Shown here: piece after piece, positions 1-64,000 of the stretch
Layout of the letters: every line of letters starts with the position of its first letter
How positions within the stretch are numbered: the stretch's first letter is position 1
Assembly (NCBI RefSeq): GCF_003334405.1
Contig: NZ_QOWM01000018.1
Direction: 5' to 3' (one strand)
DNA from: Escherichia coli
GTDB taxonomy: Bacteria > Pseudomonadota > Gammaproteobacteria > Enterobacterales > Enterobacteriaceae
DNA: 64,000 nucleotides
Made by a program: the position numbers and the translations under genes
The notes under the pieces: generated by a model
Database searches by the model: none
What the model saw: only the letters and a program-made list of their open reading frames with translations
Told to the model about the DNA's origin: nothing

Positions 1-15
1 GTACCGGATTGGCAC
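1..15 (-). repeat. shufflon sfx site, partial (cut by window edge), inverted orientation
   Basis: gtaccggattggcac is the reverse complement of the conserved arm GTGCCAATCCGG plus 3 bp of core seen in the other five sites. Confidence 0.6.
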
Positions 16-23
16 TGGCCTAC

Positions 24-42
24 GTGCCAATCCGGTACCTGG
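24..42 (+). repeat. shufflon sfx 19-bp site (arm GTGCCAATCCGG + core TACCTGG)
   Basis: exact 19-mer gtgccaatccggtacctgg; encodes CQSGTW in the frame that continues into the segment to its right. Confidence 0.75.
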
Positions 43-282
43 AAATCATCATCAGCGTCGATATGGACGAATATAAAAACATTTACGTTATATCCCAAAA
101 ACACACAGGTCTTAGGGAGGTTTAAACTGTGTATTAACACCTATCGTATTGACGGGCGTGAAATGGCAGAAACAGAAGTCGTTCCTATTGACATGCCTGA
201 CTCTAACGGCGAGATGACTTGGCAAGCCAAAAACTACACACAGTATTCGTCCTACTTTATGAAGATTACTTGCTTGAAATAG
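25..282 (+). CDS. pilV: PilV thin-pilus adhesin, alternative C-terminal exon (no own start codon; joined to pilV constant region by inversion)
   Basis: open frame runs from repeat-encoded CQSGTW (24-42) to TAG at 280-282; converges on the opposite-strand exon in the same segment. Confidence 0.5.
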   Translation, partial: CQSGTWKSSSASIWTNIKTFTLYPKNTQVLGRFKLCINTYRIDGREMAETEVVPIDMPDSNGEMTWQAKNYTQYSSYFMKITCLK

Positions 283-283
283 C

Positions 284-547
284 TTATTGGCAAAGGGCAT
301 ATACAGTTATTGAACCATTCTGATCTTCGGTTGTATCGCACGCAGCCGACCATGAGTTATTGGCTGATGGGAATGACCTGGTAAGCCATATGTAACCAGT
401 TCGTGAGGTGCATATTCCGCCGCCACCTGTAACACGTTTTCCAGTTGGACAGGTAGCTGTTGCTCCAGGAAAGCGCCAACCTGTGGCCTGTGCTGTAGCA
501 ATTTGAAGCTCACCAGATCCTACCTTTCTCCAGGTACCGGATTGGCA
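284..547 (-). CDS. pilV: PilV alternative C-terminal exon
   Basis: minus-strand frame from sfx 530-548 (CQSGTW) to stop at 284; Gly/Thr/Cys-rich tail. Confidence 0.5.
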   Translation of the reverse strand, partial: CQSGTWRKVGSGELQIATAQATGWRFPGATATCPTGKRVTGGGGICTSRTGYIWLTRSFPSANNSWSAACDTTEDQNGSITVYALCQ

Positions 548-548
548 C
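530..548 (-). repeat. shufflon sfx 19-bp site (core TACCTGG), inverted orientation
   Basis: ccaggtaccggattggcac = reverse complement of gtgccaatccggtacctgg. Confidence 0.75.
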
Positions 549-576
549 GTAGGCCAGCAGCGCCAGCAATTTAATC

Positions 577-876
577 TCAGTTCTGACACGCGACGACATA
601 ACTACATTTTCCGGTTAAATCAGCTCTAAATGTCCCTTTATGGAAATTGTATTCATCATAAAAACCACATTTAACAATTCGATTTGCATCATAAGTTGCA
701 ACTGATCCTGCAAAGTAATTCGGCTTCCAACCTTGAGGGTTTTCTGCATTGCTCACACTCCATGAGCACTGACTGGCAGAAAATCCTGTTGGCAGCGGTA
801 TTTGCTGACCATTTGCTATACGACCAGTTATCACCGTACTACCAGAATTGCTTTTACGCCAAGTACCGGATTGGCA
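577..876 (-). CDS. pilV: PilV alternative C-terminal exon (single exon in this segment)
   Basis: minus-strand frame from sfx 859-877 (CQSGTW) to stop at 577. Confidence 0.5.
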
Positions 877-877
877 C
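859..877 (-). repeat. shufflon sfx 19-bp site (core TACTTGG), inverted orientation
   Basis: ccaagtaccggattggcac; head-to-head with the site at 886-904, 8-bp spacer gtaggcca. Confidence 0.75.
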
Positions 878-885
878 GTAGGCCA

Positions 886-904
886 GTGCCAATCCGGTAC
901 CTGG
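886..904 (+). repeat. shufflon sfx 19-bp site (core TACCTGG)
   Basis: exact 19-mer gtgccaatccggtacctgg. Confidence 0.75.
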
Positions 905-1150
905 GGCGCACCTAAAATTCAATTCACAACGCAGACCTACAACATAGCTAAAAACACTCGTAATTTAAGGCTCGGGGTCCATGCATATTGCTCATGGACT
1001 TACCTGAATGGCTCACCCTTTGGTGGTTTTCAACAGGTATATTCCGACCAAAACAACGTTTGGTATGTGAGTAATTATGCTTGGGGAAATTATGAGTCTG
1101 GTGGGACCATATCAGTCACATGCCTCAATCTTCCTGGTGCTGGAGCTTAA
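887..1150 (+). CDS. pilV: PilV alternative C-terminal exon
   Basis: plus-strand frame from sfx 886-904 (CQSGTW) to stop at 1148-1150. Confidence 0.5.
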
Positions 1151-1377
1151 TTAAAGGGGCAACAGTAGGCATCGACATGTTCCTCATCAACACCATCACC
1201 AATACCGTACATGCGTGTTCCAGTCATAATGTATCCAGTCGGACATTGAATCGGCTTGTAATAGATCGAACCACCACTCTTACCGCCGATAAAGTGATTC
1301 ATTGCTACGGATGATTTGTACCAATTACATGCTGAGTAATTAATTTTATTACCCCCTGACCACCGACCGGATTGGCA
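1147..1377 (-). CDS. pilV: PilV alternative C-terminal exon
   Basis: minus-strand frame from sfx 1360-1378 (CQSGRW) to stop at 1147; converges on the 887-1150 exon. Confidence 0.5.
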
Positions 1378-1378
1378 C
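1360..1378 (-). repeat. shufflon sfx 19-bp site (core TCGGTGG), inverted orientation, adjacent to rci
   Basis: ccaccgaccggattggcac = reverse complement of gtgccaatccggtcggtgg. Confidence 0.7.
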
Positions 1379-1429
1379 GCTTGCAGAGAATGGTTGTTGG
1401 CATTATTTTTTGCCTCTTTTGAGGTTAGC

Positions 1430-2584
1430 ATGCCGTCTCCACGCATCCGTAAAATGTCCCTGTCGCGCGCACTGGATAAGTACCTGAAAACAGTTTCTGT
1501 TCACAAGAAAGGGCATCAACAGGAGTTTTACCGGAGCAATGTTATCAAGCGATATCCCATTGCCCTTCGGAATATGGACGAAATAACAACCGTTGATATT
1601 GCTACATACAGAGACGTTCGTTTAGCAGAAATCAACCCCCGAACGGGTAAAGCCATTACAGGTAATACTGTACGTCTTGAACTCGCCCTTCTGTCATCTC
1701 TGTTCAATATTGCTCGTGTTGAATGGGGAACCTGTCGTACTAACCCGGTTGAACTGGTTCGCAAGCCGAAAGTATCCTCCGGACGAGATCGCCGGCTAAC
1801 GTCTTCAGAAGAACGTCGCCTTTCTCGCTATTTCCGCGAAAAAAATCTGATGTTGTATGTCATTTTCCATCTTGCCCTTGAAACAGCCATGCGGCAGGGC
1901 GAAATACTGGCTTTACGTTGGGAGCACATTGATTTGCGTCACGGTGTGGCTCATTTACCTGAAACCAAAAACGGTCACTCACGGGATGTTCCTCTGTCCA
2001 GACGTGCCCGTAACTTTCTTCAGATGATGCCCGTTAATCTCCACGGCAATGTTTTTGATTACACCGCATCCGGCTTTAAAAATGCCTGGAGAATAGCCAC
2101 ACAACGACTTCGCATCGAGGACCTGCATTTTCACGATCTACGGCATGAAGCAATAAGCCGCTTCTTCGAACTGGGTAGCCTGAATGTAATGGAGATTGCT
2201 GCAATATCAGGACATCGTTCCATGAATATGCTGAAACGGTATACTCATCTTCGTGCATGGCAACTGGTCAGTAAGCTTGATGCCCGCCGGCGGCAGACAC
2301 AAAAAGTGGCAGCATGGTTTGTGCCGTATCCTGCCCATATCACGACCATCGATGAAGAAAATGGGCAGAAAGCGCATCGTATTGAGATCGGTGATTTTGA
2401 TAACCTTCACGTCACTGCCACAACGAAAGAGGAAGCAGTTCACCGCGCCAGTGAGGTTTTGTTGCGTACACTGGCCATTGCAGCACAGAAAGGCGAACGT
2501 GTCCCATCTCCCGGAGCGTTACCTGTTAACGACCCTGACTACATTATGATTTGCCCTCTGAACCCGGGCAGCGCCCCGCTGTAA
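1430..2584 (+). CDS. rci: shufflon-specific tyrosine recombinase Rci
   Basis: N-terminus [13 protein letters not shown], tyrosine-recombinase motifs ([17 protein letters not shown]), starts 52 bp after last sfx site; ATG 1430 (384 aa) preferred over upstream ATG 1394. Confidence 0.85.
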
Positions 2585-2734
2585 ACATCATTCAAAACAC
2601 ATACAGAAAGGCGAGTTGCAACAACTCGCCAAACACATTCGATCTGCATGATCGAAATTATTCGTTTCACCAGAAAAAACACCGAAGATACAATAACCAC
2701 ATGAGCTGAAAAGACTTTTTCAGTCGGAGGAACA

Positions 2735-3559
2735 ATGAGACTGAATACGACCGGTATTGCGGCCCGAATGATGCTCTCGCTGGACAAAAAAGCAATCGGC
2801 GAAAAACTCATCAACGGTCGTCAGATAAACCCGACACCACTGCAGGTCCGTTACCCACAAGGGGTAAGAGAAGTTCTGGGGATAATGAGCGAACAATTAG
2901 CCATATCCACCGCTGATTTAACCCGAATCCTGCTTGAGGATGCTCTTCATAATATGTTTATGCCTGCGGATAACACCACAGGAAACATAATAAGCAGAAT
3001 TGAATACATCATGCTGTCGCATGATATAAATGCGCCATTACTGGCAACATTGCTGTCGCCATGGAATATCCGCTCCACGGTTATACAGGACCCGGCCAGA
3101 CTTGCAGACTATCTTTCAGCTGACGCTCTCGAACATCTTGCTGAATGTTTTAATCTCAATCCGGACTGGCTGAATGGCCATGAAAACTATCCGATAGCGT
3201 TGTCCGGTGAATGGCCAGATACTGCTGATAATTTCAGAATGCTTATTAATGATAGCAGCAACACTGAAGTTATTTTCTGGCATAGTTTCCCCTTCGCAGG
3301 AAACACGAAAAGAGAATATTGCGGGGTAATATTGAGACAGAAAAAAGAAATAAATGGCTCTGTAATATATCCAGCACTATCATTATCACCAACACTTCTG
3401 AACGATGAAAAAAGAAAATGGTTAACTGAATATACAACCAGGCAGAATACAACAATGTCTTTGCGACGTGTTACGTTGAGACCTGGCCTTGCCGGGAACC
3501 TTATTACAGGGCAAATACTACCTGTTAGCTTATTTAATACGTCTTTATTACCCTGGTAA
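2735..3559 (+). CDS. traE: conjugal transfer protein (first gene of tra operon)
   Basis: 274-aa ORF, GGAGG RBS 5 nt upstream; name from position relative to rci/sog (synteny inference). Confidence 0.6.
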   Translation: MRLNTTGIAARMMLSLDKKAIGEKLINGRQINPTPLQVRYPQGVREVLGIMSEQLAISTADLTRILLEDALHNMFMPADNTTGNIISRIEYIMLSHDINAPLLATLLSPWNIRSTVIQDPARLADYLSADALEHLAECFNLNPDWLNGHENYPIALSGEWPDTADNFRMLINDSSNTEVIFWHSFPFAGNTKREYCGVILRQKKEINGSVIYPALSLSPTLLNDEKRKWLTEYTTRQNTTMSLRRVTLRPGLAGNLITGQILPVSLFNTSLLPW

Positions 3560-3644
3560 ATACCAGATAGTACCAAAGTAAAAATTTACGGCACATCCGT
3601 GTCATAGCGTTGTTTTGTCTAAATTCTGATTAACAGGAAATTAA

Positions 3645-4847
3645 ATGATGAAGAAAAATCATATTACCCGCACCATCATTGCATCTGCTGTATTATTTTC
3701 CTTTAACGCTGCAGCAGCGACGTCATATTTTGAAGCACGTAACGATGCAATGGGTGGCACCGGAGTAGCATCTTCCCATTATGGTGTGGCACCTCTGGCA
3801 AACCCGGCTTTACTGACAAAGCACAACAGCAATGATGATTTCAGCCTTCTTCTGCCGTCTGTTGGGGCACAAGTTGCTGATCCTGATGATGTATCAAATA
3901 AAGCTGATGATGTTAAAGATGACTGGGATTTGTTTGATAGTGCTGTAGATAACCAGCATGGCGTACAACAGGCAGCAGCAAATCTTAAACATCGTCTGCA
4001 GGAATTCCGCAATATCAATGCAGATGCTCAGGTAGGTGTATCAGCTGTAGCAGCCATGGCAAATGACACTCTGCCGTTTGCCCTTATGGTCAAGTCTTAC
4101 GGAACTGTCAGCGTAAACGGAAAAGTAAACGATGCAGACCTGGATTATCTGGACAAAGTTGCCAATGGAACAATTACCGACGTCGATAAGAATGCCCTGA
4201 CCTCACGCGCATTCGGGCGTGCAGCTGTAATTACCGACGTCGGAATTTCATTTGCCAAAGAACTGGAAACGGCCGGACAAAAATGGTCTCTTGGCGTCAC
4301 ACCAAAATATCAGCGTGTGGACCTGTTTAACTACAACGTAACGGTTCGTGATTACGACAAAGACGATTTTGACGGTGACAAGTACCACAACACGAAAAAC
4401 GGATTCAACGCCGATATTGGTGCTTATACAGACCTGAATGACAACTGGACTGTCGGTCTTGTTGCCCAGAACATCATTCCACGCAGTATTGATACAAAAG
4501 TCGTCAATGGCTTTAAAGAAACCTTCAAAGTTCGTCCACAGGCAACCGCCGGTGTATCCTGGCATAATGACCTGTTTACCACTGCTCTTGACGTTGATCT
4601 GACTCCTGCCAGTGGCTTCACTTCTGACAGCAAACGTCAGTTTGCAAGTGTTGGTGCTGAATTTAACGCATGGAAATGGGCGCAATTGCGTGCCGGTTAT
4701 CGTCAGAACATGGCATCAAACTCCGGAAGCGCCTTCACCGCTGGCGTTGGTATCTCTCCATTTGACGTCGTACATATCGATGTTTCCGGCCTGGTAGGAA
4801 CTGACCACGATTACGGTGCAATGGCACAACTTCAGTTCACTTTCTGA
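3645..4847 (+). CDS. traF: conjugal transfer outer-membrane protein
   Basis: signal peptide, C-terminal aromatic terminus QLQFTF typical of beta-barrel OMPs; name by position. Confidence 0.6.
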   Translation: MMKKNHITRTIIASAVLFSFNAAAATSYFEARNDAMGGTGVASSHYGVAPLANPALLTKHNSNDDFSLLLPSVGAQVADPDDVSNKADDVKDDWDLFDSAVDNQHGVQQAAANLKHRLQEFRNINADAQVGVSAVAAMANDTLPFALMVKSYGTVSVNGKVNDADLDYLDKVANGTITDVDKNALTSRAFGRAAVITDVGISFAKELETAGQKWSLGVTPKYQRVDLFNYNVTVRDYDKDDFDGDKYHNTKNGFNADIGAYTDLNDNWTVGLVAQNIIPRSIDTKVVNGFKETFKVRPQATAGVSWHNDLFTTALDVDLTPASGFTSDSKRQFASVGAEFNAWKWAQLRAGYRQNMASNSGSAFTAGVGISPFDVVHIDVSGLVGTDHDYGAMAQLQFTF

Positions 4848-4854
4848 TTACTGT

Positions 4855-4889
4855 CCCCGCCCCCGGCACTAAACCCGGGGGTATTTTTA
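4855..4889 (+). terminator. rho-independent terminator-like hairpin after traF
   Basis: CCCCCGG-loop-CCGGGGG stem followed by TATTTTTA. Confidence 0.5.
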
Positions 4890-4906
4890 TATTCAGTTTA
4901 AATAAC

Positions 4907-5491
4907 ATGATGAAACCACGTTCCTCTTATTCAAAGACAGCATTCATTCTTTTATTTTCTGTTTTCCTGGTAGCTGCAGTGACAAAAGCAAAAAGCTCGC
5001 TTCCCGATATCACCCTGGAACAGGCAAAAGAAATTAATGCTGATAACACCGTTATTTTCCTTTTCCGCCATGGAGAACGTTGCGACCGTTCAGATATGCC
5101 CTGCTATTCGGATAAGAGCGGAATCACTATTACCGGTACAGAGAAAGCACAGCAGGAAGGTATTAAGTTCGCAACAATCTTCAGTAAATATGATATTTAC
5201 TCCAGCAATGCAGTAAGAACCATACAAACTGCAAAATTCTTCTCCGGTAAAGAACCCGTCGTTATGGACAGTTTATCAGACTGCAATAATGATCTTTATA
5301 AGACGCTTGAATCAATCGCAAGAGAATCTCATAAAAGGAACATAGTAATAATGACACATAATCATTGTTTATCATTTCTGGCCAGAGACAGGCTCGGCAA
5401 GAAATTCAAACCGGCGTACCTTGATGCCCTGATCATGCATTACGATGGTACCCGGCTCATACTTGACGGAAAATACAACAAAGAGGCATAG
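4907..5491 (+). CDS. traG: secreted histidine-phosphatase-superfamily protein in tra operon
   Basis: signal peptide; RHG catalytic motif FLFRHGER; name by position. Confidence 0.55.
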   Translation: MMKPRSSYSKTAFILLFSVFLVAAVTKAKSSLPDITLEQAKEINADNTVIFLFRHGERCDRSDMPCYSDKSGITITGTEKAQQEGIKFATIFSKYDIYSSNAVRTIQTAKFFSGKEPVVMDSLSDCNNDLYKTLESIARESHKRNIVIMTHNHCLSFLARDRLGKKFKPAYLDALIMHYDGTRLILDGKYNKEA

Positions 5492-5885
5492 AGGATATTT
5501 GAATTTACATAAATTCTGATATACTCAGTAAGATACAAGAGTGTACGGGCACATGTGCCTGTCTGAATTGCAGGTTATCCGGACGAGGGCCGGGAACTGT
5601 TTCAGGGACAAGCGCCGGTACATTCGATTCATAAATCGTCGAGTCATCCATCATGGATCGATTCGGCGCGGAGCGTTAAAGATTACGCTCATATTCGTTT
5701 TATGTCTGACGACACATCAACCAGCCAGTATCAGGAATAATCACCTTCAGTAAACTATGAGGCTATTTACCTGGCCACACTGGCATTTATTTCCGGTAAC
5801 GCAAGTATAGCCGGAAACAAACATCATCCTGTCTGTACCGGAGCACCGGTATATCCCATTCTGATTTAACTGCTCAGGAATTATT

Positions 5886-6344
5886 ATGAACCGTATTATA
5901 CCTGCGGGGTGTCTTGCCGCCCTTTTTCTGGCTGGCTGCAACTCCCCTTCTCAGCATACTCCTGTTCCGCGTAACTACGGTGCTGCCTCTGATGTGGCGG
6001 TTACCCGGCACACTCAGTACACATTATGGGACAAAGGTGTGTTTTCCGGTCAACTTCCGGTTTCAACGGGGTCTCATCTTCTGACAGCTAACAGCGATCG
6101 CCTTTCCTTTGACTGGGAAGGTGATGCGATTGAATTACTGAACGAACTGGCCAGAGTCAGGGGGATGCAGTTTAACTACAATGGTGTCCGCCTGCCGTTA
6201 CCAGTCAACCTTCACGTCCGGGATATGACGTTTTCCAATACGTTGAGACTTATTGAAGCCCAGACAGCCTGGAGAGCAACAATCCATCAATATCCGGGCC
6301 TGTTACAGGTCAGCTTCATGCAGCCGGAGAACCGGAAAAAATGA
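5886..6344 (+). CDS. traH: conjugal transfer lipoprotein
   Basis: lipobox LAGC after signal peptide; name by position. Confidence 0.6.
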   Translation: MNRIIPAGCLAALFLAGCNSPSQHTPVPRNYGAASDVAVTRHTQYTLWDKGVFSGQLPVSTGSHLLTANSDRLSFDWEGDAIELLNELARVRGMQFNYNGVRLPLPVNLHVRDMTFSNTLRLIEAQTAWRATIHQYPGLLQVSFMQPENRKK

Positions 6345-7159
6345 AAGCACTCACCTCTCTCATTTTGCCAGTAATACTGCTTACTGGTTGTTCTTCTTCC
6401 CCCACCATCTCGCCAGGTGGTGTCAATACGCCACCACCTGACATTAATGCATGGCTTAAACCACGAAGTGAAAAGCCGGATAGTCTGTCAGAAACCCGCT
6501 GGAAAATGCTGACCGACGCGGGTAAAACGCTTGGATTTCGTGGTGGCAAGGCTCAGCGTTCATGGGAGCTGATTCAGGCACTCAACGCCCGGGAAAGCAC
6601 ACTTAATGCCTTATACGATTTCCGGCCACTGATTAGCCCGGAAGGCTGGCTACCACCGGTTATTGATGAAGCACAGGACGTTGCTCATATCACGCCAGAT
6701 CAAATCCGGACCTCTTCCCGGGTCTGGACCATCATTCGCCCTGAACGCTTTGTCAGCAATCCACCGGGCTGGCGTGACTGGCTTCTCCGGGGGCTTTCAA
6801 CAACAGCCACTCCGGGTACAGAAGGCAGCGTCGTTCCAGAAGACAGCGTGCAACGAAAAGTGTGGGAAACCGCATTACGGCAGGGATGGCAGGAAGGAAG
6901 ACAAAACGCCGACCTGACGCTTGAAGCCAACCAGAAAACCCTCACCCGTGATTACCGGGGCATGATGCTGTACTCACTTCTCTGGCGTCAGGGCATGATC
7001 ACCCGTCCGGATGTTTCTGATCAAATGCAAACCGTTACAGGTGACGGGAAAAAACTGGTCACTGGAGATCGTGTTCGTCGCCTTAAAAATCATGCGGAAT
7101 TCAATCTTCAGAAATCTCACTGGCGTCCGCTTATAGGCACTGAAGGAGGCTCCCGATGA
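6341..7159 (+). CDS. traI: conjugal transfer lipoprotein (DotC-like position)
   Basis: lipobox LTGC; overlaps traH stop; name by position. Confidence 0.6.
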   Translation: MKALTSLILPVILLTGCSSSPTISPGGVNTPPPDINAWLKPRSEKPDSLSETRWKMLTDAGKTLGFRGGKAQRSWELIQALNARESTLNALYDFRPLISPEGWLPPVIDEAQDVAHITPDQIRTSSRVWTIIRPERFVSNPPGWRDWLLRGLSTTATPGTEGSVVPEDSVQRKVWETALRQGWQEGRQNADLTLEANQKTLTRDYRGMMLYSLLWRQGMITRPDVSDQMQTVTGDGKKLVTGDRVRRLKNHAEFNLQKSHWRPLIGTEGGSR

Positions 7160-8304
7160 ATACTCCTGATGAGTTTGGTCTTTTTCCGTTTCAGCGTTTC
7201 ACTGCAGATGAACTACGGCATTTCTTTGTCTGGTGTGCCGCACATAAAGTCAGTGATGTGGATCTGACCGGTGGGTCGCCCGTATCTGTCAGTCGCTTTG
7301 GCCGACGGGTGCGTTGTTCCAGTGCAACGTTACCAACCACACTCATGTCCTCCCTGATTGATGAACTGTTCGGTCGGGAAGTCATTCCCCGCGTTCTGGC
7401 AGGCAATCCGGTTGACAGGACGATACAGATTAACGGGGATGCATCCGGGCGCTATGGTCTTAAACGCGGAGAACGCATCCGGTTACGCTCTCACCTCATT
7501 CAGGGCACATCTGGTGCGGAGGAGAAAGCAATCTCAATAACCATGCGTGTCATCCCGACAGAAATACCGGACATTCTCTCCATGAATATTGAACCAGACC
7601 TGCTTGAAGCAATGGTCTGCAAAAGCGGTCTGGGATTTGTATGTGGTGAAACCGGGTCAGGAAAATCAACGCTGTGTTCAGCACTGTACCGTTACATTAT
7701 GGACAATTTCCCCGACGCCAAAATCGTGACATATGAAGACCCGGTGGAATATATCCTGGGAAATGAAAACGATCTGCTCCCACCGCATCAGGCAGAAATC
7801 GGGCGTGATGTGGTCAGTTTTGCTGCCGGACTGCGTTCTGCTGTACGACGTAATCCCGAAATTATCGGTGTTGGTGAGATCAGGGATAACGAAACCGCCG
7901 ACGCAGCGGTACAGGCAGGCAACACCGGGCATTACTGCCTGAGCACCATGCATACGAAATCTCCTGGTGAAACGCTGGCACGTCTTCTTGGGCTGTTTCC
8001 CCCTGTCATCAGGGATTCGATGGCCTGGGCTGTCCTGTCACTGTTGCAGTTCATTCTGGTTCAGGTTCTGGTCAGAACAAATGACGGTGGTCGTAAAGCC
8101 GTCCGGGAATATATCGTCATTAACGATGAGCTTCGCGACAATCTTTCCGGAATGCCACATGCAGAGTGGGGGCATCACATTGATGCCATAATCCGGCAGG
8201 AGAAGCGCCGTATCCGGGACCAGATTCTGGAAATGTATATCCGGAATGAAGTTGACCGAAGAGAAGCGATTCTTTTTATCCCACCAGGGGAGTTACGGTC
8301 ATGA
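7156..8304 (+). CDS. traJ: type IV secretion ATPase (PilT/DotB-like)
   Basis: Walker A GETGSGKST; overlapping start with traI. Confidence 0.7.
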   Translation: MNTPDEFGLFPFQRFTADELRHFFVWCAAHKVSDVDLTGGSPVSVSRFGRRVRCSSATLPTTLMSSLIDELFGREVIPRVLAGNPVDRTIQINGDASGRYGLKRGERIRLRSHLIQGTSGAEEKAISITMRVIPTEIPDILSMNIEPDLLEAMVCKSGLGFVCGETGSGKSTLCSALYRYIMDNFPDAKIVTYEDPVEYILGNENDLLPPHQAEIGRDVVSFAAGLRSAVRRNPEIIGVGEIRDNETADAAVQAGNTGHYCLSTMHTKSPGETLARLLGLFPPVIRDSMAWAVLSLLQFILVQVLVRTNDGGRKAVREYIVINDELRDNLSGMPHAEWGHHIDAIIRQEKRRIRDQILEMYIRNEVDRREAILFIPPGELRS

Positions 8305-8591
8305 AAAGAGAAGGTTTCTGGCGATATGCAACACCGCCAGTCAACATCCAGGGCGTACCTCTGCCGTTCACCATGATTTATCTGTTTATATGCCCCTTTC
8401 CCTCCAAAACAACCTTCTGGATTTGCACCGGCATCATTTTATTTTTCGTTATTCTCGACCGTTCAGGCTGGACTGTCAGGACTATCTGTACACGCATTTT
8501 CAGCATTCTGAGAGGGGCCATCGCCTCCGGTCGTCCATGGTGGTATCGCCACCATACGGAATCACCACGAGACTGGACTGGCCTCGATTAA
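8301..8591 (+). CDS. traK: small integral membrane transfer protein (IcmT-like size)
   Basis: 96 aa, two hydrophobic helices; name by position. Confidence 0.55.
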   Translation: MKREGFWRYATPPVNIQGVPLPFTMIYLFICPFPSKTTFWICTGIILFFVILDRSGWTVRTICTRIFSILRGAIASGRPWWYRHHTESPRDWTGLD

Positions 8592-8605
8592 ATTCTGGAG
8601 TCTTT

Positions 8606-9157
8606 ATGTCAGGTAAAAAAACTATCGTTACTCTGCTCCGGGTATCGCTACTGGCATGCCCGTTACTGTTCACGACACCATCGTTTGCAATGATCGACAC
8701 GCCATCCGTGAAGGTCGGCTTTTCTCCTGAAGGAAGCGCATCCGCTCTGGTGCTTGACACAATCAACAGTGCGGAAAGCTCCATCAGGATGATGGCATAT
8801 TCCTTCACCGACCCGGATGTAATGCATGCGCTGGCAAAAGCGAAAAAACGCGGAGTGGACGTCCGTATTGTTGTTGATGACAAGGGGAATACGAACCGGG
8901 CAAGTCAGGAAGCGATGAAATATATCAACCTGCTGGACATTCCTCTGCGGACTGTAGATGCCTTCCCCATCCATCACGACAAAGTCATCATTGTTGACGG
9001 AAACACGGTTGAAACCGGCTCCTATAACTTCTCTCGTGCTGCTGCACGCAAGAATTCAGAGAATGTCGTTGTGCTCAAGAATATGCCGGATGTAGCCGCA
9101 CAATATCTTGAACACTGGCAGGATCGCTGGAATAAGGGTACAGACTGGAGACCCTGA
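8606..9157 (+). CDS. nuc: periplasmic endonuclease, phospholipase D/Nuc family
   Basis: signal peptide plus HxK(x)4D motif HHDKVIIVDGNTVETGSYN; RBS before ATG 8606. Confidence 0.75.
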   Translation: MSGKKTIVTLLRVSLLACPLLFTTPSFAMIDTPSVKVGFSPEGSASALVLDTINSAESSIRMMAYSFTDPDVMHALAKAKKRGVDVRIVVDDKGNTNRASQEAMKYINLLDIPLRTVDAFPIHHDKVIIVDGNTVETGSYNFSRAAARKNSENVVVLKNMPDVAAQYLEHWQDRWNKGTDWRP

Positions 9158-9191
9158 CAAACATTTCTCCCCCGGTTTTCTATCCCCCCAG

Positions 9192-9221
9192 CCACCCCCG
9201 GCTTCCGGCGGTGGTTTTTTT
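9192..9221 (+). terminator. rho-independent terminator after nuc
   Basis: CCACC..CCGG..CCGG..GGTGG hairpin followed by TTTTTTT. Confidence 0.55.
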
Positions 9222-9246
9222 CCGTCTTTTTTCAGGAGAAGCACTC

Positions 9247-12200
9247 ATGCCGTCTGTATCCCGCTACCGCACCTGGCTTGCCGTGCCTGCAGATGAAATA
9301 GAAGATCTCAAAAAAGCACATCCCCCGATGAACGGGCACACGCCCGTCATCTGGGACAAGGAGCACAAACTCTGGTTCGCCCGCCCGGGGGCAGACCTGT
9401 CCAGGCTGGACCGCTGGCTGCCCCGGCCACAGGACGTCTCCATGAACGGCAGTGATCCGGTCACCGAGTTTGCCCAGGTTCTGGAGAATGCCGGACTGGT
9501 TCTGAAAGAACTGCCGGTCATGGACGGGAAAATCCACCGTGTCCCGACCGCCGATGACAAAAAAGGACAAAAAAGTGGCGCATATCGCGGCTTCCTGGAC
9601 GGCAGACCTGCCGGCTGGTACAGGGATTATCGCAGCGCGGATGATTCGCCGATCACCTGGACCTTCTCCGGCGGAGAACAGACAGATCCCCGCGCAAGAC
9701 TCCACCTGAAAGCGCATTCAATGCAACGCAGGGAGGACGCGGAGCGGGAACTGAAAGCACAGTACAACCGACAGGCCGCGTATGCCCGCCGCTATGTCAA
9801 CAAATGGCCGCAGGCCACAGCACATGAATACCTGACCCGGAAAGGCATTCAGGCTGCACCGGGGGTGCGGGTAAACAACAAAAATGAACTGGTTATTCCC
9901 TTCAGTAACCGTAACGGCGCGATACGCTCTTACCAGCGTATTCCGGTCACCGGGGGGAAAGATGCCCGCATCCTGATAGATTCGGAGAAAACCGGTAACT
10001 GGTTTGCGCTGGGCACACCGCGCAACGGTCAGCCGGTACTGTTTGCCGAGGGCTATGCCACTGCGGCCTCCCTGCACGAAGCCACGGGCCTTCCGGTACT
10101 GATGACGGTGGATGGAGGCAACATGATTGCCGTTGCCGAAAATGCCCGGCAAAAGTGGACGCAAAGCCCCTTTATCTTCTGTGCCGACAACGATCATGCA
10201 ATCCGGGTTAACAAAGGTATCGTCAGTGCAACAAAAGCCGCAGAACTGACAGGAGGAACGGTCATCTTTCCTGCGTTCACCGATGCCGAAAAAGCGCAGG
10301 GACTGACCGATTTCAATGACCTGGACGCCAGCCGGGGACGGGCCGCTTTTCAGCATGTCATCAACGCCCAGTTAGAACATATCGGGGTTTCCACCCCCAA
10401 CAGTAACACCCCGGAAATCCGGGAGGCACTGGTGATCGGCAACCTCGTTTTTACACCGGTCCACACTGAGGAAAAAACCATGACTCCGACAGAATATCCT
10501 GAAACATCACCCGATACAGGGCACAGCCATGACCAGGGACCTTCTCTGCCGTCCGCCACGCAGCAGGAACAACCAGCTGCTTCCAGCAGTAACATTGCTG
10601 ATGAAACACAGTCATTTACCAGTCACGCCACTGAAAATAACGGCAAAGATGAGCGGCACGCTGATAACGTTCAGGCGCAAACGGAAAGCTCTGTAGTTCA
10701 GGACTCCCCTGCAGAATCACCGGCGTCCCCGGAAAGTACAACGGCGTCTGCCCCTGATGAACCCGCTCATCCGGCGGAACCTCCGGAAAAAGTTGTCTCG
10801 GTGGCCACAGATAAAGACTGGCGTGAATTTGAAGCCGAACTGTCACAACCGGAAAAAAACGAGTCACAACAGGAATCCGGCACTTCACCTGAAATACCGG
10901 CCCCTGCTGCCGCCCCCGCATCCCCTGAAGACAGTCCCTCATCTGAAACCATGAATGAATCAGCCGAGCCATCACCTTCCCCTGATGCAGTCAAAGAGGA
11001 AATGACCGTGATGACGGAGCCTGATGACAAACAAAGCACCGGAATATCCCCGGATACTCCCCGGGAAGAGGCGGTCAGCCATGTAACTGAAGACATTCCC
11101 CTTCAGCCAGAACCGTTCCTTCCTGAGTCAGATGGCCCTGAAGAATACGAAGACTACAGCGCATATCAGGAGCTGATGAACAATGAAAATCCTGAGCATC
11201 TGCAGGAAAACAGTGATATGCCGTCGCAACCGGACACAGGCCACGTTCAGGCAGATGAGTCAGAACTTCAGACCACAACAGATACTGCAGAACCGGCTGT
11301 CCGGGATGAACCCACTCCGCAGCAACCTGTTCAGAGCACATCACCTTCTGATAATACTTCTTCGTTTCTCGACAAAGCGCGTGGCCTTTTTACGCGTAAA
11401 AAAACGGATTCACAGGCGCATGAGAACAGTGATCCCACGCCCTCACAGGAAACCACGACGACCACACCGACACCTGACAGTATTGTCTACGCCCCGGAAC
11501 GTTCTGATGCACAGATATCGCTCAACATAGACGAAATTCTTAAAGAGCTTGACTGGGAAAAACGAGCAGACAGAACCGTCCTGTACAAACTGGATGGCAA
11601 ACCTGCCTTCATTGACCGGGTAAACCGGCTGGAAATGGTCAACGGTGCCAGCAATGACGATCGCAGCGTTCTGGCCGCACTTGCTGTGGCCACCAAATTT
11701 TATGGGGGCGTCATAGAGCTGACGGGCAGTGATGCCTTTAAGCAAAAAGCAATGCAGTTGATTATCGAGCACAACATCGATGTCCGGATGAAATTGCCAG
11801 ATCAACGGGCTGAACTAGAAAAATTACGCAAGGAAATGGCTGTCAGTAAGGATGCTGTTGTCACCCATCAGCCAACACCGGAACTTAACCGGAATATCCC
11901 TGAACAACCGGCTGTCCCTGACCCCGTTCAGGAAAAAGAAGCCACACAATCCCCGGCGTCCCCTGCTGCCCCTGAAGCATCAACCGTCAGCACCGCTCCT
12001 GCATCATCACCGGCTGAACCAGGCAAAACGGCAGATGCAGCACCAGGTGAAGAACCTCCAGGAAAACTTCGCCCGGGAGAGAGCGTGACTGCCGTACTGC
12101 ACAATTTTGGTCGTGCTGAATATGCACCCGGCAAAGGAGAAAGTTTCTTTGTTGAGCTTAAAAACCGCAGTGGCAGCAAACTCTACTGGGGGGAACAACT

Positions 12201-13014
12201 GGAAAGTCTGGTCAAAAACCATCAGAAAGGTGACGTGGTGACACTGACACTTCAGAACCGCGAACAATTCATCCTCCCGGGAGAGCAAAAAGCACGTTTC
12301 CGGAATAAGTGGTCCATGGAGTCAGTTACCAACGGGATCTCGGTATCACATGATAATCCGGATAAAGGTCAGCGTATTCAGGCGATTCCGGTCGAAACCT
12401 TTATGAAAGTGGCTGCGCAAATCAGCCAGGGATGGCCGGAAGAGATGAAAGCGTTACGTATGCCAGAAAACGTCGGCTCACATCTGTTTATCGGTGAAGA
12501 CCGACATCCGGTCTCCGCGCCACAGAACGCGAATCAGGTAACAGAAATAACCAGTGCAGCCCCTGACAAGCTGACACCTGTTCTGGGATCAGTGGATAAG
12601 GATACGCGTGAACTCAACCTGTTACTTGTCCAGAGTGCCGATGAACATCTGCAGGGTGTGGTCCGGCTGAACGGCACATTGTATCCGGCACTGGCCACCC
12701 CATCGGCCGACAACAGTCAGCTGGTTATCAATGCGCTGACCGACAAAGGTTTACGCTTTGCAGGTTATGGTGAAGCGGTAAACCACGATGCTGACAGCAC
12801 GAATCGCCCCGCACCGGAGCTTATGCAGTTTCATCTGAAAACCCGGGAAGAACCGCTTTTTGCTGCTGTCTACACGCCGGAAAAACAACCTGATGCGTTG
12901 TACCGGAACCTGGGCTTCGAGCAGACATGGCAGCAGTGGTCCAACAGCCAAAAGCCGGAGGACAGGCAGGAAAAAACTCTGCATCAGGATCTCTCCCACA
13001 GCCCCGGCCGATGA
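9247..13014 (+). CDS. sog: Sog DNA primase (large form)
   Basis: 1255 aa, N-terminus MPSVSRYRTWLAV, primase-like N-domain, ~550-aa acidic Pro/Glu/Ser/Thr-rich linker, AGGAG RBS. Confidence 0.8.
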   Translation: MPSVSRYRTWLAVPADEIEDLKKAHPPMNGHTPVIWDKEHKLWFARPGADLSRLDRWLPRPQDVSMNGSDPVTEFAQVLENAGLVLKELPVMDGKIHRVPTADDKKGQKSGAYRGFLDGRPAGWYRDYRSADDSPITWTFSGGEQTDPRARLHLKAHSMQRREDAERELKAQYNRQAAYARRYVNKWPQATAHEYLTRKGIQAAPGVRVNNKNELVIPFSNRNGAIRSYQRIPVTGGKDARILIDSEKTGNWFALGTPRNGQPVLFAEGYATAASLHEATGLPVLMTVDGGNMIAVAENARQKWTQSPFIFCADNDHAIRVNKGIVSATKAAELTGGTVIFPAFTDAEKAQGLTDFNDLDASRGRAAFQHVINAQLEHIGVSTPNSNTPEIREALVIGNLVFTPVHTEEKTMTPTEYPETSPDTGHSHDQGPSLPSATQQEQPAASSSNIADETQSFTSHATENNGKDERHADNVQAQTESSVVQDSPAESPASPESTTASAPDEPAHPAEPPEKVVSVATDKDWREFEAELSQPEKNESQQESGTSPEIPAPAAAPASPEDSPSSETMNESAEPSPSPDAVKEEMTVMTEPDDKQSTGISPDTPREEAVSHVTEDIPLQPEPFLPESDGPEEYEDYSAYQELMNNENPEHLQENSDMPSQPDTGHVQADESELQTTTDTAEPAVRDEPTPQQPVQSTSPSDNTSSFLDKARGLFTRKKTDSQAHENSDPTPSQETTTTTPTPDSIVYAPERSDAQISLNIDEILKELDWEKRADRTVLYKLDGKPAFIDRVNRLEMVNGASNDDRSVLAALAVATKFYGGVIELTGSDAFKQKAMQLIIEHNIDVRMKLPDQRAELEKLRKEMAVSKDAVVTHQPTPELNRNIPEQPAVPDPVQEKEATQSPASPAAPEASTVSTAPASSPAEPGKTADAAPGEEPPGKLRPGESVTAVLHNFGRAEYAPGKGESFFVELKNRSGSKLYWGEQLESLVKNHQKGDVVTLTLQNREQFILPGEQKARFRNKWSMESVTNGISVSHDNPDKGQRIQAIPVETFMKVAAQISQGWPEEMKALRMPENVGSHLFIGEDRHPVSAPQNANQVTEITSAAPDKLTPVLGSVDKDTRELNLLLVQSADEHLQGVVRLNGTLYPALATPSADNSQLVINALTDKGLRFAGYGEAVNHDADSTNRPAPELMQFHLKTREEPLFAAVYTPEKQPDALYRNLGFEQTWQQWSNSQKPEDRQEKTLHQDLSHSPGR

Positions 13015-13031
13015 GCCGGTAAGGAAGCCAT

Positions 13032-13379
13032 ATGAACATGCATAAGTCTCTGGTTGCCGTGCTCGGCCTTATCCTGATTTCATCCACGGCAAGTGCTGCA
13101 ACCTGTCGTGCGGGTAGCGCGGCACAGGCCGGTAGTAATACAGGATATGAGCGAGCACGTGCAGCTGCGGATGCATGGTCACAACGTGAAAACGATGTTT
13201 CCTCATCCCTGCAGTCCTGTCTGTCACGAATCAAAAAAATCAGCATAAACCTCCCCCAGTTCCCCAGCCTTGACGACATTCTGTCGCAGCTGGAAAACCA
13301 GGTCTGCGACGCGGTCGTGGACAAGGTGAATGAAAAGCTGCCGGGGAATATTGATCCCTGGAAGGACTACAACCTATGA
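13032..13379 (+). CDS. traL: conjugal transfer protein, secreted
   Basis: signal peptide; name by position after sog. Confidence 0.55.
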   Translation: MNMHKSLVAVLGLILISSTASAATCRAGSAAQAGSNTGYERARAAADAWSQRENDVSSSLQSCLSRIKKISINLPQFPSLDDILSQLENQVCDAVVDKVNEKLPGNIDPWKDYNL

Positions 13380-14068
13380 CCGAAAATACCGAGCCATCCT
13401 CGCCATCACATCCGGCACCTGACCCGGAAATACTGAAGAGCACAATCAGGGCTATGAAGCAGTCAGAACAGCGGGCAAATAATGTCCCTGCGCTGATAAA
13501 AGCGCTTTTATGTACGGGCACATGTCTTCTTGTCAGTATTACTGGTAACGCCATTCAGTACTGGCACTCAACGAATGTGGAGCGCGAATATTTCGCTACA
13601 GACAATGGTCGTCTGGTCAGGCTGGCACCAACAAGTCAGCCAGCATGGAGTCAGAATGATGCAATGGCCTTTGGCAGCCAGGCACTGGCGACCGCATTCA
13701 ACCTGGATTTTGTGCACTATCGTTCACAGATCTCCTCCCTGTCTCCGCGTTTTTCTGACGAAGGTTTTGTCGGATATGTGAATGCATTACAGGCATCTAA
13801 CATTCTGGAGACGATCAAGAAAGAGAAGATGAATCTGACCGCCACGACAGGTGCTGGCGTTCTGGTACGACAGGGACAAATGTCCGACGGCGTATGGTTC
13901 TGGACATTCCAGTATCCTGTCCGTATGCGTCTGGTCGGCCAGACAACCAGCAAGCCAGAACAGTCTTTTGTTTTCGAAATCACCATCCAGCGTGTTGACC
14001 CCAGACTGAAACCATCCGGTATGGAAATCCGGCAGATGATCTCCCGTAACGCCGGACCGAACTCCTGA
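13376..14068 (+). CDS. traM: conjugal transfer protein
   Basis: 230 aa, overlapping start with traL; name by position. Confidence 0.55.
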   Translation: MTENTEPSSPSHPAPDPEILKSTIRAMKQSEQRANNVPALIKALLCTGTCLLVSITGNAIQYWHSTNVEREYFATDNGRLVRLAPTSQPAWSQNDAMAFGSQALATAFNLDFVHYRSQISSLSPRFSDEGFVGYVNALQASNILETIKKEKMNLTATTGAGVLVRQGQMSDGVWFWTFQYPVRMRLVGQTTSKPEQSFVFEITIQRVDPRLKPSGMEIRQMISRNAGPNS

Positions 14069-14078
14069 GATAAGTAAT

Positions 14079-15062
14079 ATGCAATCACGTTATTTACTGA
14101 GCACACTGCTCCTGGTGTGCAGCGCCGCCACGTCTGCAGATAACGCAGGATGGCAGAACGCACGCACACCACAAACGACAAATTCTGCCAGCGATCACGT
14201 TCAGAACGCCTCCCAAAACACCGGAGGTGTTCCGGCTACACTGGTAAAAGGTGAGCTGCCTGCCCCCGGGCAGGCCAGCCCGCTGGTACAGGATGCGGCA
14301 AGGCTTGATTCTGAGCTCTCCGCCGATGAGATTCGCTCACTACGCAGTCTCATGGCGGATAACGAGCGGGCCATCAATGCGCCCATCACCAGTGTTGTAC
14401 CCCGTATCAGCTCTCTGACAGTTAATCTGTCCCCCGGTGCCAGCCTTCCTCTTGTTCGCACAGCCATGAACAACCTGAGCGTGGTGACATTTACCGATAT
14501 CAACGGTTCACCATGGCCACAATCCGATCCTCCTTATAACGCGGCACCAAAACTCTTTGATGTGCAGTACAACGAGAACATGGTGACAATCACACCATTG
14601 CGGCCATGGGCATCCGGAAACATTTCTGTCTACCTGAAAGGTCTGTCGGTACCGGTCATCCTGAACGTAACCAGTGGCGAAACAGATACGCCGTCATCCA
14701 GTCAGGAAATGGACAGTCGTCTGGATCTGCGAATACCACGGCAGGGACCAACCAGCCCGGTTGTCTCCATCCCGACGGATAAGATCGCCCTGCATGATGC
14801 AACATTACAGGCATTTCTGGATGGTATTCCTCCCCGGGACCCTTCAGTTAAGAGGCTGAAATTCACAGGTAATGTCCCGGATACAACGATCTGGCAACAC
14901 GGCGATGACCTTCTGGTTCGTTCCCGGGCGATATTGCGCGATGAATTTGAACAGACCTTGTCCTCTGCCGACGGAACTCATCTCTGGAAGCTTCCCGTCA
15001 CCCCACTACTGACTTTCTCTGTGAATGGCCAGTCCGTTCACGTGACACCAGAACTGGAGTAA
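14079..15062 (+). CDS. traN: conjugal transfer protein, secreted (DotH-like position)
   Basis: signal peptide MQSRYLLSTLLLVCSAATSA; name by position. Confidence 0.55.
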   Translation: MQSRYLLSTLLLVCSAATSADNAGWQNARTPQTTNSASDHVQNASQNTGGVPATLVKGELPAPGQASPLVQDAARLDSELSADEIRSLRSLMADNERAINAPITSVVPRISSLTVNLSPGASLPLVRTAMNNLSVVTFTDINGSPWPQSDPPYNAAPKLFDVQYNENMVTITPLRPWASGNISVYLKGLSVPVILNVTSGETDTPSSSQEMDSRLDLRIPRQGPTSPVVSIPTDKIALHDATLQAFLDGIPPRDPSVKRLKFTGNVPDTTIWQHGDDLLVRSRAILRDEFEQTLSSADGTHLWKLPVTPLLTFSVNGQSVHVTPELE

Positions 15063-15064
15063 TC

Positions 15065-16354
15065 ATGAGTGCTGAACAGGATGCCGGTAAATCCGGAAAG
15101 AAACTGGCTGCCCTGCTTGGACTGGGCAGCATCATCTTATTTGGCGGCGGCTATATCGCGTTTTCCAAACTATCAGGGAGTAACAGCGATATGCAGTCAG
15201 CCGTGAACATTAACAGTGCAGCAAGCGGCGGAACGCGCAGCGTTACCGAAACGCCTCACTATCGTGAACTGTTAAGAGCGGATAATGAACGAGGGGCCGC
15301 AGCTGCAGCCCGCAATAATCAGACGTTCATTGCCAGTCTTCCACAGGGGCTTGATATTCCGGACACTCCGGAAAAGCAACAACAGCCTGCAGCAAAACCG
15401 GAAAACTATGCTCATCGCCAGGCTTCCGGCACACCCCAGGAGGATCGAGCAGCCAGTGAAAAACGTATGGAGCGGCTGCAAAAGCTGATTGTAAGAATAA
15501 AAGATCAGCATCCTGCCGGTAGTACACCAACCATAGCAACGACTATGTGGAATAAATCTCCGGCAGAAACAACAGGGCAGAATGGTACGCAGCAATTCGC
15601 ATTACAGAATGCCAGCCTGTCCACGCCTGTAGCAGAAAAAGGGATACAACTGATACCTGCTCTGACCCGTATACCGGCATATATTGATACTGCAGTGGAT
15701 TCTGATAACCCGTCATCCAAGGTTATCGCAACCATTCCCGCTGGCCCCTGGGCAGGGGCAACGCTGTTCAGTCCGGGAGTCAAACTGGTGGGTAACGGCG
15801 TGGAGATCCATTTCGACCGGATGAGCTGGAACGGCATGGACCTTAAGGTCAATGCATATGCTCAACGGGAAGACAACCTGATGTCATCCGTGGCCAGCAA
15901 TGTGAATACACGCTGGTTTAAACATATCATTCTACCGTCAGTGTTAGGAGGTGTGGGCAGTATTGGCACACTTTATAAAGATGCCAACACGCAGGTTATT
16001 CAGGGTAACTATGGCACGGTTACCGGACGCGTGGGAATGCCCAGTGGTGAAGCTGTTGCGGGCGTTATTGCCGGTGGTATGGCGGAAAGAGGAAGTCAGA
16101 TATTAACCCGCCAGGCAGAAAGTGAGCCCTATAAACAGGTAGAAGTGTATCAGCATGAAGTCGTATCAATTCTGTTTGTTGACCCGGTAATGACAAACGA
16201 CGCCAGGTCATCTTCCCTTTCCAGTGGCATTTCCCCTTCAGTTAATCGTACATCACAGGCGGAACAACGCTCGCAGGCACGAATGCAGACAGCCATGGAG
16301 CAAAGAAAAGCTGTGATGCAACGTCGGTATGATGAACAACCGGAGACACCATAA
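15065..16354 (+). CDS. traO: conjugal transfer membrane protein (DotG-like position)
   Basis: N-terminal TM helix, 429 aa; name by position. Confidence 0.55.
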   Translation: MSAEQDAGKSGKKLAALLGLGSIILFGGGYIAFSKLSGSNSDMQSAVNINSAASGGTRSVTETPHYRELLRADNERGAAAAARNNQTFIASLPQGLDIPDTPEKQQQPAAKPENYAHRQASGTPQEDRAASEKRMERLQKLIVRIKDQHPAGSTPTIATTMWNKSPAETTGQNGTQQFALQNASLSTPVAEKGIQLIPALTRIPAYIDTAVDSDNPSSKVIATIPAGPWAGATLFSPGVKLVGNGVEIHFDRMSWNGMDLKVNAYAQREDNLMSSVASNVNTRWFKHIILPSVLGGVGSIGTLYKDANTQVIQGNYGTVTGRVGMPSGEAVAGVIAGGMAERGSQILTRQAESEPYKQVEVYQHEVVSILFVDPVMTNDARSSSLSSGISPSVNRTSQAEQRSQARMQTAMEQRKAVMQRRYDEQPETP

Positions 16355-17058
16355 TGAAACCTGAAACAGAAATAGATGAAACCGGCAGCTTCGGTGAACC
16401 CGAAGAGAAACCCGCCCCCTTCTGGAAACGTTCCGTCTGGGGGATATCTGTAGCAACATGGGGGCTATGTGCAGTCGTGTTGCTCGCAGCCATATGGTAT
16501 CTGTTCCTGAGAGCGCCATCGGAAACAGGCATGCCTCCGTTTAATGATGCGGATGCTGGCGTACAGACCTGGCAAACCACACAAGAATCATCACCTTCCG
16601 TTCAGTCCACTGAGACCATGACTGTCCGGACAGGAGAAGATATGAGCCAGCTTGCCCGGGATGTAAAAACAGAGCTGGATAACCGCGATGAAAAAATTCA
16701 GGCAACACTGAATATGCTTCACGACAGCATTAACAAGCTGGGCGAAGCTATAAAAAAGGATGAAGAATACGCACAGGAAACACGCCGTCAGCTGGATGAT
16801 ATCCGGAGCCGCCTGAACGGAATAATGACACAGAAAAGCGTCACTGAATCCTCTTCCACACCGCATCCAGCAAAGAAAAAAACGTCGTCTGTACTTAACG
16901 GAATGAAAATCATGTCGATGGAAACTGGTATGGCCTGGATTCGCTGGCAGGGTAGTACCTGGGCTGTCAGAGAAGGTCAGACGCTGGGCAATGTGGTGAT
17001 CCAGCGGATTGATCCGACTACCCGGACCATCATCACCAGTGCAGGGACGTTACGCTGA
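16354..17058 (+). CDS. traP: conjugal transfer membrane protein
   Basis: single TM helix then charged coiled-coil-like region; name by position. Confidence 0.55.
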   Translation: MKPETEIDETGSFGEPEEKPAPFWKRSVWGISVATWGLCAVVLLAAIWYLFLRAPSETGMPPFNDADAGVQTWQTTQESSPSVQSTETMTVRTGEDMSQLARDVKTELDNRDEKIQATLNMLHDSINKLGEAIKKDEEYAQETRRQLDDIRSRLNGIMTQKSVTESSSTPHPAKKKTSSVLNGMKIMSMETGMAWIRWQGSTWAVREGQTLGNVVIQRIDPTTRTIITSAGTLR

Positions 17059-17585
17059 TGAACATGGATGCCCTGACCGCCATTGAGAACTTTGCCAGCA
17101 GTATTTTCAGTGCCGGAATGGATTTCCTGTTTACCTGGGGAGAATTCATCGGGGTGATCAGCATGATTACCCTGTTTGCCCGCGCCCGTTCAGCCGGTCC
17201 GGTAAAAATGTCTCCCGGAAAATTTATTGCGGGGATGTTAACCAGCTGCATGCTCGTATCACTCCCGGCAATGATTAACGCCGGAGGCGTACAAATGGGA
17301 TTCAGGGCTGACTCATTTGGCCCGATTGCATATGTACAACCTCAGACGTTTGGCGCTGCTGCTGGCGCAGCAAATGCAGTTCTGTCGCTGGCCAAGCTGG
17401 CCGGTGTTGGATTTGTAATGAACGGGATATCCATCTGGCGCAAGGCCGGACTCGATGGACATACCGCACTGAGTGCCAGTGAATCCGTCAGTAAGGGAAA
17501 CGTCAAATTTATTGCCGGCGTCCTGCTGGTCTTTATCGATCGTGTCCTCAATGCCCTGCTGGCAAGCATTGGAATCGTCTTCTGA
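17058..17585 (+). CDS. traQ: conjugal transfer polytopic membrane protein
   Basis: 175 aa, several hydrophobic helices; name by position. Confidence 0.55.
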   Translation: MNMDALTAIENFASSIFSAGMDFLFTWGEFIGVISMITLFARARSAGPVKMSPGKFIAGMLTSCMLVSLPAMINAGGVQMGFRADSFGPIAYVQPQTFGAAAGAANAVLSLAKLAGVGFVMNGISIWRKAGLDGHTALSASESVSKGNVKFIAGVLLVFIDRVLNALLASIGIVF

Positions 17586-17635
17586 TTTTTTTCACCTTCA
17601 TATAAACCACTGATATATCCATTTAAGGAGAAACT

Positions 17636-18040
17636 ATGTCACGTATTCGTGTCGTAGCGGCCCGTCTGTACGCCGCATTTATCCACGCACAACTGTTTGT
17701 AATGTCATGCCGGAGCAAACTGACTAAGTTCCTGCTGCTCATTCCCATGATGTTGCTGCCCAAAGCCGTTCTTGCCGATGGAGATCTTGCCGATATGGTT
17801 CGCAATGTCGAACAAGGTGCCAAAACAGCACAGTCATCATCACTGACTATTGCGCAGTTCATCGGCGTAATTCTGTTTCTCGGGGGCCTGATTGGCCTGA
17901 AAAAAGTTGGGAAACAAGGGGGGATGGGACTGGCTAGTTGCATTGTATCTATCGTCATTGGGGCGGTACTTGTCGCCGGACCTGAAATGATGAGTCGCAG
18001 CCAGAAACAGTTGGGGATTTCCTCAATTTCCATTGGCTAA
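17636..18040 (+). CDS. traR: conjugal transfer membrane protein
   Basis: 134 aa, hydrophobic; name by position. Confidence 0.55.
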   Translation: MSRIRVVAARLYAAFIHAQLFVMSCRSKLTKFLLLIPMMLLPKAVLADGDLADMVRNVEQGAKTAQSSSLTIAQFIGVILFLGGLIGLKKVGKQGGMGLASCIVSIVIGAVLVAGPEMMSRSQKQLGISSISIG

Positions 18041-18103
18041 TCTTGTCCAGGGCACTGGCATTTATCCGGTGCCCTTCCTATTCGGCAATACAAGGAGGCA
18101 CAT

Positions 18104-18292
18104 ATGTCTGCCTGGAGCCCGGAGCACATAACGTTACGACGAACAGAAAACGGCAATGTGATTGCCCACGACAGTCGGGACAATCAGGAATTCATTTTTG
18201 CAGAATGCTGTTCCGATGAAATCGCAAACATCATTCTGGAAGCCGTGAAACGTTACACCAGTACGGAGCCTGCTCATGCAACACAGCATTAA
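18104..18292 (+). CDS. traS: small conjugal transfer protein
   Basis: 62 aa, strong RBS AAGGAGG; name by position. Confidence 0.45.
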   Translation: MSAWSPEHITLRRTENGNVIAHDSRDNQEFIFAECCSDEIANIILEAVKRYTSTEPAHATQH

Positions 18293-19076
18293 AGACTTGT
18301 GGTTGTATCCCTTTCCAGAAATTGATGTGGTTCATACACAGGAGCCACTGTTACCGGAACCGGAATTAACAACGCCCGGTCGATGTATCTGCTGCCGGCA
18401 AAACGTCAGGCACCGTTTCAGACTGGATGACTCATGGCCACTCAGACAGCTTACCGACACAATCAGTGACACACGAGTTCGTCTTAATAAGGCCACAGAA
18501 CATCTGGATAAGTTAAAAAAGCGTGGTGAACCAGTCGCAACCGGCGAAAAGGAAAAGTACAACACGGCAGTAAAAGCCGCTGAACGGGCGCTTGAGCAGG
18601 CCCGTCTGTCTGCCAGACGTCTTTCACTCCGCCATGTACAGAAAGCTGAAATCACCAGTACAGAGCCGTTGTCAGAGAAAGAGCAGGAACTGTTTCATGA
18701 AGACGGCCCGCCTTACAGCTTATGTGCTTTCTGCCACGCCTGGCATTCACTGAATGGTTATGCCGCAGCACAGGGCGTTATGGTATGGCTACCCGACCTT
18801 CATCCATCCACGGTCGTGGCCCTTAACCGTCGTTCATTACAGGAAGTTTTCAGTAATGATAAGTTCCGGGTCCGGCGGGGACGAGAAGCGCTCTCTGCAC
18901 TGATGCAAAACAGACTGGCGGTTGAGGATAAATTCCGCAGTTTCCGCCCGGCCGATTTCGCTGACGTTTTTCGTCGCTATCCACCTTCCGGTCGTTCGCC
19001 CCTGCGTGAAAAAATGAACGGGATTGCCCTGATTCTGACACCAGATTCATTCATCAAAAAAGAATTCGTTGATTGA
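18276..19076 (+). CDS. traT: conjugal transfer protein
   Basis: 266 aa, Cys-rich; name by position. Confidence 0.55.
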   Translation: MQHSIKDLWLYPFPEIDVVHTQEPLLPEPELTTPGRCICCRQNVRHRFRLDDSWPLRQLTDTISDTRVRLNKATEHLDKLKKRGEPVATGEKEKYNTAVKAAERALEQARLSARRLSLRHVQKAEITSTEPLSEKEQELFHEDGPPYSLCAFCHAWHSLNGYAAAQGVMVWLPDLHPSTVVALNRRSLQEVFSNDKFRVRRGREALSALMQNRLAVEDKFRSFRPADFADVFRRYPPSGRSPLREKMNGIALILTPDSFIKKEFVD

Positions 19077-19165
19077 TTTTTCTTCATGCCACTCCAGCGC
19101 GGGGTGGCATTAAAAAAATCAAACTGCACAAACCTCCCTCCTGTAAGTCCGGAGTTCCCTCACCT

Positions 19166-22100
19166 ATGAACATAAACCGTTTAATCTTCACTATCGAAGA
19201 CTGTCTGAACACGCTATCCCGTTTCTCTGTCGCAAGCAGTTTTGTTGAGTATTGCGATTTGCGTACTGTAATTGGTCTGGACAGACAGGATCGTGAACGT
19301 CGCCCATGGCTGAATTCGCCCTATATTGCAGCCACAAAGCGTGGAGAATATCTCTCTGTCTTTGAAGTCAGCGGTGCTTTCAGGGAAATGGATGAAGCAT
19401 CCGACCAGGCTGGCCCAGGTTCACTGGAATCGCTGATCACCAGCATGAGTGACAGCCTGAATACGGCATATAAAAACAGCGGTCATAAAATCAGCTGCGT
19501 TTTCGAGCGTGACCCTGAAATGGGGAAAGAGGAAATCGAAGACATGGTCGCCCCACAAAAACGCTCACTGGCTAATACAGGTATCCAGTTACAGGATGTG
19601 GTCGATGAGAAAGTCACAACACTGTCCCCATGGCTGGTCCGGGAGCGTTGCTGGCTGGCGATCTGGAGTGGACCCGACCTTATCAGCAACAGCGATCGCA
19701 CCGCCCATGATGAGCTTGTCAGAAGACTGGCTGAACGGGTACCGAAAGCACGCTTTGCCCAGTCCCCCTGGCAGTGGACCTTATCTGCACTGAAAATCCG
19801 CCACGAAGCTTTTCTTGATAATGTGGAACAGGCACTGAGACATTCATCTGATGGCCTGATTCTCCGGCTTCTGGATATACACGAAGTCGGGCGTGAAATA
19901 CGTCGTCAGACAGAACGGTACAGCACACCGCGTAACTGGCAACCCCACCTGCCTGAAGATGCCCAGCCAGCAGGATATCGCTGGACTGACGATGAATCCG
20001 TACTACATGCTCCTTCATTGCATTTGCAGTTATTCAACACGCAGGTGACCACACAGGGCAACCTGGTTCAGGCGGGCGGACTCTGGCACGGAATGGTATC
20101 GATTACTTTACCTCCGCAAAATCTGCAGACGTTTAACGAACTGGTCCGTGCCGTCCCCCGCGCAGTCCCCTGGCGCATCAGAATGGATCTGATGCCCGGC
20201 GGGATGAAGGCTCTTAATCTGAAGAAAACGCTTCTGACTTACAGCAGCTTCATTTCTGCCGTTCGTCCAATGTATGAATCCGTTATGACCCTGGCGGCAA
20301 CGGATGAAAAAGAACCTGTCTGCATAATGACCATCATGGCCTCCACGTGGGGAAAAACACGTGAAATATGCGCACGAAACCAGGCCATTCTGAAATCGGC
20401 CATTGAAGGCTGGGGCGTATGTGGCACCACAACAACATTTGGCGATCCCCGACGCGCCTGGGTGAATACCATTCTCGCGGCATCCGGAGGCTCCGGCCCG
20501 GTTCCCCTGTATCCCCCGTTGTCACATGCCATCTCGCTTTTCCCGCTTAACAGGGCAGGCTCTGTCTGGCGAGGCAAAGGGAATCTGATGTTACATACAG
20601 AAGACGGTTCCGCATTTGAGGTTGGTCTGGCGTCATCCCAACAAAATAAACATACAGAACTGGCACCAGGCGATCCGGGGCTGGGTAAATCAGTTCTGAT
20701 TAATACGTTGTCGGAAATACAGATATCATCTGCTCAGAAAAACCTGCCCTTCATTGCCTATATCGATAAAGGATACAGTGCTCAGGGACTGGTTCAGCTT
20801 ATTCGCGACAGTCTTCCTCCGGAAAGAAAAGACGAAGCTGTCGGTATTATTCTGAGCAATGATCCGGAATACACCCGTAACCTTTTTGACGTGATGTACG
20901 GCGCTAAAAAGCCTATTACGCCGGAAAAGAATTTCATGTCATCGGTGCTGTGTGCTCTCTGTGTCGATACCGGTACCGGTCAACCCTGTAACCCCGGAGA
21001 CACCCGACAAATTATCAACCAGCTTATCGAGCTGGCTTTTAAAGAGTACGGTGAAAATAATCCGCGACTTTATCGCGCCTCAACGGAAGAACTGGTGGAT
21101 TCAGCACTGCAGGACTCGGGACTGTATGAAAAACATGATGCAGCCTGGTGGGCCAGATCAACCTGGTTTGAAGTCCGGGATATGCTCCACAATGCCGGGT
21201 ATATCATGGCAGCTCAGCGGGCACATTATCAGGCAATGCCCCAGCTTCCCGAAGTGTCCTCGATGCTGGGCCATACCAGTCTCAGGGATGTTTTCGGTAC
21301 TGTTCAGCGTGATGGTTCAAACGAGCTTCTGCTGGACTACATCCGCCGCGCCCTGGAGCAGGGACATAACGACTACCCCATGATATCCGGGTATACCCGG
21401 TTTATGATCAACCCGGAAACCCGGGTCATCGCTGTCGATCTGAATAATGTTGCCGGTGACAAAACGCCTGCAGGCAGGCTTAAAACCGGCATCATGTACC
21501 TGCTTGCAGGTCAGATCGCCGGTGGTGACTTCACCCTGCCACAATACAGGGATGAAGTGTTAAAGCAGCTTCCACGGGAATACCATGAAATCGCTCTTAA
21601 ACGTATTAACCAACTTGATCAGGAGGTTAAGACAAAAGTTTATGATGAACTGCATAACGCCCGGGGCATTGACTTCATCTGGGAAAATCTGGATACCCAG
21701 GAGCGTGAGCAACGCAAGTTTGCTATCCGCACGGTTCTGAGTACGCAGTATCTGAGGGACTACCCGGAAAGCGTTCTTAAGTCAGCAAATACTCTCTGGT
21801 TACTGCGCTACAAACCCGAAGATATCCCCGTACTGAGGGATAACTTCAACGTTCCTGAATTTATGCTGAAACGCTTCCTGAAAATGCCGGAAGGCCCGGC
21901 ACCAGATGGTAGTGGTGTTCCTGTTCTGGGAGTATTCAGGGTAAAAAGTGGCACACTTGCGAGAATACTCAAATTTACCGTCGGTCCACTGGAGCTATGG
22001 GCGCTGAACTCATCGCCAAAAGACAGTGCCCTGCGTAAAACACTGACAAATAAGTTAGGTTCAGTTCGGGCACGTAAGATTCTGGCCGAAAACTTCCCCA

Positions 22101-22210
22101 GAGGTTCTGCAACGTCATTAATTGAGCACCGGGCGGGCCAACATAACAGTGACAATGTTATTGAAGATCTGGCCTCGGAGCTCATCCGAAAACAGGGATA
22201 CAATCTCTGA
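19166..22210 (+). CDS. traU: type IVB secretion ATPase (DotO/IcmB-like)
   Basis: 1014 aa from ATG 19166 (track ORF starts at a TTG 19073); Walker A GDPGLGKS. Confidence 0.7.
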   Translation: MNINRLIFTIEDCLNTLSRFSVASSFVEYCDLRTVIGLDRQDRERRPWLNSPYIAATKRGEYLSVFEVSGAFREMDEASDQAGPGSLESLITSMSDSLNTAYKNSGHKISCVFERDPEMGKEEIEDMVAPQKRSLANTGIQLQDVVDEKVTTLSPWLVRERCWLAIWSGPDLISNSDRTAHDELVRRLAERVPKARFAQSPWQWTLSALKIRHEAFLDNVEQALRHSSDGLILRLLDIHEVGREIRRQTERYSTPRNWQPHLPEDAQPAGYRWTDDESVLHAPSLHLQLFNTQVTTQGNLVQAGGLWHGMVSITLPPQNLQTFNELVRAVPRAVPWRIRMDLMPGGMKALNLKKTLLTYSSFISAVRPMYESVMTLAATDEKEPVCIMTIMASTWGKTREICARNQAILKSAIEGWGVCGTTTTFGDPRRAWVNTILAASGGSGPVPLYPPLSHAISLFPLNRAGSVWRGKGNLMLHTEDGSAFEVGLASSQQNKHTELAPGDPGLGKSVLINTLSEIQISSAQKNLPFIAYIDKGYSAQGLVQLIRDSLPPERKDEAVGIILSNDPEYTRNLFDVMYGAKKPITPEKNFMSSVLCALCVDTGTGQPCNPGDTRQIINQLIELAFKEYGENNPRLYRASTEELVDSALQDSGLYEKHDAAWWARSTWFEVRDMLHNAGYIMAAQRAHYQAMPQLPEVSSMLGHTSLRDVFGTVQRDGSNELLLDYIRRALEQGHNDYPMISGYTRFMINPETRVIAVDLNNVAGDKTPAGRLKTGIMYLLAGQIAGGDFTLPQYRDEVLKQLPREYHEIALKRINQLDQEVKTKVYDELHNARGIDFIWENLDTQEREQRKFAIRTVLSTQYLRDYPESVLKSANTLWLLRYKPEDIPVLRDNFNVPEFMLKRFLKMPEGPAPDGSGVPVLGVFRVKSGTLARILKFTVGPLELWALNSSPKDSALRKTLTNKLGSVRARKILAENFPRGSATSLIEHRAGQHNSDNVIEDLASELIRKQGYNL

Positions 22211-22824
22211 TGTGTACAATTCATATCACCCCACGCTGCCGGAGACCTGCCAGAGGGCAGGTATTTCTTAAAAAACTTGAGGTAAAAGGTGACAGTTTCT
22301 CATTCACTCTGCCGTCACGTGTCTTCAGGTTACATCCGGCCCCCAATCCCAGAGTGATATACGCCTCAGATGCCAGAACACAGGGAAAGGTTACAGGCAT
22401 GCGGCTGTTGTTGCCGTCCAGCACAGATGAGCTGATAACAACGGCAATATGGCAGGTTTCTGTCCCGGATGAAGCACCATTCGACGTTCAGCATGTCATC
22501 CAGTGGATACTCCCTTCACCGCTGGCTTCGCTGATGTCCGATGATACCTGGTTATGGCCATCCGTTCCCGGAACGCCGGCACTGAGTGCCGGTGACTGGC
22601 CTGTCATGGATACTGACCCGTCCACCTTACGGCGCGTCAGACGTCGTTCTTTCAGCATCATCGATAACCGGAACAGGAAAGGTTATATCACCAGGCGATA
22701 TCAGTGTTTCCCACTGGCCCCACTACCTGAAGACAGAAAATACGACAGCCTTCCTGACCTTGTGCTCCACCCCGAGCAGGAGACAATAAAATGCAAAGAA
22801 AAACATTACTCGCAGCCCTTATAG
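22210..22824 (+). CDS. traV: conjugal transfer protein
   Basis: 204 aa, start overlaps traU stop; name by position. Confidence 0.5.
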   Translation: MCTIHITPRCRRPARGQVFLKKLEVKGDSFSFTLPSRVFRLHPAPNPRVIYASDARTQGKVTGMRLLLPSSTDELITTAIWQVSVPDEAPFDVQHVIQWILPSPLASLMSDDTWLWPSVPGTPALSAGDWPVMDTDPSTLRRVRRRSFSIIDNRNRKGYITRRYQCFPLAPLPEDRKYDSLPDLVLHPEQETIKCKEKHYSQPL

Positions 22825-23993
22825 CCATCCTGAGTGGAACGGCATGCCAGGCTCATGCTTATTCAGTCACCGTCGTCGCCAGCCGCCCCGTTGAACAGCA
22901 GGTCGTCCCCAGAATGGAGGCCATCAAAGGTGTGCTGAGTGACATACTGAGTACCCAGACAGCCACGGGTACCGCTATCAATCAGAACTCTGAAAAGCTG
23001 GCAAGTGTCATTGCCCAGAACGGACAGGCGACACGTCAGCAGATGATTTTCAGTAATGAAACTCAGCGCCTCGAGGAGGCACGGAAAAGCTTCACCGTGC
23101 CAGACTCCATCTGCAGTGAATCCGCATCAGGGATTGCAACAGAAAGCAAAAGTGCCTCAGCATCCGCAGCCTCAAAACTCAGTAAAGGTGGCGGTGTGAG
23201 CAACCGTAACATCCGCGACCGTCTGGCCAGCGCAGCAAACTCTCCCGTGCGGGAAGCTTATGATGGCGCGGCCATACACGCCAGTTACTGTACAGAAGCA
23301 GAATATGCACGTTTTGGAGGAACCGCCGTTTGTCCTTCTGTGGGCGAAATACCAGGTGGAGACAGTCAGGTACGCTCGATTTATCACGGCGCAGGTACAG
23401 CGGACACACCTGCGGCACTGACATGGGATCAGAAGCAAATAGATGCAGCGACGGCTTACATGAAAAACACTTCCCGCCCCTCTGCCGGTCGTGCTCTGGG
23501 TAAAGGAGAAGTGAATACCCAGAGTGGGCGAACCTACGTCGGACTCCAGAACGAATACAACGGCATCATTGATTCTGCGTCGAATCCCCAACTGACGCTG
23601 ATTGCTGACAGCACGCCTAATGAAACCACACGTAAAGCACTGGCTGAAACACTGCAGTCAGACTCAGCGGCCGCTTACTTCGACCAGGTGGCTTCACCAG
23701 AAGCAAAAGCACGGGGATATATGAGTACCCGTGAGTTTGAAGCTTTTGAGGCTGGCCGGCGCTACGCCAACACAGCATACCTGGTGGATTTACAGGAAAT
23801 GCAGGGAGATAACCTGCTCCGTGAACTGGTAAGAATCACTGCGCAAATGAACTGGCAGCTGAACGACCTGAAAGAACAGATCCGCCAGGGTAATGTCATC
23901 TCTGGACAGCAACTGGCTCTGACCGCCCGCCAGTATTATGAAAAACAACTCGGTAGCCTTGAGAAAACAATCAATCAGGCAAACGCACGTTGA
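22791..23993 (+). CDS. traW: conjugal transfer protein, secreted/lipoprotein-like
   Basis: signal peptide MQRKTLLAALIAILSGTAC; name by position. Confidence 0.55.
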   Translation: MQRKTLLAALIAILSGTACQAHAYSVTVVASRPVEQQVVPRMEAIKGVLSDILSTQTATGTAINQNSEKLASVIAQNGQATRQQMIFSNETQRLEEARKSFTVPDSICSESASGIATESKSASASAASKLSKGGGVSNRNIRDRLASAANSPVREAYDGAAIHASYCTEAEYARFGGTAVCPSVGEIPGGDSQVRSIYHGAGTADTPAALTWDQKQIDAATAYMKNTSRPSAGRALGKGEVNTQSGRTYVGLQNEYNGIIDSASNPQLTLIADSTPNETTRKALAETLQSDSAAAYFDQVASPEAKARGYMSTREFEAFEAGRRYANTAYLVDLQEMQGDNLLRELVRITAQMNWQLNDLKEQIRQGNVISGQQLALTARQYYEKQLGSLEKTINQANAR

Positions 23994-24021
23994 AAGCTGA
24001 CGTCAGAACAGGACTGAAGAA

Positions 24022-24606
24022 ATGAATAAGTTACCGGAAAATTCAGACCAGACGAAAAACGTCAAAAAATCACCATCCATAACCCGCATAGCCACCCGGG
24101 GAATTATTAACATTTTTGTTCCTCTGATGGAGACTCGCCTGATAACGAATTCTGTACAGCATATGCTGGAACAACAAAGACGCAGGCTGGACAGATTTCG
24201 TCAGGTAAATAATAAAAAGGCGCAACTCCACCTCACGTGGGAAGAAGCTCTGCAGGCCAGCCATATGTCAGTAGACGATCTGGATCGTCGTTTCCGCCGG
24301 CGCAGAACAGTATGGCGATTCTGTTGCTGGAGTCTGCTGGCCATCGCTTTGTTTCTCAGTGGTATGCTCTTTGCCGCCTCTTCATTACCTCTTACGACTC
24401 TGGTACGCGCCATCAGCACTCTTGTGTTGATACTGTCAGGCGTCGCTCTTTGTGCTTCCAGAGCACTGATTGTTACATACCGCCTCTGGCAGTTGCATGA
24501 ACGAAAAGTCAGCGAACCCGAGCAGGGGACTTTCCGTGATTTTCTGAACGACCGCAATGGCTGGCGCAATGCCACATTAATTGCCGTAACCAGTAAACAA
24601 TACTGA
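24022..24606 (+). CDS. traX: conjugal transfer membrane protein
   Basis: 194 aa, TM helices; name by position. Confidence 0.55.
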   Translation: MNKLPENSDQTKNVKKSPSITRIATRGIINIFVPLMETRLITNSVQHMLEQQRRRLDRFRQVNNKKAQLHLTWEEALQASHMSVDDLDRRFRRRRTVWRFCCWSLLAIALFLSGMLFAASSLPLTTLVRAISTLVLILSGVALCASRALIVTYRLWQLHERKVSEPEQGTFRDFLNDRNGWRNATLIAVTSKQY

Positions 24607-24633
24607 TCACGTCCAGATGCCAGTACCACTGGC

Positions 24634-26871
24634 ATGTCGCCATCCCCCTTAATTAAATCCTGTGTGGCCTTTGCCCATACGCAATTCTATTCCGGAGTTA
24701 CTGTGAAAATTTTACTTCGCGCACTCTGTGCAGGCCTTGCTATATCCTCACTGCCGGCAATGGCTTCAGTGACCTATCAGGATATTGTGTCTGCCGCAAC
24801 CAATCCTGACGATCTGTCCCGTCAGGCGCTGGTCACGATATTCGGTGATGTGGTCACCAATCCACTGTCAACCAGCGCCCCCACCCTAATCGGAAGCATG
24901 TTCGGGGCGTTCAACAGTATCATCGCCGTACTTGCCGTTGTCTGGTTTATGTTCATTGGTATCCGTCATGTTGTGCGTTCGGGGCATCAGGGACAGGTAT
25001 TCAGCACCGGACGCGATATCGTCGGCACACTGAGTGTCGTTGCAGGTTTTCTGATGATCGTTCCAACCGGAAATGGCTGGAGTCTCGCTCAGCTCATTAT
25101 GTTATGGGGCGCATCGATAATGGGGGTTGGGTCCGCCAATGTAATGGTGCAACTTGCCGCTGATAATATCGCAAATGGTTATTCAATGACTGTACAGCCA
25201 GTTCAGGCATCCACACGAACAGCAGCGCGTGGCATTTTTGAAATGGAACTGTGTAAGTATGCGGTTAACGCAGGACTAAATGATTTTAATCAGACGGCCA
25301 AATCCTCGACTTCACTGATGACAGAATCAGCTAAAACCGCCAGTGGTAATTACACTGTCACAGTATCCAATGGCAGCGGTATCTGTGGTACAGCCAGCCT
25401 GTCAGTAGAAGGAAACGGAACAACAGATCAATCGACGATTGGAAAATTCTTTAATCCCTTCAGTAAAAACGAATACAGCGGTGTTATCTCAGCACAACGT
25501 GCAGCCATGGATAATATGATTAGCGACATGGACAACGCTGCCAGTGAGTTTGTGACAACATTTCTGGAAAAAAGAAATTCTGGCAACGGAACATTGCCGG
25601 ATATCGAGACACGGATTCAGAGAGCAGCCGACGAGTATGAGCGTGCTGTACAAAAATCGCTACCTATTGATAACGGAGAACAATCCAGGAAAGAAGCTCT
25701 CAAGTCTTATCTCACAACCTATGGATGGGTAACGCTTGGCGCGTGGTATCAGACCTTTGCCACTGCTAACCAGCGTCTGGCAGAGCTGGCTGACAGAGCT
25801 CCAGCTGTAACTTCAATGTCATCACTTGGGGAAGTTGGCGATACTGATTTATTTAGTGCTGTTATGGGGGCATACAAGACTCAATTACAGAACTCCACAT
25901 ATACTCCAACGATAGGAACGATAACAACTCAAGATGAAAGTAATGCAGCTAATAGCACAGACCCACAAAGTGTGGTCATGAAAAGTATAGCGCCAACCAT
26001 ATTAAAATGGACAAACCAAGCTGCTACTGAATGGTCAGGAACAGGAACAACCAGCAACCAAGTTAACCCATTAATTAAGATGAAAAACATCGGCGATTAT
26101 ACATTGGGTACAACAGAAATTCTCTGGACAGGATATACAACTGTCAGAGTTCTCGCGACAATGGGTGATAATTCTATTTTCGGAAAGGCTGTTAATTTGT
26201 TCTCTGGATTACCTAAAGGATTTGTTGCTCTGCTGGATGCTGCAGCTCCCCCAATATATTTCTTGTTGTTCCTGTTGTTTTGTGCGGGTTTTTCCTTATC
26301 AATTTACCTACCATTTATACCATTCATTTTCTGGATGACAGGCATTGGGAACTGGATAGTAAGCGTATTAATAGGATGCACCGCCGGGCCTCTGTGGGCA
26401 GCAACACATCTAGGAACATCAGAGGACAGAGGAAGTCGAGCAGCTTACGGATATATATACTTAATTGACAGCATGATAAGACCACCTCTCATGGTATTCG
26501 GTTTCTTTTTTGCCTCTGTCGCCATCATTGCCGTCGGCACAATATTAAACTCACTGTTTGGCGCAGCACTAGTTAACGTACAGGTAAAATCATTAACAGG
26601 GATATTCAGCCTTGCCGGGTTCCTGCTAATTTACGCCCGTATGTGTACAACGTCTGTAGCTGCAATATTTGCTTTACAAGCATATCTTCCTGACCATGTT
26701 ATCAATTTCTTGGGTGGTAGAGATGGTGTAAATACTCTTGGCAACCTCACCTCATCAGTAAAAGATATTTTTGCAGGTTCTAATAGAAATATTAGGCACA
26801 GCCCAGGAGTTAGAGAGGACAGACTAAAAAATGTCACAAAGGATGATAATAAAGATGGAATAAAAGGATAA
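24634..26871 (+). CDS. traY: large polytopic inner-membrane transfer protein (DotA-like position)
   Basis: 745-aa ORF with many TM helices; alternative GTG start at 24703 has a GGAG RBS and is followed directly by a signal peptide. Confidence 0.65.
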   Translation: MSPSPLIKSCVAFAHTQFYSGVTVKILLRALCAGLAISSLPAMASVTYQDIVSAATNPDDLSRQALVTIFGDVVTNPLSTSAPTLIGSMFGAFNSIIAVLAVVWFMFIGIRHVVRSGHQGQVFSTGRDIVGTLSVVAGFLMIVPTGNGWSLAQLIMLWGASIMGVGSANVMVQLAADNIANGYSMTVQPVQASTRTAARGIFEMELCKYAVNAGLNDFNQTAKSSTSLMTESAKTASGNYTVTVSNGSGICGTASLSVEGNGTTDQSTIGKFFNPFSKNEYSGVISAQRAAMDNMISDMDNAASEFVTTFLEKRNSGNGTLPDIETRIQRAADEYERAVQKSLPIDNGEQSRKEALKSYLTTYGWVTLGAWYQTFATANQRLAELADRAPAVTSMSSLGEVGDTDLFSAVMGAYKTQLQNSTYTPTIGTITTQDESNAANSTDPQSVVMKSIAPTILKWTNQAATEWSGTGTTSNQVNPLIKMKNIGDYTLGTTEILWTGYTTVRVLATMGDNSIFGKAVNLFSGLPKGFVALLDAAAPPIYFLLFLLFCAGFSLSIYLPFIPFIFWMTGIGNWIVSVLIGCTAGPLWAATHLGTSEDRGSRAAYGYIYLIDSMIRPPLMVFGFFFASVAIIAVGTILNSLFGAALVNVQVKSLTGIFSLAGFLLIYARMCTTSVAAIFALQAYLPDHVINFLGGRDGVNTLGNLTSSVKDIFAGSNRNIRHSPGVREDRLKNVTKDDNKDGIKG

Positions 26872-26920
26872 TTTCAATAAAACAACCTTGCCATAAACAC
26901 TCAATCGCATTAAAATATCG

Positions 26921-27595
26921 ATGAGTGTTTATGGAGGGTTTATTATGCAAATGGTAAAAACAATCAATAGATATCCTGCTTGGTGGACATTATATTACGC
27001 CCTTAGATTTATATATTTCATAAGCATACCAGTGTTATCCATTTTTATTCTTTTCGGAGTGCTCTCCATTACATCTTCAAGATATGTGACGCAAGAAGAT
27101 TATATTTATACTTGCGTCTGTCTGTTTTTACTAATTGCTCCTGCAATATTGATGTATTCCCGAGCAAGCTCAAGAAAAGACAAAATAAAAAAAATTGTCG
27201 CGGAGATAAAAAACACCGGTTTTTATTCACCTGACAAAGAATATGAGGGACTGTCTTTTACTCAGGGCGTCTATTTTGGCGTGGATACCAAAAAAGGCAC
27301 TATGCTGTATGCTCGTGCTTACCCTGGAAATATAATGGATATTATCGGCTTTGACATTGACAACTTCACACGCACTGTGACCGACGCCAAGACACTAGAT
27401 ATTTATACAAAATACATAAATATACCAATGGTCTCAATTCCGTCAGGATGCATCCATCCCAAAATGATGGCGGATACAATGCATGCAATGGCAGAAAGAG
27501 GATATGATTACCCTGTCGACTTTCCTCGCCTAATTCAGGAGAAGCGTAAGGAGTGGGAGCAGATTGCAGGCATGCCTGTAGCCGAAGTATTTTAA
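26921..27595 (+). CDS. excA: entry (surface) exclusion protein
   Basis: membrane protein directly after traY; alternative ATG at 26945 has a better RBS; name by position. Confidence 0.55.
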
Positions 27596-27614
27596 GATAA
27601 GCTCCCTCCATAAC

Positions 27615-27643
27615 AGCCGGTTCAAATGAGCCGGCTTTTGTTC
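27615..27643 (+). terminator. rho-independent terminator after excA
   Basis: AGCCGG-loop-CCGGCT hairpin followed by TTTTGTT. Confidence 0.55.
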
Positions 27644-27666
27644 ATTACAACAGATAACTTATGCCG

Positions 27667-27882
27667 TTACCGATAAATTCGACCAAGTGCTTTAATCGCA
27701 GCAATTTTTATTTCCATATCATCACTTTGACTCAATCTATGTAATTCACGCGTAATGTTCTCCGCCTGACATCGGCCTTCACCTAATGCATAGATCACAG
27801 CAAGTGTAACGTCTTTTGATTTACTCTTCATCATTTCAAACAAGAAAGTATTAGCTATCGCAGGAGGCATGCTCATAATCAA
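27667..27882 (-). CDS. hypothetical small protein
   Basis: 71-aa ORF in AT-rich spacer; no recognisable motif. Confidence 0.3.
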   Translation of the reverse strand: MIMSMPPAIANTFLFEMMKSKSKDVTLAVIYALGEGRCQAENITRELHRLSQSDDMEIKIAAIKALGRIYR

Positions 27883-28207
27883 TCCTCTTCATGAAATAAA
27901 CAATGGCACTCACTTACAAACAGGAGTCCACTATCGCAAGCGACTCAACTTAGTAATATCTCTCAATTTGAATGAAAAAACCAGATGGCATGTGACAGGG
28001 AACCGTCCGCATGATGTCCGTGACTATTTAACCCCATAAGCTGATAAAACATGAATACCGGTATCTCAATGCGAAGAAATAATCTCCGTAGAATCCCCCA
28101 TGAGAAAAATATCATATGGGAGAAAATCGCAATTATCACAGCCAGTGCATTCATTATTTTCGCTGTGCTCTGGCATTAATTATTTTCAACACAAAAAGGA
28201 AAAAACA

Positions 28208-28384
28208 ATGAATCTGGTAGACGCCTTTGTCAAAAAAGTAATATCCGGGCCGTATGAAGAATATGGAAAATGGTGGATAGATGTCGAATACATTTCATGG
28301 GGTGTTCCCGGGAAAACAAGACTGATGTTTGACTCAAAGGAGCAGGCACTGGAAGTTAAGGAAGGGTACAAATTTTTAACGTGA
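28208..28384 (+). CDS. hypothetical small protein
   Basis: 58-aa ORF from ATG 28208 with GGAAAAA RBS, followed by hairpin 28401-28430. Confidence 0.35.
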   Translation: MNLVDAFVKKVISGPYEEYGKWWIDVEYISWGVPGKTRLMFDSKEQALEVKEGYKFLT

Positions 28385-28448
28385 GATCTCTTTTTGTTAA
28401 AGGGCAGGAAGCGGTCACCTCCTGCCCTTAGTTACGTTTCCAGGCTTA

Positions 28449-28544
28449 TCAGTCGATAAGTTCCCGGATCAGTTCCAGAACAGCAATCAGCGCGTTTGCA
28501 ACGGCAACTACTGCCCTGAGAACGATGATTAACAGATTAATCAT
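28449..28544 (-). CDS. candidate small hydrophobic peptide (type I toxin-like), 31 aa MINLLIIVLRAVVAVANALIAVLELIRELID
   Basis: ATG 28544 with GGAG 6 nt upstream; single predicted helix; complementary sRNA-like element nearby (see findings). Confidence 0.3.
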   Translation of the reverse strand: MINLLIIVLRAVVAVANALIAVLELIRELID

Positions 28545-28802
28545 CCGCTTCTCCATCACTGGAGGAAATCACCGTTGCTTACTCTTACATTGCCTGTCAC
28601 AACGGCACTTTCAGTGTTAGTTGAAAAGAGACTTCCTCCTGCCAGAGCACTGAACACAGCACCACCTGTTTGTTCAGCCAGGACTTAAAATCTTGCATCC
28701 ATAGTCCCGATGGATATCACGGCAGAAGTGTCGCCAGACAGAGCTAACCTGCGGATTATAAGGATGGTTGCTATCAAATGAACAGCTCGCTATTATAAGA
28801 AC

Positions 28803-28889
28803 GTTAGTTGAAAAGAGATTACCTCCGGTCAGGGCCACCAACTCTGTAACGGAACAGTAAAAAAACCGACCTCACCAGTCGGTTTTTTT
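28803..28889 (+). ncRNA. candidate ~87-nt sRNA (promoter -35 TTGCTA 28768-28773, -10 TATTAT 28791-28796; intrinsic terminator 28859-28889)
   Basis: sigma70-like promoter with 17-bp spacing, perfect terminator hairpin CCGAC..GTCGG + T7; 5' end 16/16 identical to 28616-28631. Confidence 0.35.
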
Positions 28890-29042
28890 ACATCTGTTGT
28901 TTCTCAAAATCCGCCCGACATGCCCGTCACACCGGGGAAACTCATGCTCTGAATCAGAACCAACCATCTCAACTTTGCCGTCTCCTGAAAAAACTGGCAC
29001 ATTCAGTTCGATAACTACCCATAAATACAGAGAGAAAATCCG

Positions 29043-29294
29043 ATGTCAGAAAAGTGGAGTAAAGAATTCGACTCTTGCTTTCAGGTGGGGAGCATAGAAG
29101 AAATTGCCGATGCTCTCGAGAAACGCAGCGGAAGCGAGGAAAATGCGTTAGCCATGCTGGCAATGACAGCCTTCACACTCATGACCCGACGTGGTATCTG
29201 CGAAATGCAGAACGTGGCCCCCGATGGCAAAGGCATTCGGCTGGAGCTAATGGGCTTCAGGGAAAATGAAACAATACCGGATACGCTTCATTGA
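29043..29294 (+). CDS. hypothetical protein
   Basis: 83-aa ORF convergent with pndA. Confidence 0.35.
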   Translation: MSEKWSKEFDSCFQVGSIEEIADALEKRSGSEENALAMLAMTAFTLMTRRGICEMQNVAPDGKGIRLELMGFRENETIPDTLH

Positions 29295-29365
29295 AGAAGA
29301 AAGGGCGCAATGAGGTCAGCCTTCGCAACAAAGCGGCGGCAGAAAACCTGCCGCCGTGTTGCCCG

Positions 29366-29521
29366 TTAACGTTTAACTTCGTAGGCTAACGTTGCCACAA
29401 GCACTGTGTTTCCCTGCTGGAGCCGGAGTCCGCAAAGCGAATCCCTCACCATCCAAACAAAACACAGAATCGTCACACAGATGACGATTAACATCATTAA
29501 AAACGTTCGCTGTGGCATCAT
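29366..29521 (-). CDS. pndA: Hok/Gef-family type I toxin PndA
   Basis: translated by hand: MMPQRTFLMMLIVICVTILCFVWMVRDSLCGLRLQQGNTVLVATLAYEVKR, GGAGG RBS; not in ORF track (under 60 aa); overlapped by longer pndC/mok-like frame 29373-29657. Confidence 0.8.
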   Translation of the reverse strand: MMPQRTFLMMLIVICVTILCFVWMVRDSLCGLRLQQGNTVLVATLAYEVKR

Positions 29522-29809
29522 AGCCCCTCCATTGCCTTACGGCGGTTATCGGGCTACTATAATGTTGTCTAGGCATTACAGTAGAGCCCTTGGTTGATTG
29601 ATAAAAAAATCTCCAGGGGCTTTCTGCTGTATACCGTCCACAAAACGCTTTCGGCATACAGCCTCAAGCGCCCGCAGCTATTCTAACGACTTTCGTATCT
29701 GCAACAATCCTTTTATCGCACGGCTAATTCCTCTGGTTAGCTCTTATCGCCTGCAAATAAATTTTTAACCTTTCCGTTTGATTTAAATTCCAGAAATGGA
29801 GACTTTGTC

Positions 29810-31018
29810 ATGTCTTACAATCGACAGCCTGTCGCAGAAGATCCTATGCAGATATGGGGCGCTGTTGGTGTCCTTCTTATCCTGCTGCTATTCGTCATAT
29901 GGTTATTCTTGCCGGAAGTGGTTTACGCCAGCTGCCTGATTCTTCATACCTTATGGGGACTGGTAGACTGGGGACCATTTCATAACTATGCAGCACCACG
30001 ATACAACCTGCTTGCCATGACCGGTAACAACGCCGCCCACATAAGCTATAGCCAGTGGGTTAACGTCATGGAGCAGACCATAGGTATTCTGTGGATGTAC
30101 CTCTTACCTGTGACACTCTGGTGTTTGTGGGAGTGGTATCAACATCCGGGACAAAGCCGTTTCACCCGCAGACCAGTAGATATTACCCGACTGCCACACA
30201 TCTTTGCTTCGTTGTCCCCTGCTATCGCCCCTGTACTGGCAGATGGTGATCCGGAAAAACTCTTTCATGGTGGCAAACGACCTGAACGGCGGGTTGCTCT
30301 CACCCCGGAAGCATTTGTCGAACAGCATACTCTCATCACCAATATGCAGCTCGATGTTGCAGCTGCAAGACGATGTTTCATGGCTCAGTTGGGTAAACCT
30401 TTAACGTCCTGGAAAGACATGGCACCACATGAAAAAGCGCTCTTTGCCATATTTGGCCTTCAGTATTTCCTGGATGATCGTAAGGCAGCATTAAAGCTCA
30501 TGGATACACTGAACCTCTCATGCAGAATTAAAAGCAAACGAGACAGCGGGAAATTCTGTACCCCTGTTTATTCACTGGCCAAATCAGCTTTCCAGAGAGT
30601 GATTAAAAGCAACGGAGCACAGCAATGGCTGAAACAACATCGCTACGTCCGCAGTGGGCTGGTCTGGCTGTATGCACATGACCTGCGGCTTACGCCACCC
30701 AACTGGATTTGGCTGAAAGGCGTGGACAGAACGCTGTTTTATGCATTACACCGCGCCAATACCACGAAAGGATTTATTGAAGGCGCTGGCGTGGTGGCCG
30801 TTGCACGTGCAGAGGCCGAAGCCATGCGTTTTGGCCTTCCCTGCCCTGAACCCTGTGTTGATGAAGCGGTGGAAGGCTTACGGCGGGATATGCTCAGTCT
30901 CGGTCTTATCTGGGATGAACCACAACCAGATCGCGACCGGAAACGCCGCATCCTGACCAACTGGTCCCTCACCGACGACATCCTGCCCCGTACACCTGCT
31001 ACAGACAACGAATTCTGA
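29810..31018 (+). CDS. trbA: conjugal transfer membrane protein (DotM-like position)
   Basis: 402 aa with N-terminal TM helices; first gene of trbABC; name by position. Confidence 0.6.
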   Translation: MSYNRQPVAEDPMQIWGAVGVLLILLLFVIWLFLPEVVYASCLILHTLWGLVDWGPFHNYAAPRYNLLAMTGNNAAHISYSQWVNVMEQTIGILWMYLLPVTLWCLWEWYQHPGQSRFTRRPVDITRLPHIFASLSPAIAPVLADGDPEKLFHGGKRPERRVALTPEAFVEQHTLITNMQLDVAAARRCFMAQLGKPLTSWKDMAPHEKALFAIFGLQYFLDDRKAALKLMDTLNLSCRIKSKRDSGKFCTPVYSLAKSAFQRVIKSNGAQQWLKQHRYVRSGLVWLYAHDLRLTPPNWIWLKGVDRTLFYALHRANTTKGFIEGAGVVAVARAEAEAMRFGLPCPEPCVDEAVEGLRRDMLSLGLIWDEPQPDRDRKRRILTNWSLTDDILPRTPATDNEF

Positions 31019-31036
31019 TTATCCGGAGAACTGAAA

Positions 31037-32107
31037 ATGACAATCGAGTACTTTGCAACACGCATTGCAAAACATATTTCCGTGCAGGCAATCTGGCCGG
31101 ATGGCAGGACAGAAATTATTGCCGTCCTTCCACGGGATGCCCTGTCAGGGCTGGTAACACGAAATAATCAACTGATTCATATAGCCTTTGACGCCATGGG
31201 CACCCGTAACAGAGAAACCGTCCTGATTGATAAACAGGAGCATAACGCTGACCAGATACTTACAGCTATTGATTCCTGCCTGCGTCTTGAATACCTGATG
31301 GAACGCCGCTTCAGCAGAACACCTTTGTTCCGTGGCATAATCGCCAGCGTTGTGCTGTTCGTAATGGCAACGATTGGCTTCTCTCTGTTCCGCTATGTTG
31401 ATCGTGTATTCTGGGATGATACAACGCCTGAAGCAGTACAGACAGCAGCTGAGCCACGACTGCTTCCCCCTCACCTGAATCACACTGTGCCATTAAATGA
31501 AGGCATTCAACTCCCGGTTCCCCCGAAAAAAGACGTCCAGGTACCGGAGAAAACAATCACAAGCAAAAATCCGGAAGCCGCAGCTGCGCGACATAATCTG
31601 GCTACTGTTCTGAAGCGGAACGCCGATCGGGGCATGTTTACCATCAACCTGTCATCCGGTCATGAACGAACCCTGTACGCATTTCTCGATCCTGCCTGTC
31701 CTAACTGCAGACTTCTGGAGCCGGCCTTAAAACGCCTGGCCAGCGACTTCAATGTCGTTATCTACCCGGTTTCAGTTATTGGTGGAGAGGAATCCACCGA
31801 CCGTGTGGCACCACTGCTGTGTGAAAAAGATGCTCAGAAACGTGCTGCCGGCTGGCACCGACTGTATTCCGCAGATAACGGAATGATGACGCCATCAGAA
31901 GAAACAACGCCTGCAGATGAAACATGCCTGAAAGCGGCCAGAGCTGCAATTGATGTAAACAATGTCGCCTTCCGTAAGTTCGGATTTGCCGGTACCCCAT
32001 GGGTGCTGTCCGACACCGGCTGGCATCTGCCTACAGGAATTCTGCAGGAAACTGGCACGCTTAATTTATTCCTGAAAACCACCGACAGCGAGTCTGGCCA
32101 TGAGTGA
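31037..32107 (+). CDS. trbB: thioredoxin-fold protein (disulfide isomerase-like) of transfer system
   Basis: TM anchor plus CxxC motif DPACPNCRLL. Confidence 0.65.
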   Translation: MTIEYFATRIAKHISVQAIWPDGRTEIIAVLPRDALSGLVTRNNQLIHIAFDAMGTRNRETVLIDKQEHNADQILTAIDSCLRLEYLMERRFSRTPLFRGIIASVVLFVMATIGFSLFRYVDRVFWDDTTPEAVQTAAEPRLLPPHLNHTVPLNEGIQLPVPPKKDVQVPEKTITSKNPEAAAARHNLATVLKRNADRGMFTINLSSGHERTLYAFLDPACPNCRLLEPALKRLASDFNVVIYPVSVIGGEESTDRVAPLLCEKDAQKRAAGWHRLYSADNGMMTPSEETTPADETCLKAARAAIDVNNVAFRKFGFAGTPWVLSDTGWHLPTGILQETGTLNLFLKTTDSESGHE

Positions 32108-34391
32108 ACATCGCGTTAACCCCGAGCTTTTACACCGTACAGCCTGGGGAAATCCTGTCTGGAATGCACTCCAGAGTCTCAATATCTATGGCTTTTGCCT
32201 GGTGGCAAGTCTTGTGGCCAGTTTTATCTGGCCACTTGCATTACCGGCATGTCTGTTGTTCACACTGATAACAATGCTGGTATTTAGTCTGCAGCGATGG
32301 CGCTGCCCTCTTCGTATGCCCATGACGCTGGAATGTGCTGATCCGTCACAGGACAGAATGATTAAAAGAAGTCTTTTCAGCTTCTGGCCAACCCTGTTCC
32401 AGTATGAGGTCATTCTGGAATCACCGGCCAGCGGCATATTCTATGTTGGTTATCAACGCGTCAGGGATATTGGCAGGGAGTTATGGCTGAGTATGGACGA
32501 TCTGACCCGCCATATAATGTTTTTCGCCACCACCGGTGGCGGTAAAACGGAAACCATCTTTGCCTGGGCGATTAACCCACTTTGCTGGGCAAGAGGATTC
32601 ACCCTTGTCGATGGCAAGGCACAGAATGATACGGCAAGAACGATCTGGTATCTGGCCAGACGCTTTGGACGTGAAGACGATGTGGAAGTCATTAACTTCA
32701 TGAACGGAGGAAAATCCCGCAGTGAAATCATTCTGAGTGGTGAAAAAACGCGTCCTCAGTCAAATACCTGGAATCCCTTCTGTTACAGCACTGAGGCATT
32801 CACAGCGGAGACAATGCAGTCAATGCTGCCCCAGAACGTCCAGGGGGGCGAGTGGCAGTCCCGGGCCATTGCCATGAACAAGGCACTGGTATTTGGTACT
32901 AAATTCTGGTGTGTGCGCGAAGGCAAAACAATGTCGCTGCAGATGCTCCGTGAACATATGACTCTCGAAGGAATGGCCAAACTTTACTGTCGTGGCCTCG
33001 ATGATCAGTGGCCGGAAGAAGCTATCGCACCGTTACGTAACTACCTTCAGGACGTTCCCGGCTTCGACCTGTCGCTGGTCAGGACACCATCAGCCTGGAC
33101 GGAAGAACCCAGAAAACAACATGCTTATCTCTCCGGGCAGTTTTCTGAAACTTTCAGCACATTCACGGAAGCATTCGGAGATATTTTTGCTGAAGATTCC
33201 GGTGATATCGATATCCGTGACAGCATTCACAGCGACAGGATTCTGATGGTAATGATCCCCGCTCTGGATACATCAGCGCATACAACGTCTGCTCTTGGAC
33301 GAATGTTTATCACCCAGAAAAGTATGATTCTCGCCCGTGATTTGGGCTATCGCCTCGAAGGAACTGATTCCGATGCACTGGAAGTCAAAAAATATAAGGG
33401 GCGTTTCCCTTATCTGTGTTTCCTTGATGAAGTGGGGGCATACTATACGGACCGTATTGCTGTGGAAGCCACTCAGGTGCGTTCACTGGATTTTGCTCTG
33501 ATTTTGATGGCACAGGACCAGGAACGTATAGAAGGACAGACAACAGCCACGAATACGGCAACACTGATGCAGAACACGGGGACAAAATTTGCCGGCAGGA
33601 TTGTCAGCGAGGGCAGTACGGCCAGAACGCTGAAAAGCGCCGCCGGTGAAGAAGCCAGGGCGAGGATGAACAACCTGCAGCGTCAGGACGGCATATTTGG
33701 TGAATCATGGATTGACAGCCCACAAATCAGCATCCTGATGGAAAGTAAGATAGATGTTCAGGAGTTGATTGAACTTCATCCTGGCGAGTTCTTTTCTATT
33801 TTCCGGGGAGAAACCGTACCATCAGCATCATTCTTCATCCCTGACAATGAGAAAAGCTGCAGTAGCGATCCCGTTGTTATAAACAGGTATATCAGCGTGG
33901 ATGTACCTCGCCTGGACCGTCTCCGCCGTCTGGTTCCCCGTACAGCTCAACGTCGAATCCCGTCACCGGAAAATGTCAGTGCCATCATTGGCGTCCTGAC
34001 TGCAAAACCCTCCAGAAAAAGACGAAAAATTCGCACAGAGCCGCACACGATCGTGGATACATTCCAGCAACGCATTGCAGGACGTCAGGCGGCTATGGCA
34101 ATGCTGGAAGAGTACGACACGGATATCAACGCACGTGAAAGTGCCTTGTGGGAAACAGCGGTGAATACGCTTAAAACGACCACACGGGAAGAGCGACGAA
34201 TTCGCTATATCACGCTGAACAGGCCAGAACTACCTGAAACAAAAGAGGAAAATCAGATATCAGTGAGAGCAGAAAGAGCAGGTATAAACCTGTTAACGCT
34301 TCCACAGGACAATACCCCCCCGACAGGGCGTCCTGTAAACGGGTTTCATCATAAAAAAACCAACCGTCCGGACTGGGACGGAATGTACTGA
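32100..34391 (+). CDS. trbC: type IV coupling-protein-like ATPase (DotL-like)
   Basis: N-terminal TM helices, Walker A FFATTGGGKTE. Confidence 0.7.
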   Translation: MSEHRVNPELLHRTAWGNPVWNALQSLNIYGFCLVASLVASFIWPLALPACLLFTLITMLVFSLQRWRCPLRMPMTLECADPSQDRMIKRSLFSFWPTLFQYEVILESPASGIFYVGYQRVRDIGRELWLSMDDLTRHIMFFATTGGGKTETIFAWAINPLCWARGFTLVDGKAQNDTARTIWYLARRFGREDDVEVINFMNGGKSRSEIILSGEKTRPQSNTWNPFCYSTEAFTAETMQSMLPQNVQGGEWQSRAIAMNKALVFGTKFWCVREGKTMSLQMLREHMTLEGMAKLYCRGLDDQWPEEAIAPLRNYLQDVPGFDLSLVRTPSAWTEEPRKQHAYLSGQFSETFSTFTEAFGDIFAEDSGDIDIRDSIHSDRILMVMIPALDTSAHTTSALGRMFITQKSMILARDLGYRLEGTDSDALEVKKYKGRFPYLCFLDEVGAYYTDRIAVEATQVRSLDFALILMAQDQERIEGQTTATNTATLMQNTGTKFAGRIVSEGSTARTLKSAAGEEARARMNNLQRQDGIFGESWIDSPQISILMESKIDVQELIELHPGEFFSIFRGETVPSASFFIPDNEKSCSSDPVVINRYISVDVPRLDRLRRLVPRTAQRRIPSPENVSAIIGVLTAKPSRKRRKIRTEPHTIVDTFQQRIAGRQAAMAMLEEYDTDINARESALWETAVNTLKTTTREERRIRYITLNRPELPETKEENQISVRAERAGINLLTLPQDNTPPTGRPVNGFHHKKTNRPDWDGMY

Positions 34392-34396
34392 ACATA

Positions 34397-34429
34397 GGCC
34401 GCGCCGGATTCTGGCGCGGCCTTTTTTTT
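34397..34429. terminator. bidirectional terminator between convergent trbC and nikB
   Basis: AGGCCGCGCC-loop-GGCGCGGCCT hairpin followed by T8. Confidence 0.6.
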
Positions 34430-37127
34430 AACCTGGAGAAGGCGGTTCCCAGCGTTTATCCTGCTCCGGCGGAGGCAGTGATGCGTCATCGTTGCTGTTC
34501 GCCGCGATATAATCGCGGTAGTAGCGTTCACTTCCTTCACGGTGATGATCCACGTCCGGTCGCGTAATCCTGTAGTCTTCGTGACCGGTACGGCCTGTCA
34601 CATTATGCCAGGCAACCATTTCAGCAAAGACCTGGTTAAATTGTTTGTCGTTTCCTTCTGGTTCAAAACCCATGCGTGGATCACGCCCGAATAATACCGG
34701 TGCAATCAAATCCAGTTTATCTGCCAGCGCATTGCGGTCATGGTGATTACGGAAAACAACCCTGTCACCATAATCCGTACAGACAAACTCTCCCGTCCGA
34801 CGGTCACGGAAACGAACACTCCCGTTCTTCTGCAGACGGGCCTCGAGATCACCGGTATTACCGTATACCGGCGTTCCGCCCGGTTCACAAAGCACGACAC
34901 AGCGGTCTGTCGTCGTTGTGCGTGACTTGTCTTTACGGCGATCGCGATAATCCCAGCCTCTCAGCTGCGATACAGCAGCCCTGTCTCCCTGAGCAGCCTG
35001 AATTTCGACCCACTGACGGTAAGAGGGTGGATACCACTTCCCGTCAGCAATAAGTTTCTGTCGCTCATCCCTGATGTCTTCTTTCAGTCTGATCAATGCC
35101 TGCATTCGCTGAACTTCTGCAATGTGATAATGCAGCTTACGTAATGCCGGATCATCGTACTGCGCACGAATGTGTGACTTCCGCAGACGGCATGCCTGAT
35201 GAATTTCCCGACAACGTTCCCCATAACGCAGATCCGGTTTACGCCATTGTTCACGCCATGCCAGATAGCGGGCACGCAGGTCAGCACGGGCCTCAGCCCT
35301 GGCTTCACGTCGCTGCCGGCGCAGCATTGGATCACGTTTACTGCTGACCCCGTACCTGTCACTGACAGCCAGCTCCGGGTTATAGCGATTTTCAGGTTGC
35401 ACCCTGTCAAACAAATCTGCTGGGGCACTCACAAAAGGTCCGGCCTGTGGCTCCGCACGCCCCAGTGTCAGATCAGGATGAATGCTGCTGGCTTTCACCG
35501 GCGTTTGCTCATGATTAAAGGCATCAACGACAACAAGCCCGTGATGTTGTTTCTGTAGCATCAGTCCCTGTTGTGCAAACAGCTCATGACAACGCTGCCA
35601 GGTAAACTCACCCTGTGTGATCATTTCTTCAATCTGAGGGCTACAATGGCTGATGCTGTATCCCCACAGACTTTCTTTGTCAGAAAACAGTTCGCGTTTG
35701 ATAGCCCCCTGCGGCCCCGTACCTGTACGCATACGGTGCCATTCTTTATCGGTCGCAGGACAGCTCTCCATACGACGACCACGGAAGCGTTCTGTTGGCG
35801 TAACCTGGCGAAAAATATCTGTTGGTACAGGCTGCCAGCCACCATCGAGTTGATTCACATTGTCGAGCGTCAGCAGTGACCATACGCTGTCAGCACGAAC
35901 GGGAGTCTGGTTATGATCATAACCGTCACAGATAACCAGGTGACCATGCTGAACACGCATCCATAATCCCGCTTCAGCCAGTGTGCGGTGAATAGCCTGG
36001 CAGTTTTCCAGCCGTCCTTCCCGTGCCATTTCCGGCAGACGTTCTCCAAGATGACGACAGGCATACTGCTGCAGACTTTCTGTTTCAGCGATTTTTTCCG
36101 GGCGAACATCAGCTGCAATGAAGTCCGGATTATAGCGTCCTGGTGCTTCCACCTGGCTGAAAATGTCTTTTGGTACTGGCGTGTAGTCACCCATTTTTTT
36201 CATGAGTTTTTCTGCACACCAGGAAGGGCCAAACGAGTCAAGCTGTACACCTTCCCTGTTGCGATCCCAGCCATCCATCACCAGAAATTTTCCGTCCATC
36301 TGAGACAGGTACAGACCATCTTCAGCAAGACGACGATGCAGGGATAACCAGTCATGTACAGGTTCACTGCGTAAACCAGCTACCGCTGTCTGCGCAACAT
36401 ACTCGCGAAAAGTTTGTTTTCTCCCGCGTGTCCACGCGTTCTGGCGATCACGTTCAACGGCGGTTTTGCGAACGATACGATTTCCCGGTGCATGGACCCA
36501 GCAACCGTTATCCGGAGCAAAACCATGCTTCAGTTCAAGCTCACGGCAGGCACGACTGAGTTTTTCCTGACTCCAGGATAACCGGTTCAGATAACCCGTT
36601 TCAGGGTGTACCCGGTTAACAGCCACATGGGCGTGCAGATTATCTGTATCAGTATGCACGGCAGAGACATACTGATGGTCGGCAAGGCCGAGTGATTTCA
36701 GCGTATGACGTACACTGTCATAAATCTGTTCCGGACGCGGGCTTTCATGTGACTGCCAGGAAAGGATGTAGTGAAAAACAGGATCAGTGTCATCTTTTGC
36801 ATAGTGTGCCTGCCGGGCAATGTACTCCATATCTGCAGCGGCAGTTTCAAGAGAAGTACAGTTATGAAAGCAGGTGACACCATAAAAGTTGACCCATTCG
36901 CAGCCGTCCTTCATGACATCAACCAGCGCCACGAATGACTCATTTCGAAGACGTGTCGCATAATCAACAAGGCGACTGAAACGGCTTCGGTGCGGTTGTT
37001 CAGCCTGCGAAGAAGAAGATAAATCCAGTTCCTCATCGGTCATGTCATCCCGGACAGAGACGTAGGATACCAGGTCTTCGAACGAAGACTTGCCGTCCCT
37101 TCTCTTTTTCGGAATGACTGCATTCAC
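34428..37127 (-). CDS. nikB: oriT relaxase NikB (MOBP family)
   Basis: 899 aa; histidine motif HTDTDNLHAHVAVNRVHPETG; adjacent to nikA and oriT. Confidence 0.85.
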   Translation of the reverse strand: MNAVIPKKRRDGKSSFEDLVSYVSVRDDMTDEELDLSSSSQAEQPHRSRFSRLVDYATRLRNESFVALVDVMKDGCEWVNFYGVTCFHNCTSLETAAADMEYIARQAHYAKDDTDPVFHYILSWQSHESPRPEQIYDSVRHTLKSLGLADHQYVSAVHTDTDNLHAHVAVNRVHPETGYLNRLSWSQEKLSRACRELELKHGFAPDNGCWVHAPGNRIVRKTAVERDRQNAWTRGRKQTFREYVAQTAVAGLRSEPVHDWLSLHRRLAEDGLYLSQMDGKFLVMDGWDRNREGVQLDSFGPSWCAEKLMKKMGDYTPVPKDIFSQVEAPGRYNPDFIAADVRPEKIAETESLQQYACRHLGERLPEMAREGRLENCQAIHRTLAEAGLWMRVQHGHLVICDGYDHNQTPVRADSVWSLLTLDNVNQLDGGWQPVPTDIFRQVTPTERFRGRRMESCPATDKEWHRMRTGTGPQGAIKRELFSDKESLWGYSISHCSPQIEEMITQGEFTWQRCHELFAQQGLMLQKQHHGLVVVDAFNHEQTPVKASSIHPDLTLGRAEPQAGPFVSAPADLFDRVQPENRYNPELAVSDRYGVSSKRDPMLRRQRREARAEARADLRARYLAWREQWRKPDLRYGERCREIHQACRLRKSHIRAQYDDPALRKLHYHIAEVQRMQALIRLKEDIRDERQKLIADGKWYPPSYRQWVEIQAAQGDRAAVSQLRGWDYRDRRKDKSRTTTTDRCVVLCEPGGTPVYGNTGDLEARLQKNGSVRFRDRRTGEFVCTDYGDRVVFRNHHDRNALADKLDLIAPVLFGRDPRMGFEPEGNDKQFNQVFAEMVAWHNVTGRTGHEDYRITRPDVDHHREGSERYYRDYIAANSNDDASLPPPEQDKRWEPPSPG

Positions 37128-37137
37128 CGGAGAATCC

Positions 37138-37470
37138 TCAACCTTCCATTAACTGTTTACGCAATGTATTTGTAAGTTCGGTTATGGCAACAAGCACTTC
37201 TGCGTATTCCTTGTCACCGGTTCTTTTTCCCTGAACAAACAGATGCTTCTGCATCCTTCCCAGTCTCATTAACTCCTTCAGAAAAGCATCATCTGTACGG
37301 GAGTTAATTCGCTTATTCAGTGCTGCATTTCGGATGTAAGCAGATACAGTAAGTCCGGAATCTTCAGCTTTTTTCCTGATGGTTTCATCCTCAACAGGAG
37401 AGAATCTGAGTGTCCTGACAACTGTCTTTTGCCGTACCTCACTTTTCTTTCTTACCGCACTATCACTCAC
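37138..37470 (-). CDS. nikA: relaxosome accessory protein NikA (ribbon-helix-helix)
   Basis: 110 aa from GTG 37470 with AAGGAG RBS; sequence VSDSAVRKKSEVRQKTVVRTLRFSPVEDE. Confidence 0.8.
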   Translation of the reverse strand: MSDSAVRKKSEVRQKTVVRTLRFSPVEDETIRKKAEDSGLTVSAYIRNAALNKRINSRTDDAFLKELMRLGRMQKHLFVQGKRTGDKEYAEVLVAITELTNTLRKQLMEG

Positions 37471-37509
37471 TTCAGGCTCCTTACGGGGTGTCGGGGCGAA
37501 GCCCTGACC

Positions 37510-37570
37510 AGATGGCAATTGTAATAGCGTCGCGTGTGACGGTATTACAATTGCACATCCTGTCCCGTTT
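37510..37570 (+). promoter_or_regulatory. oriT: origin of transfer oriT: inverted repeat 37516-37526/37543-37553 and nick-region motif CACATCCTGT at 37554-37563
   Basis: CAATTGTAATA-N16-TATTACAATTG followed by ATCCTG, directly upstream of nikA. Confidence 0.7.
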
Positions 37571-37703
37571 TTCAGGCCATTATAGCCTGTTATTTTTGTG
37601 CATCATAGTCTTATGCAGACGGCAGAGGCAGGGCGCAGCCCTGCCAGGAGGCAGTTTTTGATGATAAAATCAGACTTCAACATGAAACGGAGAGAAAGTG
37701 CCA

Positions 37704-38039
37704 ATGGCTTCTAAAAAATTTTACTCAGATGATGACATCCAGCTGGCAAAAGCTGCCTTATCGGAATTGCCGGACCTCACCGCTCAACGGAAAACATTGC
37801 GTGATTTTCTTGATGCCATTCGTGATGACATCATTGTCCTGGTAAGGACAAAGGGTTATACACTGGCAGATGTTCGTGACACGCTCAAAAATGCAGGGTA
37901 TGAAGTAGGAGAGAAGGCACTTCGTGACATTATTCGGGAAGCAGAATCGAAAAAACCATCCCGCCGTTCTTCCTCTAAAACAGCACCTAAAAAGACAGAT
38001 TCAGCCAGGAAAGATGGCATCGATATGAACAACAATTGA
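37704..38039 (+). CDS. hypothetical protein with Lys/Arg-rich C-terminus
   Basis: 111 aa from ATG 37704, GGAGAG RBS; palindrome TGTGACAATGTCACA right after stop. Confidence 0.45.
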   Translation: MASKKFYSDDDIQLAKAALSELPDLTAQRKTLRDFLDAIRDDIIVLVRTKGYTLADVRDTLKNAGYEVGEKALRDIIREAESKKPSRRSSSKTAPKKTDSARKDGIDMNNN

Positions 38040-38082
38040 TGTGACAATGTCACATCATGTTCTGAGATTATGATGATTACAG

Positions 38083-38122
38083 AAAAAAAAGCCCCGGTAT
38101 AAATACCAGGGCTTTTCTGTTT
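38083..38122. terminator. bidirectional terminator-like hairpin
   Basis: A8-GCCCCGGTAT-loop-ATACCAGGGC-TTTTCTGTTT. Confidence 0.5.
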
Positions 38123-38124
38123 AA

Positions 38125-38973
38125 TCAGACTCGTGGCGGCAATGAACCAGGATAATGCCGTGCAATAATATCATTCAGTTTTTCAACAAGGTCAGGACGC
38201 TTAAAGACAATGTGTACGGTCCCTTTCTGGTAGCCACGCACCGTAAAATATTCCCCTTCTAACAGCTTACCGACATTGTCGCCGTTCCCGAGAAATTCAC
38301 CATACTGCGCCCCGATGCTGCTCCGGAAGTCAGGAACGTTGCGCCCCTCCAGCAGATAAAACGGACGTACCAGGTCATCCAGTGCCTCTCGTCCGCTGCA
38401 GTCCAGCGTCACACGCCCGTTACTCCAGCGGTACAGCAGGTTTTCAATAATGATTTTCTTGCCCAGACGGCATGGATTGTTGGTTCTGTAATCCCATGAC
38501 AGTTTCCTGTAGACATCAATCAGTCCCTGTTCAAATGTCTGCATCTTACTGGCATTCAGATGGCGAAAAGTTGCCAGCACATTGTCCAGGGTGATTTCAG
38601 GACAGGTGTCGCTCATCAGCTGGCTGTTCCACTCATCACGCTGGCATGAACTCATGAAGGTGTACATCCCCGTATCCGTCATCAGGCGGTCCCAGATTTT
38701 ACGGTCGGCAAGACGGGTGATATTCCTTTTCACTTCTTCCGGTTTATCCATGCACCGAATGGAGTCGGTCACGCAGTCTTCAAAACCGTAAAGAAAAATA
38801 TCACCTGACGCATCAAGCAGAATCCTGCGCGCTGTCGCCAGGCATTCCATCGCCTGCATGAACAGTGCAATACCTTCGTTACGCTGCGCGATGATGCGGT
38901 CGATGGCCACAGACGGAATAACATCTGTCGTGCCGGCAGTATTCAGGTCAGCAGTGGGTAAAGTCTGATTCAT
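38125..38973 (-). CDS. hypothetical leading-region protein (oriT-proximal, first minus-strand gene to enter the recipient)
   Basis: 282 aa from ATG 38973 with GAGGAGA RBS; no motif recognised. Confidence 0.6.
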   Translation of the reverse strand: MNQTLPTADLNTAGTTDVIPSVAIDRIIAQRNEGIALFMQAMECLATARRILLDASGDIFLYGFEDCVTDSIRCMDKPEEVKRNITRLADRKIWDRLMTDTGMYTFMSSCQRDEWNSQLMSDTCPEITLDNVLATFRHLNASKMQTFEQGLIDVYRKLSWDYRTNNPCRLGKKIIIENLLYRWSNGRVTLDCSGREALDDLVRPFYLLEGRNVPDFRSSIGAQYGEFLGNGDNVGKLLEGEYFTVRGYQKGTVHIVFKRPDLVEKLNDIIARHYPGSLPPRV

Positions 38974-39014
38974 CACATTGTCTCCTCATCGTCACGACTG
39001 CCGGGTCAGCCAGG

Positions 39015-39330
39015 TCATCTCCCGGAGGAGCGAAGCTCCTTCTGCCGTCCGGGTCTTCGGGGATTTCCCCGCAGTGGACCTTTCCGACGGGGGACGCTCA
39101 CCACGTCACGGGGCAGTTGTCCGGGGGCAGACGCAAAAGTTTTTGACGCCTGCGGCAAAAAGTTTTGTGGCTGGTACATCTCTCCCCTGGATGACTGAAA
39201 CGGGATGTGGTCGTGTATGTACCCCCGGAAAGTCCGTCTGCGGAGAACGGGCCGCAGGGCGGCGGCAGGCAGGCAGAGAGAACTGCGCCATCAGGCGCAG
39301 TGGCCTTACACACCGTAAGGTGTGCAGGGA
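39015..39330. promoter_or_regulatory. structured repeat family 1, copy A (Frpo/ssi-like single-strand promoter candidate), truncated
   Basis: aligns with 41880-42375 and 48225-48728; lies 5' of the minus-strand gene 38125-38973. Confidence 0.55.
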
Positions 39331-39450
39331 GCGCCGCATCCGGCGCGACCGGAGAAAACCGACGGCACAACAACGGCATGCGGTGGTCACTGGTACACCA
39401 CTCCCGCACAGGTGAAAACAGAGAAAACCGCACGACATCTACAACTAAAA

Positions 39451-39552
39451 AAAGTGAAATTTCTTCACTTTTTTACACTTATTTATTGCGTTGATTTGGT
39501 GATTGTGATGATAAAATAAAGTGAAGTTTTTTCACTTTTTCAAAGGTGTTTT
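39451..39552 (+). promoter_or_regulatory. promoter flanked by two palindromic operators AAAGTGAA-N6-TTCACTTT
   Basis: palindromes at 39451-39471 and 39518-39540; -35 TTGATT 39491-39496. Confidence 0.5.
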
Positions 39553-39804
39553 ATGACCGGCTGGGAACTGCGAATCTGGCGAAAAAGCATGCTCTGGTCA
39601 CGCGAAAAAGCGGCCAGAGAATTTGGCGTGACACAGAGAACATGGCACGCCTGGGAAAATGCGGATCAGGTGGATGTCACCGTCTGGAGGACCACCCAGG
39701 CACTTTCAGTCCGTGACCTGCTGCCTCACATGCAGGGGATGCGCAAGGCAGATATCATCAGGCGTCTGGAAAATGAACTGGGGGAAACGGCAGAGGATGT
39801 GTGA
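39553..39804 (+). CDS. small helix-turn-helix (XRE/Cro-like) DNA-binding protein
   Basis: 83 aa; HTH-like segment WSREKAAREFGVTQRTWHAWENA; only plus-strand gene in the leading region. Confidence 0.55.
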   Translation: MTGWELRIWRKSMLWSREKAAREFGVTQRTWHAWENADQVDVTVWRTTQALSVRDLLPHMQGMRKADIIRRLENELGETAEDV

Positions 39805-39834
39805 GCGTGATTCACAGCCTGGCTGAATGCCAGG

Positions 39835-39993
39835 CTACTGCTCATCAGGAAACAGTTTTTTCAGTTCTTCACCGGAAAGTCCGGTCGCCTCCTGAATCCG
39901 TTCCGGCGGCCAGCCCATATCCCGCAGCCGGCAGGCTATTTCCCGCGCCACTTCAAGAGCGCCTTTTTGAATAAGACGTTCTGCAATCGTCAT
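39835..39993 (-). CDS. free-standing RpnS-like small protein (homolog of Rpn C-terminal tail)
   Basis: 52 aa from ATG 39993: MTIAERLIQKGALEVAREIACRLRDMGWPPERIQEATGLSGEELKKLFPDEQ, parallels the last 61 aa of adjacent Rpn. Confidence 0.45.
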   Translation of the reverse strand: MTIAERLIQKGALEVAREIACRLRDMGWPPERIQEATGLSGEELKKLFPDEQ

Positions 39994-40055
39994 GCTGTTT
40001 GCTCTGCTCCTGCTGGCAAAAAAGCCCGGGATTTTGCCGGGCTTTGCGGTTCTCA

Positions 40056-40970
40056 TTAGTGAGTTATTTTCTTCAGTTCGTCATCGGAAAGTCCGGTAGC
40101 CTGCTTAATCTGCTCCGGCGTCATCCCCATTTTCTGAAGCTGGCACGCAATAGCCAGGGCTTTTTCAAGCGCTCCTTCCATGCGTCCTTCCATCCTGCCT
40201 TCCTGGCGACCTTTTTGCTCAAGACGTTCTGCGATAGTCATCAGTTTATCCTCATGCTGCGGCAGACGCTCAGCCAGCGCCCGCATAAATTCCGGTGATA
40301 CAGAGTCCCCTGCGTTAACGATGTAATGAATCAGAACACGCACCTGCTCGTCTGAAATTTCCACCATGACCTGCGGGAGTTTGTCCAGCAGCTCCATCAT
40401 GTCACGATGGCGGATATGCTTCATCAGCAGCGTCAGTGCGGCCATCCGGCGATGGTTCATGATTTCATTGTCATCAACGACAGTGATATCAACCAGCGGA
40501 AACGGCTTTGTGTATATTTTAGCCGCAAGTGCCGGATTCTCAAAACAGTCCAGCCAGTTCATGCTGTACGGATACGGGCTGCGCTCACCATGATAGAACA
40601 GCACCGGAATCACCAGTGGCAACGTTTTGTGCTGCTCCAGATGTCTCTGCATCGCCGCCACACTGTAACGTAACATGCGGAAAGGCATGTACAGATTTTC
40701 GGTGCTCTGGTGCTCGATGAGCGTATAAACATAGCCATCTTCACCCCCGGTGGTTTTCACGCTCCAGAGGATATCGCTGGCGTACTGATGCAGGTCCGGC
40801 TCAACAAAGGTGGCGGGTTCCAGCTTCAGCGTGGACAGGTCGCACAACTGCCGGTACTCCGCCGGAAGATGCAGTTCCAGAAAATCTCTGGCGACGTCGG
40901 GATTCGCCAGGAACGACCGGAACGCGGCATCGTGCGGCGTGGGCGTTGTGGTGTTTTTCTTCTTACTCAC
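40056..40970 (-). CDS. Rpn-family (YhgA-like, PD-(D/E)xK) recombination-promoting nuclease
   Basis: 304 aa from GTG 40970 with AGGAGG RBS; motifs DGYVYTLIEHQSTEN, in-frame internal Met MTIAERLEQKG 61 aa from the end. Confidence 0.65.
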   Translation of the reverse strand: MSKKKNTTTPTPHDAAFRSFLANPDVARDFLELHLPAEYRQLCDLSTLKLEPATFVEPDLHQYASDILWSVKTTGGEDGYVYTLIEHQSTENLYMPFRMLRYSVAAMQRHLEQHKTLPLVIPVLFYHGERSPYPYSMNWLDCFENPALAAKIYTKPFPLVDITVVDDNEIMNHRRMAALTLLMKHIRHRDMMELLDKLPQVMVEISDEQVRVLIHYIVNAGDSVSPEFMRALAERLPQHEDKLMTIAERLEQKGRQEGRMEGRMEGALEKALAIACQLQKMGMTPEQIKQATGLSDDELKKITH

Positions 40971-41034
40971 GGTTCCTCCTGGTGAGATGTCTGAACGTAT
41001 CCTGCCGCCTGCACAGGCAGACGGCAAGGGTTAA

Positions 41035-41301
41035 TCAGTGGCAGACCCGCTCAATTTCAAGCGCGCGGAGCAGGTGGCCCCATTCGCTGACTTTCATGGC
41101 GGGGATACGCACCCGCTTCTGCTCACTGCAGCGTCTGGCGATATGGCCGCTCATCGCCAGGACGTCCGGGTTAATCTCATCCTGTGCCAGCTCCTGACGT
41201 CTGAAGCGGGTATGGCGGTGCAGGGGTTTATTCTCCCGCAGGCACTCTTCACGCAGACGCTTTACATACTCGGCGGTTGCGAAGATAATTGATGGTCTCA
41301 T
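41035..41301 (-). CDS. hypothetical leading-region protein
   Basis: 88 aa, GGAGA RBS. Confidence 0.5.
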   Translation of the reverse strand: MRPSIIFATAEYVKRLREECLRENKPLHRHTRFRRQELAQDEINPDVLAMSGHIARRCSEQKRVRIPAMKVSEWGHLLRALEIERVCH

Positions 41302-41394
41302 GGCATAATCTCCATAGATAGTGATTGAGATGCCGGACTTCCTGGCGGGGAAGCGCCGGCGGAGAGAGGCAGGGTTTATCGCCCTGCCTCTTTT

Positions 41395-41829
41395 TCATTT
41401 CGGACAGCGACGCAGTGCCAGCGCGAGCGCTTTCATCTTCCAGCCTTCCGGCGTGCGGTACATCACCTTCCAGTAGCCGTCGATGAACACATAATGGAAG
41501 CGCACCTCTTCAGTGCTTTCAGTGGCAATAGCTTCCCTGAAAGAACGGTACTCACGCGCCTCACTGTCCATCCGGAAACCACTGTCACGTCCGTAATAAG
41601 CCGTCACACCGTCCACCGGGTTCTGAAGCGTATGCCCGGCGGGTTTGTCGCAACGGGGACCGAGGCAACGGATATCACCGTGTTCAACCAGGGCTTCGGC
41701 CTGCTGACCGGTGGCATAGTGGGTATGCAGGATGCGACCGTTCCAGGTCGGCTCACCGTGCAGGTGGCAGTAAACGGTACGGAACACCCCGTCGCGGCAA
41801 AAAACGGAAATCGTGCTGCTGACAGTCAT
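41395..41829 (-). CDS. hypothetical leading-region protein
   Basis: 144 aa, AAGGAGA RBS, immediately 3' of repeat copy B. Confidence 0.55.
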   Translation of the reverse strand: MTVSSTISVFCRDGVFRTVYCHLHGEPTWNGRILHTHYATGQQAEALVEHGDIRCLGPRCDKPAGHTLQNPVDGVTAYYGRDSGFRMDSEAREYRSFREAIATESTEEVRFHYVFIDGYWKVMYRTPEGWKMKALALALRRCPK

Positions 41830-41879
41830 GAAAACGTCTCCTTCTGCTGAATCAGGTCGCCGGGCCGACCGGTTGCTCC

Positions 41880-42375
41880 CCGGAGGGGCGAAAGCCCCTT
41901 CTGCCGTCCACTTCTTCGGGGTTTCTCCCCGCAGTGGACCTTTCCGATGGGGCGTCCGTCACCACGTCACGGGGCAGCTGTCCGGGGGCGGACGCAAAAT
42001 TTTTTGCCGGGTTTATGGCTAAAAATTTTGTGGACGGTATATCTTCCCCTGGACTGCTGAAACGGGATGTGGTTACTCCAGCCCCCGGAAAGTCCACAGC
42101 GGGAAACAGGCCGCAGGGGTGGCGGCGGAAGGGTTGACTGCGCCATCAGGCGCAGTTGCCTTACACACCGTCAGGTGTGCAGGGAGCGCCGTTTCCGGCG
42201 CGACAGGGGCGGCGCGACCGGAACGGTCGCTGCAAGCCTGGTTTTTCAGACATCGGACCGTAGCGGCAGCCCGAAACCGCGCCAGCGGGTTCGGCGGAGA
42301 CTGGCGGGTGCGCCAGCAGCTGCCTGTCGGAGTCGGGCCTGACGACCGGATGCCGCCAGGCAGCCGGGAGCCGAA
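41880..42375. promoter_or_regulatory. structured repeat family 1, copy B (Frpo/ssi-like single-strand promoter candidate)
   Basis: ~500 bp, near-identical to 48225-48728; many internal hairpins (CTGCGCCATCAGGCGCAG, CACACCGTCAGGTGTG). Confidence 0.6.
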
Positions 42376-42557
42376 GGTGTCCCCGCCTCCGGAAATCAGA
42401 ACAACAGAAACGACATAACAGAAAAATGCCTCACACCATGACGGGCAGGAAGGGCAGCGCCGCAGGCGCGGCCCTCCTGCATTTCAGGCAGGCGTAAGCC
42501 TGCCAGGGTTTTCCGGCGGCCTGGCAGGCCATACCCCCGCCGGAGCGGGGGAGTAAA

Positions 42558-43058
42558 TCACCGACGGAACACATGACCGTCAATAAAGGTGAAGGAGTCC
42601 AGGAATAAATCCCGCGCATACGCCTCATAGTCAAAATAGAGCGCCACCGTCTCCGGCACGTCAGCCAGCAGGCCGGTATCACTGGCGAACTCAACCGCAA
42701 AAGCCTCCTCACTGTCAGCCTCGCCCCACCAGGCATCGCGGAAGGTGTCAAAATCCGTCTCACCGGTATCATCCACCCAGAGACGATAAGCCTCTTCGCA
42801 GCCTTCATCCCGCGCCTGGCGGAAGCCTTCAACCCAGGCCCAGTTGATATGACATTCAGAGGCCATATTCCCCGGGAATCCCTCATAATCCTGAAACATC
42901 AGTTCAGGATCGGCTTCATCCTGGTGAAGAGCACGGCAGGCGGCGAAAAAGTCGCGCTCATCATCAAACGTGGTCAGGTCAAACCAGCGGCCAGCGATGC
43001 TTCCACAGTTGTATTTGTGCCAGGTTCCAACGTATACAGCAGGGGCAACAACAGACAT
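42558..43058 (-). CDS. ardA: antirestriction protein ArdA (DNA mimic)
   Basis: 166 aa from ATG 43058: [34 protein letters not shown], very acidic. Confidence 0.8.
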
Positions 43059-43085
43059 TCCCGAATCCTCCATAGTCACATGTTC

Positions 43086-43396
43086 TGCGACACCGGGCGG
43101 TGCCGTGCCTCCATAAAAGCCGGGCGATAAGGCGGGGATGCACAGGGCGCAAGGGAAGCCGCAGCCTGACGCACACGGCTGGCGGGAGTTGGAGGGTGAG
43201 ACCGCGAAATCTGAGCGGGTGAACGACCGGAAAATCACGGCAGACGGGAAGGAGGGACCGGGTGACCGCAGCGGCGAAGCGTACCCTTGCATCCCTGCCA
43301 GCCCGGCTAAGATGGAGGCACGGCACAGCCCGCACACGATACGGCGGCCACAGAGCTGAAAACCCACAAGGCCATGCCCCGCATGGCCGGGTAAAA
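43086..43396. repeat. structured repeat family 2, copy 1 (~310 bp, identical to 50040-50349)
   Basis: direct comparison of the two stretches; immediately 5' of ardA. Confidence 0.7.
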
Positions 43397-43520
43397 GCGG
43401 AGCCGCCGGCGACTTCCTTATTCCGGCGAGTGCAGAGGACACGCCGCATGACCTCCAGACCACCCCTGATATGAAACGATCATGATCGGCGTGTCCCTGC
43501 GTAAAATATACATGCCTGGT

Positions 43521-44117
43521 TCACCGGAGAATATCTGTGATATCCACAAGTTTTCTGTCGCGCAGCCAGTCCTGCGCTTCACGCACCACACAACTGTCCG
43601 GTTTCACCGCTTTCAGCGATGATGCCAGTCGCTTGATCAACATCACCAGTTCCCGTGTCTGTATGTCCGGCATTGTCTCCGGCGGAGCAGGGGGACTCTC
43701 ATTTCCGACGCTCATCCCATGCGCTTCCAGTGTGGCACGGACAAACCAGGCGGCATCGACCAGTTGCTGGCGAATCCAGGCCAGATCGGTATTTCTGTCA
43801 CGGGCTGCCATTCGCTCGCCCGACAGCGCCTTGCTGATATGGCTGCGCACCAGATTATCCAGGAGTGCCTGCGCTTCTTCCGGTGAAAAGCCACCTGGTA
43901 TCTCTGTGCGCAACAGCCCTTTCCTGTACAGAAGCTGCAGCAGATCAACCTGCGACCGCACAGCAACTATCAGTACATAACGGACAACATTCGCACTGGC
44001 AGTGGTTTCTGTATCATTCAGCAGTTCTTCCGAATCGTTCCCCCCGGTGTTGCAGAGCAACGGCAACAGAGGTCGCATCCACGCGGGAACCTGGTATTTT
44101 TCGTCTGATTTCATCAT
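43521..44117 (-). CDS. hypothetical leading-region protein
   Basis: 198 aa from ATG 44117, ATGA overlap with psiA stop. Confidence 0.55.
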   Translation of the reverse strand: MMKSDEKYQVPAWMRPLLPLLCNTGGNDSEELLNDTETTASANVVRYVLIVAVRSQVDLLQLLYRKGLLRTEIPGGFSPEEAQALLDNLVRSHISKALSGERMAARDRNTDLAWIRQQLVDAAWFVRATLEAHGMSVGNESPPAPPETMPDIQTRELVMLIKRLASSLKAVKPDSCVVREAQDWLRDRKLVDITDILR

Positions 44118-44833
44118 ATTACGTTCTCCAGCTTGTTCGGGATCATCCACTGCTCAAGTGCACGTACCTGTACCGGTGCACCACGACCGGCCTCACCGGC
44201 TTCAAAAATCAGCCGCCAGAGTGGTTCCTCCTGCCAGAAAAACCGGTCAAATGATGACAGTGATGGAAAACGCCCGCACCACCCCCAGAAAATCGTTTCC
44301 AGATCATGCTCCTCAACAACACCAGACCAGCGGGACAACCAGCTTCCGACCGTGGCGGGAGTATGAAACGCAAGGTCAATCTGCGCCTGAGCAAAACATG
44401 TCTGGTATTCCAGTTCCCGTCGTTCTGCCTCACGTTCCCGCTGGCGGCTGTATTTCTGCTCTGTCAGCGTGGTTTTCTGACGACGACGCTCACCTTCACG
44501 AAAAGGCACGGACGGGAACAGACGGTGCCCCGCATCGGATGGCAGGGGAAGAACACAGACTTCACCAAAACTTTCAATCAGTTTATCCACGGCAGCCAGC
44601 CACAGGAGACGGTTGCCATGAAATTCCTCCTTCGTCAGCGCAGGGGCAAAAAAGCGGAGATCGGTCAGCGAAATCCGGCGACTGCCATTCAGGCAGCGAA
44701 AGAAAGCGGTGGCATAAGGCCATGCTGAAAGTGTGCGTCCCTGACGACGACGTTGTTCTGTGACAGCCACCGCCTGCATGGCGGCCTGTTGTTCTGCGCT
44801 GAGGGGGATCAGTGCCCGTGAACGTGCGCTCAT
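44114..44833 (-). CDS. psiA: plasmid SOS-inhibition protein PsiA
   Basis: 239 aa, [18 protein letters not shown], overlaps psiB stop. Confidence 0.8.
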
Positions 44834-45267
44834 GCCTGACCTCCTTCTGCCATCAGGATATGAATGATGTCGTTAACACTGTATCCCTGCGCATCCAGTG
44901 TCGCGGCAAGCGCCAGCGTGTGACTGATAGCGACAGGCGTGAAGATATGTTGCACCTGAACGACGGCGAAAGGCTGTCCACCACCATTCACCAGAACCAG
45001 CATCCAGAGCTGAGAGACCTCTCCCGGCGAACATAATGCCAGGTGGAAACGTTCGTGGGCTGGCGTGAAACGAACCTGGACGGGGAAAAAGCCCCCGAAC
45101 TCGCTGCCATACTCCCCGTTCATCATCCAGTTAGCCGGTGCGTCCACTTCACGCATCACCTCGTGAGTGAGATTACGGCGCATATCGCTTCCCGCAGCAC
45201 GGATATCTTCATATTCCTGTGCGTTCATGGACTGCAGGGCATTCAGGGTCAGTTCAGTTTTCATCAC
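44830..45267 (-). CDS. psiB: plasmid SOS-inhibition protein PsiB
   Basis: 145 aa, [28 protein letters not shown]. Confidence 0.85.
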
Positions 45268-45318
45268 GGTATCTCCCTTGCTGCCGCCCCGTCTCCGGCG
45301 GGGCGGTGTGGTTGTTCA

Positions 45319-47277
45319 TCAGGCGGCATCAGCCAGGTTAGCGGTGTGTTCAGTGGCATCCGTCTGTGGACGTGGCGCACACATCCAGCCAGGCACCCAG
45401 CGGTTGTCTTTCATATGGAACTCTGCATGTTCAGCCGCATCGCCTTTCTTCATTTTCTCCGCGTCCCGTGCGGCACCGGACAGTCCGGCCTCATTCAGGG
45501 CTGCGATAATCTGCGGCTTTTTCAGGTGTCCGAAGAAGTTTGCTTTTGTCGGCTGCCACCAGTCGCGCATGTGAAAACCGATGGCGCTCTCCAGCGTGTC
45601 CAGCGGGCTGCGTGACGTGTGACCACACTCACGGGTCTGGACACCGTTAAGGCTGCACGCGGTGCAGAAACTGAGCAGGGATAACAGCACCTCCTGACTG
45701 AGTGACAGGAACGTCGTCATGTCCCGTGACCATCCCTCCGGTAACAGGGCCGCAAGACGGGCTTTTTCTGCCATCATCGACAGGAATGCGGCACCTTCCT
45801 TCCCTGACGGCGCATCGCTGGTCAGCGAATAATGTTTACATTCCAGGCTGATTTGTGCTGGTTTACTGTACGCTCCGCTGCCAAACACATTCAGGCAGAG
45901 CGTCCACGCCAGCAGTGCCAGAGATTTGTCCGGTTGCTGCATCAGTGCCGCCTGGACTGCCAGCGTGCGTTCGGAAGACATTTTCGTCAGCAGTGGCAGA
46001 CTGATTTCCTCCACTGATGCTTTCTCCTGCACCTGTTCCGTGCGGTCAGCGTCGTCAGCAGCGTCATCTTCACTGCGCAACTGCACACCACGCTGGACAC
46101 ACACATTACCGTAACGCCAGGACACCACCACACCGCTTCCGGCACGCATCTCCGGCGTCCACGCCCTGACCTTCGCCATGCAGCGCATCAGCTTCATTTC
46201 TGCTTCCAGCAGGTCGGATTCCTCACACTGGTTTTCCAGCGCGTCGTAACGCGTCATCAGTTCGTTCAGGCGTTCTTCTTCCGCCTCCGTCAGCACCGCT
46301 TCCGGCTCCGGCAGACAGCGGTATGTTCCGGCATCCTCACGGCACTCACCGACAGGCTCCATGCGCCCGGCGCACCATTCCCAGCCTTCGGCTTCCCGAA
46401 GGTGTTCAGCGACAGCCTGGAGTTTTTCCAGCAGGGCAGCATCGAGTGCCACGCAGTCCACATAGCCACCCTCGTCGTCGCTGAACAAATCGGTGCGCAG
46501 TTCATCTGGCGAGAAGGCATCAGCCCCCACGAAGCGGAATTTACTGTTCCCTGCCACCGCCACTTCACTTTCGGTCACCAGACGACGAATGGTCTGCACT
46601 TCCGGTTTACCGCCCCATCCCGACTGACAGGCGGCTTCAAACACCTGCACCTGACGCGCGGTGTCGTTCTCCAGCGCCAGCGCTTGACAGTGTTCGGTGG
46701 TGATGCGGTCTTCTGCCAGCGCATCGAGGATGACAGGCGCAAGGTCTGCCAGTTTCAGCATTCGCTGAACGTGGCGGGGTGAATAGCCCAGCAGGTCGCC
46801 AATCTGCGCAGATGTTTTGCCTTCCTGCGCCAATGCGCGGAATCCGGCAATCTGTTCGGCAGGGTGCATATCCCGACGATGACCGTTCTCGGTCATCGAT
46901 GCGGCAGTCGCCAGTTCCTGCGGGATGACCTTCACACGGACAGGCCAGTCAGCCGGAAGGATGTTGCGCTCTGCCAGCATGTTGAGTGCAGCCAGTCGGC
47001 GACCACCTGCGGCGACACCGTAACGGTCACCAGGCAGGGTATGCACGACCAGATTCTGCAACAGGCCAACGCCCTTAATGGACTCAGCCAGTTCGCTGAC
47101 GGACTCCACAGAATACGGCACCGTGCGCACATTCAGCGGTGATTTAATCAGTGAGGCCAGCGGCACGCTCACTTCCTCCGTCTGCGCCAGCAGGGCAGAC
47201 AGGGCAGTTTCCTGCGTTTTTGCAGATTTACGGCTTGCTTTGCGGGTGGTTTCTGGTTCACACTTCGTTACAGGCAT
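45319..47277 (-). CDS. ParB-like nuclease-domain protein of leading region
   Basis: 652 aa from ATG 47277; ParB N-domain motif VAAGGRRLAALNMLAE. Confidence 0.65.
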   Translation of the reverse strand: MPVTKCEPETTRKASRKSAKTQETALSALLAQTEEVSVPLASLIKSPLNVRTVPYSVESVSELAESIKGVGLLQNLVVHTLPGDRYGVAAGGRRLAALNMLAERNILPADWPVRVKVIPQELATAASMTENGHRRDMHPAEQIAGFRALAQEGKTSAQIGDLLGYSPRHVQRMLKLADLAPVILDALAEDRITTEHCQALALENDTARQVQVFEAACQSGWGGKPEVQTIRRLVTESEVAVAGNSKFRFVGADAFSPDELRTDLFSDDEGGYVDCVALDAALLEKLQAVAEHLREAEGWEWCAGRMEPVGECREDAGTYRCLPEPEAVLTEAEEERLNELMTRYDALENQCEESDLLEAEMKLMRCMAKVRAWTPEMRAGSGVVVSWRYGNVCVQRGVQLRSEDDAADDADRTEQVQEKASVEEISLPLLTKMSSERTLAVQAALMQQPDKSLALLAWTLCLNVFGSGAYSKPAQISLECKHYSLTSDAPSGKEGAAFLSMMAEKARLAALLPEGWSRDMTTFLSLSQEVLLSLLSFCTACSLNGVQTRECGHTSRSPLDTLESAIGFHMRDWWQPTKANFFGHLKKPQIIAALNEAGLSGAARDAEKMKKGDAAEHAEFHMKDNRWVPGWMCAPRPQTDATEHTANLADAA

Positions 47278-47335
47278 AATCATCCCCTTATAATTGCTTA
47301 TGTCCTGCCGGACGTTCGCGCGTCCGGCACCTCTC

Positions 47336-47608
<273 letters not shown>

Positions 47609-47626
47609 TTATCACAGTCAGGCCAG

Positions 47627-48157
47627 TCAGAACGGGATATCGTCTGAAAACCCGTAATCGTCACCCTCCGGCGGTTGCGGCTGAGGCTCCGGCTGCGCGG
47701 CCTTTCGTCCACGGCCTTTCGTTTTCGCGCCACCTTTTTTCGTGGCAGCCTCCGGCTGAGGCTGACCGCTGAACTGTGGTGTGCCGTCCGGCTGAGTCTG
47801 AGTTCCTGCGGCACGTCCCAGCATCTGCATGGTGCCCGTGGTTTTAACAAGGATTTCGGTGACGTAGCGGGTGACACCGTTGTTGTCCTCCCAGCTACGG
47901 GTGCGAAGCTGGCCTTCGATGTAGACCTGCGCGCCCTTGCGCAGATATTCACCGGCCACTTCCGCGAGCTTGTCGAACAGCACCACGCGGTGCCATTCCG
48001 TCAGTTCCTTAATTTCTCCCGTCTGTTTGTCGCGCCAGCTTTCTGACGTGGCCACCTGCAGGTTTGCCACTGCGCCCCCGTTGGGGATGTAACGGACTTC
48101 CGGATCATTGCCCAGACGCCCGACGAGGATGACCTTGTTGATACCACGTGCACTCAT
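47627..48157 (-). CDS. ssb: plasmid single-stranded DNA-binding protein
   Basis: 176 aa; OB-fold N-terminus [23 protein letters not shown], Gly/Pro/Gln-rich linker, acidic tail DDIPF. Confidence 0.9.
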
Positions 48158-48224
48158 AAGAACCTCCTGACTGAAAGATGTGAGATAAACCGGATACCGG
48201 CGACGGGACGTTCATGTGCCCCTT

Positions 48225-48728
48225 CAGAGGAGCGAAAGCTCCTCCTGCCGTCCACTTCACAGGGGTTTCTCCCCGCAGTGGACCTTTCCGATGGGGGCCC
48301 GTTTACCGCCTCACGGGACAGCTGTCCGGGGGCGGACGCAAAATTTTTTGCCGGGTTCATGGCTAAAAATTTTGTGGCCGGTGCATCTCACCCTGGACAG
48401 ATGGAACGGGAGGGGGTTACGTCTGCCCCCCGGAAAGGTCCACAGCGGGGAAACAGGCCGCAGAGGTGGCGGCAGGAGGGAAGACTGCTGCGCCATCAGG
48501 CGCAGTTTCCTCACACACCGTCAGGTGTGCAGGGAGCGCAGGTTACGGCGCGACAGAGGCGGCGCGACCGGAACGGTCGCTGCAAGCCCGGGTTTTCACG
48601 CATCGGACCGTAGCGACAGCCCGAAACCGCGCCAGCGGGTTCGGCGGAGACTGGCGGGTGCGCAAGCAGCTGCCTGTCGGAGTCGGGCCTGACGACCGGA
48701 TGCCGCCAGGCAGCCGGGAGCCGAAGTG
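48225..48728. promoter_or_regulatory. structured repeat family 1, copy C (Frpo/ssi-like single-strand promoter candidate) 5' of ssb
   Basis: ~500 bp near-identical to copy B. Confidence 0.6.
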
Positions 48729-48928
48729 GGCGCAATAAAAGACAGCCAGAAACGGTGACAGTGTCACGGAATATCACACCTGTTCCTGGCATACAGTCAT
48801 ACACTACCTTCTGACCGGAAAGCCGGGCCGGCAGCGCCGCAGGCGCTGCACCCCGCGTTTCCGGCAGGCGTCAGCCTGCCAGGGGTTTTCGCGCGGGCTG
48901 ACAGGCGGCCTCCACCGCCTGCCCTGTA

Positions 48929-49120
48929 TCACCTGTTTCTGCTGCCCTGAAGGATATAGTGACCACCGAGGAAAACCGCCTGCTGATTCACCACAAAATC
49001 GCAGATTTCATCAACAATCTGCGCAGTGGTGAGCGGTTTCTGCCCCATTTCACGACGCCGCGCATTAATCACGGCTTTGTAATTGCGCAGAATTTCGCGG
49101 GTTTCTGTGCTGATATTCAT
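48929..49120 (-). CDS. hypothetical small protein
   Basis: 63-aa ORF overlapping stop of upstream gene. Confidence 0.4.
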   Translation of the reverse strand: MNISTETREILRNYKAVINARRREMGQKPLTTAQIVDEICDFVVNQQAVFLGGHYILQGSRNR

Positions 49121-49539
49121 GACATGTGCTCCCCGTCCAGCGCCTGTAACACAACGTCCATCGCTTCGCGTTCTTCCCTGACGAATGCGTCACCGTCGCC
49201 CCCGTTCTCACTCCCGACGGCATACAGGCGCTTCATTTCACTGCCTGCCAGCGCCACCACTTTTTCCAGCATCACCGCCGGGACTGTCACCTGACGGCTG
49301 ACGCGCTTTTCTTCCATCAGTTCACGAACAACGTCGTGAACAACGCTGACATCCGCACCATGCTCAAAGGCATCGTCCAGCCGCTGCATGACGGTTTCCA
49401 GCTCATCGTCTGACAGGTTCCAGTCCTGGGCTATGTGACGCACATCCCCACGGGTCAGCACCACGGCAAAAACGCATTCACTGTCCGGCACGTCTGTATC
49501 CAGCACTTCGCGGATAATTTCTTTAACAGTACAGTACAT
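49117..49539 (-). CDS. hypothetical leading-region protein (paralog of 51256-51705)
   Basis: 140 aa; shares MY.T.EI..E...LSD.E..TV..RL.D and RQV.VP pattern with the 149-aa ORF. Confidence 0.6.
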   Translation of the reverse strand: MYCTVKEIIREVLDTDVPDSECVFAVVLTRGDVRHIAQDWNLSDDELETVMQRLDDAFEHGADVSVVHDVVRELMEEKRVSRQVTVPAVMLEKVVALAGSEMKRLYAVGSENGGDGDAFVREEREAMDVVLQALDGEHMS

Positions 49540-49585
49540 TTTCTCGTCTCCTTTACAGGGGCGGCATTGCCGCCCCGTCCGTTAA

Positions 49586-50011
49586 TCAGTCCAGAGCCGC
49601 GTAAATCGCGTTGCATTCAGGGTGAAATTCGATGTGACGCCACAACTGCGCATCGCGCATCCGGTAAAGCTGGGTCAGTCCTGCATCACCGCTGTCGTGG
49701 TACAGCCACAACTGGCGGTTAATCACAAGGGAAGTCAGAATGATGCCGCAGGCATCAGCACTCACGGTACGGTCAAACCAGTTTGCACCGTTCACTATGT
49801 GGAAACGGTCGCCATCTGGCATCATGTAGCCGCCACCGTCCGGCAGGCGGATGAAGTGCCAGAATCCGCCTTCATATTCCGGCATCATTTGTTTCGCCAG
49901 CGCGTATACAGACGCTTCGGCATACAGAAAATCCTGGCCAAACAGGTAAGGCAGAAAAGACAAACGGTCGCACTCTTCAACGTTCAGAGTGACAGGTTTC
50001 GCATATTGCAT
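49586..50011 (-). CDS. KlcA/ArdB-family antirestriction protein
   Basis: 141 aa; family-like motifs [43 protein letters not shown]. Confidence 0.65.
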
Positions 50012-50039
50012 GATGTTTTCCTCCGTTGTTCACATATTC

Positions 50040-50349
50040 CGCGACACCGGGCGGTGCCGTGCCTCCATAAAAGCCGGGCGATAAGGCGGGGATGCACAGG
50101 GCGCAAGGGAAGCCGCAGCCTGACGCACACGGCTGGCGGGAGTTGGAGGGTGAGACCGCGAAATCTGAGCGGGTGAACGACCGGAAAATCACGGCAGACG
50201 GGAAGGAGGGACCGGGTGACCGCAGCGGCGAAGCGTACCCTTGCATCCCTGCCAGCCCGGCTAAGATGGAGGCACGGCACAGCCCGCACACGATACGGCG
50301 GCCACAGAGCTGAAAACCCACAAGGCCATGCCCCGCATGGCCGGGTAAA
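50040..50349. repeat. structured repeat family 2, copy 2 (~310 bp, identical to 43086-43396)
   Basis: immediately 5' of the KlcA-like gene. Confidence 0.7.
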
Positions 50350-50428
50350 GCGGAGCCGGCGGCGACTTCCTTTGTGCTCTGTCCGGGGACCGGCAGGAAA
50401 AAGGCGGGAATTTACCCCGCCAGTGTCA

Positions 50429-51256
50429 TCATTTCCGGATTTTTGCCAGGGCATCCGCCATGCTGCGGATTTCGGTCCGGGCTTCCCGGACCACCTCCCG
50501 CAGAACACCACGGTCAAACCAGCGGCGGGGCGGTTCATCGGGTATACGCAGCACATCGCAGGCCAGCCCACTGGACAGGATATGCTCAATACAATCGCTG
50601 ACCAGGTACATTTCCACCGACGAAAAACGTGCTCCCCGGTTCACTATGGCATCGAGCACCACGGGCAGGTTTTCGTCATCTTCATCGAGCCAGCAGGGGT
50701 GATCGCTTTCCTTCACGACCAGGCGAAAGCGGCGCGTCTGGCGGGTCAGCAACGTCTGACCGGTGGTGGTCAGCGCCGCACGGATACGCCGCGCATCTTC
50801 TGCCACCTGGTAACAGATGCTTCGTACCGCATCGTGCACCGCATCAAGAACAGCCCTGATTTCGTCTTCGGTCAGCCATTCTCCGGCATACGGGAAAGAC
50901 ACCTGCGTTCCGTCTGCCGGAAGTACCGGCAGCGATTGCCACTGACTGCCGGACAGTACCAGTTCCGCCCCGGTTCCGGTCAGTCTCTGAATGGCGGAGG
51001 CCAGGAGCGGCGGCAGCACGCCGCCGTGACGGTTGATAAGTAAGGTCGCCAGCCGGGGCGCATCCAGCAGAACATAAATGCTGATCCAGCCCGGATACTT
51101 CGGGTTACGCTGGTCAACATCCGTCTCTTCCGGCCAGCCCTGCGCCAGCAGCAGGTTGCGGGCGTGACGACAAATCAGTGCGTTCAGCGTGCTGTTTTCG
51201 TTCATGATTAAGCGTTCTCCCTGTATCGCCGCCCGCAGGGCAGGCGGCGATAACAT
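50429..51256 (-). CDS. hypothetical leading-region protein
   Basis: 275 aa; start overlaps upstream stop (TGATG); alternative ATG 51205 has GGGAGAA RBS. Confidence 0.55.
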
Positions 51257-51705
51257 CAGTTGTTTTCGTGTGTGTTGTTTTTCAGCAGGCTGCGGGCCTG
51301 ATTAACCACCGCCTGACGACGGGTGACGCATTCCGGGACGGTGAGTCCGTTATCACGGGCGGCCCATTCACGCTTCCACAATGCCTGTTCAGCGGTCTGA
51401 ATCAGGGACGCCAGCAGTTCAACAGGGACGGACACCTGGCGGTTTTCGCTCACGTTGCTGATAATCTCCATCGCAGCGGCGGAAGAAATACCGGACTCAA
51501 TCCGCTGGTCTTCCGGGATGTCCTCCAGGCGCGCCAGGACAGTCCTGATTTCATGATCGGACAGGGAAATATCCATTCCGTCAGCGAGGGCCTGAATCTC
51601 TTCCGGGGACCAGACAACCAGCATCAGTGGCGTGTCTGCCGGATACTTTGCTGCCAGCTCCCGGCAGAGTATTTCGCATGTTCCGTACATACTCTCTCCC
51701 CTCAA
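51256..51705 (-). CDS. hypothetical leading-region protein (paralog of 49117-49539)
   Basis: 149 aa, ATGA overlap with upstream gene. Confidence 0.6.
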
Positions 51706-51923
51706 TCTTTGAAGCAGGAATCCAGTTCCAGAATTTCGGTATATGCCTCCATCAGGAGGCGGTTTGCGCGAAACAACGTCTGACGCACCAGACGTTCCGG
51801 CAGGGTGTCAGCATTAAAGCTGTACCGCCGCTCCATCTCATTCATGGTTGTACGCAGGTCGCACATGGCATTGGCCACCTCCGCCACTTCGGCGCGAAGT
51901 TTTTCATGTCCGGCATAGTTCAT
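51702..51923 (-). CDS. hypothetical small protein
   Basis: 73 aa, adjacent to methyltransferase stop. Confidence 0.45.
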   Translation of the reverse strand: MNYAGHEKLRAEVAEVANAMCDLRTTMNEMERRYSFNADTLPERLVRQTLFRANRLLMEAYTEILELDSCFKD

Positions 51924-52607
51924 TTACGCAGCCTCCGGCATAAACCAGTCATCATTTGCGGCCCCCTGCTGCATGGCCCGCTGTACGGCAGCCAGACGTT
52001 GCTGTCCGGCACGGTGATACTGCTCAAGCAGCTCGATACCGATATACCGGCGTCCGGACTGAAGGGCGGCCACGCAGGTTGAGCCGCTGCCTGCAAACGG
52101 GTCCAGCACAATCGCGTTCGGATGTGTGAAGCTCTCAATCAGTGGTTGCAGGCTGGTAACAGGCTTTTCCGTCGGGTGATGACGATTGCCTGAATATTTC
52201 CAGCCCAGCACGTCGGGTAATGGCTTCTGAGGCAGCGCCGGACGGCCTTTTGCCAGAACGTAGGCGCATTCGTGGCGATAACCCACATATGCGGCCTTCG
52301 ATGTGTAGTTTTTGGTGAAGACCAGGTGCCCAACCACACTGAATCCCGCATTTTTCCAGGCGGCCATAAAGCGATCGACGCGGTTCCAGCCGTAGAAGCT
52401 GACCATCAGCGCATCTTTTTTGAGTACGCGATACATTTCATTACAGGCTGGTTGCAGCCATTCATCGGTTTTATCGCCGGCGATGGTACGCCCCTGTCGG
52501 TCACGAAAACCGACGAGGTATGGCGGGTCAGTCAGTATGAAATCAATGCCGTTATCAGGAATACGCGCCATAACATCAATGCAGTTACCGAGGACAAAAC
52601 GGGACAT
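51924..52607 (-). CDS. orphan DNA methyltransferase (N6-adenine/N4-cytosine class, beta-type motif order)
   Basis: motif IV DPPY followed by motif I LDPFAGSGST; AAGGAG RBS; no adjacent restriction gene. Confidence 0.8.
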   Translation of the reverse strand: MSRFVLGNCIDVMARIPDNGIDFILTDPPYLVGFRDRQGRTIAGDKTDEWLQPACNEMYRVLKKDALMVSFYGWNRVDRFMAAWKNAGFSVVGHLVFTKNYTSKAAYVGYRHECAYVLAKGRPALPQKPLPDVLGWKYSGNRHHPTEKPVTSLQPLIESFTHPNAIVLDPFAGSGSTCVAALQSGRRYIGIELLEQYHRAGQQRLAAVQRAMQQGAANDDWFMPEAA

Positions 52608-52991
52608 AACAACACTCCTTCTTTCTCAGAGGGCACCGGGAGGGCACCCCTGTGGTGCCCGTTCCCCGCTGCCTGTGGGCTGTTCACCGCGTCCGGTAAC
52701 GGGTCAGGCCGACCGTGGAATATCGCAGCCGTCGTCTTTTTGACGGCGAGAATATGCCGCGAAAGCGGCTTGAAGGGCGTTCATCAGAAAAGGGCGACAG
52801 GCTGGCGTACACTGTCACCGACGCCAGCCGGGAGCGGTAAAAGCGCCCGTCCCGTGCCCGCCGGACGCGGGACACTGACCACAGGCAGCGTTTATGCCGC
52901 GCCGCATCAGCCGGCGCAGTAAACAGAGGAGCACGGCGACATCCTTTGTCGGAAAAGAAACGGGCGGTTGCCCGCCCGTCTCCGTCATACT

Positions 52992-53918
52992 TCATCCACC
53001 GTAATGCGCCACCTTGTCGACTATCCACGCAGGTCCGGTGACTTCCGGCAGCTCATCGTCATCTGTCGGGGAAGACCATTCCAGTTCCCCCCAGAGCACA
53101 TCAACGAGCTCTCCGCGCTCATACAACTGCCAGCCACAGAAATTGCAGCCCTGTTCGGCGTACCAGTGCTCCAGCGTGCAGCCGAAACGGCGGCTTAATG
53201 CTGCAACAACGTCGCTTTCCGGCTGACACCACGGCGTGTCGAAATCCACCTGAATGCAGTTGTCTCCCTGACTACTGATATTCAGGTCATACCCACAAGG
53301 CCACTTCACGCCATACCGTTCTGTATACCAGTGATATGCAGAAGGAACACCGTTCAGAACACCACCATTAAAGCCATTCACTTCAACATCCAGGCGGGTC
53401 GGCAGAACCGTCAGCAGGTCAAACGGCATGGTTTTTTCCGGCACTACGTTGTCACACAGACGGTTCCACCACACCGATACATCCTCGCTACCCCAGATGT
53501 CACACCAGTCACCTCTTTTTGCGGTGAAATGCACAGTGATGGTTTCCCTGACATCATCCGGTAATCCTTCCCAGCGACGCTGTCCAGTACCGCTCTGCAG
53601 CCAGAGCTCATGCAGCATCAGGCAGTTTTGCTCATCCAGCAGTACACCGTTCTGCAGGTGTGTCAGCCAGCGGGTGAACGCGATATTTTCCGTCGATACA
53701 GCACCACGTCCGGCAGCCGTCACTCCGGGGCACTGTTCAGAGCGGATATTTTCAGTGATCTGCAGAAGTCCGGCACTTCCGGCCAGAAACAGCTGAATAC
53801 CTTCATTTGTGGCGCGGCGATAAAGCGGTGTAACTGCACCGCTGGCCAGTCGTTTAATCTCAGCGATCTGTGCCGGTTCACCAGAAAAATACATACGATT
53901 CGAGCACCAGTTTGGCAT
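52992..53918 (-). CDS. hypothetical Cys/Trp-rich leading-region protein
   Basis: 308 aa from ATG 53918 (MPNWCSNRMYFSG), AGGAGA RBS. Confidence 0.55.
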   Translation of the reverse strand: MPNWCSNRMYFSGEPAQIAEIKRLASGAVTPLYRRATNEGIQLFLAGSAGLLQITENIRSEQCPGVTAAGRGAVSTENIAFTRWLTHLQNGVLLDEQNCLMLHELWLQSGTGQRRWEGLPDDVRETITVHFTAKRGDWCDIWGSEDVSVWWNRLCDNVVPEKTMPFDLLTVLPTRLDVEVNGFNGGVLNGVPSAYHWYTERYGVKWPCGYDLNISSQGDNCIQVDFDTPWCQPESDVVAALSRRFGCTLEHWYAEQGCNFCGWQLYERGELVDVLWGELEWSSPTDDDELPEVTGPAWIVDKVAHYGG

Positions 53919-54242
53919 GGGAATTCTCCTCTCACATGCGGCCTCCATCAGGCCGTGCCGCACCTGTTACCGGGCGACCGCATACGAATGCAGGTGCGGC
54001 CCCGAAGCCGCAGCGCGTGGAGGAGGAACGACGAAACGTGACCGGGTGAGGAGGCCGGCGACAGCGACACACTTGCATCGGATGCAGCCCGGTTAACGTG
54101 CCGGCACGGCCTGGGTAACCAGGTATTTTGTCCACAGAACCGTGCACAAAATGCTGTGGATAAGCTGGACACAGCAGCCCACAGCAGGCATACAGCCACA
54201 CACTCAGAGAATTGAGCGTTTTTTAGTCACAACAATGACATT

Positions 54243-54290
54243 TGACTGTGTGCGGATTCAGTTATTAGAATACTGTATATACATACAGCA
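54243..54290 (+). promoter_or_regulatory. imp promoter (-35 TTGACT, -10 TAGAAT) with LexA/SOS box TACTGTATATACATACAGCA at 54271-54290
   Basis: CTGT-N8-ACAG palindrome 22 bp upstream of impC start. Confidence 0.75.
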
Positions 54291-54311
54291 AAAGAAAAGG
54301 GAGATGAGAAC

Positions 54312-54560
54312 ATGATCCGCATTGAAATTCTTTTCGACCGCCAGAGCACAAAAAACCTCAAATCAGGCACACTTCAGGCGCTACAGAATGAAATCGAACA
54401 ACGTCTGAAACCACACTACCCGGAAATCTGGCTGCGTATAGACCAGGGCAGCGCCCCGTCTGTATCTGTCACAGGAGCCCGCAACGACAAGGATAAAGAA
54501 CGTATCCTGTCTCTGCTGGAAGAAATCTGGCAGGACGACAGCTGGCTGCCTGCAGCATGA
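54312..54560 (+). CDS. impC: DinI-family SOS regulator ImpC
   Basis: 82 aa, MIRIEILFDRQ ... DDSWLP, DinI-like pattern. Confidence 0.75.
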   Translation: MIRIEILFDRQSTKNLKSGTLQALQNEIEQRLKPHYPEIWLRIDQGSAPSVSVTGARNDKDKERILSLLEEIWQDDSWLPAA

Positions 54561-54994
54561 GTACCGTTTATCACCGTCCGGCTGACCCTTCAGGCGATGA
54601 CAGTTACGTGCGACCGTTGTTTGCCGATCGTTGCCAGGCCGGTTTTCCTTCGCCTGCCACTGATTATGCTGAGCAGGAACTGGATCTGAACAGCTATTGC
54701 ATCAGCAGACCTGCAGCCACCTTCTTTCTGCGCGCCAGCGGTGAATCGATGAACCAGGCTGGCGTGCAGAATGGTGATCTGCTGGTAGTGGACAGGGCCG
54801 AAAAACCACAACACGGGGACATCGTTATCGCTGAGATCGACGGTGAGTTCACCGTCAAACGACTGCTGTTGCGCCCACGCCCGGCACTGGAGCCGGTTTC
54901 AGACAGCCCGGAGTTCCGCACACTGTATCCGGAAAACATCTGTATTTTTGGTGTTGTCACTCACGTGATACACAGGACGCGGGAGTTACGCTGA
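54557..54994 (+). CDS. impA: UmuD-like translesion synthesis subunit ImpA
   Basis: 145 aa, LexA/UmuD-type S24 peptidase motifs (ASGESM, GDLLVVDRA). Confidence 0.8.
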   Translation: MSTVYHRPADPSGDDSYVRPLFADRCQAGFPSPATDYAEQELDLNSYCISRPAATFFLRASGESMNQAGVQNGDLLVVDRAEKPQHGDIVIAEIDGEFTVKRLLLRPRPALEPVSDSPEFRTLYPENICIFGVVTHVIHRTRELR

Positions 54995-56268
54995 TGTTTG
55001 CACTGGCTGATATCAACAGTTTCTACGCCTCATGTGAAAAAGTTTTCCGCCCGGACCTTCGCAACGAACCGGTCATCGTACTCAGCAATAACGATGGCTG
55101 TGTGATCGCGCGCAGCCCGGAGGCAAAAGCCCTTGGCATCAGAATGGGGCAGCCCTGGTTTCAGGTGAGACAAATGCGCCTGGAGAAGAAAATACATGTA
55201 TTTTCCAGCAATTATGCGCTGTACCACAGCATGAGCCAACGGGTTATGGCTGTTCTGGAGTCGCTTTCTCCCGCAGTTGAGCCCTACTCAATTGATGAAA
55301 TGTTCATTGATTTGCGGGGGATAAATCATTGCATCTCTCCGGAGTTTTTTGGTCATCAGCTCAGGGAACAGGTAAAGAGCTGGACAGGACTCACCATGGG
55401 GGTGGGCATTGCGCCTACAAAAACGCTGGCTAAAAGTGCACAGTGGGCAACAAAGCAATGGCCACAGTTTTCCGGAGTGGTCGCGCTGACGGCAGAAAAC
55501 CGTAATCGGATCTTGAAGCTACTGGGGCTGCAGCCAGTTGGTGAGGTCTGGGGAGTAGGACGCAGACTGACGGAAAAGCTGAATGCGCTGGGTATTAACA
55601 CAGCACTGCAGCTGGCGCAGGCTAACACGGCATTCATCCGGAAAAACTTCAGCGTCATTCTTGAGCGTACGGTACGCGAACTCAACGGCGAGTCCTGCAT
55701 ATCCCTGGAAGAAGCACCACCGGCAAAACAGCAGATTGTCTGTAGTCGCAGTTTTGGTGAACGAATCACAGACAAAGATGCCATGCACCAGGCTGTTGTT
55801 CAGTATGCAGAGCGGGCCGCAGAGAAACTACGTGGGGAGCGTCAGTATTGCCGGCAGGTGACGACATTTGTACGGACATCACCCTTTGCAGTAAAAGAAC
55901 CCTGTTACAGCAATGCCGCTGTGGAAAAGCTTCCATTGCCCACACAGGACAGCCGGGACATTATTGCCGCCGCATGCAGAGCCTTAAACCATGTCTGGCG
56001 TGAAGGGTACCGCTATATGAAGGCAGGTGTCATGCTGGCTGATTTCACACCATCGGGTATAGCGCAGCCGGGATTATTTGATGAAATCCAGCCCCGTAAA
56101 AACAGTGAAAAGTTAATGAAAACACTCGATGAACTGAACCAGTCGGGAAAAGGGAAAGTGTGGTTTGCGGGGCGAGGAACCGCCCCTGAATGGCAAATGA
56201 AACGGGAAATGTTGAGTCAGTGTTATACAACTAAATGGCGAGATATTCCCCTGGCCAGGCTGGGTTAG
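54994..56268 (+). CDS. impB: UmuC-like Y-family DNA polymerase ImpB
   Basis: 424 aa, MFALADINSFYASCE N-terminus typical of UmuC/DinB. Confidence 0.85.
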   Translation: MFALADINSFYASCEKVFRPDLRNEPVIVLSNNDGCVIARSPEAKALGIRMGQPWFQVRQMRLEKKIHVFSSNYALYHSMSQRVMAVLESLSPAVEPYSIDEMFIDLRGINHCISPEFFGHQLREQVKSWTGLTMGVGIAPTKTLAKSAQWATKQWPQFSGVVALTAENRNRILKLLGLQPVGEVWGVGRRLTEKLNALGINTALQLAQANTAFIRKNFSVILERTVRELNGESCISLEEAPPAKQQIVCSRSFGERITDKDAMHQAVVQYAERAAEKLRGERQYCRQVTTFVRTSPFAVKEPCYSNAAVEKLPLPTQDSRDIIAAACRALNHVWREGYRYMKAGVMLADFTPSGIAQPGLFDEIQPRKNSEKLMKTLDELNQSGKGKVWFAGRGTAPEWQMKREMLSQCYTTKWRDIPLARLG

Positions 56269-56269
56269 T

Positions 56270-56686
56270 TCAGTCATCTCCGAACATATTTTCAGCGTTT
56301 CTTCTGGTCTGGTCTTCACCGTCATTTCTCGACAGACTCTGCTCTGTAAGAGGAGTACTGCAATCCACAGACGTATGGAGACCAGATTGTTTTTCCAGTA
56401 ATTCAAGCAATTTCTTTTCAACCGAAAAAGCACCTGGTATTACGCTGGAAATCACCTTATTAATATCATCCAGAGTCGTATTTTCTGTCAGTAACTCCGA
56501 TATCAGCAAAGGAAGACGTTTATCTATAGCTGCAAACGCCGCACCAGTAACTAACATCGCGCGCATGAAACGTCCCCGCTCCTTCAGTTTTTCATTTGCA
56601 ATGAGCTCATCTGCTATCTTATCTCCTGTCCGTTCATCCGGGAAAAGTTCAAATGAGCAGCGTCTGGATTTATTTTCATCACTCAT
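56270..56686 (-). CDS. partition adaptor (ParR/StbB-like) downstream of actin-like ATPase
   Basis: 138 aa, operon partner of ParM-like gene. Confidence 0.5.
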   Translation of the reverse strand: MSDENKSRRCSFELFPDERTGDKIADELIANEKLKERGRFMRAMLVTGAAFAAIDKRLPLLISELLTENTTLDDINKVISSVIPGAFSVEKKLLELLEKQSGLHTSVDCSTPLTEQSLSRNDGEDQTRRNAENMFGDD

Positions 56687-57659
56687 TAGTCACACCACCT
56701 TTCATTTTTATCATTCCCATGACTAAATCAAACTGCGGGGATGAGCTCAGATAAAAGCGCTCATCAGGAACCTTAGTCAGGTTCTTCACAGCCTCGGCCA
56801 CAATTTCAGCCCCACCACCAACACACATTACATGTGTATAGTCGGTGAAACGGCTGATGACATCATTAACTCGTTTAATAAGCAACTTCTGCCGTTCATT
56901 GATAACATTAATGATAGACTCACGCTGTTCAGCATTATAAATGCGACGGGAAAGGTAGTCAGGTTCATTACGGTGCACAATGATATTGTCAGCCTGGAAT
57001 GAGCTCACTCTTGTATTAGCATGTACAGCCATCTGTTCCTTAACCCCGGATGTAATCAGGGACACGCCGATATTCGGATCACACCAGGTTTTTGTAATCC
57101 CTGTCATTTTGCTACGAACATGCGACACATCAAGAGTTGTACCACCGAGATCTACGATCAAAAGGGATTCATCATCCTCAAGCCCCGCAAGAACACTGAA
57201 ACCAGCGGGAATACTTTCAGGAAGAACGGAAACACTGCGAATAACAAATGCATCACTCCCCTGCACCCGTACTTCACGCATCACATTTTTTTTCTTTCTT
57301 TCAATGTTTTGCTTATTTTTCTGATTGTTGGCGTCAAGGTATTCAGAGATCGGCAATGTGACGATGACATCAACAGGCTGCGCTTTCAGGCCGGTCTGCT
57401 GTAGCGCATGCTGAATGGCCACAACATTCACATCACTGTACTGATAGCGTGTTTCAGTCGTTACGACAGCATCAGCACTTAATGGATCAAATGAAAACTT
57501 CTCGCCGTCGATCTCGTAATTAGCCGGAGCAGCATCATCCAGTAAACTAAAAGACCATTCCGGTTTAAAGCTGTTAGGGCTGATTAACGTTTTCACGTCA
57601 CCATCCTCCAACCAGGCAAGTTTAATGTTGGTAGAACCATCATCAATAAAGATTTTCAT
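56679..57659 (-). CDS. actin-like partition ATPase (ParM/StbA family)
   Basis: 326 aa from ATG 57659 (MKIFIDDGSTNIKLAW), actin-fold phosphate motifs IDLGGTTLD. Confidence 0.75.
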   Translation of the reverse strand: MKIFIDDGSTNIKLAWLEDGDVKTLISPNSFKPEWSFSLLDDAAPANYEIDGEKFSFDPLSADAVVTTETRYQYSDVNVVAIQHALQQTGLKAQPVDVIVTLPISEYLDANNQKNKQNIERKKKNVMREVRVQGSDAFVIRSVSVLPESIPAGFSVLAGLEDDESLLIVDLGGTTLDVSHVRSKMTGITKTWCDPNIGVSLITSGVKEQMAVHANTRVSSFQADNIIVHRNEPDYLSRRIYNAEQRESIINVINERQKLLIKRVNDVISRFTDYTHVMCVGGGAEIVAEAVKNLTKVPDERFYLSSSPQFDLVMGMIKMKGGVTNE

Positions 57660-57754
57660 AACCAGTCTCCGTTGCTCATAAACAAATAGAAAAAACAAAC
57701 ATACTTCATACATGCAATGTATATTCAATTATAATGAAAAAACGGTCTTTCTGA

Positions 57755-57895
57755 AAGGACAAATGCAACATAAAAACACGATAAATTGCATGTACATTGT
57801 ACACACAACTTTAAGACCAGAGGAAATCATAGATACAAAAACATTATGAAGGTTATATGTGATACATAAATGCAATATAAAAACATCGTGAACAT
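57755..57895. promoter_or_regulatory. candidate centromere/operator upstream of parM-like gene (direct repeats AAATGCAAYATAAAAACA)
   Basis: repeats at 57761-57780 and 57868-57888 plus inverted TTGCAT copy at 57786-57791. Confidence 0.45.
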
Positions 57896-58072
57896 CATGG
57901 TTCAGGTTAAGGGAAAAGGAATGAAATGGTGAAACTGAGAGGAAAGGAAAGCGGTGACGAATCATGTCACCATAAACAGAAAGATGTCTAATGGGGACTC
58001 TTTAGGTACGTGAAGAATCCCCATAACGCATTTAAAAGACACACATCAGATACCCTTAAGGTATCCGATAGT

Positions 58073-58381
58073 TTATTGACCTATTGCACCATCACGTTCA
58101 AGCTTCTCTCTTATAGCCTCAATAATATATGAGCTAAAATCCAGAGATGTTTTACTGGTCGCTTTAAGTTCCGCATGAGCTTCAAAATACGACAGCGGTA
58201 TGGCCTTAAGATTCTTAGCCTTCGTCCTGGCAGCCACGGGACGACCTGAAACTTCCTCTGCACCTTCATTTGGCTGAGACGGGGCTGTTGCTGTTACGGC
58301 AGAAGAAGAAGTTTGTAATCTGGCAGAATCCACCAGGTTTTTCAGTTTTTCAGCCTGTGCACTAAATTTCGCTTTGCTCAT
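58073..58381 (-). CDS. small partition/centromere-binding protein (ParG-like)
   Basis: 102 aa, downstream partner of ParA-type ATPase. Confidence 0.5.
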   Translation of the reverse strand: MSKAKFSAQAEKLKNLVDSARLQTSSSAVTATAPSQPNEGAEEVSGRPVAARTKAKNLKAIPLSYFEAHAELKATSKTSLDFSSYIIEAIREKLERDGAIGQ

Positions 58382-58467
58382 GAGATAACCCAGGATGTTT
58401 GTTAGATACTTAAAAGATATCCATTAAAAGCCCAAAGGATACTATATGGATACCCAATAGACACACC

Positions 58468-59112
58468 TTACTGTTTGTTATTTTCAATCAGATGATTGAT
58501 TTCTTCGATCAGGGCAATAACTTCCTTACCTCCTGCCGAATAGCGCCCATGAACAGACTCAGTGATTCCCATCCCAGTCTCAATGACATCCTCAAATTCT
58601 GCACGAGCAGAAATGCGGCTCTTCATCAGCTTCAGATGTTTGAACGATGGCAGGATTGCATCAAGCTTAGGGAATTTCTTCTTGTTAGGATTAACTTTAC
58701 AGAGATACAGGTGAGCAGTTATATCGGTCCCCATGATAGAGCTGATTTCGTCCAGTACTCCATCAAAATGCATCAAACCAATACGTTCAGTCAGGGAGTC
58801 TTTTGAAGGAACAATAACGCAGTCTGCAAAGGCAATCGCAGTACGGGTAAGATCTGAGTCAAATCCCCCACAGTCAATAAGTAACGTCTTATCGCTGTTC
58901 TTGTAGGGAGTCATAATTTCGATTAACTCATCCACTGTTTTGGGTACTTTCACGGAAATTTCTTTTCCTTCAGGTCTCAGCCCCAGAATGATAGAAAGCC
59001 CGGTATGAGTATCCAGATCAACTGTATCAGACTTCATTTCACCAACAATGTTTACGGATGAAGTTGTCTTACCCACACCACCTTTGGGATGCGTATTAGC
59101 AATAACAGGCAT
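58468..59112 (-). CDS. parA: ParA/ParF-type partition ATPase
   Basis: 215 aa from ATG 59112; deviant Walker A KGGVGKTT. Confidence 0.75.
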   Translation of the reverse strand: MPVIANTHPKGGVGKTTSSVNIVGEMKSDTVDLDTHTGLSIILGLRPEGKEISVKVPKTVDELIEIMTPYKNSDKTLLIDCGGFDSDLTRTAIAFADCVIVPSKDSLTERIGLMHFDGVLDEISSIMGTDITAHLYLCKVNPNKKKFPKLDAILPSFKHLKLMKSRISARAEFEDVIETGMGITESVHGRYSAGGKEVIALIEEINHLIENNKQ

Positions 59113-59291
59113 AGTGTATCTCCAGAATCCACATGTAATACCCATAAAGACCCCATAAGACACCTTTCGGATATCCAAGAGGTACTCAATAGATGTTTTT
59201 TTACTCTATACCGGTCCTGCATGTCAACAGAATATGAAATACCGATAATATATCCATGAGATATCCGAAAGGGATTTAAAAAAGTCAGAGC

Positions 59292-60071
59292 TTATGGAAT
59301 TCTTTTGAGCATAGACACCGCATCGGACTCAGGCATCGAAAACTGCACCCGGTGCCGTGCAGCCACATCCAGTGCAAACACCTTCGTGTAGACCTCCGTT
59401 GAGCTGATGGACTTATGCCCCATCAGGCTCTGCAGGACCTTCAGCGGTATACCGGCATACAGCATGTGCATCGCATAGGAATGGCGAAACGTATGTGGCG
59501 TGACCGGAACAGAGAATGTCACACCATCAGCGGCAGCGGCGGCAACCGCTTCCCCAATCCAGGTCCTGACCGTTCTGTCCGTCACTTCCCAGATCCGCGC
59601 TTTCTCTGTCCTGCCTGTTCGTTTATTACGCCGTTCCATGGGGATTTTCAGTGTGGCCACCATCGTCTGCAGCTGGCTGACGTACCAGGCGTCGGAGAGC
59701 GGAACCAGCCGGTGAGTCTGCTGACCGGCGGGCATCCTTCCTGCCGTCCTGGCGGCTTTTTCGGTCCGCTGCTTCAGAGTGGCCAGCTGCACAAACGGAT
59801 ACGGAGGCGTGAGCGAAAAATCCCCCCGCGTCAGCGCCAGTGCTTCATTAATGCGTGCACCGGTGTTCCACAGTGTGGCCAGCAGCATCTTGCGGCGCAG
59901 ATCCGGGACGTAATGGAGCAGGGCGCTCACTTCAGGGGCCAGCAGGTATTTTGGCAGTTCATCATGAACCATCGACATCTGGCGGAGTGCCAGCGCTGCC
60001 GGATAATCGATGGCAACAGGAAGCTGAGCGGCATCCCGGGCATGGTGTATCGGTGCCGGCAGGTGCTGCAT
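59292..60071 (-). CDS. tyrosine site-specific recombinase (multimer resolvase, XerD/ResD-like)
   Basis: 259 aa from ATG 60071; R..HxxR..Y motifs (HTFRHSYAMH, STEVYT). Confidence 0.75.
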   Translation of the reverse strand: MQHLPAPIHHARDAAQLPVAIDYPAALALRQMSMVHDELPKYLLAPEVSALLHYVPDLRRKMLLATLWNTGARINEALALTRGDFSLTPPYPFVQLATLKQRTEKAARTAGRMPAGQQTHRLVPLSDAWYVSQLQTMVATLKIPMERRNKRTGRTEKARIWEVTDRTVRTWIGEAVAAAAADGVTFSVPVTPHTFRHSYAMHMLYAGIPLKVLQSLMGHKSISSTEVYTKVFALDVAARHRVQFSMPESDAVSMLKRIP

Positions 60072-60072
60072 A

Positions 60073-60486
60073 TCAGTGTTCACTCCACGGGGAAACGTCG
60101 GGCAGGTTTTCCACAACACGGTACTTTCCCGGATAACGGAGCTGGTTACCGCCACGCGTCCAGACGGTGACAACAAAACCCCCTCCCTGGTTGTTTTCGG
60201 GGAGCAGGCGATCGCACTGCTCACTCAGCATGTGGATCACGAACGGCGCATCGCTGCCGTCTTCAAATACCAGTTCCAGCGCATCGCGGCCGTGCAGCGT
60301 TCCCTTACTGATGATGACGTACTCAGCTCCCCGCATCTCCCTGAGTAAATGTTTTGCCGCATCCGGGACAAGCAGCCTGGCTGCGCCGGCATTCCAGCTG
60401 AGGTAGACATATCCGGCCTGCGCCTGTACAGACTGCCAGTAATCCGTTCTGGCGACAGCCTGACCTTCATTCTCAATAAAAAACAT
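60073..60486 (-). CDS. hypothetical protein co-transcribed with recombinase
   Basis: 137 aa from ATG 60486 with AAGGAG RBS; stop abuts recombinase start. Confidence 0.5.
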   Translation of the reverse strand: MFFIENEGQAVARTDYWQSVQAQAGYVYLSWNAGAARLLVPDAAKHLLREMRGAEYVIISKGTLHGRDALELVFEDGSDAPFVIHMLSEQCDRLLPENNQGGGFVVTVWTRGGNQLRYPGKYRVVENLPDVSPWSEH

Positions 60487-60569
60487 GGGTGACTCCTTTT
60501 TTCTTTTCCGGGCAGGGACGGTCATGCGATAACGTCATCCATCATCACTGCCCTTACCGTCACGCCGTC

Positions 60570-60591
60570 TGATAACATCATGCCGTTATCA
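60570..60591. promoter_or_regulatory. candidate recombinase core site (TGATAAC-N8-GTTATCA)
   Basis: perfect 7-bp inverted repeat with 8-bp spacer ~45 bp upstream of the recombinase operon. Confidence 0.35.
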
Positions 60592-61053
60592 TCATCACCA
60601 TGATAACAAGCATCCATATAACCACGCCGTTAAATTACCGGAGAACCGTTTCCGTCAGATCCGACTTTCCGGAATATCACAACTTTCCGGAAGTGTACCA
60701 CGCTGAGGAAATAATCATATCGCTGTTTTCCGCCCCTGCGCGGCGCATCACAGGTCAGGGAAACAACACAACATATAGTGTCATAAGCAGCTGAATGTGG
60801 CACTACATGTTGTATTTACAGGAGGTAGCGTTGTGCGGAGATAGAGGAAGATCCGTGACCGCCGGAAACCGGATCTGCGCGGAAGAAAAGACGCAAATGA
60901 TATGATAATAAAAAACACACATAAAATCATATCAGATATGATTTTCATCATTGATGATGAAACCATATCTGATATTATCAGAAATCAGGAGCACACAAAT
61001 CATGCAGGATATTATTTTTACCTGTCAGAACATTATCAGATGGAGCGTGCAGG

Positions 61054-61311
61054 ATGGATGAAGAAAGGGGGTTTTCACTCAGTTATGAACAACTGACCCG
61101 GTTTGCGGAAAAACGCATCCGGGAATGCAATCTGGACAGCCAGGGCGCGATTTATCTCTGCGAGTCAGCCAAAGCCGGAGCCGTGCTGATCTTCTGGCAT
61201 GAACTGGCCATAAATGGCTATGCCTCAATGAATGCCATAAAGAGACAAGAGATCATTGACGCCGACTTTCAGCGCCTCAGAAACCTCATCTGGCCGGAGG
61301 ATGACAGGTAA
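61054..61311 (+). CDS. hypothetical protein
   Basis: 85 aa, preceded by overlapping 19-codon uORF 61002-61061. Confidence 0.45.
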   Translation: MDEERGFSLSYEQLTRFAEKRIRECNLDSQGAIYLCESAKAGAVLIFWHELAINGYASMNAIKRQEIIDADFQRLRNLIWPEDDR

Positions 61312-61901
61312 TGACCCAGAGCCGCCGACCGTCGCCACTGCAGCGGAGAGTGCTGATTGTGCTGGCTGCCCTTGATGAAAAACGGCCGGGCCCCGTGCTG
61401 ACGCGGGACCTGGAACGGGTGCTGGAGCGAAGCGGGGAAGCCCCGGTCTACGGGCCAAACCTGCGCGCCTCCTGCCGTCGTCTGGAGGATGCCGGCTGGC
61501 TGCGTACCCTGCGCGCCCCGAACCTGCAGCTGGCAGTGGAGCTGACGGACGCCGGCCGGGCCGTGGCACAGCCTCTGCTGCTGGCAGAACAGGACCGCAT
61601 CCGGGCAGAACAGCGTGCGGCAGAAGTCGTCGTACTGCCGCTGGTCCCGGCAGCAGGTCTGCCCGCAGGCGGCACTTCTGCCACTGATCTGGCGGTGGAG
61701 CTGAACGGCATGACGTATCAGGCCTGCCGTGGGGATTTTGTGGTGCGTCTCGACGGCAGCACCTGTCTGCAGTTATGGAATAAAGAAGGCAGAGTGGTAC
61801 GCCTGGAGGGCGATCCGCTGGAAGTGGCGCAGTGGCTGCAGGCCTGTCACGATGCCGGAATGGAGGTTCGTGTACAGGTTAATGAAAGCGTCACCCCGTA
61901 A
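61311..61901 (+). CDS. hypothetical winged-helix-like protein in GC-rich island
   Basis: 196 aa, TAATG overlap with upstream ORF; much higher GC than flanks. Confidence 0.5.
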   Translation: MTQSRRPSPLQRRVLIVLAALDEKRPGPVLTRDLERVLERSGEAPVYGPNLRASCRRLEDAGWLRTLRAPNLQLAVELTDAGRAVAQPLLLAEQDRIRAEQRAAEVVVLPLVPAAGLPAGGTSATDLAVELNGMTYQACRGDFVVRLDGSTCLQLWNKEGRVVRLEGDPLEVAQWLQACHDAGMEVRVQVNESVTP

Positions 61902-61966
61902 AAACATGCCAGCACGGTTTACACGTTATCCCATGGTGGCAGCCGGTTAACTTTCCTGCGCCACCA

Positions 61967-62284
61967 GTGGAAAGAGGCCATGCACAGTTAAGTCTTGATG
62001 TTAATCTGCGGCTGTTTTTTGCAATGGCAATCATTGTCTGTGGTTACGGCTATGTAATTATTTATATTTTTATAAAAAATACGCTCGTCTATATTTTAAC
62101 GTTGCCTGGGCTTACATGTCTCAGTTCTTTATTTTCTTTCATGGCATTTAAAGATAACAATATGTGGGTTGATTCTCCTGATTTGACGTTATCAGTAATA
62201 ACAGGCTCTTTTGCGGCTACAGTTATCTTTTATATGTTCTATTTTTTGAGTTATTCCTTTTATCGGATGGGGACGGATGAATAG
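61967..62284 (+). CDS. hypothetical small membrane protein
   Basis: 105 aa, hydrophobic, AT-rich. Confidence 0.35.
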   Translation: MERGHAQLSLDVNLRLFFAMAIIVCGYGYVIIYIFIKNTLVYILTLPGLTCLSSLFSFMAFKDNNMWVDSPDLTLSVITGSFAATVIFYMFYFLSYSFYRMGTDE

Positions 62285-62505
62285 AAAGGCCGATGACCTG
62301 CATTTAAGTAAGCGGCTAACCGTATTGATATTTACTGAGAGCTCAGTTCAACTCTCCAGCGATAACAGATCGCGTTCCCTTCCATGCCGCGCCAGCAGCA
62401 TGGAAGGCGGCATATTATCAACCATGAAAAATCACCTGGCGGAAAATTTACTAATTTATGGATTGTGATATTATTAAAGAGTAGAACAAGCCAGCTGAGG
62501 TATTT

Positions 62506-63099
62506 ATGGGAAAAAATCAGGAAGAAAGGAAGCCCCCCATCATTGTGGTGAAAAAACGTCGTACTTTTTCGCCACCTTCCTTATCCGAAAAAACAGATAT
62601 TATCGCACCTGCATTTACTGAACAGGCGGCAGAATTCCCCCCCGTCGGAATAAATTCATCTGCCGTCGAAAAACATATCCCCGAAGCACCAGCCCGGAAG
62701 AAGAAAAAGAAAAGACATCGTTTCCCACGTCCCGCCCACTGGACCCGTGAGTATACTCACGAGTGCGTGGAAAAAATAAAGACCCTGTTTCCTCATCTTC
62801 GTGCTGAAGGCGGTGGATTTATTCCCCTGAAAATTGGCATCAGCAATGATATTTCGGCATTTCTGGCAGAAAACCCGGATACAGAACTGTCCATGGACGA
62901 ATGGTTCTGTGCAGTGTCCTGCATCACCTCCCGCCGCGTATATCTGCAGCGGACCTCTGTCGCCGGCGTCCCTCGTTATGGGCTGGATGGTCATCCCGAT
63001 GGGCAGGTCTCAGAAACTGAAGCACAGAGTGCTGTTCAAAGACTGGCGATAATAGAACAACGGTGGCTCAGGATGAAGGAACGGCAGACTGAGCAATAA
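62506..63099 (+). CDS. ProQ/FinO-domain RNA-binding protein (FopA/FinO-like)
   Basis: 197 aa; Lys/Arg-rich N-terminus then FinO-like pattern (TLFPHLRAEGGGFIPLKIGISNDISAFLAEN, RRVYLQRTSVAGVPRYGLDGHPDG). Confidence 0.55.
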   Translation: MGKNQEERKPPIIVVKKRRTFSPPSLSEKTDIIAPAFTEQAAEFPPVGINSSAVEKHIPEAPARKKKKKRHRFPRPAHWTREYTHECVEKIKTLFPHLRAEGGGFIPLKIGISNDISAFLAENPDTELSMDEWFCAVSCITSRRVYLQRTSVAGVPRYGLDGHPDGQVSETEAQSAVQRLAIIEQRWLRMKERQTEQ

Positions 63100-63380
63100 A
63101 CATTTCAGATAACATCATGACATTGTGTATCAGAGTCTGCTTACAGACTCATGGATGCCACCAAAGGCTCATCAGATGTAAGGCAGAAGCGACGTAACTG
63201 CCTTTTGAAAGGAAAAAAGCGACCGCAAGGATGCAATGGATATCTGCCGCATACTGAAATAAAGTAACAAAAAAATCACCACAATCACGGGGGCTTCCTT
63301 CCTGTACTCAGGCCATACCCCCCGCCCGGATAAATTTCTCAATCAACAATACAATAAAACTGTGGATAATATCATCATGA

Positions 63381-63989
63381 TTAACGCATAATTACCCGTG
63401 ATTCTTTCCTGGTAACGTAAGTACAGTTATCCGGAACCTCCTCCATAATAAAAGACATGGCTCCAATTTTTACATTACTGCCTATTTTTACGTTAAGCCC
63501 GATAATACACGTATGGGCACCTACATCGACATTATCACCAATAACGATATAATTCTCTCTGCTGTCAGATTCCTTTTCGCCAATGGTCGTATTCTGCCGT
63601 ATAATCACATTCTCACCGATCTTTACATTACCGTGAATGACGACACCTGAATGGTGGGGCAGCACGAGTCCTTTACCAATCTGCGCCCCCAGGCCAATAT
63701 CACATCCATACTTTGCCATAAGCGCATTTTTTATCTTGATCGCACATTTTCGTTGTTTTTTATTCCCCGATATATACATTTCATTAGCCAGACGCCACCA
63801 CAGAAGAAAACCTCTCTGCCTCTGCATACCGTTCCTGATAAGCCGGTGAAAAACAAACTTATCCCGCATGATAACTTCTGCTTTCCAGTATTCCAGAAGA
63901 TGACGTTTTTTTCCTGATAATAAAAATGTACCAATATGGATATAAGAAATAGGATTTTTTATCAGCATACGCAAATTTTCAGAAAACAA
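63381..63989 (-). CDS. hexapeptide-repeat acyl/acetyltransferase (left-handed beta-helix)
   Basis: repeated [LIV]G.N..IG hexapeptides (VVIHGNVKIGENVII, IVIGDNVDVGAHTCIIGLNVKIGSNVKIG); AT-rich; possible internal start at 63869. Confidence 0.6.
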   Translation of the reverse strand: MFSENLRMLIKNPISYIHIGTFLLSGKKRHLLEYWKAEVIMRDKFVFHRLIRNGMQRQRGFLLWWRLANEMYISGNKKQRKCAIKIKNALMAKYGCDIGLGAQIGKGLVLPHHSGVVIHGNVKIGENVIIRQNTTIGEKESDSRENYIVIGDNVDVGAHTCIIGLNVKIGSNVKIGAMSFIMEEVPDNCTYVTRKESRVIMR

Positions 63990-64000
63990 TGAATACAGAT

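Follow-up and report, generated by a model that had tools for sequence, protein, structure and literature searches.

An R64-type shufflon and its rci recombinase gene in an IncI1-type plasmid sequence of Escherichia coli

The shufflon of plasmid R64 is the type example of its family and was reportedly characterised experimentally by Komano and co-workers. The canonical R64 set comprises four segments and seven sfx recombination sites (PMC11852207, PMC5430464). Each sfx is built from a 7-bp core flanked by two 12-bp arms, the left one variable and the right one conserved along with the core (PMC11852207), and the asymmetry of the sites is thought to limit the recombinase Rci to inversions (PMC11852207, PMC4176322). 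The resulting PilV variants serve as thin-pilus tip adhesins for different lipopolysaccharides and set the recipient specificity in liquid mating (PMC11852207, PMC5430464). Other IncI-type shufflons follow the same principle, with an Rci-type recombinase, sfx-type repeats and alternative PilV C-termini (PMC5430464), and multiple-inversion systems driven by tyrosine recombinases are also found in Bacteroides fragilis (Tsr0667, SusC/SusD) and Mycoplasma pulmonis (vsa) (PMC11852207).

We analysed a stretch of 64,000 nucleotides of E. coli DNA (contig NZ_QOWM01000018.1), referred to as the window, of which bases 1-2584 almost certainly represent the three quarters nearest to rci of a canonical R64-type IncI1 shufflon, together with its recombinase gene. 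Compared with R64 (NC_005014), the window contains the same 19-bp sfx repeats and right-arm variants, segments B, D and C at 2, 0 and 1 mismatches (99.6-100% identity), and five exons of equal length with 0-1 amino acid changes; rci likewise lies beside the array and the IncI1 transfer backbone likewise follows downstream. The two differ in the inversion isomer, which is A-D-C-B(inverted)-rci in R64 and (A)-B-D-C-rci in the window, and in the recombinase at P75A and T382A. Different segment sets are carried by ColIb-P9 (A, B, C), by the IncI2 plasmid R721 (A, BD, C) and by IncK/IncZ plasmids, the IncI2 sequences being diverged as well, whereas the window corresponds to the four-segment R64 set including D, unlike ColIb-P9 and IncI2. 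The B. fragilis Tsr0667 and M. pulmonis vsa systems likewise rely on one recombinase that rearranges alternative coding segments through a number of inverted sites, but their proteins, sites and targets are unrelated and they belong to another family. Judged by sequence, the locus belongs to the R64-type shufflon family and is in essence the same as the type example; the system is already known. An initial annotation of the window had read it as a shufflon with alternative PilV C-termini joined by Rci, and the near-identity of the sfx sites, the exons and rci to those of R64 bears this out.

Recombination sites and silent PilV exons

A window-wide search returned exactly six copies of the 12-mer GTGCCAATCCGG, located at 4-15 (-), 24-35 (+), 537-548 (-), 866-877 (-), 886-897 (+) and 1367-1378 (-), with none elsewhere in the 64 kb. 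The 13-mer GTGCCAATCCGGT (GTGCCAATCCGG followed by T) matched six times within bases 1-1378, whereas 100 dinucleotide-preserving shuffles of the window gave no match (mean 0.00, maximum 0). Allowing two mismatches in GTGCCAATCCGG produced five further matches elsewhere in the window, a number at chance level, while a window-wide search for the full 19-mer sfx with up to three mismatches recovered the five complete sites only; degenerate extra sfx sites, sought across the window, were found nowhere else. The sites and the spacers between them are as follows.

1-15, minus strand: sfx truncated at the window edge, with 15 of its 19 conserved nucleotides present, core TTGGCAC at 9-15
16-23: spacer of 8 bp, tggcctac, between head-to-head sfx sites
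24-42, plus strand: sfx of exon B, core GTGCCAA at 24-30, right arm TCCGGTACCTGG at 31-42
530-548, minus strand: sfx of exon B', core at 542-548
859-877, minus strand: sfx of exon D', core at 871-877, right-arm triplet CTT
878-885: spacer of 8 bp, gtaggcca, exact reverse complement of the spacer at 16-23
886-904, plus strand: sfx of exon C, core at 886-892
1360-1378, minus strand: sfx of exon C', core at 1372-1378, divergent right arm TCCGGTCGGTGG

The sites thus listed (six, five of them complete) occur in both orientations, and the last of them, the C' sfx at 1360-1378, forms the rci-proximal end of the shufflon. The exon direction of the edge sfx (1-15) points leftwards out of the window and its tail is unreadable; in relatives with the same isomer, its counterpart is the site of an A or A' exon. 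The unit at 1-42 is an inverted copy of that at 859-900 (98%), and the 12-bp left arm of each head-to-head sfx is formed by the spacer 8-mer plus 4 nt from the core next to it. The left arm of the B' sfx (549-560) coincides with the exon-less end of segment D.

The window sites share the 19-mer but vary in the 12 nt ahead of GTGCCAA, so that, on comparative grounds, the crossover core must be the invariant GTGCCAA and the right arm TCCGGTNNNTGG. This placement was examined further in 12 loci from different plasmids, in which the variable triplet of the right arm stays with its exon while left arms are swapped: the triplet is ACG for A and A', ACC for B, B' and C, CGG for C', and ACT for D' (ACC in three records). 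A triplet kept with the exon alongside exchanged left arms would be expected only from strand exchange in the core, which separates the left arm from the triplet. The D' triplet amounts to a polymorphism of the Rci-binding arm, being ACC in the three records L004, L007 and L011 and ACT in the window and the others.

The initial annotation had counted six sites, which the exact matches and the empty shuffles support, and had given the tails as TACCTGG three times and TACTTGG and TCGGTGG once each, which agrees with the readable sites, the sixth being cut by the edge. The two spacers it had described as reverse complements are exactly so. Its label of a "variable 7-bp core" should be dropped, as the variable bases sit in the right arm and travel with the exon, the core being assigned to GTGCCAA as above.

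Three segments and five exons are delimited by these sites.

43-529: segment B, 487 bp, 485/487 identical to R64
549-858: segment D, 310 bp, with a single exon, 310/310 identical to R64
905-1359: segment C, 455 bp, 454/455 identical to R64
25-282, plus strand: silent PilV C-terminal exon B, 85 aa, beginning CQSGTWKSSSAS, identical to R64
284-547, minus strand: silent PilV C-terminal exon B', 87 aa, one amino acid different from R64
577-876, minus strand: silent PilV C-terminal exon D', 99 aa, identical to R64
887-1150, plus strand: silent PilV C-terminal exon C, 87 aa, identical to R64
1147-1377, minus strand: silent PilV C-terminal exon C', 76 aa, with a CQSGRW start, identical to R64

The exon names rest on depositors' and PGAP annotations of relatives. 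Segment B takes its name from the "PilVB C-terminal segment" of LC567081, in which the 85-aa frame is annotated as PilVB, so that the 87-aa frame opposite B is B'. The 99-aa frame was named D', and its segment D, after the annotations "shufflon protein D'" and "PilVD' C-terminal segment" in relatives, and segment C with its exons C and C' after "shufflon protein C / C'" in CP035009 and "PilVC C-terminal segment" in LC567052.

Across the window the array reads truncated sfx, 8 bp, B, D, 8 bp, C and rci, with exons B and C pointing right and B', D' and C' pointing left. Counted from the Cys of CQSG, the frames run for 85, 87, 99, 87 and 76 codons to the stop. All five exons start with CQSG(T/R)W within an sfx and have an in-frame stop 8-41 codons upstream, which makes them five cassettes without a start of their own. 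The locus thus holds invertible segments with promoterless pilV 3' exons that begin in sfx (CQSGxW). The exon pairs are convergent, the stops lying 1 bp apart in segment B (282/284) and overlapping in segment C (1150/1147), while segment D has one exon. This layout, with two convergent exons each in B and C and one in D, is that of the initial annotation, and the 75-100-codon frames it had claimed were found as five frames of 76-99 codons. Its statement that every copy of the repeat leads into a CQSG(T/R)W frame is right for five of the six sites and does not apply to the sixth, the exon of which lies outside the window.

Scanned alone against NCBIfam, the five exons gave zero family matches. 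The NCBIfam PilV model evidently needs the constant region, and given the near-identity to R64, we do not count this result against the identification.

In the present arrangement, the sites flanking segment D share one orientation and D has its own site at one end only. Its exon-less end (549-560, gtaggccagcag) starts with the 8-mer of both spacers and serves as the left arm of any abutting sfx. As D is without a partner exon, this end might be the remnant of a lost eighth sfx. It has only the 8-mer in common with the spacers, and the frame behind it, read by eye, closes after about 20 codons.

A 99-aa ORF with an ATG start at 1147-1446 (-) consists of the silent C' cassette extended across its sfx and antisense into the first rci codons. 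In relatives it is labelled either "pilus assembly protein PilV" or hypothetical; in all likelihood it is an artefact of annotation and no gene.

The recombinase gene and the plasmid backbone

The array is adjoined by an intact recombinase gene.

1430-2584, plus strand: rci, shufflon-specific tyrosine recombinase, 384 aa

Residues 122-275 of the protein match Pfam Phage_integrase (E=1.2e-23) and are followed by about 110 further residues, so the gene next to the array encodes the extra C-terminal domain. NCBIfam gave Xer-type matches to Rci, all of them sub-threshold, while the Pfam match is clear. The protein differs from R64 Rci by P75A and T382A, and by T382A alone from WP_001139955, the Rci given as the starting query in PMC11852207. 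The latter substitution, at window position 2573 (rci codon 382), places Ala for Thr three residues from the C-terminus.

Beyond rci, the window consists of IncI1 backbone, so that the transfer functions (traE-traY, excA, trbABC and the nikAB/oriT region) lie next to the shufflon, along with hok/sok; the backbone continues into a leading region with ardA/psiAB/ssb and then umuDC-type and par (stability) genes. Bases 2601-27600 share 99.3% identity with IncI plasmids over 100% of their length, and bases 27601-52600 share 98.1%. The best-match identity is thus lower over the trb-nik-leading and stability regions (27601-64000), at 98.1-98.4%, than over the tra region, at 99.3%, and for the last 11 kb the best match with replicon typing retrieved is IncK2/Z. 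This suggests that the backbone at 27601-64000 may be mosaic. Two Rfam matches, AgrB at 28804-28891 (+) with 58.5 bits, accompanied by a dqlB-type toxin in relatives, and the sok antitoxin RNA of the hok/sok module at 29516-29673 (-) with 134 bits, lie between excA and trbA, as in R64.

Inversion isomers and the left flank in related plasmids

Bases 1-2600 share 99.5% identity with the best complete IncI plasmids in the plasmid collection. A search of PLSDB with these bases matched 1404 records, nearly all of them conjugative MOBP/MPF_I IncI plasmids from Escherichia, Salmonella and Shigella, so that matching DNA in various inversion isomers is present in more than 1,000 IncI-type plasmids. 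At least 80% of the 2.6-kb query was matched in one place in 268 of the 1404 records, consistent with the same arrangement. R64, H1, H22 and H3 share a set of seven exons but differ in how these are ordered and oriented: segment D neighbours A in R64 and rci in both H1 and H22, in the window it has B and C on either side, and the orientation of the 8-bp spacer differs among R64, H22 and the window. Such diversity of exon order and orientation among near-identical plasmids is what would be expected as the footprint of Rci inversion.

The exon frame lengths are conserved in the R64, H1, H3 and H22 records. Early stops in other isolates had been named by the initial annotation as an observation that would overturn its reading, and two sporadic cases were found, an A exon shortened from 117 to 66 aa (L010, 2504 (-)) and a B exon shortened from 85 to 29 aa (L014, 2524 (+)); the other copies examined are full-length and the reading stands. 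The two truncated silent cassettes look like decay or sequencing (long-read indel) errors.

Relatives also present the shufflon as a hotspot for insertions and deletions. In LC567094 (pS127; L008, 1-2964), ISEcp1-blaCTX-M-1 sits inside the array and most segments are lost, pN600 (L006) is without segment C, and L012 (66-1604) has ISEc8 upstream of the array.

To assess the DNA to the left of base 1, we took seven complete plasmids that match the 2.6 kb in one uninterrupted alignment and thus have the same isomer. In all seven, segment A directly adjoins, on the left, the position that aligns with window base 1, with the seventh sfx and with exons of 117 and 73 aa, both at TACGTGG-type sites. 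An annotated intact pilV (357 constant codons) is located left of segment A in six of the seven, joined to A' in four and to A in two; in the remaining plasmid, L012, ISEc8 lies upstream, at the place where pilV begins in the other six, and pilV is not annotated. The relatives therefore give good support to the view that the pilV constant region, as the initial annotation had predicted, and segment A probably lie left of base 1 in the present molecule as well. None of the five window exons is joined to pilV and all five are silent in the present isomer, which, given the canonical four segments, leaves A or A' by elimination. The expressed tip is most probably PilVA or PilVA', provided that the segment set is canonical, and the statement of the initial annotation that the expressed tip cannot be told was too pessimistic.

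It is possible, though we lean against it, that the segment order B-D-C is in part a product of assembly, with the contig broken at the sfx/spacer repeat and the order perhaps a consensus of a mixed population: shufflons are notoriously hard to assemble, the window starts 15 nt into a 19-nt sfx repeat, an unlikely spot for an arbitrary cut, and another PLSDB record (H106) also begins inside segment B. However, the order B-D-C-rci occurs as one uninterrupted alignment in complete plasmids, such as H3, H4, H5 and H8, and is thus a legitimate isomer; moreover, an assembly effect would touch the order only and leave the identity of the feature as it is.

We regard it as unlikely that a real shufflon has been disabled or disrupted in its unseen left part, by an IS-truncated pilV or a resistance module, so that inversion would proceed without a functional change of adhesin. 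The damage in L012 (ISEc8), pS127 (ISEcp1-blaCTX-M-1) and pN600 (segment C absent) provides precedents and the window stops exactly inside an sfx, but such damage is a minority pattern, given the intact annotated pilV and segment A in six of the seven same-isomer plasmids, and neither the five window exons nor rci show any damage, all of them being nearly the same as in R64. Quite improbable, too, is a left part that departs from the canonical set through an extra or novel PilV cassette or through cargo or an IS such as ISEcp1-blaCTX-M-1, or an Rci in which T382A alters inversion; the window contains no pointer to either. That the repeats match by chance or belong to an unrelated inverted-repeat element, with accidental open frames, has a negligible probability, its only point being that the exons alone match no NCBIfam model, and is ruled out by the shuffles (0 against 6 observed) and the near-identity to R64, with conserved frame lengths.

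Proposed inversion mechanism and its meaning

For the R64-type shufflon proposed here, Rci would bind each sfx at its conserved core and right arm, and strand exchange would occur within the 7-bp core GTGCCAA between any two inverted sites. With asymmetric sites, only inversion would result, everything between the two cores being flipped, and another CQSG(T/R)W cassette would be set in frame behind the constant part of pilV, of about 357 codons, predicted just left of the window. Segment D, with its own site at one end only, would move through inversions that use a neighbour's site. The spacer 8-mer would flip whenever an inversion spans it; as the spacers are shared left arms flipped by inversion, the two would come to be reverse-complementary. 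The thin pilus would be the type IV conjugative pilus, with the PilV variants as its tip adhesins. Both the inversion chemistry and the adhesin function are carried over to this locus from the literature, and nothing in the window sequence contradicts the shufflon explanation.

The shufflon of the window is real but ordinary, and the system is one already described. For annotation, it marks the window as an IncI1-type conjugative plasmid, and the small ORFs called here are silent PilV cassettes and no independent genes. A contig end at this place would be explicable, since shufflons break short-read assemblies. The control of liquid-mating recipients by shufflons has been worked out since the 1980s; the choice of recipient in liquid mating that the shufflon sets bears on the spread of resistance plasmids.

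Follow-up and report, generated by a model that had tools for sequence, protein, structure and literature searches.

The traG gene of IncI1 plasmids occupies a slot of variable content, and the gap that separates it from traH carries a structured RNA with conserved base pairing, which folds on the strand of the tra genes. By its sequence, the TraG protein belongs over its full length to the Ais/PmrG family of histidine phosphatases and has intact catalytic arginine and histidine residues, and its gene is an accessory insert specific to the IncI1/I-gamma lineage rather than a part of the T4SS. We consider it probable that TraG serves as an exported accessory phosphatase of the Ais/PmrG type and that the gap supplies both the promoter and a structured leader of the traH operon. 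The promoter activity and the leader role of the gap element, like the export and the LPS substrate of TraG, are what we infer, as described below.

In E. coli and Salmonella, IncI1 plasmids rank among the main vehicles of ESBL and AmpC resistance genes. To our knowledge, the switching-on of their transfer genes is poorly defined beyond the activators TraB and TraC, and the gap element offers a concrete handle on this step. The TraG part of the locus is already known and ordinary, being an annotated, transfer-dispensable accessory enzyme whose RefSeq entries name either a histidine phosphatase or an LPS core heptose(II)-phosphate phosphatase. The gap part is new at the level of annotation: just ahead of the T4SS core genes it carries a candidate promoter and a structured RNA that is conserved.

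The stretch of Escherichia coli DNA analyzed here (64,000 nucleotides, hereafter the window) is recognizable as an IncI1 plasmid of the R64/ColIb-P9 type, and its ORF at 4907-5491 as R64 TraG. Its genes are arranged in the order found in R64 and ColIb-P9 (PilV/shufflon, rci, traE, traF, traG, traH, traI, traJ, traK, nuc, sog), so that this ORF corresponds to the gene historically named traG in IncI1. It is the same gene as that of R64, ColIb-P9 and pESBL (proteins WP_000977522.1 and WP_023156809.1), with 98.6% nucleotide identity to R64, and its position and the gap that follows match those of R64 and ColIb-P9 with no difference of substance. The proteins called TraG in F and RP4 are unrelated to it and share only the name. 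PLSDB has 1336 plasmid records with region 4700-6000 at 99% identity or more, and most of them are conjugative plasmids (MPF_I / MOBP) from Escherichia and Salmonella. The slot that holds traG is low in G+C (41-44%); the G+C content is 41-47% in traE, traF, traG and the gap, compared with 50-53% in traH-K.

A preliminary description of this locus had read the ORF as a secreted member of the histidine phosphatase superfamily, citing a signal peptide and the RHG motif in FLFRHGER, and both readings agree with our results. The NCBIfam profile PRK15416 matches TraG with 294.4 bits (cut-off 142), aligning residues 1-192 with profile positions 4-200 of 201, and a full-length score of this size means that the RHG motif is no chance match. 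The PmrG equivalog model NF052369 gives 124.2 bits, which is under its cut-off of 170; this says little, because Ais-like proteins of Citrobacter also fall under that cut-off with 145-148 bits. The match to Pfam PF00300 (His_Phos_1) is weak (E 3.5e-4). The family is small, comprising 129 clusters at 50% identity among 1.84 billion representatives. Among 72 members, H55, R104, C59, C66 and C126 are invariant, and R54, E57, R58, D60, H151 and C154 are conserved in at least 90%, so that four conserved cysteines (C59, C66, C126 and C154) accompany the catalytic residues.

The active-site residues beyond RHG are indeed present, namely R58, R104 and H151. A sequence search of the PDB with TraG alone returned no direct match, and the family profile rather than the single sequence was used for alignment to a PDB fructose-2,6-bisphosphatase. 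This places R104 on the arginine of the RTIQTAE motif and H151 on the histidine of CHQ, with no conserved Glu or Asp at the proton-donor position of fructose-2,6-bisphosphatase in the profile alignment; E57 and D60 are conserved. An AlphaFold2 model of TraG (pLDDT 94.8, pTM 0.85) has an alpha/beta architecture like that of phosphoglycerate mutase. The top matches listed by Foldseek against the PDB, 50 of 50, have the histidine-phosphatase fold (SixA, PGAM5, PhoE, RosC and MutT1), and fold matches in AFDB are TraG, Ais and AfrS proteins, with TMq values of 0.8-0.88 for TraG and Ais.

Read by eye, the N-terminus of TraG has basic residues (K3, R5 and K10), a hydrophobic segment of about 15 residues (~11-25) and then TKA|K, and residues 8-27 are helical in the predicted model. 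Relatives of TraG likewise begin with hydrophobic N-termini, and its homologues include an 'aluminum inducible exported protein'. The N-terminus together with the conserved cysteines would be in keeping with export, so that TraG would pass through Sec to the periplasm and work there as a branch-1 histidine phosphatase. PmrG takes phosphate off heptose II of the LPS core (PMC8129183). Carried over by homology, Hep(II)-phosphate, a phosphate carried by the inner-core heptose of LPS, would be the likeliest substrate of TraG as well, and removal of this phosphomonoester may make the outer membrane of the host or donor less negatively charged, as it does with PmrG. No Shine-Dalgarno sequence or promoter is visible for traG and a terminator precedes the gene, which makes its expression uncertain.

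The nearest characterized relatives, Ais of E. coli and PmrG of Salmonella, share with TraG the motifs RH[GA][ED]RCDRS, RTIQTA and THNHC, the four cysteines, a hydrophobic, predicted export segment at the N-terminus and a length of ~200 aa. TraG differs from them in that identity is only ~42% and in that it is plasmid-borne rather than adjoining the arn operon; also unlike PmrG, no PmrA-box regulation was noticed for traG in an unsystematic look. SixA, PhoE, PGAM5 and the fructose-2,6-bisphosphatase domain have the same alpha/beta fold and Arg-His-Arg-His core. However, they are only 10-20% identical to TraG, are cytoplasmic or eukaryotic, act on other substrates, and lack the predicted signal peptide and the cysteine quartet.

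The preliminary description had also presented TraG as an unusual enzyme inside a structural T4SS operon. This view has to be revised, since the gene is rather an accessory insert located past the traF terminator and absent from related plasmids. In the IncK2/Z plasmid p5312.29, traE-traF is followed by 358 bp and then traH, and in the IncB/O plasmid p3521 by 103 bp before traH, and traG is missing from both. Among PLSDB records, 1373 have a TraG-like match of at least 80% identity and 1367 carry TraH at 95% identity or more. TraG-like matches are limited to the IncI1 lineage and scattered non-tra contexts. The usual retention of traG across IncI1-type records argues for a benefit outside laboratory mating. 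The TnSeq study of the IncI1 plasmid pESBL, which lists TraG under its phosphatase annotation, assigned it probabilities of 0.79 for being non-essential, 0.21 for maintenance and 0.00 for a requirement in transfer; TraE and TraF were also non-essential (PMC4288162). TraDIS on an I-complex plasmid found traH-Y to be required and traE and traF not (PMC10286972). Thus, traG is neither conserved across plasmids of the MPF_I (Dot/Icm-like) type nor required for transfer by TnSeq, as would be expected of a T4SS component. Two things had been named that would count against the preliminary reading, a lack of catalytic residues beyond RHG and dispensability of the gene; the residues are there, and the gene is dispensable for transfer in TnSeq.

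Variants of the locus define the edges of the insert. In a group of diverged loci (L002-L004), a TraG protein of 74% identity occupies the same position as in the window. The backbone of L002 agrees with the window at 98-100% identity on either side, whereas the segment from 4848 to ~5890 is 71-81% identical or unalignable. Synonymous divergence from L002 reflects this, with dS of 1.12 for traG versus 0.01-0.03 for traE, F, I, J and K and 0.14 for traH. The dN/dS of traG in this comparison is 0.14, which indicates purifying selection. Another allele, with an 18-bp in-frame deletion, has 365 member sequences. Two loci (L038 and L057) have traG cut down to two remnants, and one (L023) has a 90-aa PilI-like ORF in its place, with junctions at 4890 and 5493. 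A TraG relative of 59% identity adjoins an AraC-type regulator in L005 and L006. Finally, L007 carries the segment 4723-5493 (traF end, terminator and traG) as a transplant next to T2SS-like genes, and the transplanted traG has kept purifying selection (dN/dS 0.18). An 86% (aa) allele in L012 was considered as a case of diversifying selection and rejected: with dN/dS of ~1, an R61P change and traF uncalled, decay or poor assembly is indicated.

Homology with the deletion and replacement variants stops at 4890/4891. Taken together, the deletions, the replacement, the transplant and the diverged alleles show that 4891-5492 behaves as a cargo slot, and the locus thus offers a defined slot whose cargo is swapped between otherwise identical plasmids. 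The hairpin directly downstream of traF has a stem of 8 bp with 7 G-C pairs and is followed by ATTTTTATAT. A counterpart hairpin with a U-tract is also found 3′ of traF in IncK2/Z and IncB/O. The presence of a G+C-rich hairpin and U-tract after traF in all three lineages suggests that traE-traF ends one transcription unit and that traH starts another. On this model traG would be cargo in a slot at ~4891-5492, between the traF terminator and the control region of traH; laboratory mating would proceed without it, yet purifying selection would maintain it.

That traG is followed by a 394-bp gap, the only long one in the traE-traK block, had been reported in the preliminary description and is correct, as the other spacers are 85 bp, 59 bp or overlaps. 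The same description had picked out a palindrome in the gap and suggested separate regulation. The sequence GGGCACATGTGCC is present at 5547-5559 and encloses the perfect palindrome GGCACATGTGCC. As a signal in itself, however, this palindrome was rejected, because the number of perfect 12-bp palindromes in the window (20) is near chance (14.1 +/- 3.9 in shuffles) and because it is broken in the diverged relative L002. Separate regulation nevertheless appears plausible on other grounds, which are the terminator before traG, an extended -10 element and the structured RNA; the palindrome provides no basis for it. The features of the locus are compiled in the table.

Table. Features of the traF-traH region, in coordinates of the window.
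Feature	Position	Strand	Remarks
Intrinsic-terminator-like hairpin and U-tract directly 3′ of traF	4859-4892	+	Left edge of variable slot, junction ~4890
traG CDS, R64 TraG ortholog; branch-1 histidine phosphatase of Ais/PmrG (PRK15416) type, export predicted	4907-5491	+	194 aa
Predicted Sec signal peptide, residues 1 to ~28	4907-4990	+	Read by eye; AlphaFold2 helix 8-27
FLFRHGER motif, residues 51-58: R54, H55 (predicted nucleophile), R58	5057-5080	+	
R104 codon, second phosphate-binding Arg, S..RTIQTA motif	5216-5218	+	Invariant in 72 family members
H151 codon, second catalytic His, THNHC motif	5357-5359	+	At least 90% conserved in family
traG-traH gap, 394 bp	5492-5885		Feature annotation absent in every record examined
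Promoter-like element: TTGAAT 5499-5504, 15-nt spacer, extended -10 TGATATACT 5517-5525	5499-5525	+	Predicted start ~5532
Conserved structured RNA, ~160 nt	5534-5695	+	Helix 1 5539-5625, hairpin 2 5637-5668, hairpin 3 5671-5690
Palindrome GGCACATGTGCC, perfect 12-mer, inside 5′ arm of helix 1	5548-5559		
Distal gap, poorly conserved spacer, no feature detected	5696-5856		
traH ribosome-binding region CTGCTCAGGA...ATG	5857-5885	+	Common to L002 and IncK2/Z
traH, DotD-like lipoprotein, first gene of T4SS core block	5886-6344	+	

On the + strand, the RNA element reaches a minimum free energy of -67.2 kcal/mol (z = -5.2), against z = -3.1 on the - strand, and the version from L002 folds alike, with a long stem and a second hairpin. 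To this we could add sequences from 53 metagenomic contigs, obtained by 22-mer recovery, and from the loci described above, which together yielded 16 distinct variants. Helix 1 comprises 19 pairs, and these are 100% paired in 16 of 16 variants. Over all helices, 97.5% of cells are paired, compared with 28-41% when the registers are slid by one to three columns. Two pairs of helix 1 show compensatory changes, one from U-A to C-G and the other in a series of G-C, G-U and A-U, and three more have one-sided changes that pass through G.U. In a shuffle control, none of 500 samples reached the observed values on four of five measures, and one of 500 did so for further pair types. The covariation represents few independent events, since it derives from one deep lineage (L002) and near-identical variants.

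Six pairs of the element are mostly G.U, and these would be A.C on the opposite strand, so that it is the + strand, the sense of the tra genes, that folds. The proximal and distal halves of the gap differ in conservation. A comparison of L057 with the window shows 95% identity in helix 1, versus 83% in traF and 70% in traH. Diverged relatives retain 87-99% identity in helix 1, compared with 43-78% at 5696-5760 and 27-51% at 5761-5856. Identity between L002 and the window amounts to 79% in the promoter region and 87% in helix 1, versus 27-43% in the distal gap, which in this relative is partly replaced by IncK2/Z-like sequence; the distal-gap variant of L002 had no match in PLSDB. Hairpin 3 and the nucleotides that follow (5671-5700) resemble a weak terminator with a U-rich tail. 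The 3′ arm of this hairpin is missing in L002, and its U-tract is broken in L015 and L038.

A covariance model of the element (R1) scores 206.9 bits at this site in the window, and its other match is the reverse strand of the same element (5530-5630, 20.4 bits, E 0.0036). The model finds the element once each in the window, R64 (NC_005014.1, 99053-98892) and pCol1B9 (NC_017718.1, 65964-65803). Searches with blastn and R1 gave no further copies in the window and none in IncK2/Z, IncB/O, Pectobacterium or L005-L007, and the Rfam covariance models, searched up to E = 1 over 4700-6100, had no match. Among 5426 complete E. coli genomes, 799 (15%) have the element on plasmids. It is kept where traG has been lost or replaced, and its persistence with three left-hand contents and three right-hand alleles argues that it has a function of its own. 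The left-hand contents are traG alleles, traG remnants and the pilI-like gene.

Two ORFs within the gap were examined as possible coding sequences (70 aa on the + strand, 5541-5753; 49 aa on the - strand, 5505-5654). Both were rejected on account of a 1-nt deletion in L002 and a 1-nt insertion in L020, and the 49-aa ORF has four consecutive non-synonymous changes in relatives. An integron attC-like site after the traG stop codon was considered as well; inspection of the junctions by eye revealed no GTTRRRY core.

Immediately upstream of the RNA is a promoter-like element. The extended -10 sequence TGATATACT was first spotted by eye and then tested by a motif search of the window, in which it proved to be the single match to TGNTATAMT on either strand of the 64 kb. 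This -10 block is kept in 16 of 16 sequence variants, including that with the 74% traG allele, and the nine nucleotides that follow it vary freely. The -35 is poor. A standard promoter scan detected nothing on the + strand of the gap, and it missed the extended -10 because the spacer is 15 nt long.

These features suggest that the proximal 200 bp of the gap would comprise an extended -10 promoter and an RNA of ~160 nt read from the + strand, which together may form the promoter and 5′ leader of the T4SS operon from traH to traK and onward. Such a role would explain why plasmids without traG, or with another gene in its place, retain the element. In the pESBL TnSeq data (PMC4288162), traH-Y showed no polar effect of insertions in traE, F and G, which implies a promoter downstream of these three genes; the argument from polarity is weaker if the transposon used reads outward. 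A leader is favored because the element has the orientation of traH and immediately precedes it on the + strand, because hairpin 3 is weak and unconserved, and because the insertions are non-polar. It counts against a leader that traH is expressed in IncK2/Z and IncB/O, which do not have the RNA element.

The main rival to a traH leader is a free-standing, trans-acting small RNA or, as a variant of this, a processed 3′UTR of traG, and we regard it as unlikely. A small RNA would agree with the promoter-like site, with a 5′ stem that begins 6-8 nt past the predicted start, with the terminator-like hairpin and U-rich tail at 5671-5700, and with retention of the element without traG. However, that terminator is weak and unconserved, a duplex-energy scan of the RNA against 24 tra start regions, which is a crude method, found none above background, and a 3′UTR of traG would leave retention after loss of traG unexplained. 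It is less likely still that the gap is inert DNA left over from the insertion of traG, whose apparent structure and conservation come from recent ancestry and a palindrome-rich sequence. Most copies are more than 99% identical, so independent observations are few, kin sequences can beat shuffle controls even without structure, and the distal half is clearly unconstrained. Yet the proximal gap of L002 remains 79-87% identical even though dS in traG is saturated (1.1) and the distal gap defies alignment, all changes in helix 1 preserve pairing (the two double changes included), and the element survives the exchange of the sequences on both of its sides. We have also considered that the fold acts as single-stranded DNA, as a priming signal or single-strand promoter. 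Genes of the leading region lie on the - strand of the window, so by inference the + strand, which is the folding strand, is the one transferred. Nonetheless, ~32 kb lie between oriT and the element, which is on the last-entering side and outside the leading region, wobble pairs of the element would be weak as G.T in DNA, a hairpin promoter at this place would transcribe antisense into traG, and the stem has no embedded -35/-10 pair, all of which makes a DNA signal extremely improbable.

For TraG, the competing view is that it is a working part of conjugation, such as a periplasmic enzyme for assembly of the T4SS or the thin pilus, or for liquid mating. The gene sits between pil/shufflon/traEF and traH, nearly all IncI1 plasmids retain it, it is under purifying selection, and the screens that scored traG, traE and traF as dispensable used only surface mating into K-12 (PMC4288162, PMC10286972). 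In addition, PilV adhesins of IncI recognize LPS core structures on recipients, which for one variant include heptose phosphate (PMC10654706). We nevertheless judge such a part to be quite improbable, because IncK2/Z and IncB/O plasmids have the same T4SS and pilus without traG, some IncI1-type contigs have lost or replaced the gene, the TnSeq probability of a transfer requirement is nil, the gene looks functional outside any tra context (L007, L005), and TraG has no similarity to Dot/Icm components.

To return to TraG as an accessory phosphatase, a plasmid with LPS-reading adhesins here keeps a homologue of an LPS-core phosphatase under purifying selection. That PilV reads the LPS core makes a role of TraG in donor surface editing conceivable, with an influence on self-recognition or mating-pair formation. 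A broader proposal joins the two parts of the locus: an undescribed regulatory RNA might gate the operon from traH onward through its own promoter, and TraG might edit the donor LPS that PilV reads. We offer this combination only tentatively and think it somewhat doubtful.

Another connection is provided by AfrS (UniProt Q07682, 'transcriptional activator AfrS', E. coli, 193 aa), which belongs to the fold and family of TraG with a TMq of 0.83 and 37% identity. Its name as a regulator was given on genetic grounds. The arrangement in L005 and L006, where the TraG relative has an AraC-type neighbor, presumably resembles the afrR-afrS pair linked to expression of the AF/R1 pilus. The homology to AfrS and this AraC neighbor hint at a link to pilus expression, which is a lead and not a result.

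Compact structured RNAs next to a key operon are also found in the Inc RNA/repZ leader of IncI1 and in the FinP/traJ leader of F. The gap RNA differs from both in that it has no evident antisense partner and in its location upstream of traH. IncI1 plasmids also encode FopA, an RNA-binding protein with a FinO domain (PMC7491321).

The traG slot takes several forms among the comparison loci. On one metagenomic IncI1-type contig it is occupied by a 90-amino-acid ORF on the minus strand, with 84-87% identity to PilI, a type IV pilus biogenesis protein, from 24-35-kb E. coli plasmids. The replacement is flanked by an intact traF terminator and by an intact copy of the candidate promoter/RNA element of the traG-traH gap. 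Near-complete loss of traG is seen at two other loci, L038 and L057, where only two short remnants of the gene persist. This single deletion allele is common to two backbones, one IncI1 (L038) and one diverged (L057; traF 83%, traH 70%). At L057, an extra, duplicated IncI1-like traH 5′ fragment precedes the locus's own traH.

Coordinates of features in the window and at comparison loci
Feature	Comparison locus	Window
Region of the PilV shufflon, inside which the window opens, and of rci		1-2584
rci recombinase, after the pilV segments		1394-2584
TraF		3645-4847
PilI-like ORF in place of traG (minus strand)	L023:975-1247	4891-5492
traG deletion allele, with remnants	L038:237-304; L057:3066-3132	5141-5200 and 5448-5491 (at both loci)
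188-aa TraG allele; diverged patch with 18-bp deletion	L013:3001-3567	about 5050-5150
TraG allele, Salmonella contig	L012:1656-3585	
traF 3′ end, terminator and traG	L007:5817-6587	4723-5493
TraG homologue in E. coli island	L005:732-2525 (also L006)	
IncK2/Z traF-traH spacer	L009:4643-5000	
Distal gap of the L002 relative	L002:6936-7084	

Alleles of traG also vary. A common TraG allele of 188 amino acids (365 member sequences) carries an 18-bp in-frame deletion; it falls in the N-terminal half, within a small stretch that has diverged locally. Another, from one Salmonella contig on which traF was not callable, has a dN/dS of about 1 and many substitutions to Phe, Lys or Pro, R61P among them, and reflects either gene decay or poor assembly. 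In the window, traG begins with two adjacent ATG codons (4907 and 4910) only 24 bp from the traF terminator, and no Shine-Dalgarno sequence for traG is recognisable within 4883-4912.

TraG-like genes also occur outside the tra context. On a 91.6-kb E. coli contig (L007), a fragment comprising the traF end and a traG copy of 90% nucleotide identity has as neighbours a ricin-lectin/metallophosphatase gene and the T2SS-like T2SSC and GspH genes, and its homology to the window ends at the traG stop codon. A TraG homologue of 59% identity lies in an E. coli island. Downstream of it are genes for an autotransporter and for regulators of the AraC family and of the GrlA/CaiF-like and GerE types; the homologue and the AraC-family regulator resemble the afrS-afrR gene pair.

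TraF resembles outer-membrane beta-barrels of the PorV/PorQ/FadL type, scoring 55.7 bits against NCBIfam PorV_fam, below the cut-off, with Pfam likeness to TraF_2/PorP_SprF. Because traF is also non-essential for transfer in transposon sequencing of the IncI1 plasmid pESBL (PMC4288162), traE, traF and traG appear to be accessory genes related to the envelope and not part of the T4SS core.

The distal gap of L002, the relative with a 74%-identical TraG allele, shares 75% identity with the spacer region of the traG-less IncK2/Z locus, which makes L002 a mosaic of IncI1 backbone and IncK/Z-like sequence upstream of traH. Within the IncK2/Z spacer itself lies an ORF of about 62 codons that carries no annotation. 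At the start of the window, the PilV shufflon comprises multiple short inverted C-terminal pilV segments.

Follow-up and report, generated by a model that had tools for sequence, protein, structure and literature searches.

The primase Sog has been known for decades to be made as two in-frame products and to be transferred to the recipient, and its gene, sog, serves in the typing of IncI1 plasmids. Primase activity and the transfer of both polypeptides to the recipient have been reported for Sog of ColIb-P9 and R64 (cited in PMC6112013 and PMC7213743). The short form, SogS, has a published length of 844 residues (PMC6112013), and a sogS annotation taken from R64 is listed in a table for pESBL (PMC4288162); the RefSeq copy of R64 carries no separate sogS feature.

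The DNA analyzed here is a 64,000-nucleotide stretch of Escherichia coli (NCBI RefSeq assembly GCF_003334405.1, contig NZ_QOWM01000018.1), hereafter the window; all coordinates are positions in it, and every feature placed below lies on its + strand. Judged by its sequence, the reading frame at 9247-13014 is sog, the DNA primase gene of an IncI1/I-gamma conjugative plasmid. It is 98.7% identical to R64 sog in nucleotides and 98.5% in amino acids, the two proteins are of equal length (1255 residues), and the window operon has the order nuc-sog-traL-DotI/IcmL-TraN found in R64 and in an I-gamma plasmid, with nuc (encoding a PLD nuclease) on one side of sog in the I-type transfer operon and traL/traM on the other. 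By the same kinship, Sog is a primase sent into the recipient by the I-type (Dot/Icm-like) conjugation system. The original prediction of an IncI Sog primase whose frame ends at 13014 was thus borne out; the ATG at 9247, which follows a Shine-Dalgarno sequence read as AGGAG (9234-9238) by 8 nt, yields a long form, SogL, of 1255 residues plus stop. At a coverage of at least 80%, 1318 plasmid records matched sog, and within IncI1 proper the protein is nearly always 1255 or 1254 residues long, a near-fixed length that points to a degree of constraint or merely to an ancestor shared not long ago. Sog and the acidic linkers described below are already known and are ordinary for the family.

A division of Sog into five parts was drawn from the AlphaFold2 (AF2) model and from composition. 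A DUF5710 domain at the N-terminus (residues 8-59, 9268-9423; Pfam PF18974, E 2e-8) precedes the primase domain (residues 66-395, 9442-10431; pLDDT mostly >90), inside which are found Toprim_3 (residues 266-365; Pfam, E 1.4e-4) and, in the translation, the motif EGYATA (residues 268-273, nt 10048-10065). Next comes L1, a disordered acidic segment delimited by pLDDT <50, composition and variable length (348 residues, 408-755, 10468-11511), followed by a folded LPD7 domain (residues 756-867, 11512-11847; pLDDT 81-97; Pfam PF18821, E 3.3e-13, with a profile match spanning residues 775-862). A second disordered segment, the Pro/Ala-rich L2 (71 residues, 868-938, 11848-12060; pLDDT <50 and composition), leads to a beta-rich, OB-fold-like C-terminal domain (residues 939-1235, 12061-12951) and to the conserved C-terminal tail KPEDRQEKTLHQDLSHSPGR (12952-13011), which is nearly invariant among IncI/K/B/O relatives and has low pLDDT over residues 1239-1252. 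The top fold matches of the C-terminal domain were OB-fold single-stranded DNA binders and, as modeled, the domain may be an OB-fold; a PDB sequence search with the whole Sog protein as query returned no match. NCBIfam yielded nothing beyond a sub-threshold match between the LPD7 region and the C-terminal end of MobP relaxases, which scored 21 bits where the cut-off is 250, and a literature search on LPD7 found nothing related.

The strong bias toward Pro, Glu, Ser, Thr, Ala and Asp that had been claimed for the linker was confirmed over residues 401-750, which consist of 13% P, 13% E, 13% S, 11% T, 9% A and 8% D and hold 73 D/E against 16 K/R, for a pI of 4.05. Both linkers show low-complexity composition, are depleted of hydrophobic residues and are classed as disordered on the Uversky charge-hydropathy plot; in the AF2 model, pLDDT falls below 50 at 408-755 and 868-938 and exceeds 90 in the neighboring domains. 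The idea of a flexible linker therefore survived the proposed check by disorder prediction, the predicted model being unstructured in L1 and L2. The bias does not, however, run through a single linker from residue 400 to 950, since the LPD7 fold separates L1 from L2; nor is the linker DNA GC-rich, with GC fractions of 0.53 in L1 and 0.57 in L2 against 0.58 in the primase domain (0.51 for the whole window). As to the repeated PE/SP motifs also proposed, SP and PE, together with PA, are indeed the top dipeptides, but they exceed the composition-based expectation only slightly (z 1.9-2.9) and thus follow from composition. The dipeptide excess in L1 reached at most z 2.9, with one outlier in L2 (PG, z 4.0); a TRF tandem-repeat search found none in the linkers, and a direct-repeat search of the sog DNA returned short two-copy chance matches and no repeat family. 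Embedded in L1, a short, basic amphipathic helix with the sequence FLDKARGLFTRKK (residues 707-719, 11365-11403) was modeled by AF2 at a pLDDT of ~63, and its conservation among IncI/K/B/O relatives hints at a specific interaction.

Comparison with relatives showed that linker length is not invariant. Among 119 close homologues (IncI/K/B/O) whose domains are 60-100% identical, L1 measures 188-484 residues, and L2 measures 65-108 residues in relatives; among family representatives at no more than 50% identity, L1 ranges from 54 to 738 residues and its net charge is always negative (-9 to -64). The L1 of the window, counted as 356 residues in this comparison, ranks near the 70th percentile among the family representatives and is not the exceptionally long linker of the original prediction. 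Because L1 length varies in this manner across relatives, L1 and L2 read as flexible spacers of which the present copy is not exceptional. Natural variants exist in which L1 lacks residues 622-733 or 567-734 through in-frame deletion. For substitutions between IncI plasmids, dN/dS was 0.29-0.44 in L1, 0.13 in the N-terminal domain and 0.05 in the C-terminal domain, and amino acid differences from R64 amounted to 2.3% in L1, 8.5% in L2, 0.25% in the N-terminal domain and 0.6% in the C-terminal domain.

That Sog is made in long and short forms through an in-frame internal start, as had been proposed, is documented (PMC6112013). Since the published SogS is 844 residues long, we place its start at M412 (10480-10482), from which the frame runs to the stop (10480-13014; 844 residues, 92.3 kDa calculated). 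The assignment rests on this product length and on sequence conservation. A Shine-Dalgarno sequence, GAGGA (10468-10472), lies 7 nt before the ATG (8 nt for its GAGG core), the DNA around the start is identical in R64, and the ATG falls exactly where the primase domain meets L1. The aligned column holds Met in 29 of 45 homologues and Val in 8, the latter encoded by a GTG codon in pO104_H7, and in five of six distant homologous loci GAGG likewise precedes the aligned ATG by 8 nt. In alignment-free tests, the motif TDFND was followed by Met more often than expected (in 23 of 26 sequences, P 1.4e-4), and the pattern E-x3-M was likewise enriched (P 9e-7); a first test of this kind, anchored on the projected end of the primase domain, was weak (P 0.036) because that end is inaccurately projected in distant homologues. 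The possibility that the short form arises from an internal promoter found no support, no sigma-70-like site being present in 9000-13200. A search of the literature for apparent Sog sizes of 210 and 160 kDa returned nothing.

Two other in-frame starts were weighed against M412. The original prediction combined one continuous flexible linker of ~550 residues (400-950) with a short form that begins with MAVSKDAV, whose Met it placed at 11825-11827 as residue 860; the bases at that position are TAC, outside the sog frame, and the Met in question is M864 (11836-11838). Composition is indeed biased over much of 400-950, a Met is found near this position in IncI/K/B/O plasmids, and IncK and B/O loci have AAGGA or AGGAG at a workable spacing from it. 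Residues 756-867, however, form a confidently folded domain, and M864 belongs to its final helix; AAGGA lies just 1-2 nt from the ATG in both the window and R64, the Shine-Dalgarno duplex energy over the usual range of spacings is +0.2, and the product would be 392 residues (42.9 kDa) long rather than the published 844. We consider this reading hardly credible. Slightly better placed, although still very improbable, is the in-frame GTG at 10432 (V396), 16 codons before M412, which would give a product of 860 residues. Its Shine-Dalgarno sequence (GGGAGG, -10.3 kcal/mol, 6-nt spacer) is the strongest among the in-frame starts, surpassing that of M412, and the GTG codon is conserved in IncK and B/O loci. 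Against it stand the published length of SogS, the degradation of the Shine-Dalgarno sequence in IncK (GTGAGG) and its loss in B/O loci, and the absence of the whole segment 385-407 from most of the distant homologues, whereas the M412 column is retained. We regard it as next to excluded that some of the open reading frames overlapping the linkers in other frames are real genes. L1 is overlapped by eight such stretches, each open for 80 codons or more, but dN/dS is lowest in the sog frame (0.29-0.44, against 0.46-1.8 in the five other frames) and neither R64 nor other records annotate a gene there. The many spurious frames anticipated in this region do exist; their excess is modest, the depth per base of frames open for 80 codons or more being 2.7-2.9 in the linkers and 2.3 in the primase domain, against 2.1 window-wide.

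We thus favor, with a probability of about 0.85, a modular IncI1/I-gamma sog that comprises the primase, the disordered spacers L1 and L2, LPD7, the C-terminal domain and the tail, and from which SogL and SogS are made from starts at 9247 and 10480. One sog mRNA would be translated into SogL from the ATG at 9247 and into SogS from the ATG at 10480 with its own GAGGA. L1 and L2 would act as flexible, DNA-repelling spacers that let the primase head move freely and, because they are unfolded, could thread through the secretion channel at no cost; the LPD7 and C-terminal modules, common to SogL and SogS, would handle transport and contact with single-stranded DNA. The sequence and length of the spacers may drift freely as long as their acidic, proline-rich character is kept. 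The suggestion of a flexible tether for transfer through the type IV secretion system stands insofar as the segments are disordered and variable. A pure tether role is nonetheless insufficient, because SogS begins at the start of L1, which there forms an N-terminal tail. L1 may instead be active, either as an acidic tail that mimics DNA and either regulates the C-terminal domain or recruits partners, or as a lead for recognition or unfolding by the type IVB coupling complex. The internal start leaves the whole of L1 in SogS and its placement is conserved family-wide; L1 carries a net negative charge in all representatives examined, its dN/dS stays below 1, it embeds the conserved basic helix, and the C-terminal domain as modeled resembles single-stranded DNA-binding OB folds. 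Speaking against an active L1 are its more than ten-fold variation in length, a sequence that cannot be aligned beyond close relatives, and natural, potentially functional variants devoid of 112-168 residues of L1, basic helix included. On balance, we find an active L1 doubtful, though worth keeping in mind.

Taken alone, the finding is of little weight, and its value lies in a corrected, cleaner map of Sog, with two disordered segments flanking LPD7 and a short form that starts at M412 (10480) and not at M864. The internal ATG and its GAGG are conserved at the junction of primase and linker, distant relatives included. Because the internal start lies at this boundary, the acidic segment is always fully included in the short form, and it may accordingly be a functional module under selection, common to both products and present throughout the MPF_I primase family, rather than a mere tether. 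This proposal is tentative, and we think it rather improbable. If the segment is such a module, it could exert DNA-mimicking control over the OB-like C-terminal domain or act as a leading sequence that engages the type IVB secretion machine. The conserved start and the OB-like domain together provide a testable idea as to why the short form retains the whole acidic segment.

Among described systems, Sog of R64 and ColIb-P9 (IncI1) is the same gene, equal in length, likewise flanked by nuc and traL and with an identical DNA context at M412. Of the 19 substitutions that separate the window protein from R64 Sog, 14 fall within the two disordered segments, and the best plasmid matches of the window are typed as IncI-gamma/K1, not IncI1. 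The primases of IncK, IncB/O and IncZ plasmids, annotated as 'LPD7 domain-containing protein', share the architecture and gene order of Sog; their domains are 61-76% identical to those of Sog, and an ATG or GTG is present at the same primase/linker junction. Their L1 measures 229-484 residues and their L2 mostly 107 (65-108), and neither can be aligned with the Sog linkers, the short basic helix excepted. RP4 TraC (IncP) is likewise made in two in-frame forms and has the EGYATA motif. It is a plasmid Toprim primase that enters the recipient during conjugation (PMC7213743; PMC5512222) but, unlike Sog, has its Toprim domain at the C-terminal end and possesses a DUF1738 domain (PMC7213743). Pri of pCTX-M3 (IncL/M), a primase of an MPF_I-type transfer region that is 23-30% identical to SogL, has potential products of 1070 and, in frame, 689 residues, and its deletion impairs transfer far more severely than does the loss of sog from R64 (PMC6112013). 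The secretion system also sets TraC apart, being of the P type in RP4 and of the I type for Sog. A functional analogy, and nothing beyond it, is offered by E. coli SSB, T4 gp32 and T7 gp2.5, which join an OB-fold-like domain to an acidic disordered tail. Tails of the SSB type are short (tens of residues), C-terminal and end in a conserved tip, whereas L1 of Sog is ~350 residues long, internal in SogL or N-terminal in SogS, and without such a tip.

The open reading frame at 9247-13014 (+) is sog, as the original prediction had it: it was 98.7% identical in DNA and 98.5% identical in protein to sog of the IncI1 reference plasmid R64, with exactly equal length, and its gene neighbours, traH-traI-traJ-traK-nuc upstream and traL-traM(DotI/IcmL)-traN downstream, matched those annotated in R64 and an I-gamma plasmid. 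Both the gene and its dual products were already known. The ORF scan of the window placed the stop codon at 13012-14, and ATG 9247, with AGGAG 8 nt upstream, yields a 1255-aa protein; the mechanical ORF list begins sog at GTG 9211 instead. Also listed was a 303-aa ORF at 8246-9157 (+); in R64 and the I-gamma plasmid, nuc, which encodes a phospholipase D family nuclease, is annotated with a length of only 552 nt and matches the 3′ end of this ORF. The sog DNA found matches in 1840 plasmid records, a single match covering at least 80% of the query in 1318 of them (mostly 95-99% identity), and nearly all matching plasmids were conjugative, of MPF_I type, from Escherichia, Salmonella and Shigella. 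Elsewhere in the window, gathering-level Rfam matches to the sok antitoxin RNA (29516-29673 (-), 134 bits) and to an AgrB-like antisense RNA (28804-28891 (+), 58 bits) probably mark the pnd and dinQ-like type I toxin-antitoxin loci that the IncI1 backbone carries, and may be compared with the Hok/Gef and DqlB genes of R64.

Pfam assigned DUF5710 to residues 8-59, Toprim_3 to residues 266-365 and LPD7 to residues 775-862 of the long product, SogL. In an AlphaFold2 model of residues 56-1255, computed with 56 homologues in the input, per-residue confidence (pLDDT) was mostly above 90 for residues 66-395, 81-97 for the LPD7 domain (residues 756-867) and 85-96 for a beta-rich C-domain (residues 939-1235), with values below 50 for residues 408-755 (L1) and 868-938 (L2) and low values for residues 1239-1252. 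Composition agreed with this map: L1, counted over residues 401-750, contained 73 D/E versus 16 K/R (pI 4.05; P+E+S+T+A+D = 67%), L2 was 20% Pro and 16% Ala, and both fell on the disordered side of a charge-hydropathy plot, in contrast to the three folded parts. The long acidic low-complexity region predicted for Sog is thus real; as modeled, however, it is not one continuous linker over residues 400-950 but two disordered segments of 348 and 71 aa split by the folded, 112-aa LPD7 domain. The original prediction named the gene correctly and was right about the linker in general terms, but it overstated the linker's exceptionality and continuity, and its internal-start candidate was wrong in position, frame and biology.

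The C-domain (12061-12951), for which there is no Pfam family, was predicted to fold confidently into beta-rich subdomains (pLDDT 88.6 in a separate AlphaFold2 model of residues 939-1255). Its best structural matches were the OB-fold ssDNA-binding proteins LEF-3, SSB, PriB, RPA and POT1, all with weak scores, Foldseek returning POT1, RPA70 and SSB at E-values no better than 3e-3; this predicted resemblance is new in the present analysis. Three short elements were also observed. A basic amphipathic helix, FLDKARGLFTRKK (11365-11403, residues 707-719; pLDDT ~63), is the sole positively charged island in acidic L1; it is conserved as PSLFSRLRRFL in IncK/B/O relatives, has no counterpart in distant family members and is lost by deletion from two natural variants. 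It could represent a short linear interaction motif. Directly before LPD7 lies the motif D-[AGS]-I-x-[VIFY]-[GA]-P-x-R (11479-11505, residues 745-753; here DSIVYAPER), seen in many family representatives otherwise unalignable in that region. The last 20 residues, KPEDRQEKTLHQDLSHSPGR (12952-13011, residues 1236-1255), most of which (1239-1252) are predicted to be disordered, are almost invariant in IncI/K/B/O relatives, and we infer that they are a candidate signal for the Dot/Icm-like secretion system.

Among 119 close homologues with the three domains 60-100% identical, L1 measured 188-484 aa and L2 65-108 aa, and two IncI1-like proteins carried clean in-frame L1 deletions (residues 622-733 and 567-734). 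With residues 752-1255 as the query, 1.84 billion representative proteins yielded 279 relatives; in the ~40 with full primase-linker-LPD7 architecture, L1 spanned 54-738 aa, its net charge was always negative (-9 to -64) and its P/E/S/T/A/Q/D content was 53-81%. Contigs were traced for six family representatives, five of which had traL-like, DotI/IcmL or DotH/IcmK genes among the next downstream. At 356 aa, the linker ranks near the 70th percentile among family lengths and so is not exceptionally long. In IncI1 proper, the full-length sog matches listed were nearly all 3768 nt, a few being 3765 nt. The condition set in advance to refute the flexible spacer, a linker both invariant and structured, does not hold, as lengths vary and the model is unstructured; the idea survives. 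Sequence comparison shows faster evolution in the linkers than in the domains (dN/dS 0.29-0.44 in L1, 0.13 in the N-domain, 0.05 in the C-domain), and 14 of the 19 amino acid differences from R64 Sog fell within L1 or L2. Synonymous divergence was mosaic along sog against pRHB24-C12_2 and pEK204: dS from the former was highest in LPD7 (0.35), followed by the primase part (0.17), L1 (0.06) and the C-domain (0.03); from the latter, LPD7 showed no synonymous and two nonsynonymous differences. This pattern points to recombination breakpoints within sog, a matter of relevance to plasmid MLST, which uses sogS as a locus.

Other properties attributed to the linker were less distinctive. L1 (GC 0.53) and L2 (0.57) are not especially GC-rich next to the primase domain (0.58; whole window 0.51). 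Overlapping ORFs exist, as claimed, but run along the entire gene with only a modest excess, the depth of frames that stay open for 80 codons or more being 2.7-2.9x per base in the linkers, 2.3x in the primase domain and 2.1x in the window. Because dN/dS between IncI plasmids was lowest in the sog frame (0.29-0.44) and 0.46-1.8 in the five others, these ORFs were ruled out as genes and are by-products. Neither TRF nor a repeat finder detected a repeat family in sog, and SP, PE and PA dipeptides exceeded composition-preserving shuffles by just 1.9-2.9 sd; the reported PE/SP motifs reflect biased composition, not repetition.

That Sog is made in long and short forms from an in-frame internal start is documented: SogL (1255 aa) is accompanied by SogS (844 aa), produced by translational reinitiation in the sog frame (PMC6112013), and sogS, taken from R64, spans the last two-thirds of sogL in the pESBL re-annotation (PMC4288162). 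A product of 844 aa places the start at M412 (ATG 10480-10482), where GAGGA (10468-10472) puts a GAGG core 8 nt before the ATG, in a context identical to that of R64. In the 56-sequence family alignment, 45 sequences had a residue in the M412 column, 29 of them M and 8 V, and Glu stood four codons before it in 45 of 56. At nucleotide level, the aligned codon was ATG in an IncK2/Z plasmid and GTG in pO104_H7, and in five of six loci encoding proteins only ~30% identical an aligned ATG had GAGG exactly 8 nt upstream; given this fixed spacing in distant loci, the conserved Glu is best read as a nucleotide-level Shine-Dalgarno (SD) sequence. A Met lay 16-65 residues past the TDFND primase motif in 23 of 26 representatives (expected 53%; P 1.4e-4), and ten representatives showed E-x3-M (background 5.8%; P 9e-7). 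Judged from these alignments, the M412 start site is conserved well beyond IncI1. No sigma-70-like promoter was found inside sog, which fits two starts on a single mRNA.

The start had instead been placed at 11825-11827 (residue 860), where the bases are TAC and out of frame; the intended Met, of MAVSKDAV, is residue 864 (11836-11838). M864 was rejected as the SogS start: its product would be 392 aa (42.9 kDa), it falls within the last LPD7 helix of the AlphaFold2 model, and AAGGA stands only 1-2 nt before its ATG in the window and R64 alike. The SD at the equivalent site is better spaced in IncK/B-O relatives, so M864 could still conceivably begin a minor third product. The strongest SD in sog (GGGAGG, -10.3 kcal/mol, 6-nt spacer) precedes an in-frame GTG (10432-10434, V396) 16 codons upstream of the accepted start; however, the segment around V396 is missing in distant homologues, and IncK and B/O loci conserve the GTG but not the SD.

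As read from the sequence, the two nested products have L1, LPD7, L2 and the C-domain in common, with the primase only in SogL, and the linkers are acidic and length-variable, are predicted to be disordered and show weak purifying selection. Transport of both forms to the recipient in conjugation has been reported, and Sog proteins have been suggested to coat the transferred strand (PMC6112013); the I-type system delivers hundreds of copies of SogL to recipients independently of DNA (PMC8406263). L1 and L2 may act as flexible, DNA-repelling spacers that would give the primase head free reach along the incoming strand, with transport and ssDNA contact left to the C-terminal modules common to both products; being unfolded, the linkers would add no unfolding cost in secretion. 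In pESBL, transposon insertions across sogS scored 1.00 as 'required for transfer', whereas sogL as a whole had 0.26 of the score 'non-essential' (PMC4288162); these whole-gene scores, in which polar effects on downstream tra genes are possible, would fit a dispensable primase third. Finally, with its start at the head of L1, SogS carries that segment as an N-terminal tail, and the conserved placement of that start suggests some role for L1 itself, a doubtful proposal that draws on analogy with the acidic tails of SSB-type proteins.

Follow-up and report, generated by a model that had tools for sequence, protein, structure and literature searches.

On the minus strand of the window, the 64-kb stretch of Escherichia coli DNA analysed here, lies a short gene for a hydrophobic 31-residue peptide, and upstream of it, facing the other way, a gene for a small RNA (sRNA) whose 5' end can pair with the leader of the peptide's mRNA. 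The two transcription units consist of the following features, given with strand and basis:

28449-28544, minus strand: dqlB coding sequence for the 31-aa hydrophobic toxin MINLLIIVLRAVVAVANALIAVLELIRELID (family model NF041473, RefSeq annotation, pN/pS)
28551-28554, minus strand: Shine-Dalgarno (SD) sequence GGAG of dqlB, counterpart of DinQ 'sequence 4' (read from the sequence; alignment with the K-12 SD G184-G187)
28392-28748, minus strand: predicted full-length dqlB mRNA of about 357 nt, with the G at 28748 as +1 (aligned to the mapped K-12 dinQ +1)
28755-28760, minus strand: dqlB promoter, -10 TATAAT with a weak -35 only (read from the sequence; 6 nt upstream of the aligned +1)
28400-28429, minus strand: dqlB terminator hairpin, the mRNA 3' end being predicted near 28392 (alignment with the K-12 dinQ terminator)
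28803-28891, plus strand: AgrB antitoxin sRNA of about 88 nt, with a 5' single-stranded seed of ~33 nt, stem-loop 1 and terminator (Rfam RF02891)
28768-28796, plus strand: agrB promoter, -35 TTGCTA, 17-nt spacer, -10 TATTAT (promoter scan)
28857-28891, plus strand: AgrB intrinsic terminator with a 14-bp stem, a 7-nt loop and a T run (terminator scan)

A preliminary description, made from the letters of this DNA, had noticed a minus-strand open reading frame (ORF) of 31-35 codons. The frame is indeed present, running from 28449 to 28559 and reading V-MEKR-MINLLIIVLRAVVAVANALIAVLELIRELID*, while its start is now resolved by homology, which places the true dqlB start at the ATG at 28544 and gives a peptide of 31 aa; the GGAG stands 6 nt upstream of this ATG. 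The comparison with profiles of known toxin families that the preliminary description had proposed identifies the peptide as a member of NCBIfam NF041473, "DinQ-like type I toxin DqlB", with 67.8 bits (E 5e-19) over positions 1-31 of 31 and against a cut-off of 35 bits. Among 12 plasmid alleles the coding sequence has a mean pN/pS of 0.16, and as pS is 0.44 against a pN of 0.07, dqlB is under purifying selection. The window DqlB is identical to the pOXA-48 allele at 25/31 positions and to an IncX3 allele at 26/31, and ends in RELID where the validated toxins end in RQFID or RQYFD. The earlier suggestion that this acidic C-terminus might make the peptide non-toxic is not supported: the terminal D and the E of ...LELIR... 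are conserved in the family and occur both in the experimentally toxic pOXA-48 allele and in L010, which represents the IncX3 type that was validated on pOXA-484. No further copies of dqlB were found in the 64-kb window.

Transcription of dqlB can be placed through the conserved 5' end of the mRNA, GUUAGCUCUG, which aligns with the mapped +1 of K-12 dinQ; the minus-strand TATAAT that had been proposed to serve the peptide transcript sits 6 nt in front of it. The terminator hairpin forms a 13-bp stem in minimum free energy (MFE) folds and its U run is weak, as in K-12; the consensus terminator scan did not flag it at 28400-28429.

The plus-strand unit matches the Rfam family RF02891 (AgrB) at 28804-28891 over its full length (model positions 1-84 of 84) with 58.5 bits, the gathering score being 40. 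This is the single AgrB match in the 64-kb window, and a second agr gene (agrA) was not found there. The promoter scan recovered the promoter of the preliminary description at its predicted place, and yet promoter-like matches are about as frequent in shuffled sequence (4.0 expected against 5 found), so that the agrB promoter is not significant alone; the promoters of both agrB and dqlB are consensus matches only. A matching layout exists upstream of K-12 agrA (TTGCAA...TATTAG) and agrB (TTGCAA...TAGTAT). The terminator is the part of AgrB that is conserved across all loci compared, and of the unit of ~87 nt described before, the terminator was found and the length has shifted to about 88 nt. 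In this arrangement agrB starts back-to-back with dqlB, about 55 bp upstream of the dqlB mRNA start.

The leader of the predicted dqlB mRNA holds further elements:

28561-28570, minus strand: anti-SD element, counterpart of DinQ 'sequence 3', able to pair with the SD or with element 2 (folding)
28616-28648, minus strand: AgrB target in the 5' leader, containing element 2 (direct repeat of the AgrB 5' end; K-12 alignment; co-variation)
about 28630-28642, minus strand: element 2, GGCAGGAGGAAGU, inside the AgrB target
28715-28735, minus strand: candidate element 1, GGCGACACUUCUGCCGUGAUA, which in the full-length mRNA could mask either element 2 or the SD (duplex energy)

The target is a direct repeat of the sRNA's own 5' end. 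In the 64-kb window the 16-mer GTTAGTTGAAAAGAGA is found at two places only, 28616 and 28803, both times on the plus strand, and this exact-match search confirms the earlier observation that the first 16 nt of the sRNA are identical to 28616-28631. The extended complementarity had been counted as about 22 of 26 nt; the repeat exists and the count is 23/26, with a longer stretch of 28/35. Between 28803-28835 and 28616-28648 there are 18 contiguous seed pairs and, with G-U pairs counted, 31/33 paired positions, three of the five mismatches in AgrB positions 1-33 being compatible with G-U pairing. Prediction of the RNA-RNA pairing, which had also been proposed, gives -51.0 kcal/mol for the duplex of AgrB(1-36) with the leader, and -70.4 kcal/mol when sRNA and leader are both taken in full, compared with -48.3 +/- 4.2 for shuffled sRNA. 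In K-12 the duplexes are -62.1 kcal/mol for agrB and -46.6 for agrA, so the window duplex is weaker than that of K-12 agrB and slightly stronger than that of agrA, which does not neutralise DinQ. It falls inside the range of the other cognate duplexes (-44.5 to -63.8 kcal/mol), among them that of an IncX3 representative with -45.3.

This pairing is further highlighted by the comparison with 12 further plasmid loci from IncK2/Z, IncI-gamma/K1, IncF, IncN/X1, IncX3, IncX4 and IncL/M plasmids, in which AgrB was placed by Rfam or by the repeat; for the IncL/M loci L012 and L013 the Rfam AgrB search returned no match at E<=0.01 and the sRNAs were placed by the repeat. The AgrB seed varies widely between loci (for example GTTAGTTGAAAAGAGA, GTCAGTTATAGACAGT, GTTAGATACAGACTGT, GTTAGGTGTAGAGTGA and GTCAATTGTTTAGGTG), and the variant present in the seed is always repeated in the leader target. 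In a 16 x 13 matrix of duplexes over the 13 loci, the cognate mean is -55.5 kcal/mol and the non-cognate mean -33.9, and each sRNA that owns a target pairs best with its own target or with one of the same specificity group. Over the first 20 nt, 18.5 positions are identical with the own target and 11.9 with the others. Transition differences between sRNA and target are compatible with G-U pairing in 29 cases and incompatible in 6, in loci that are non-independent, so that a p-value is indicative only. Seed and target thus change together across the 13 loci, that of the window included.

All four 'sequences' of the DinQ leader switch have counterparts in the window leader, although the position of element 1 is inferred, the alignment with K-12 being poor over this stretch. 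In the MFE fold the anti-SD at 28561-28570 pairs with element 2 at 28630-28639, and in the fold of the full-length mRNA 28721-28725, within element 1, pairs with the SD; when AgrB is bound, 28561-28564 is predicted to pair with the SD. Rather than being a ribosome-binding site, the 'AGGAGG element' that the preliminary description had pointed out in the target corresponds to DinQ 'sequence 2' and pairs with the anti-SD. Duplex energies are -18.8 kcal/mol in the window against -23.3 in K-12 for elements 1 and 2, -18.9 kcal/mol in both for elements 2 and 3, and -7.6 against -8.3 for elements 3 and 4. When the target is blocked in silico, the anti-SD switches to the SD and the unpaired probability of the SD drops to at most 0.01, and the K-12 control behaves alike. 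In the 5'-truncated mRNA the SD is for the most part still paired, its unpaired probability being 0.1-0.24 in the window against 0.27-0.29 in K-12; the predicted 'open' state is weak, and the folding, though consistent with an opening of the SD after 5' truncation of the window mRNA, does not clearly reproduce it.

From the experiments on DinQ and on pOXA-48, together with the folding of the window sequence, the following mechanism can be proposed. DqlB would be a membrane-helix toxin encoded behind a structured leader of roughly 200 nt. The full-length mRNA would be translationally inert as its 5' element masks element 2 or the SD, and trimming of the 5' end would allow element 2 (GGCAGGAGGAAGU) to pair with the anti-SD at 28561-28570, thereby freeing the SD. 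Binding of AgrB to element 2 would instead let the anti-SD close the SD hairpin, and the long duplex of AgrB and leader would provide a substrate for RNase III; a translational switch in the DinQ leader and cleavage by RNase III have been described (PMC5066626). After loss of the plasmid, the short-lived AgrB would decay before the stable toxin mRNA, DqlB would be made, and post-segregational killing or arrest of the plasmid-free cell would follow. By analogy with its relatives, the window allele would share their toxicity, RNA half-lives, mRNA processing and killing. In the case of pOXA-48 (IncL), DqlB is toxic and is rescued by agrB, the pair behaving as an addiction module (Baffert et al. 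2025, PMC12365149). A 4-nt mismatch in pOXA-48 agrB abolishes the rescue and a compensatory mutation of the leader restores it, and agrB alone suppresses the killing that follows destruction of the plasmid (PMC12365149). The agrB-dqlB pair of the IncX3 plasmid pOXA-484 is toxic, neutralised by agrB and able to stabilise a plasmid (2025, PMC12317039), and in a CRISPRi screen silencing of agrB led to a strong loss of fitness.

The locus very probably represents dqlB/agrB, a type I toxin-antitoxin system, in its IncI1 (R64-type) copy, working as a plasmid addiction module. Judged by its sequence, it belongs to the plasmid-borne branch of the dinQ/agrB family of E. coli. The preliminary description had seen a type I toxin peptide with a divergent, partly complementary sRNA that pairs with the 5' leader of the toxin mRNA, and had not named the system; family models, the RefSeq annotation, the homology to K-12 dinQ/agrB and the co-variation of seed and target all bear this out. 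A megablast search with the 1.8-kb neighbourhood matched 2361 plasmid records, mostly conjugative plasmids of Escherichia and Salmonella, many of which are annotated with "dqlB: DinQ-like type I toxin DqlB". In NZ_CP054216 and in R64 the corresponding position is annotated as dqlB by RefSeq; R64, the IncI1 prototype, carries the same cassette with 99.7% identity, and the window cassette is at least 99% conserved in 464 plasmids, R64 included. In an IncI1/B/O plasmid with 99.1% identity the gene order is traY-excA-(HEAT-repeat ORF)-(58-aa ORF)-dqlB-(83-aa ORF)-hok/pnd-trbA. The system is already known: dqlB/agrB is found in the RefSeq annotation, Rfam and NCBIfam, and the family was validated experimentally in 2025. 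The dql family had been defined from BLAST matches in enterobacterial chromosomes and plasmids, with the same leader mechanism proposed (Kristiansen et al. 2016, PMC5066626), and dqlB is carried by 67.4% of IncI1 and 83.2% of IncB/O/K/Z plasmids (Baffert et al. 2025, PMC12365149). The finding itself matters little, the family being annotated, validated and common on IncI1 plasmids. It does show that, given raw sequence, a first-stage reader can recover a genuine, easily missed type I toxin-antitoxin locus and get its architecture right.

A different role would follow if the module were SOS-inducible like the chromosomal dinQ, serving as a stress module with LexA-controlled membrane depolarisation instead of a constitutive addiction module. 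The homology to LexA-regulated dinQ speaks for such a role, as does a published prediction that concerns an identical sequence in the window:

28664-28683, no strand assigned: ACCTGTTTGTTCAGCCAGGA, published candidate LexA site, inside the transcribed leader (PMC12211044, Table 1)

A 2025 study of the IncI1 plasmid pTF2 predicted this site at -119 of dqlB with a heterology index of 11.64; in the proteomics of the same study DqlB was not detected as SOS-induced (PMC12211044). It is the only CTG-N10-CAG site found and lies 65-84 nt into the transcript, whereas the LexA box of K-12 (15/20, at 2981-3000 of the K-12 comparison sequence L002) overlaps the promoter and stretches across the +1. It agrees with the LexA consensus at 11/20 positions, and in the leaders of other plasmids its CCTG...CAGG ends alone are conserved while the middle varies, a pattern that suits an RNA stem; 28664-28683 is more likely part of an RNA stem-loop than a LexA site. 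The search for a LexA operator at the dqlB promoter found none in 28690-28830, with the K-12 control box recovered, and the perfect -10 TATAAT thus stands without an operator. As the candidate site is inside the transcript, has 11/20 agreement and is conserved at its ends only, and as the K-12 box spans the +1, SOS control of the window copy is doubtful. With validated plasmid relatives that are addiction modules (PMC12365149, PMC12317039), a stress module in place of an addiction module appears improbable.

Slightly less probable still is a decaying or inactive remnant, in which a partly mismatched AgrB resembles AgrA and the RELID-tailed peptide is no longer toxic. This idea draws on an identity between sRNA and target of just 28/35, on a duplex energy near that of the non-neutralising K-12 agrA and on the decay visible in relatives, L014 having a truncated dqlB and L015 and L016 having lost the toxin by deletion. 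Against it stand the intact ORF, which is identical at 96/96 positions in another lineage and has the low pN/pS given above, the strong conservation of the cassette in 464 plasmids, and the uninterrupted seed of 18 pairs with mostly G-U-compatible mismatches beyond it. Moreover, if the antitoxin failed while the toxin stayed intact, the combination would kill its carrier and be lost. Next to no weight falls on the notion that the repeat is a duplicated remnant of a plus-strand coding sequence and the minus-strand ORF a product of chance. Two plus-strand ORFs, 28575-28688 and 28768-28860, do overlap the repeats and share the eight residues LVEKRLPP; both, however, start with TTG, and the shared residues merely translate the 26-nt repeat, for which reason plus-strand coding was rejected. 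Such a remnant would also have to match a structured RNA family over its full length and face a minus-strand ORF that matches a curated toxin family, and the differences between the repeat copies favour G-U-compatible changes, which points to a constraint on RNA pairing and not on coding. An addiction module remains the preferred reading of the locus.

Between near-identical IncI backbones, one part of this module differs strongly:

28550-28835, no strand assigned: hypervariable block comprising the leader, both promoters and the AgrB seed

Compared with the IncI-type plasmids L004 and L008, the window has about 60% identity in the block from 28550 to about 28830/28835 and 97-100% identity in the flanks at 27850-28549 and 28862-29400. 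The dqlB coding sequences of the window and of these two plasmids agree at 96/96 and 95/96 positions. At least three cassette types exist, each of them common in PLSDB, with about 479, 563 (plus 256 at 80-90% identity) and 108 records. L006 combines an L004-type cassette with a different dqlB coding sequence, and cassette and toxin therefore assort independently. Some relatives hold orphan AgrB genes: in L006 a second AgrB is present, with a seed that fails to match the leader of that locus; L014 keeps AgrB beside a truncated dqlB with the target deleted; in L015 dqlB is absent and two AgrB genes that differ in their seeds stand in tandem; and L016 retains AgrB beside the end of a blaTEM transposon, the toxin being deleted.

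Since a 4-nt mismatch abolishes neutralisation in pOXA-48 (PMC12365149), the seed variants probably form specificity groups of their own. Beyond the sequence pattern as measured, a selective interpretation of it can be offered tentatively, with somewhat less than an even chance of being correct: plasmids of the IncI complex would swap a specificity cassette of leader, promoters and seed, resulting in mutually non-neutralising addictions, and orphan AgrB genes would act as anti-addiction elements. The cassette may be exchanged by recombination between the toxin coding sequence and the AgrB terminator, which are both conserved, and AgrB genes that carry foreign seeds, whether orphan or in tandem (L006, L014, L015, L016), could protect the host or the plasmid from killing by a competitor's DqlB. 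A non-exhaustive search of the literature did not find this reading of swappable cassettes. Allelic cassettes and orphan AgrB genes bear on competition and displacement among closely related resistance plasmids, and 'antitoxin-in-trans' tools for plasmid curing would need to allow for both.

In architecture the locus resembles zorO/orzO, tisB/istR-1 and shoB/ohsC, which likewise combine a small hydrophobic toxin and a long structured leader that needs processing with a divergent sRNA of limited complementarity to the long 5' UTR. No sequence or family match links these systems to the window locus; the Rfam model OrzO-P reaches 33.3 bits against a gathering score of 60 and covers the terminator only. 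A second type I addiction module, pnd, lies 800 bp away on the same plasmid (pnd/hok-sok at 29366-29673, Rfam sok 134 bits), and for the small ORFs nearby, searches with NCBIfam and PADLOC returned nothing but Hok for PndA. In pnd/sok a cis-antisense RNA overlaps the toxin mRNA, whereas AgrB is non-overlapping, as its gene at 28803-28891 lies upstream of the dqlB +1 at 28748, and pairs through a directly repeated sequence; the distinction from pnd drawn in the preliminary description is upheld.

Much closer is the chromosomal dinQ/agrA/agrB system of K-12 (Weel-Sneve et al. 2013, PMC3567139), for which the gor-arsR region served as the comparison sequence. The whole locus is collinear, the mRNA alignment has 202/321 identical positions, and shared features include the 5' end GUUAGCUCUG, the SD hairpin, the position of the AgrB site (G88-A119 in K-12, aligned with 28648-28617 in the window), the start codon, the terminator and the architecture of the sRNA. 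The differences are that the window peptide stays below the cut-off of the DinQ model NF041472 (20.3 bits against 30), that DqlB has 31 aa and an ATG start where K-12 DinQ has 27 aa and a GUG start, and that K-12 has a LexA operator overlapping the promoter and agrA and agrB in tandem, whereas the window has no such operator and one agr gene and is plasmid-borne.

The closest counterparts are the dqlB/agrB loci of pOXA-48 and pOXA-484, with which the window shares a 31-aa DqlB, a divergent AgrB, a single agr gene and a location on a conjugative plasmid. As in the plasmid dqlB/agrB systems compared, the 5' end of AgrB pairs with ~33-35 nt of the toxin leader at roughly 72-78 nt upstream of the start codon. 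Compared with the two validated loci, seed and target sequences are different and form a distinct specificity group, and the context between excA and trbA, next to pnd in an IncI1 plasmid, differs as well. On its sequence, the window copy fits the dqlB/agrB family, and its own traits are limited to the seed-target sequence and the residues E28 and L29.

The IncI backbones of the window and of two aligned IncI-type plasmid loci, L004 and L008, are 97-100% identical outside one block in which identity falls to about 60% (aligned with L004:761-1048 and L008:761-1044).

28550-28835: low-identity block, containing the dqlB leader, both promoters and the AgrB seed

Despite this divergent block, the dqlB toxin CDS (96/96) and the AgrB terminator are kept across the IncI backbones compared, and the three common block alleles are represented in PLSDB by about 479, 563 and 108 records. 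The dqlB and agrB promoters stand back to back within a span of about 45 bp (28755-28797). In the -10 region of agrB, CTATTATAAG, the minus strand likewise spells TATAAT, and competition between the dqlB and agrB promoters for RNA polymerase is therefore possible.

A published study of the IncI1 plasmid pTF2 lists the sequence ACCTGTTTGTTCAGCCAGGA as a putative dqlB LexA box, with a heterology index of 11.64 (PMC12211044). In the window it is found at 28664-28683, within the transcribed dqlB leader. Most plasmid dqlB leaders keep its CCTG/CAGG ends but differ in between, a pattern that suggests an RNA stem at this site rather than a LexA operator.

Among the plasmid loci fetched, AgrB genes also occur without a matching toxin, and one IncN/IncX1 plasmid (NZ_CP052879, locus L009) carries two annotated dqlB genes about 560 bp apart, the second of which is a shorter copy of 27 codons.

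L015:1330-1700 (NZ_CP028315): tandem pair of AgrB genes with differing seeds, without dqlB
L016:1500-1604 (pSTU288-1): AgrB gene persisting next to a blaTEM transposon end
L006:1320-1407: second AgrB of this locus, whose seed fits the window-type target and not the target of L006 itself
L014:758-1001: AgrB retained, with the target deleted and dqlB cut to 27 aa
L009:199-294 and 855-938: two dqlB genes, adjoining IS26

The surroundings of dqlB hold three further features. The first has no match in NCBIfam or PADLOC; most of the IncI/K plasmids fetched carry it as an annotated hypothetical protein immediately beside dqlB.

28209-28384, plus strand: 58-aa ORF (MNLVDAFVKK...YKFLT), convergent with dqlB
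~28042: site of a gap of about 60 bp, intergenic between a HEAT-repeat ORF and the 58-aa ORF
29366-29673, minus strand: pndA (Hok-family, 51 aa) and a sok-like RNA

At the gap site the window lacks about 60 bp present in L004 and L008; the same 60-bp length difference is seen with H2 and H4, two plasmid records matched to the dqlB neighbourhood by megablast. PndA scores under the HokA equivalog cut-off (68.7 vs 89), and the sok-like RNA matches Rfam RF01794 with 134 bits. pndA and this RNA make up another type I addiction module, at a distance of about 800 bp from dqlB/agrB.

Follow-up and report, generated by a model that had tools for sequence, protein, structure and literature searches.

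The DNA examined in this study, called the window below, is one whole stretch of 64,000 nucleotides from Escherichia coli (contig NZ_QOWM01000018.1). An original prediction, made from the letters alone, placed a pnd type I toxin-antitoxin locus of the Hok family in this window at 29330-29700. The question raised by this locus is whether it is a complete and working addiction cassette and, if so, where its toxin, its mRNA and its antisense RNA begin and end.

Identity and plasmid setting of the locus

The identification itself was confirmed from several sides, since the Pfam profile, the UniRef entry for PndA, the Rfam leader model RF01794 and the IncI1 context all agreed. We are nearly certain that the locus is an intact and ordinary pndBCA cassette for post-segregational killing, belonging to a conjugative plasmid of the IncI1 type, that is, a type I toxin-antitoxin system of the Hok/Sok family. 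The system is already known, and there is nothing new in it. Its relation to pnd goes beyond mere membership of a known family; it is the known locus itself.

When a 701-bp query around pnd was compared with plasmid records, 1951-1976 of them matched. These were 96% conjugative and mostly typed IncI1/B/O, and 854 of them matched at ≥99% identity. The set of 1951 records included Escherichia (1365), Salmonella (417) and Shigella (109), and 1901 of its members were predicted to be conjugative. The best matches were 99.7% identical to the query and were annotated with a 'Hok/Gef family protein' beside an 'IncI1-type conjugal transfer protein TrbA'. The pnd DNA of the window was ≥99% identical to the spacer between trbA and excA in more than 800 sequenced IncI1-type plasmids. 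The annotated order in plasmid pU12A_B, traU..traY–excA–(HEAT)–(hyp)–dqlB–(hyp)–Hok/Gef–trbA–trbB–trbC–nikB–nikA, is that of the IncI1 transfer region, and the window shows the same backbone as trbC-trbB-trbA-pnd-...-excA-traY. Thus, the exact PndA sequence and the location between trbA and excA were found together in the window, and pU12A_B and other annotated plasmids agree with this.

It is well known that nearly all IncI1 conjugative plasmids carry pndBCA between trbA and excA. The pnd system has been characterised since about 1990, and on IncI1 plasmids it is usually annotated 'Hok/Gef family protein'. The pndBCA loci of R483, R16 and R64 were reportedly described by Nielsen et al. in 1991 and by Nielsen and Gerdes in 1995. 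The window shares with these IncI1/IncB plasmids the PndA sequence (UniRef PNDA2_ECOLX) and the trbA/excA position. In a published survey, pndBCA was the addiction system in all 125 of the IncI1 plasmid sequences examined, and pndB was identical in them (PMC5330492).

We also considered whether the copy in the window carries a disabling mutation. Compared with the best-matching plasmid, it differs at just 2 of 701 positions, 29456 and 29252. The substitution at 29456 is synonymous in the pndA and pndC frames alike, and 29252 lies outside the locus. Neither is damaging, and a disabling mutation was therefore rejected. No insertion sequence or frameshift is present in the pnd copy of the window. 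That is, among IncI1 plasmids, of which hundreds are ≥99% identical here, the single difference within the locus, as measured against the best-matching plasmid, is the synonymous one at 29456.

A second type I toxin-antitoxin system, consisting of a DinQ-like DqlB toxin and an AgrB-like antisense RNA, was observed at 28449-28891, 500-900 bp from pnd. Its features are as follows.

28449-28544, minus strand: DqlB toxin reading frame (NCBIfam NF041473, 67.8 bits against a cut-off of 35)
28804-28891, plus strand: AgrB-like RNA (Rfam RF02891, 58.5 bits against a gathering score of 40)
28616-28648: 33-nt direct repeat of the 5' part of the AgrB-like RNA, 187 nt away from it

DqlB-agrB is a known system; its validation was done on pOXA-48, and 67% of IncI1 plasmids are reported to carry it (PMC12365149). 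On the O104:H4 outbreak plasmid pHUSEC2011-1, dqlB is also located beside pnd (3659-3754 of the retrieved segment). For the IncI plasmid pESBL, an additional hidden toxin-antitoxin system has been proposed (PMC7602700). Because of the arrangement on pHUSEC2011-1, the DqlB system is a candidate for the additional system of pESBL.

The toxin frame and the overlapping pndC frame

Two overlapping reading frames are located on the minus strand.

29366-29518, minus strand: pndA toxin gene, 50 codons and a stop (Pfam, UniRef, RefSeq, relatives)
29373-29576, minus strand: pndC (mok-type) frame, 67 codons and a stop, with its ATG at 29576-29574 (open in four variants)

The frame at 29366-29521, translated from the minus strand, gave exactly the 51-residue peptide that had been quoted for it, MMPQRTFLMMLIVICVTILCFVWMVRDSLCGLRLQQGNTVLVATLAYEVKR, followed by a stop codon. 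Residues 8-47 of this peptide matched the Pfam profile HOK_GEF (PF01848) at model positions 3-42 of 42 with an E value of 1.6e-12. It is thus a peptide of about 50 residues with the N-terminal hydrophobic helix and the SLC...G...A..AYE C-terminal part of the Hok/Gef profile. The 50-residue form is letter for letter the UniRef 'Protein PndA (PNDA2_ECOLX)', a cluster found on at least 1000 contigs. In a BLASTP comparison with Hok of R1, the identity was 32% (E=2e-12), and the SLC, G and AYE positions were aligned.

The scores against the NCBIfam models fell below both curated cut-offs (68.8 against 89 for the HokA equivalog; 44.3 against 73 for the Hok subfamily), and NCBIfam holds no dedicated PndA model. 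It is for this reason that RefSeq gives the toxin the generic name 'Hok/Gef family protein'. The low scores also indicate that PndA belongs to a distinct branch of the Hok family.

In order to judge the conserved parts of the locus, we aligned the window with three relatives of about 91% identity, from plasmids typed IncI1/B/O, IncK2/Z, and IncFIA/FIB/FIC with MPF_I. Since these relatives are diverged by just about 9%, the covariation support that they add beyond the Rfam model is thin.

The toxin frame of the window begins with ATGATG. Each of the three relatives has GCG in place of the first ATG and keeps the second. The Shine-Dalgarno sequence GGAGG (29530-29526) is 7 nt from the second ATG and just 4 nt from the first, and the RefSeq annotation of the toxin gene is 153 nt long. 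On the grounds of this conservation, the spacing and the RefSeq length, the start codon of PndA is most probably the second ATG (29518), which gives a protein of 50 amino acids (29518-29366), not 51. The family and the frame of the toxin were thus predicted correctly, and its length has to be shortened by one residue.

A 94-residue reading frame at 29373-29657 on the minus strand had been regarded as the pndC/mok-type frame. This frame exists, and it is the correct one. What is conserved in it is the part of 67 codons from the ATG at 29576, which overlaps pndA and is open in all four variants, namely the window and the three relatives. Database entries list the exact 67-residue protein under the names 'ORF1' and 'post-segregation killing protein'; no NCBIfam family matched either the 67-residue or the 94-residue product. 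As in the overlapping frame of hok/sok, the ATG at 29576 lies within the complement of the proposed 5' tail of the antisense RNA described below. pndC is therefore likely to be this conserved 67-codon part, and the codons up to 29657 would be a non-conserved upstream extension.

It could be thought that the full 94-residue product (29657-29373) is the real pndC protein in this plasmid lineage, because the longer frame is open in the window and in one relative and a few database entries annotate 94-residue versions as 'post-segregation killing protein'. We regard this as very improbable. The ATG at 29657 is only 16 nt from the 5' end of the mRNA, inside leader stem 1, and has no Shine-Dalgarno sequence. 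In two relatives a 1-nt deletion ends the frame starting there after 26 codons, and the 67-codon part is still open. In addition, it is the internal ATG at 29576, and not the one at 29657, over which the predicted antisense RNA would lie. The lesson for annotation is that the toxin should be given 50 amino acids rather than 51 and pndC 67 codons rather than 94.

The mRNA and its antisense RNA

The RNA elements of the locus, including those whose placement is predicted, are as follows.

29680-29707, minus strand: candidate pnd mRNA promoter, with the -35-like TTGTTG (29707-29702), a 16-nt spacer and the -10 TAGAAT (29685-29680); read from the sequence, placement predicted
29661-29673, minus strand: tac-like 5' end of the mRNA, GGGCGCUUGAGGC (sequence and fold)
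29516-29673, minus strand: 5' leader of the pnd mRNA (Rfam RF01794, fold)
29626-29662, minus strand: leader stem 1 (fold)
29554-29584, minus strand: antisense-target hairpin, with the pndC AUG at its top and the loop GCCUAGACA, which contains CUAG (YUNR) (fold)
29325-29362, minus strand: long GC-rich hairpin that directly follows the stop codon of pndA (fold, terminator-like pattern)
29303-29317, minus strand: fbi-like element GACCUCAUUGCGCCC, complementary to the 5' end of the mRNA (fold, duplex scan, conservation)
29532-29563, plus strand: pndB promoter, with the -35 TTGCCT (29532-29537), a 17-nt spacer and the -10 TACTAT (29555-29560), overlapped by a perfect TATAAT (29558-29563) (conservation, colinearity)
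29567-29625, plus strand: pndB antisense RNA of about 57-60 nt (fold, variants; both ends predicted)

A generic sigma-70 scan of 29150-29850 reported no promoter and flagged neither the pnd mRNA promoter nor the pndB promoter. Their placement relies instead on conservation and on colinearity with hok/sok. For the mRNA, the TAGAAT and the ATTGT.GC core are kept in the relatives, and the sequence further upstream is not. The 5' end of the mRNA would be located 6 nt downstream of the candidate -10.

The leader matched RF01794 over model positions 1-157 of 157 on the minus strand with 134.2 bits (gathering score 59; E=4.9e-32), and the match ended at the toxin AUG. A full-length structured leader of the hok/sok type is thus present upstream of the toxin. 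Also within it are the stretch complementary to the PndB terminator and the GGAGG of pndA.

The model RF01794 bears the name 'sok antitoxin (CssrC)', and it matched the toxin-sense strand and ended at the toxin AUG both in the window (29516-29673, minus strand) and in the R1-type locus. In the R1-type segment the match lies at 332-503 on the plus strand and the hok frame at 501-656 on the same strand. RF01794 therefore models the mRNA leader of the hok family and not the antisense RNA. As a consequence, automated annotation with this model puts an 'antitoxin' on the wrong strand and makes it too long.

The original prediction expected pndB on the plus strand around 29540-29650 and could not place its promoter. 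The RNA predicted here, at about 29567-29625 on the plus strand, falls inside that range, and the promoter can now be placed at 29532-29560. The generic scan gave this promoter 8 of 12 matches and did not flag it. Among the three relatives, however, the -35 and the -10 hexamer do not vary and are always 17 nt apart, while three bases of the spacer differ. The promoter also lines up with TTGCGC-17-TATCCT, which occupies the corresponding place in the R1-type hok/sok locus.

The predicted PndB would consist of a single-stranded 5' tail (about 29567-29583), which is complementary to the pndC start (29576-29574), followed by a terminator hairpin (29584-29620) and UUUCU. The fold of the plus strand had an energy of -30 kcal/mol (z = -5.2). 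The hairpin was found in all four variants, with -25 to -30 kcal/mol on the antisense (plus) strand against -14 to -19 on the sense (minus) strand. Furthermore, a double change from U-A to G-U in the hairpin keeps the pairing on the plus strand only. This strand bias and the compensatory change support a functional structure that is likely to act on the antisense strand.

As for the 3' side of the mRNA, a GC hairpin at 29336-29356 had been proposed to mark its end. The hairpin exists, and its range needs a shift of one base: its core arms GGCGGCAG and CTGCCGCC are at 29355-29348 and 29342-29335 and form the core of the longer stem 29362-29325. A hairpin occupies the same position in the R1-type hok locus. 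The full-length pnd mRNA is not considered to end at the hairpin, since a conserved element complementary to the 5' end (29303-29317) is located 20-50 nt further downstream, so that the functional unit reaches 29303. The unit thus runs from about 29303 to 29707, and the lower bound of 29330 given previously was too high. It is proposed, by analogy with hok, that trimming by 3' exonucleases is blocked at the GC hairpin, which would thus set the 3' terminus of the active, processed form of the mRNA.

The pairing of tac and fbi, that is, of the 5' and 3' ends, is known from hok. When the RNA from 29673 to 29290 was folded, both the minimum free energy structure and the centroid closed the 5' end on 29303-29317 (z = -8.0 against shuffled sequences). 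In a scan of the whole mRNA, the same segment was the best duplex partner of the 5' 13-mer (29661-29673), with -21.7 kcal/mol; the corresponding pair in the R1-type hok locus gave -17.0 kcal/mol. The fold-back pair of 29303-29317 and 29661-29673 is thus found in the window. In the relatives of about 91% identity, the conserved block reaches from the mRNA promoter (about 29707) to GACCTCAtTGCGCCC(T) at 29303-29317. There it breaks off sharply, and the flanks beyond are unrelated.

A different view is that transcription already ends at the GC hairpin (29334-29356, with CUUUGUUG after it), so that the mRNA would lack the downstream element and control would be exerted by PndB alone. The hairpin with its T-rich tail does fit a simple terminator pattern, and neither a pattern scan nor folding of 29230-29372 found a convincing intrinsic terminator downstream of the fbi-like element, where there is just a U-rich run. 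We nevertheless consider this view unlikely, because the downstream 15-mer is the best complement of the 5' end in the whole region, and because it is kept to its last base in diverged relatives whose flanks beyond it are unrelated. The order in R1-type hok is likewise hairpin, 5'-complementary element and terminator, and the T-tract after the hairpin of the window is interrupted (CTTTGTTG). The preferred reading is thus that the full-length mRNA extends past the fbi-like element.

A conserved hypothetical reading frame of 83 amino acids (29043-29294, plus strand; WP_001291964.1 in RefSeq plasmids) converges on pnd, and its stop codon is just 9 nt from the fbi-like element. It had no match in NCBIfam. 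In IncB/O/K/Z relatives it is absent or replaced, and the homology ends there at the fbi-like element.

We may speculate that the IncI1 pnd mRNA, which unlike R1 hok would lack its own terminator beyond the fbi-like element, ends 9 nt from the stop of this convergent frame. The formation of its 3' end, and with it the moment at which the toxin is activated, might then hinge on convergent transcription, or else on the long-range helix of the 5' and 3' ends together with the U-rich tract. We ourselves give this idea very little credence; if true, 3' end formation of this kind would be a variation on the activation clock of hok.

A rearranged copy was observed on the Klebsiella michiganensis plasmid pPIMR (CP029771.1), in which 127 bp are perfectly repeated in tandem (1500-1830 of the retrieved segment). 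The repeated unit takes in the pnd promoter and roughly the first 100 nt of the leader and ends just before the pndC ATG, so that both the mRNA promoter and the PndB terminator complement are doubled.

Comparison with hok/sok and proposed action

Alignment with hok/sok, which had been suggested as a check, showed a colinear architecture in the R1-type locus, although the DNA aligned at just about 47% of columns. The pnd locus of the window resembles R1 hok/mok/sok (parB) in its promoter, its 5' end GG(G)CGCUUGAGGC, a leader recognised by the same Rfam model and an overlapping leader frame. The antisense promoter also has its -35, 17 nt and -10 at the same place, and the toxin frame, the GC hairpin after the stop and the 5'-complementary 3' element follow in the same order. 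The two loci differ in that the toxins are just 32% identical, that the NCBIfam Hok models score PndA of the window under their cut-offs, and that a terminator hairpin is plainly present after fbi in the R1-type locus, whereas none was found in pnd of the window. The srnB/srnC and flm loci of plasmid F are further hok-family members that kill post-segregationally under antisense control (PMC4147584). They are on IncF backbones and pnd is on IncI1, and they are likened to pnd here by description.

From these features the following mode of action can be proposed. A stable minus-strand mRNA of about 370 nt would be made from about 29673 to just past 29303. The newly made mRNA would be inert, because its 3' element (29303-29317) would pair with its 5' end. 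Slow trimming of the 3' end to the GC hairpin (29325-29362) may then free the 5' end, and the leader would refold and expose the hairpin at 29554-29584, which bears the pndC start codon. Translation of pndC (67 codons, 29576-29373) would permit translation of the overlapping pndA (50 codons, 29518-29366), and PndA would act as a small membrane-damaging peptide.

As long as the plasmid is present, the short-lived PndB (plus strand, about 29567-29625) would pair with the region of the pndC start, block translation and mark the mRNA for cleavage by RNase III. When the plasmid is lost, PndB would run out while the stable mRNA persists, so that PndA would be made and the cell would die. The elements at sequence level were observed in the window itself. 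The order of processing, the translational coupling, the RNase III cleavage and the relative half-lives of the RNAs we infer from what has been published on hok and pnd. The hok mechanism has been reviewed (PMC4147584), and kinetics, coupling and RNase III cleavage were reportedly treated by Nielsen and Gerdes in 1995 and by Gerdes et al. in 1992, as cited in that review and in PMC7602700.

For near-identical loci, post-segregational killing is supported by the literature on pESBL with pnd deleted (PMC7602700) and on pndBCA of pJIE512b (PMC5330492), and by analogy the locus of the window would act in this way too. In pESBL, deletion of pndB-pndA allowed plasmid-free cells to survive better (PMC7602700).

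The deletion of pnd alone left the stability and the growth of pESBL unchanged (PMC7602700). This result could be read to mean that the cassette has decayed into a non-functional hok-family remnant, comparable to several hok loci in the chromosome of E. coli K-12, and that the transfer region just carries it along as passenger DNA. Such a reading seems to us extremely improbable. In the triple mutant of pESBL, pnd does kill plasmid-free cells (PMC7602700). The reading frames, the Shine-Dalgarno sequence, the hexamers of both promoters, the tac/fbi complementarity and the antisense terminator are all intact and visibly constrained, the sequence is ≥99% identical in 854 plasmids, and the copy in the window is free of insertion sequences and frameshifts. 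We therefore think that the cassette is intact.

As a discovery, pnd in this window matters little. Its meaning lies in the identification of the window as IncI1 plasmid backbone with an intact addiction module. Neutralising pndBCA permits plasmid curing (PMC5330492), and the presence of the module bears on the persistence of resistance plasmids and on their curing.
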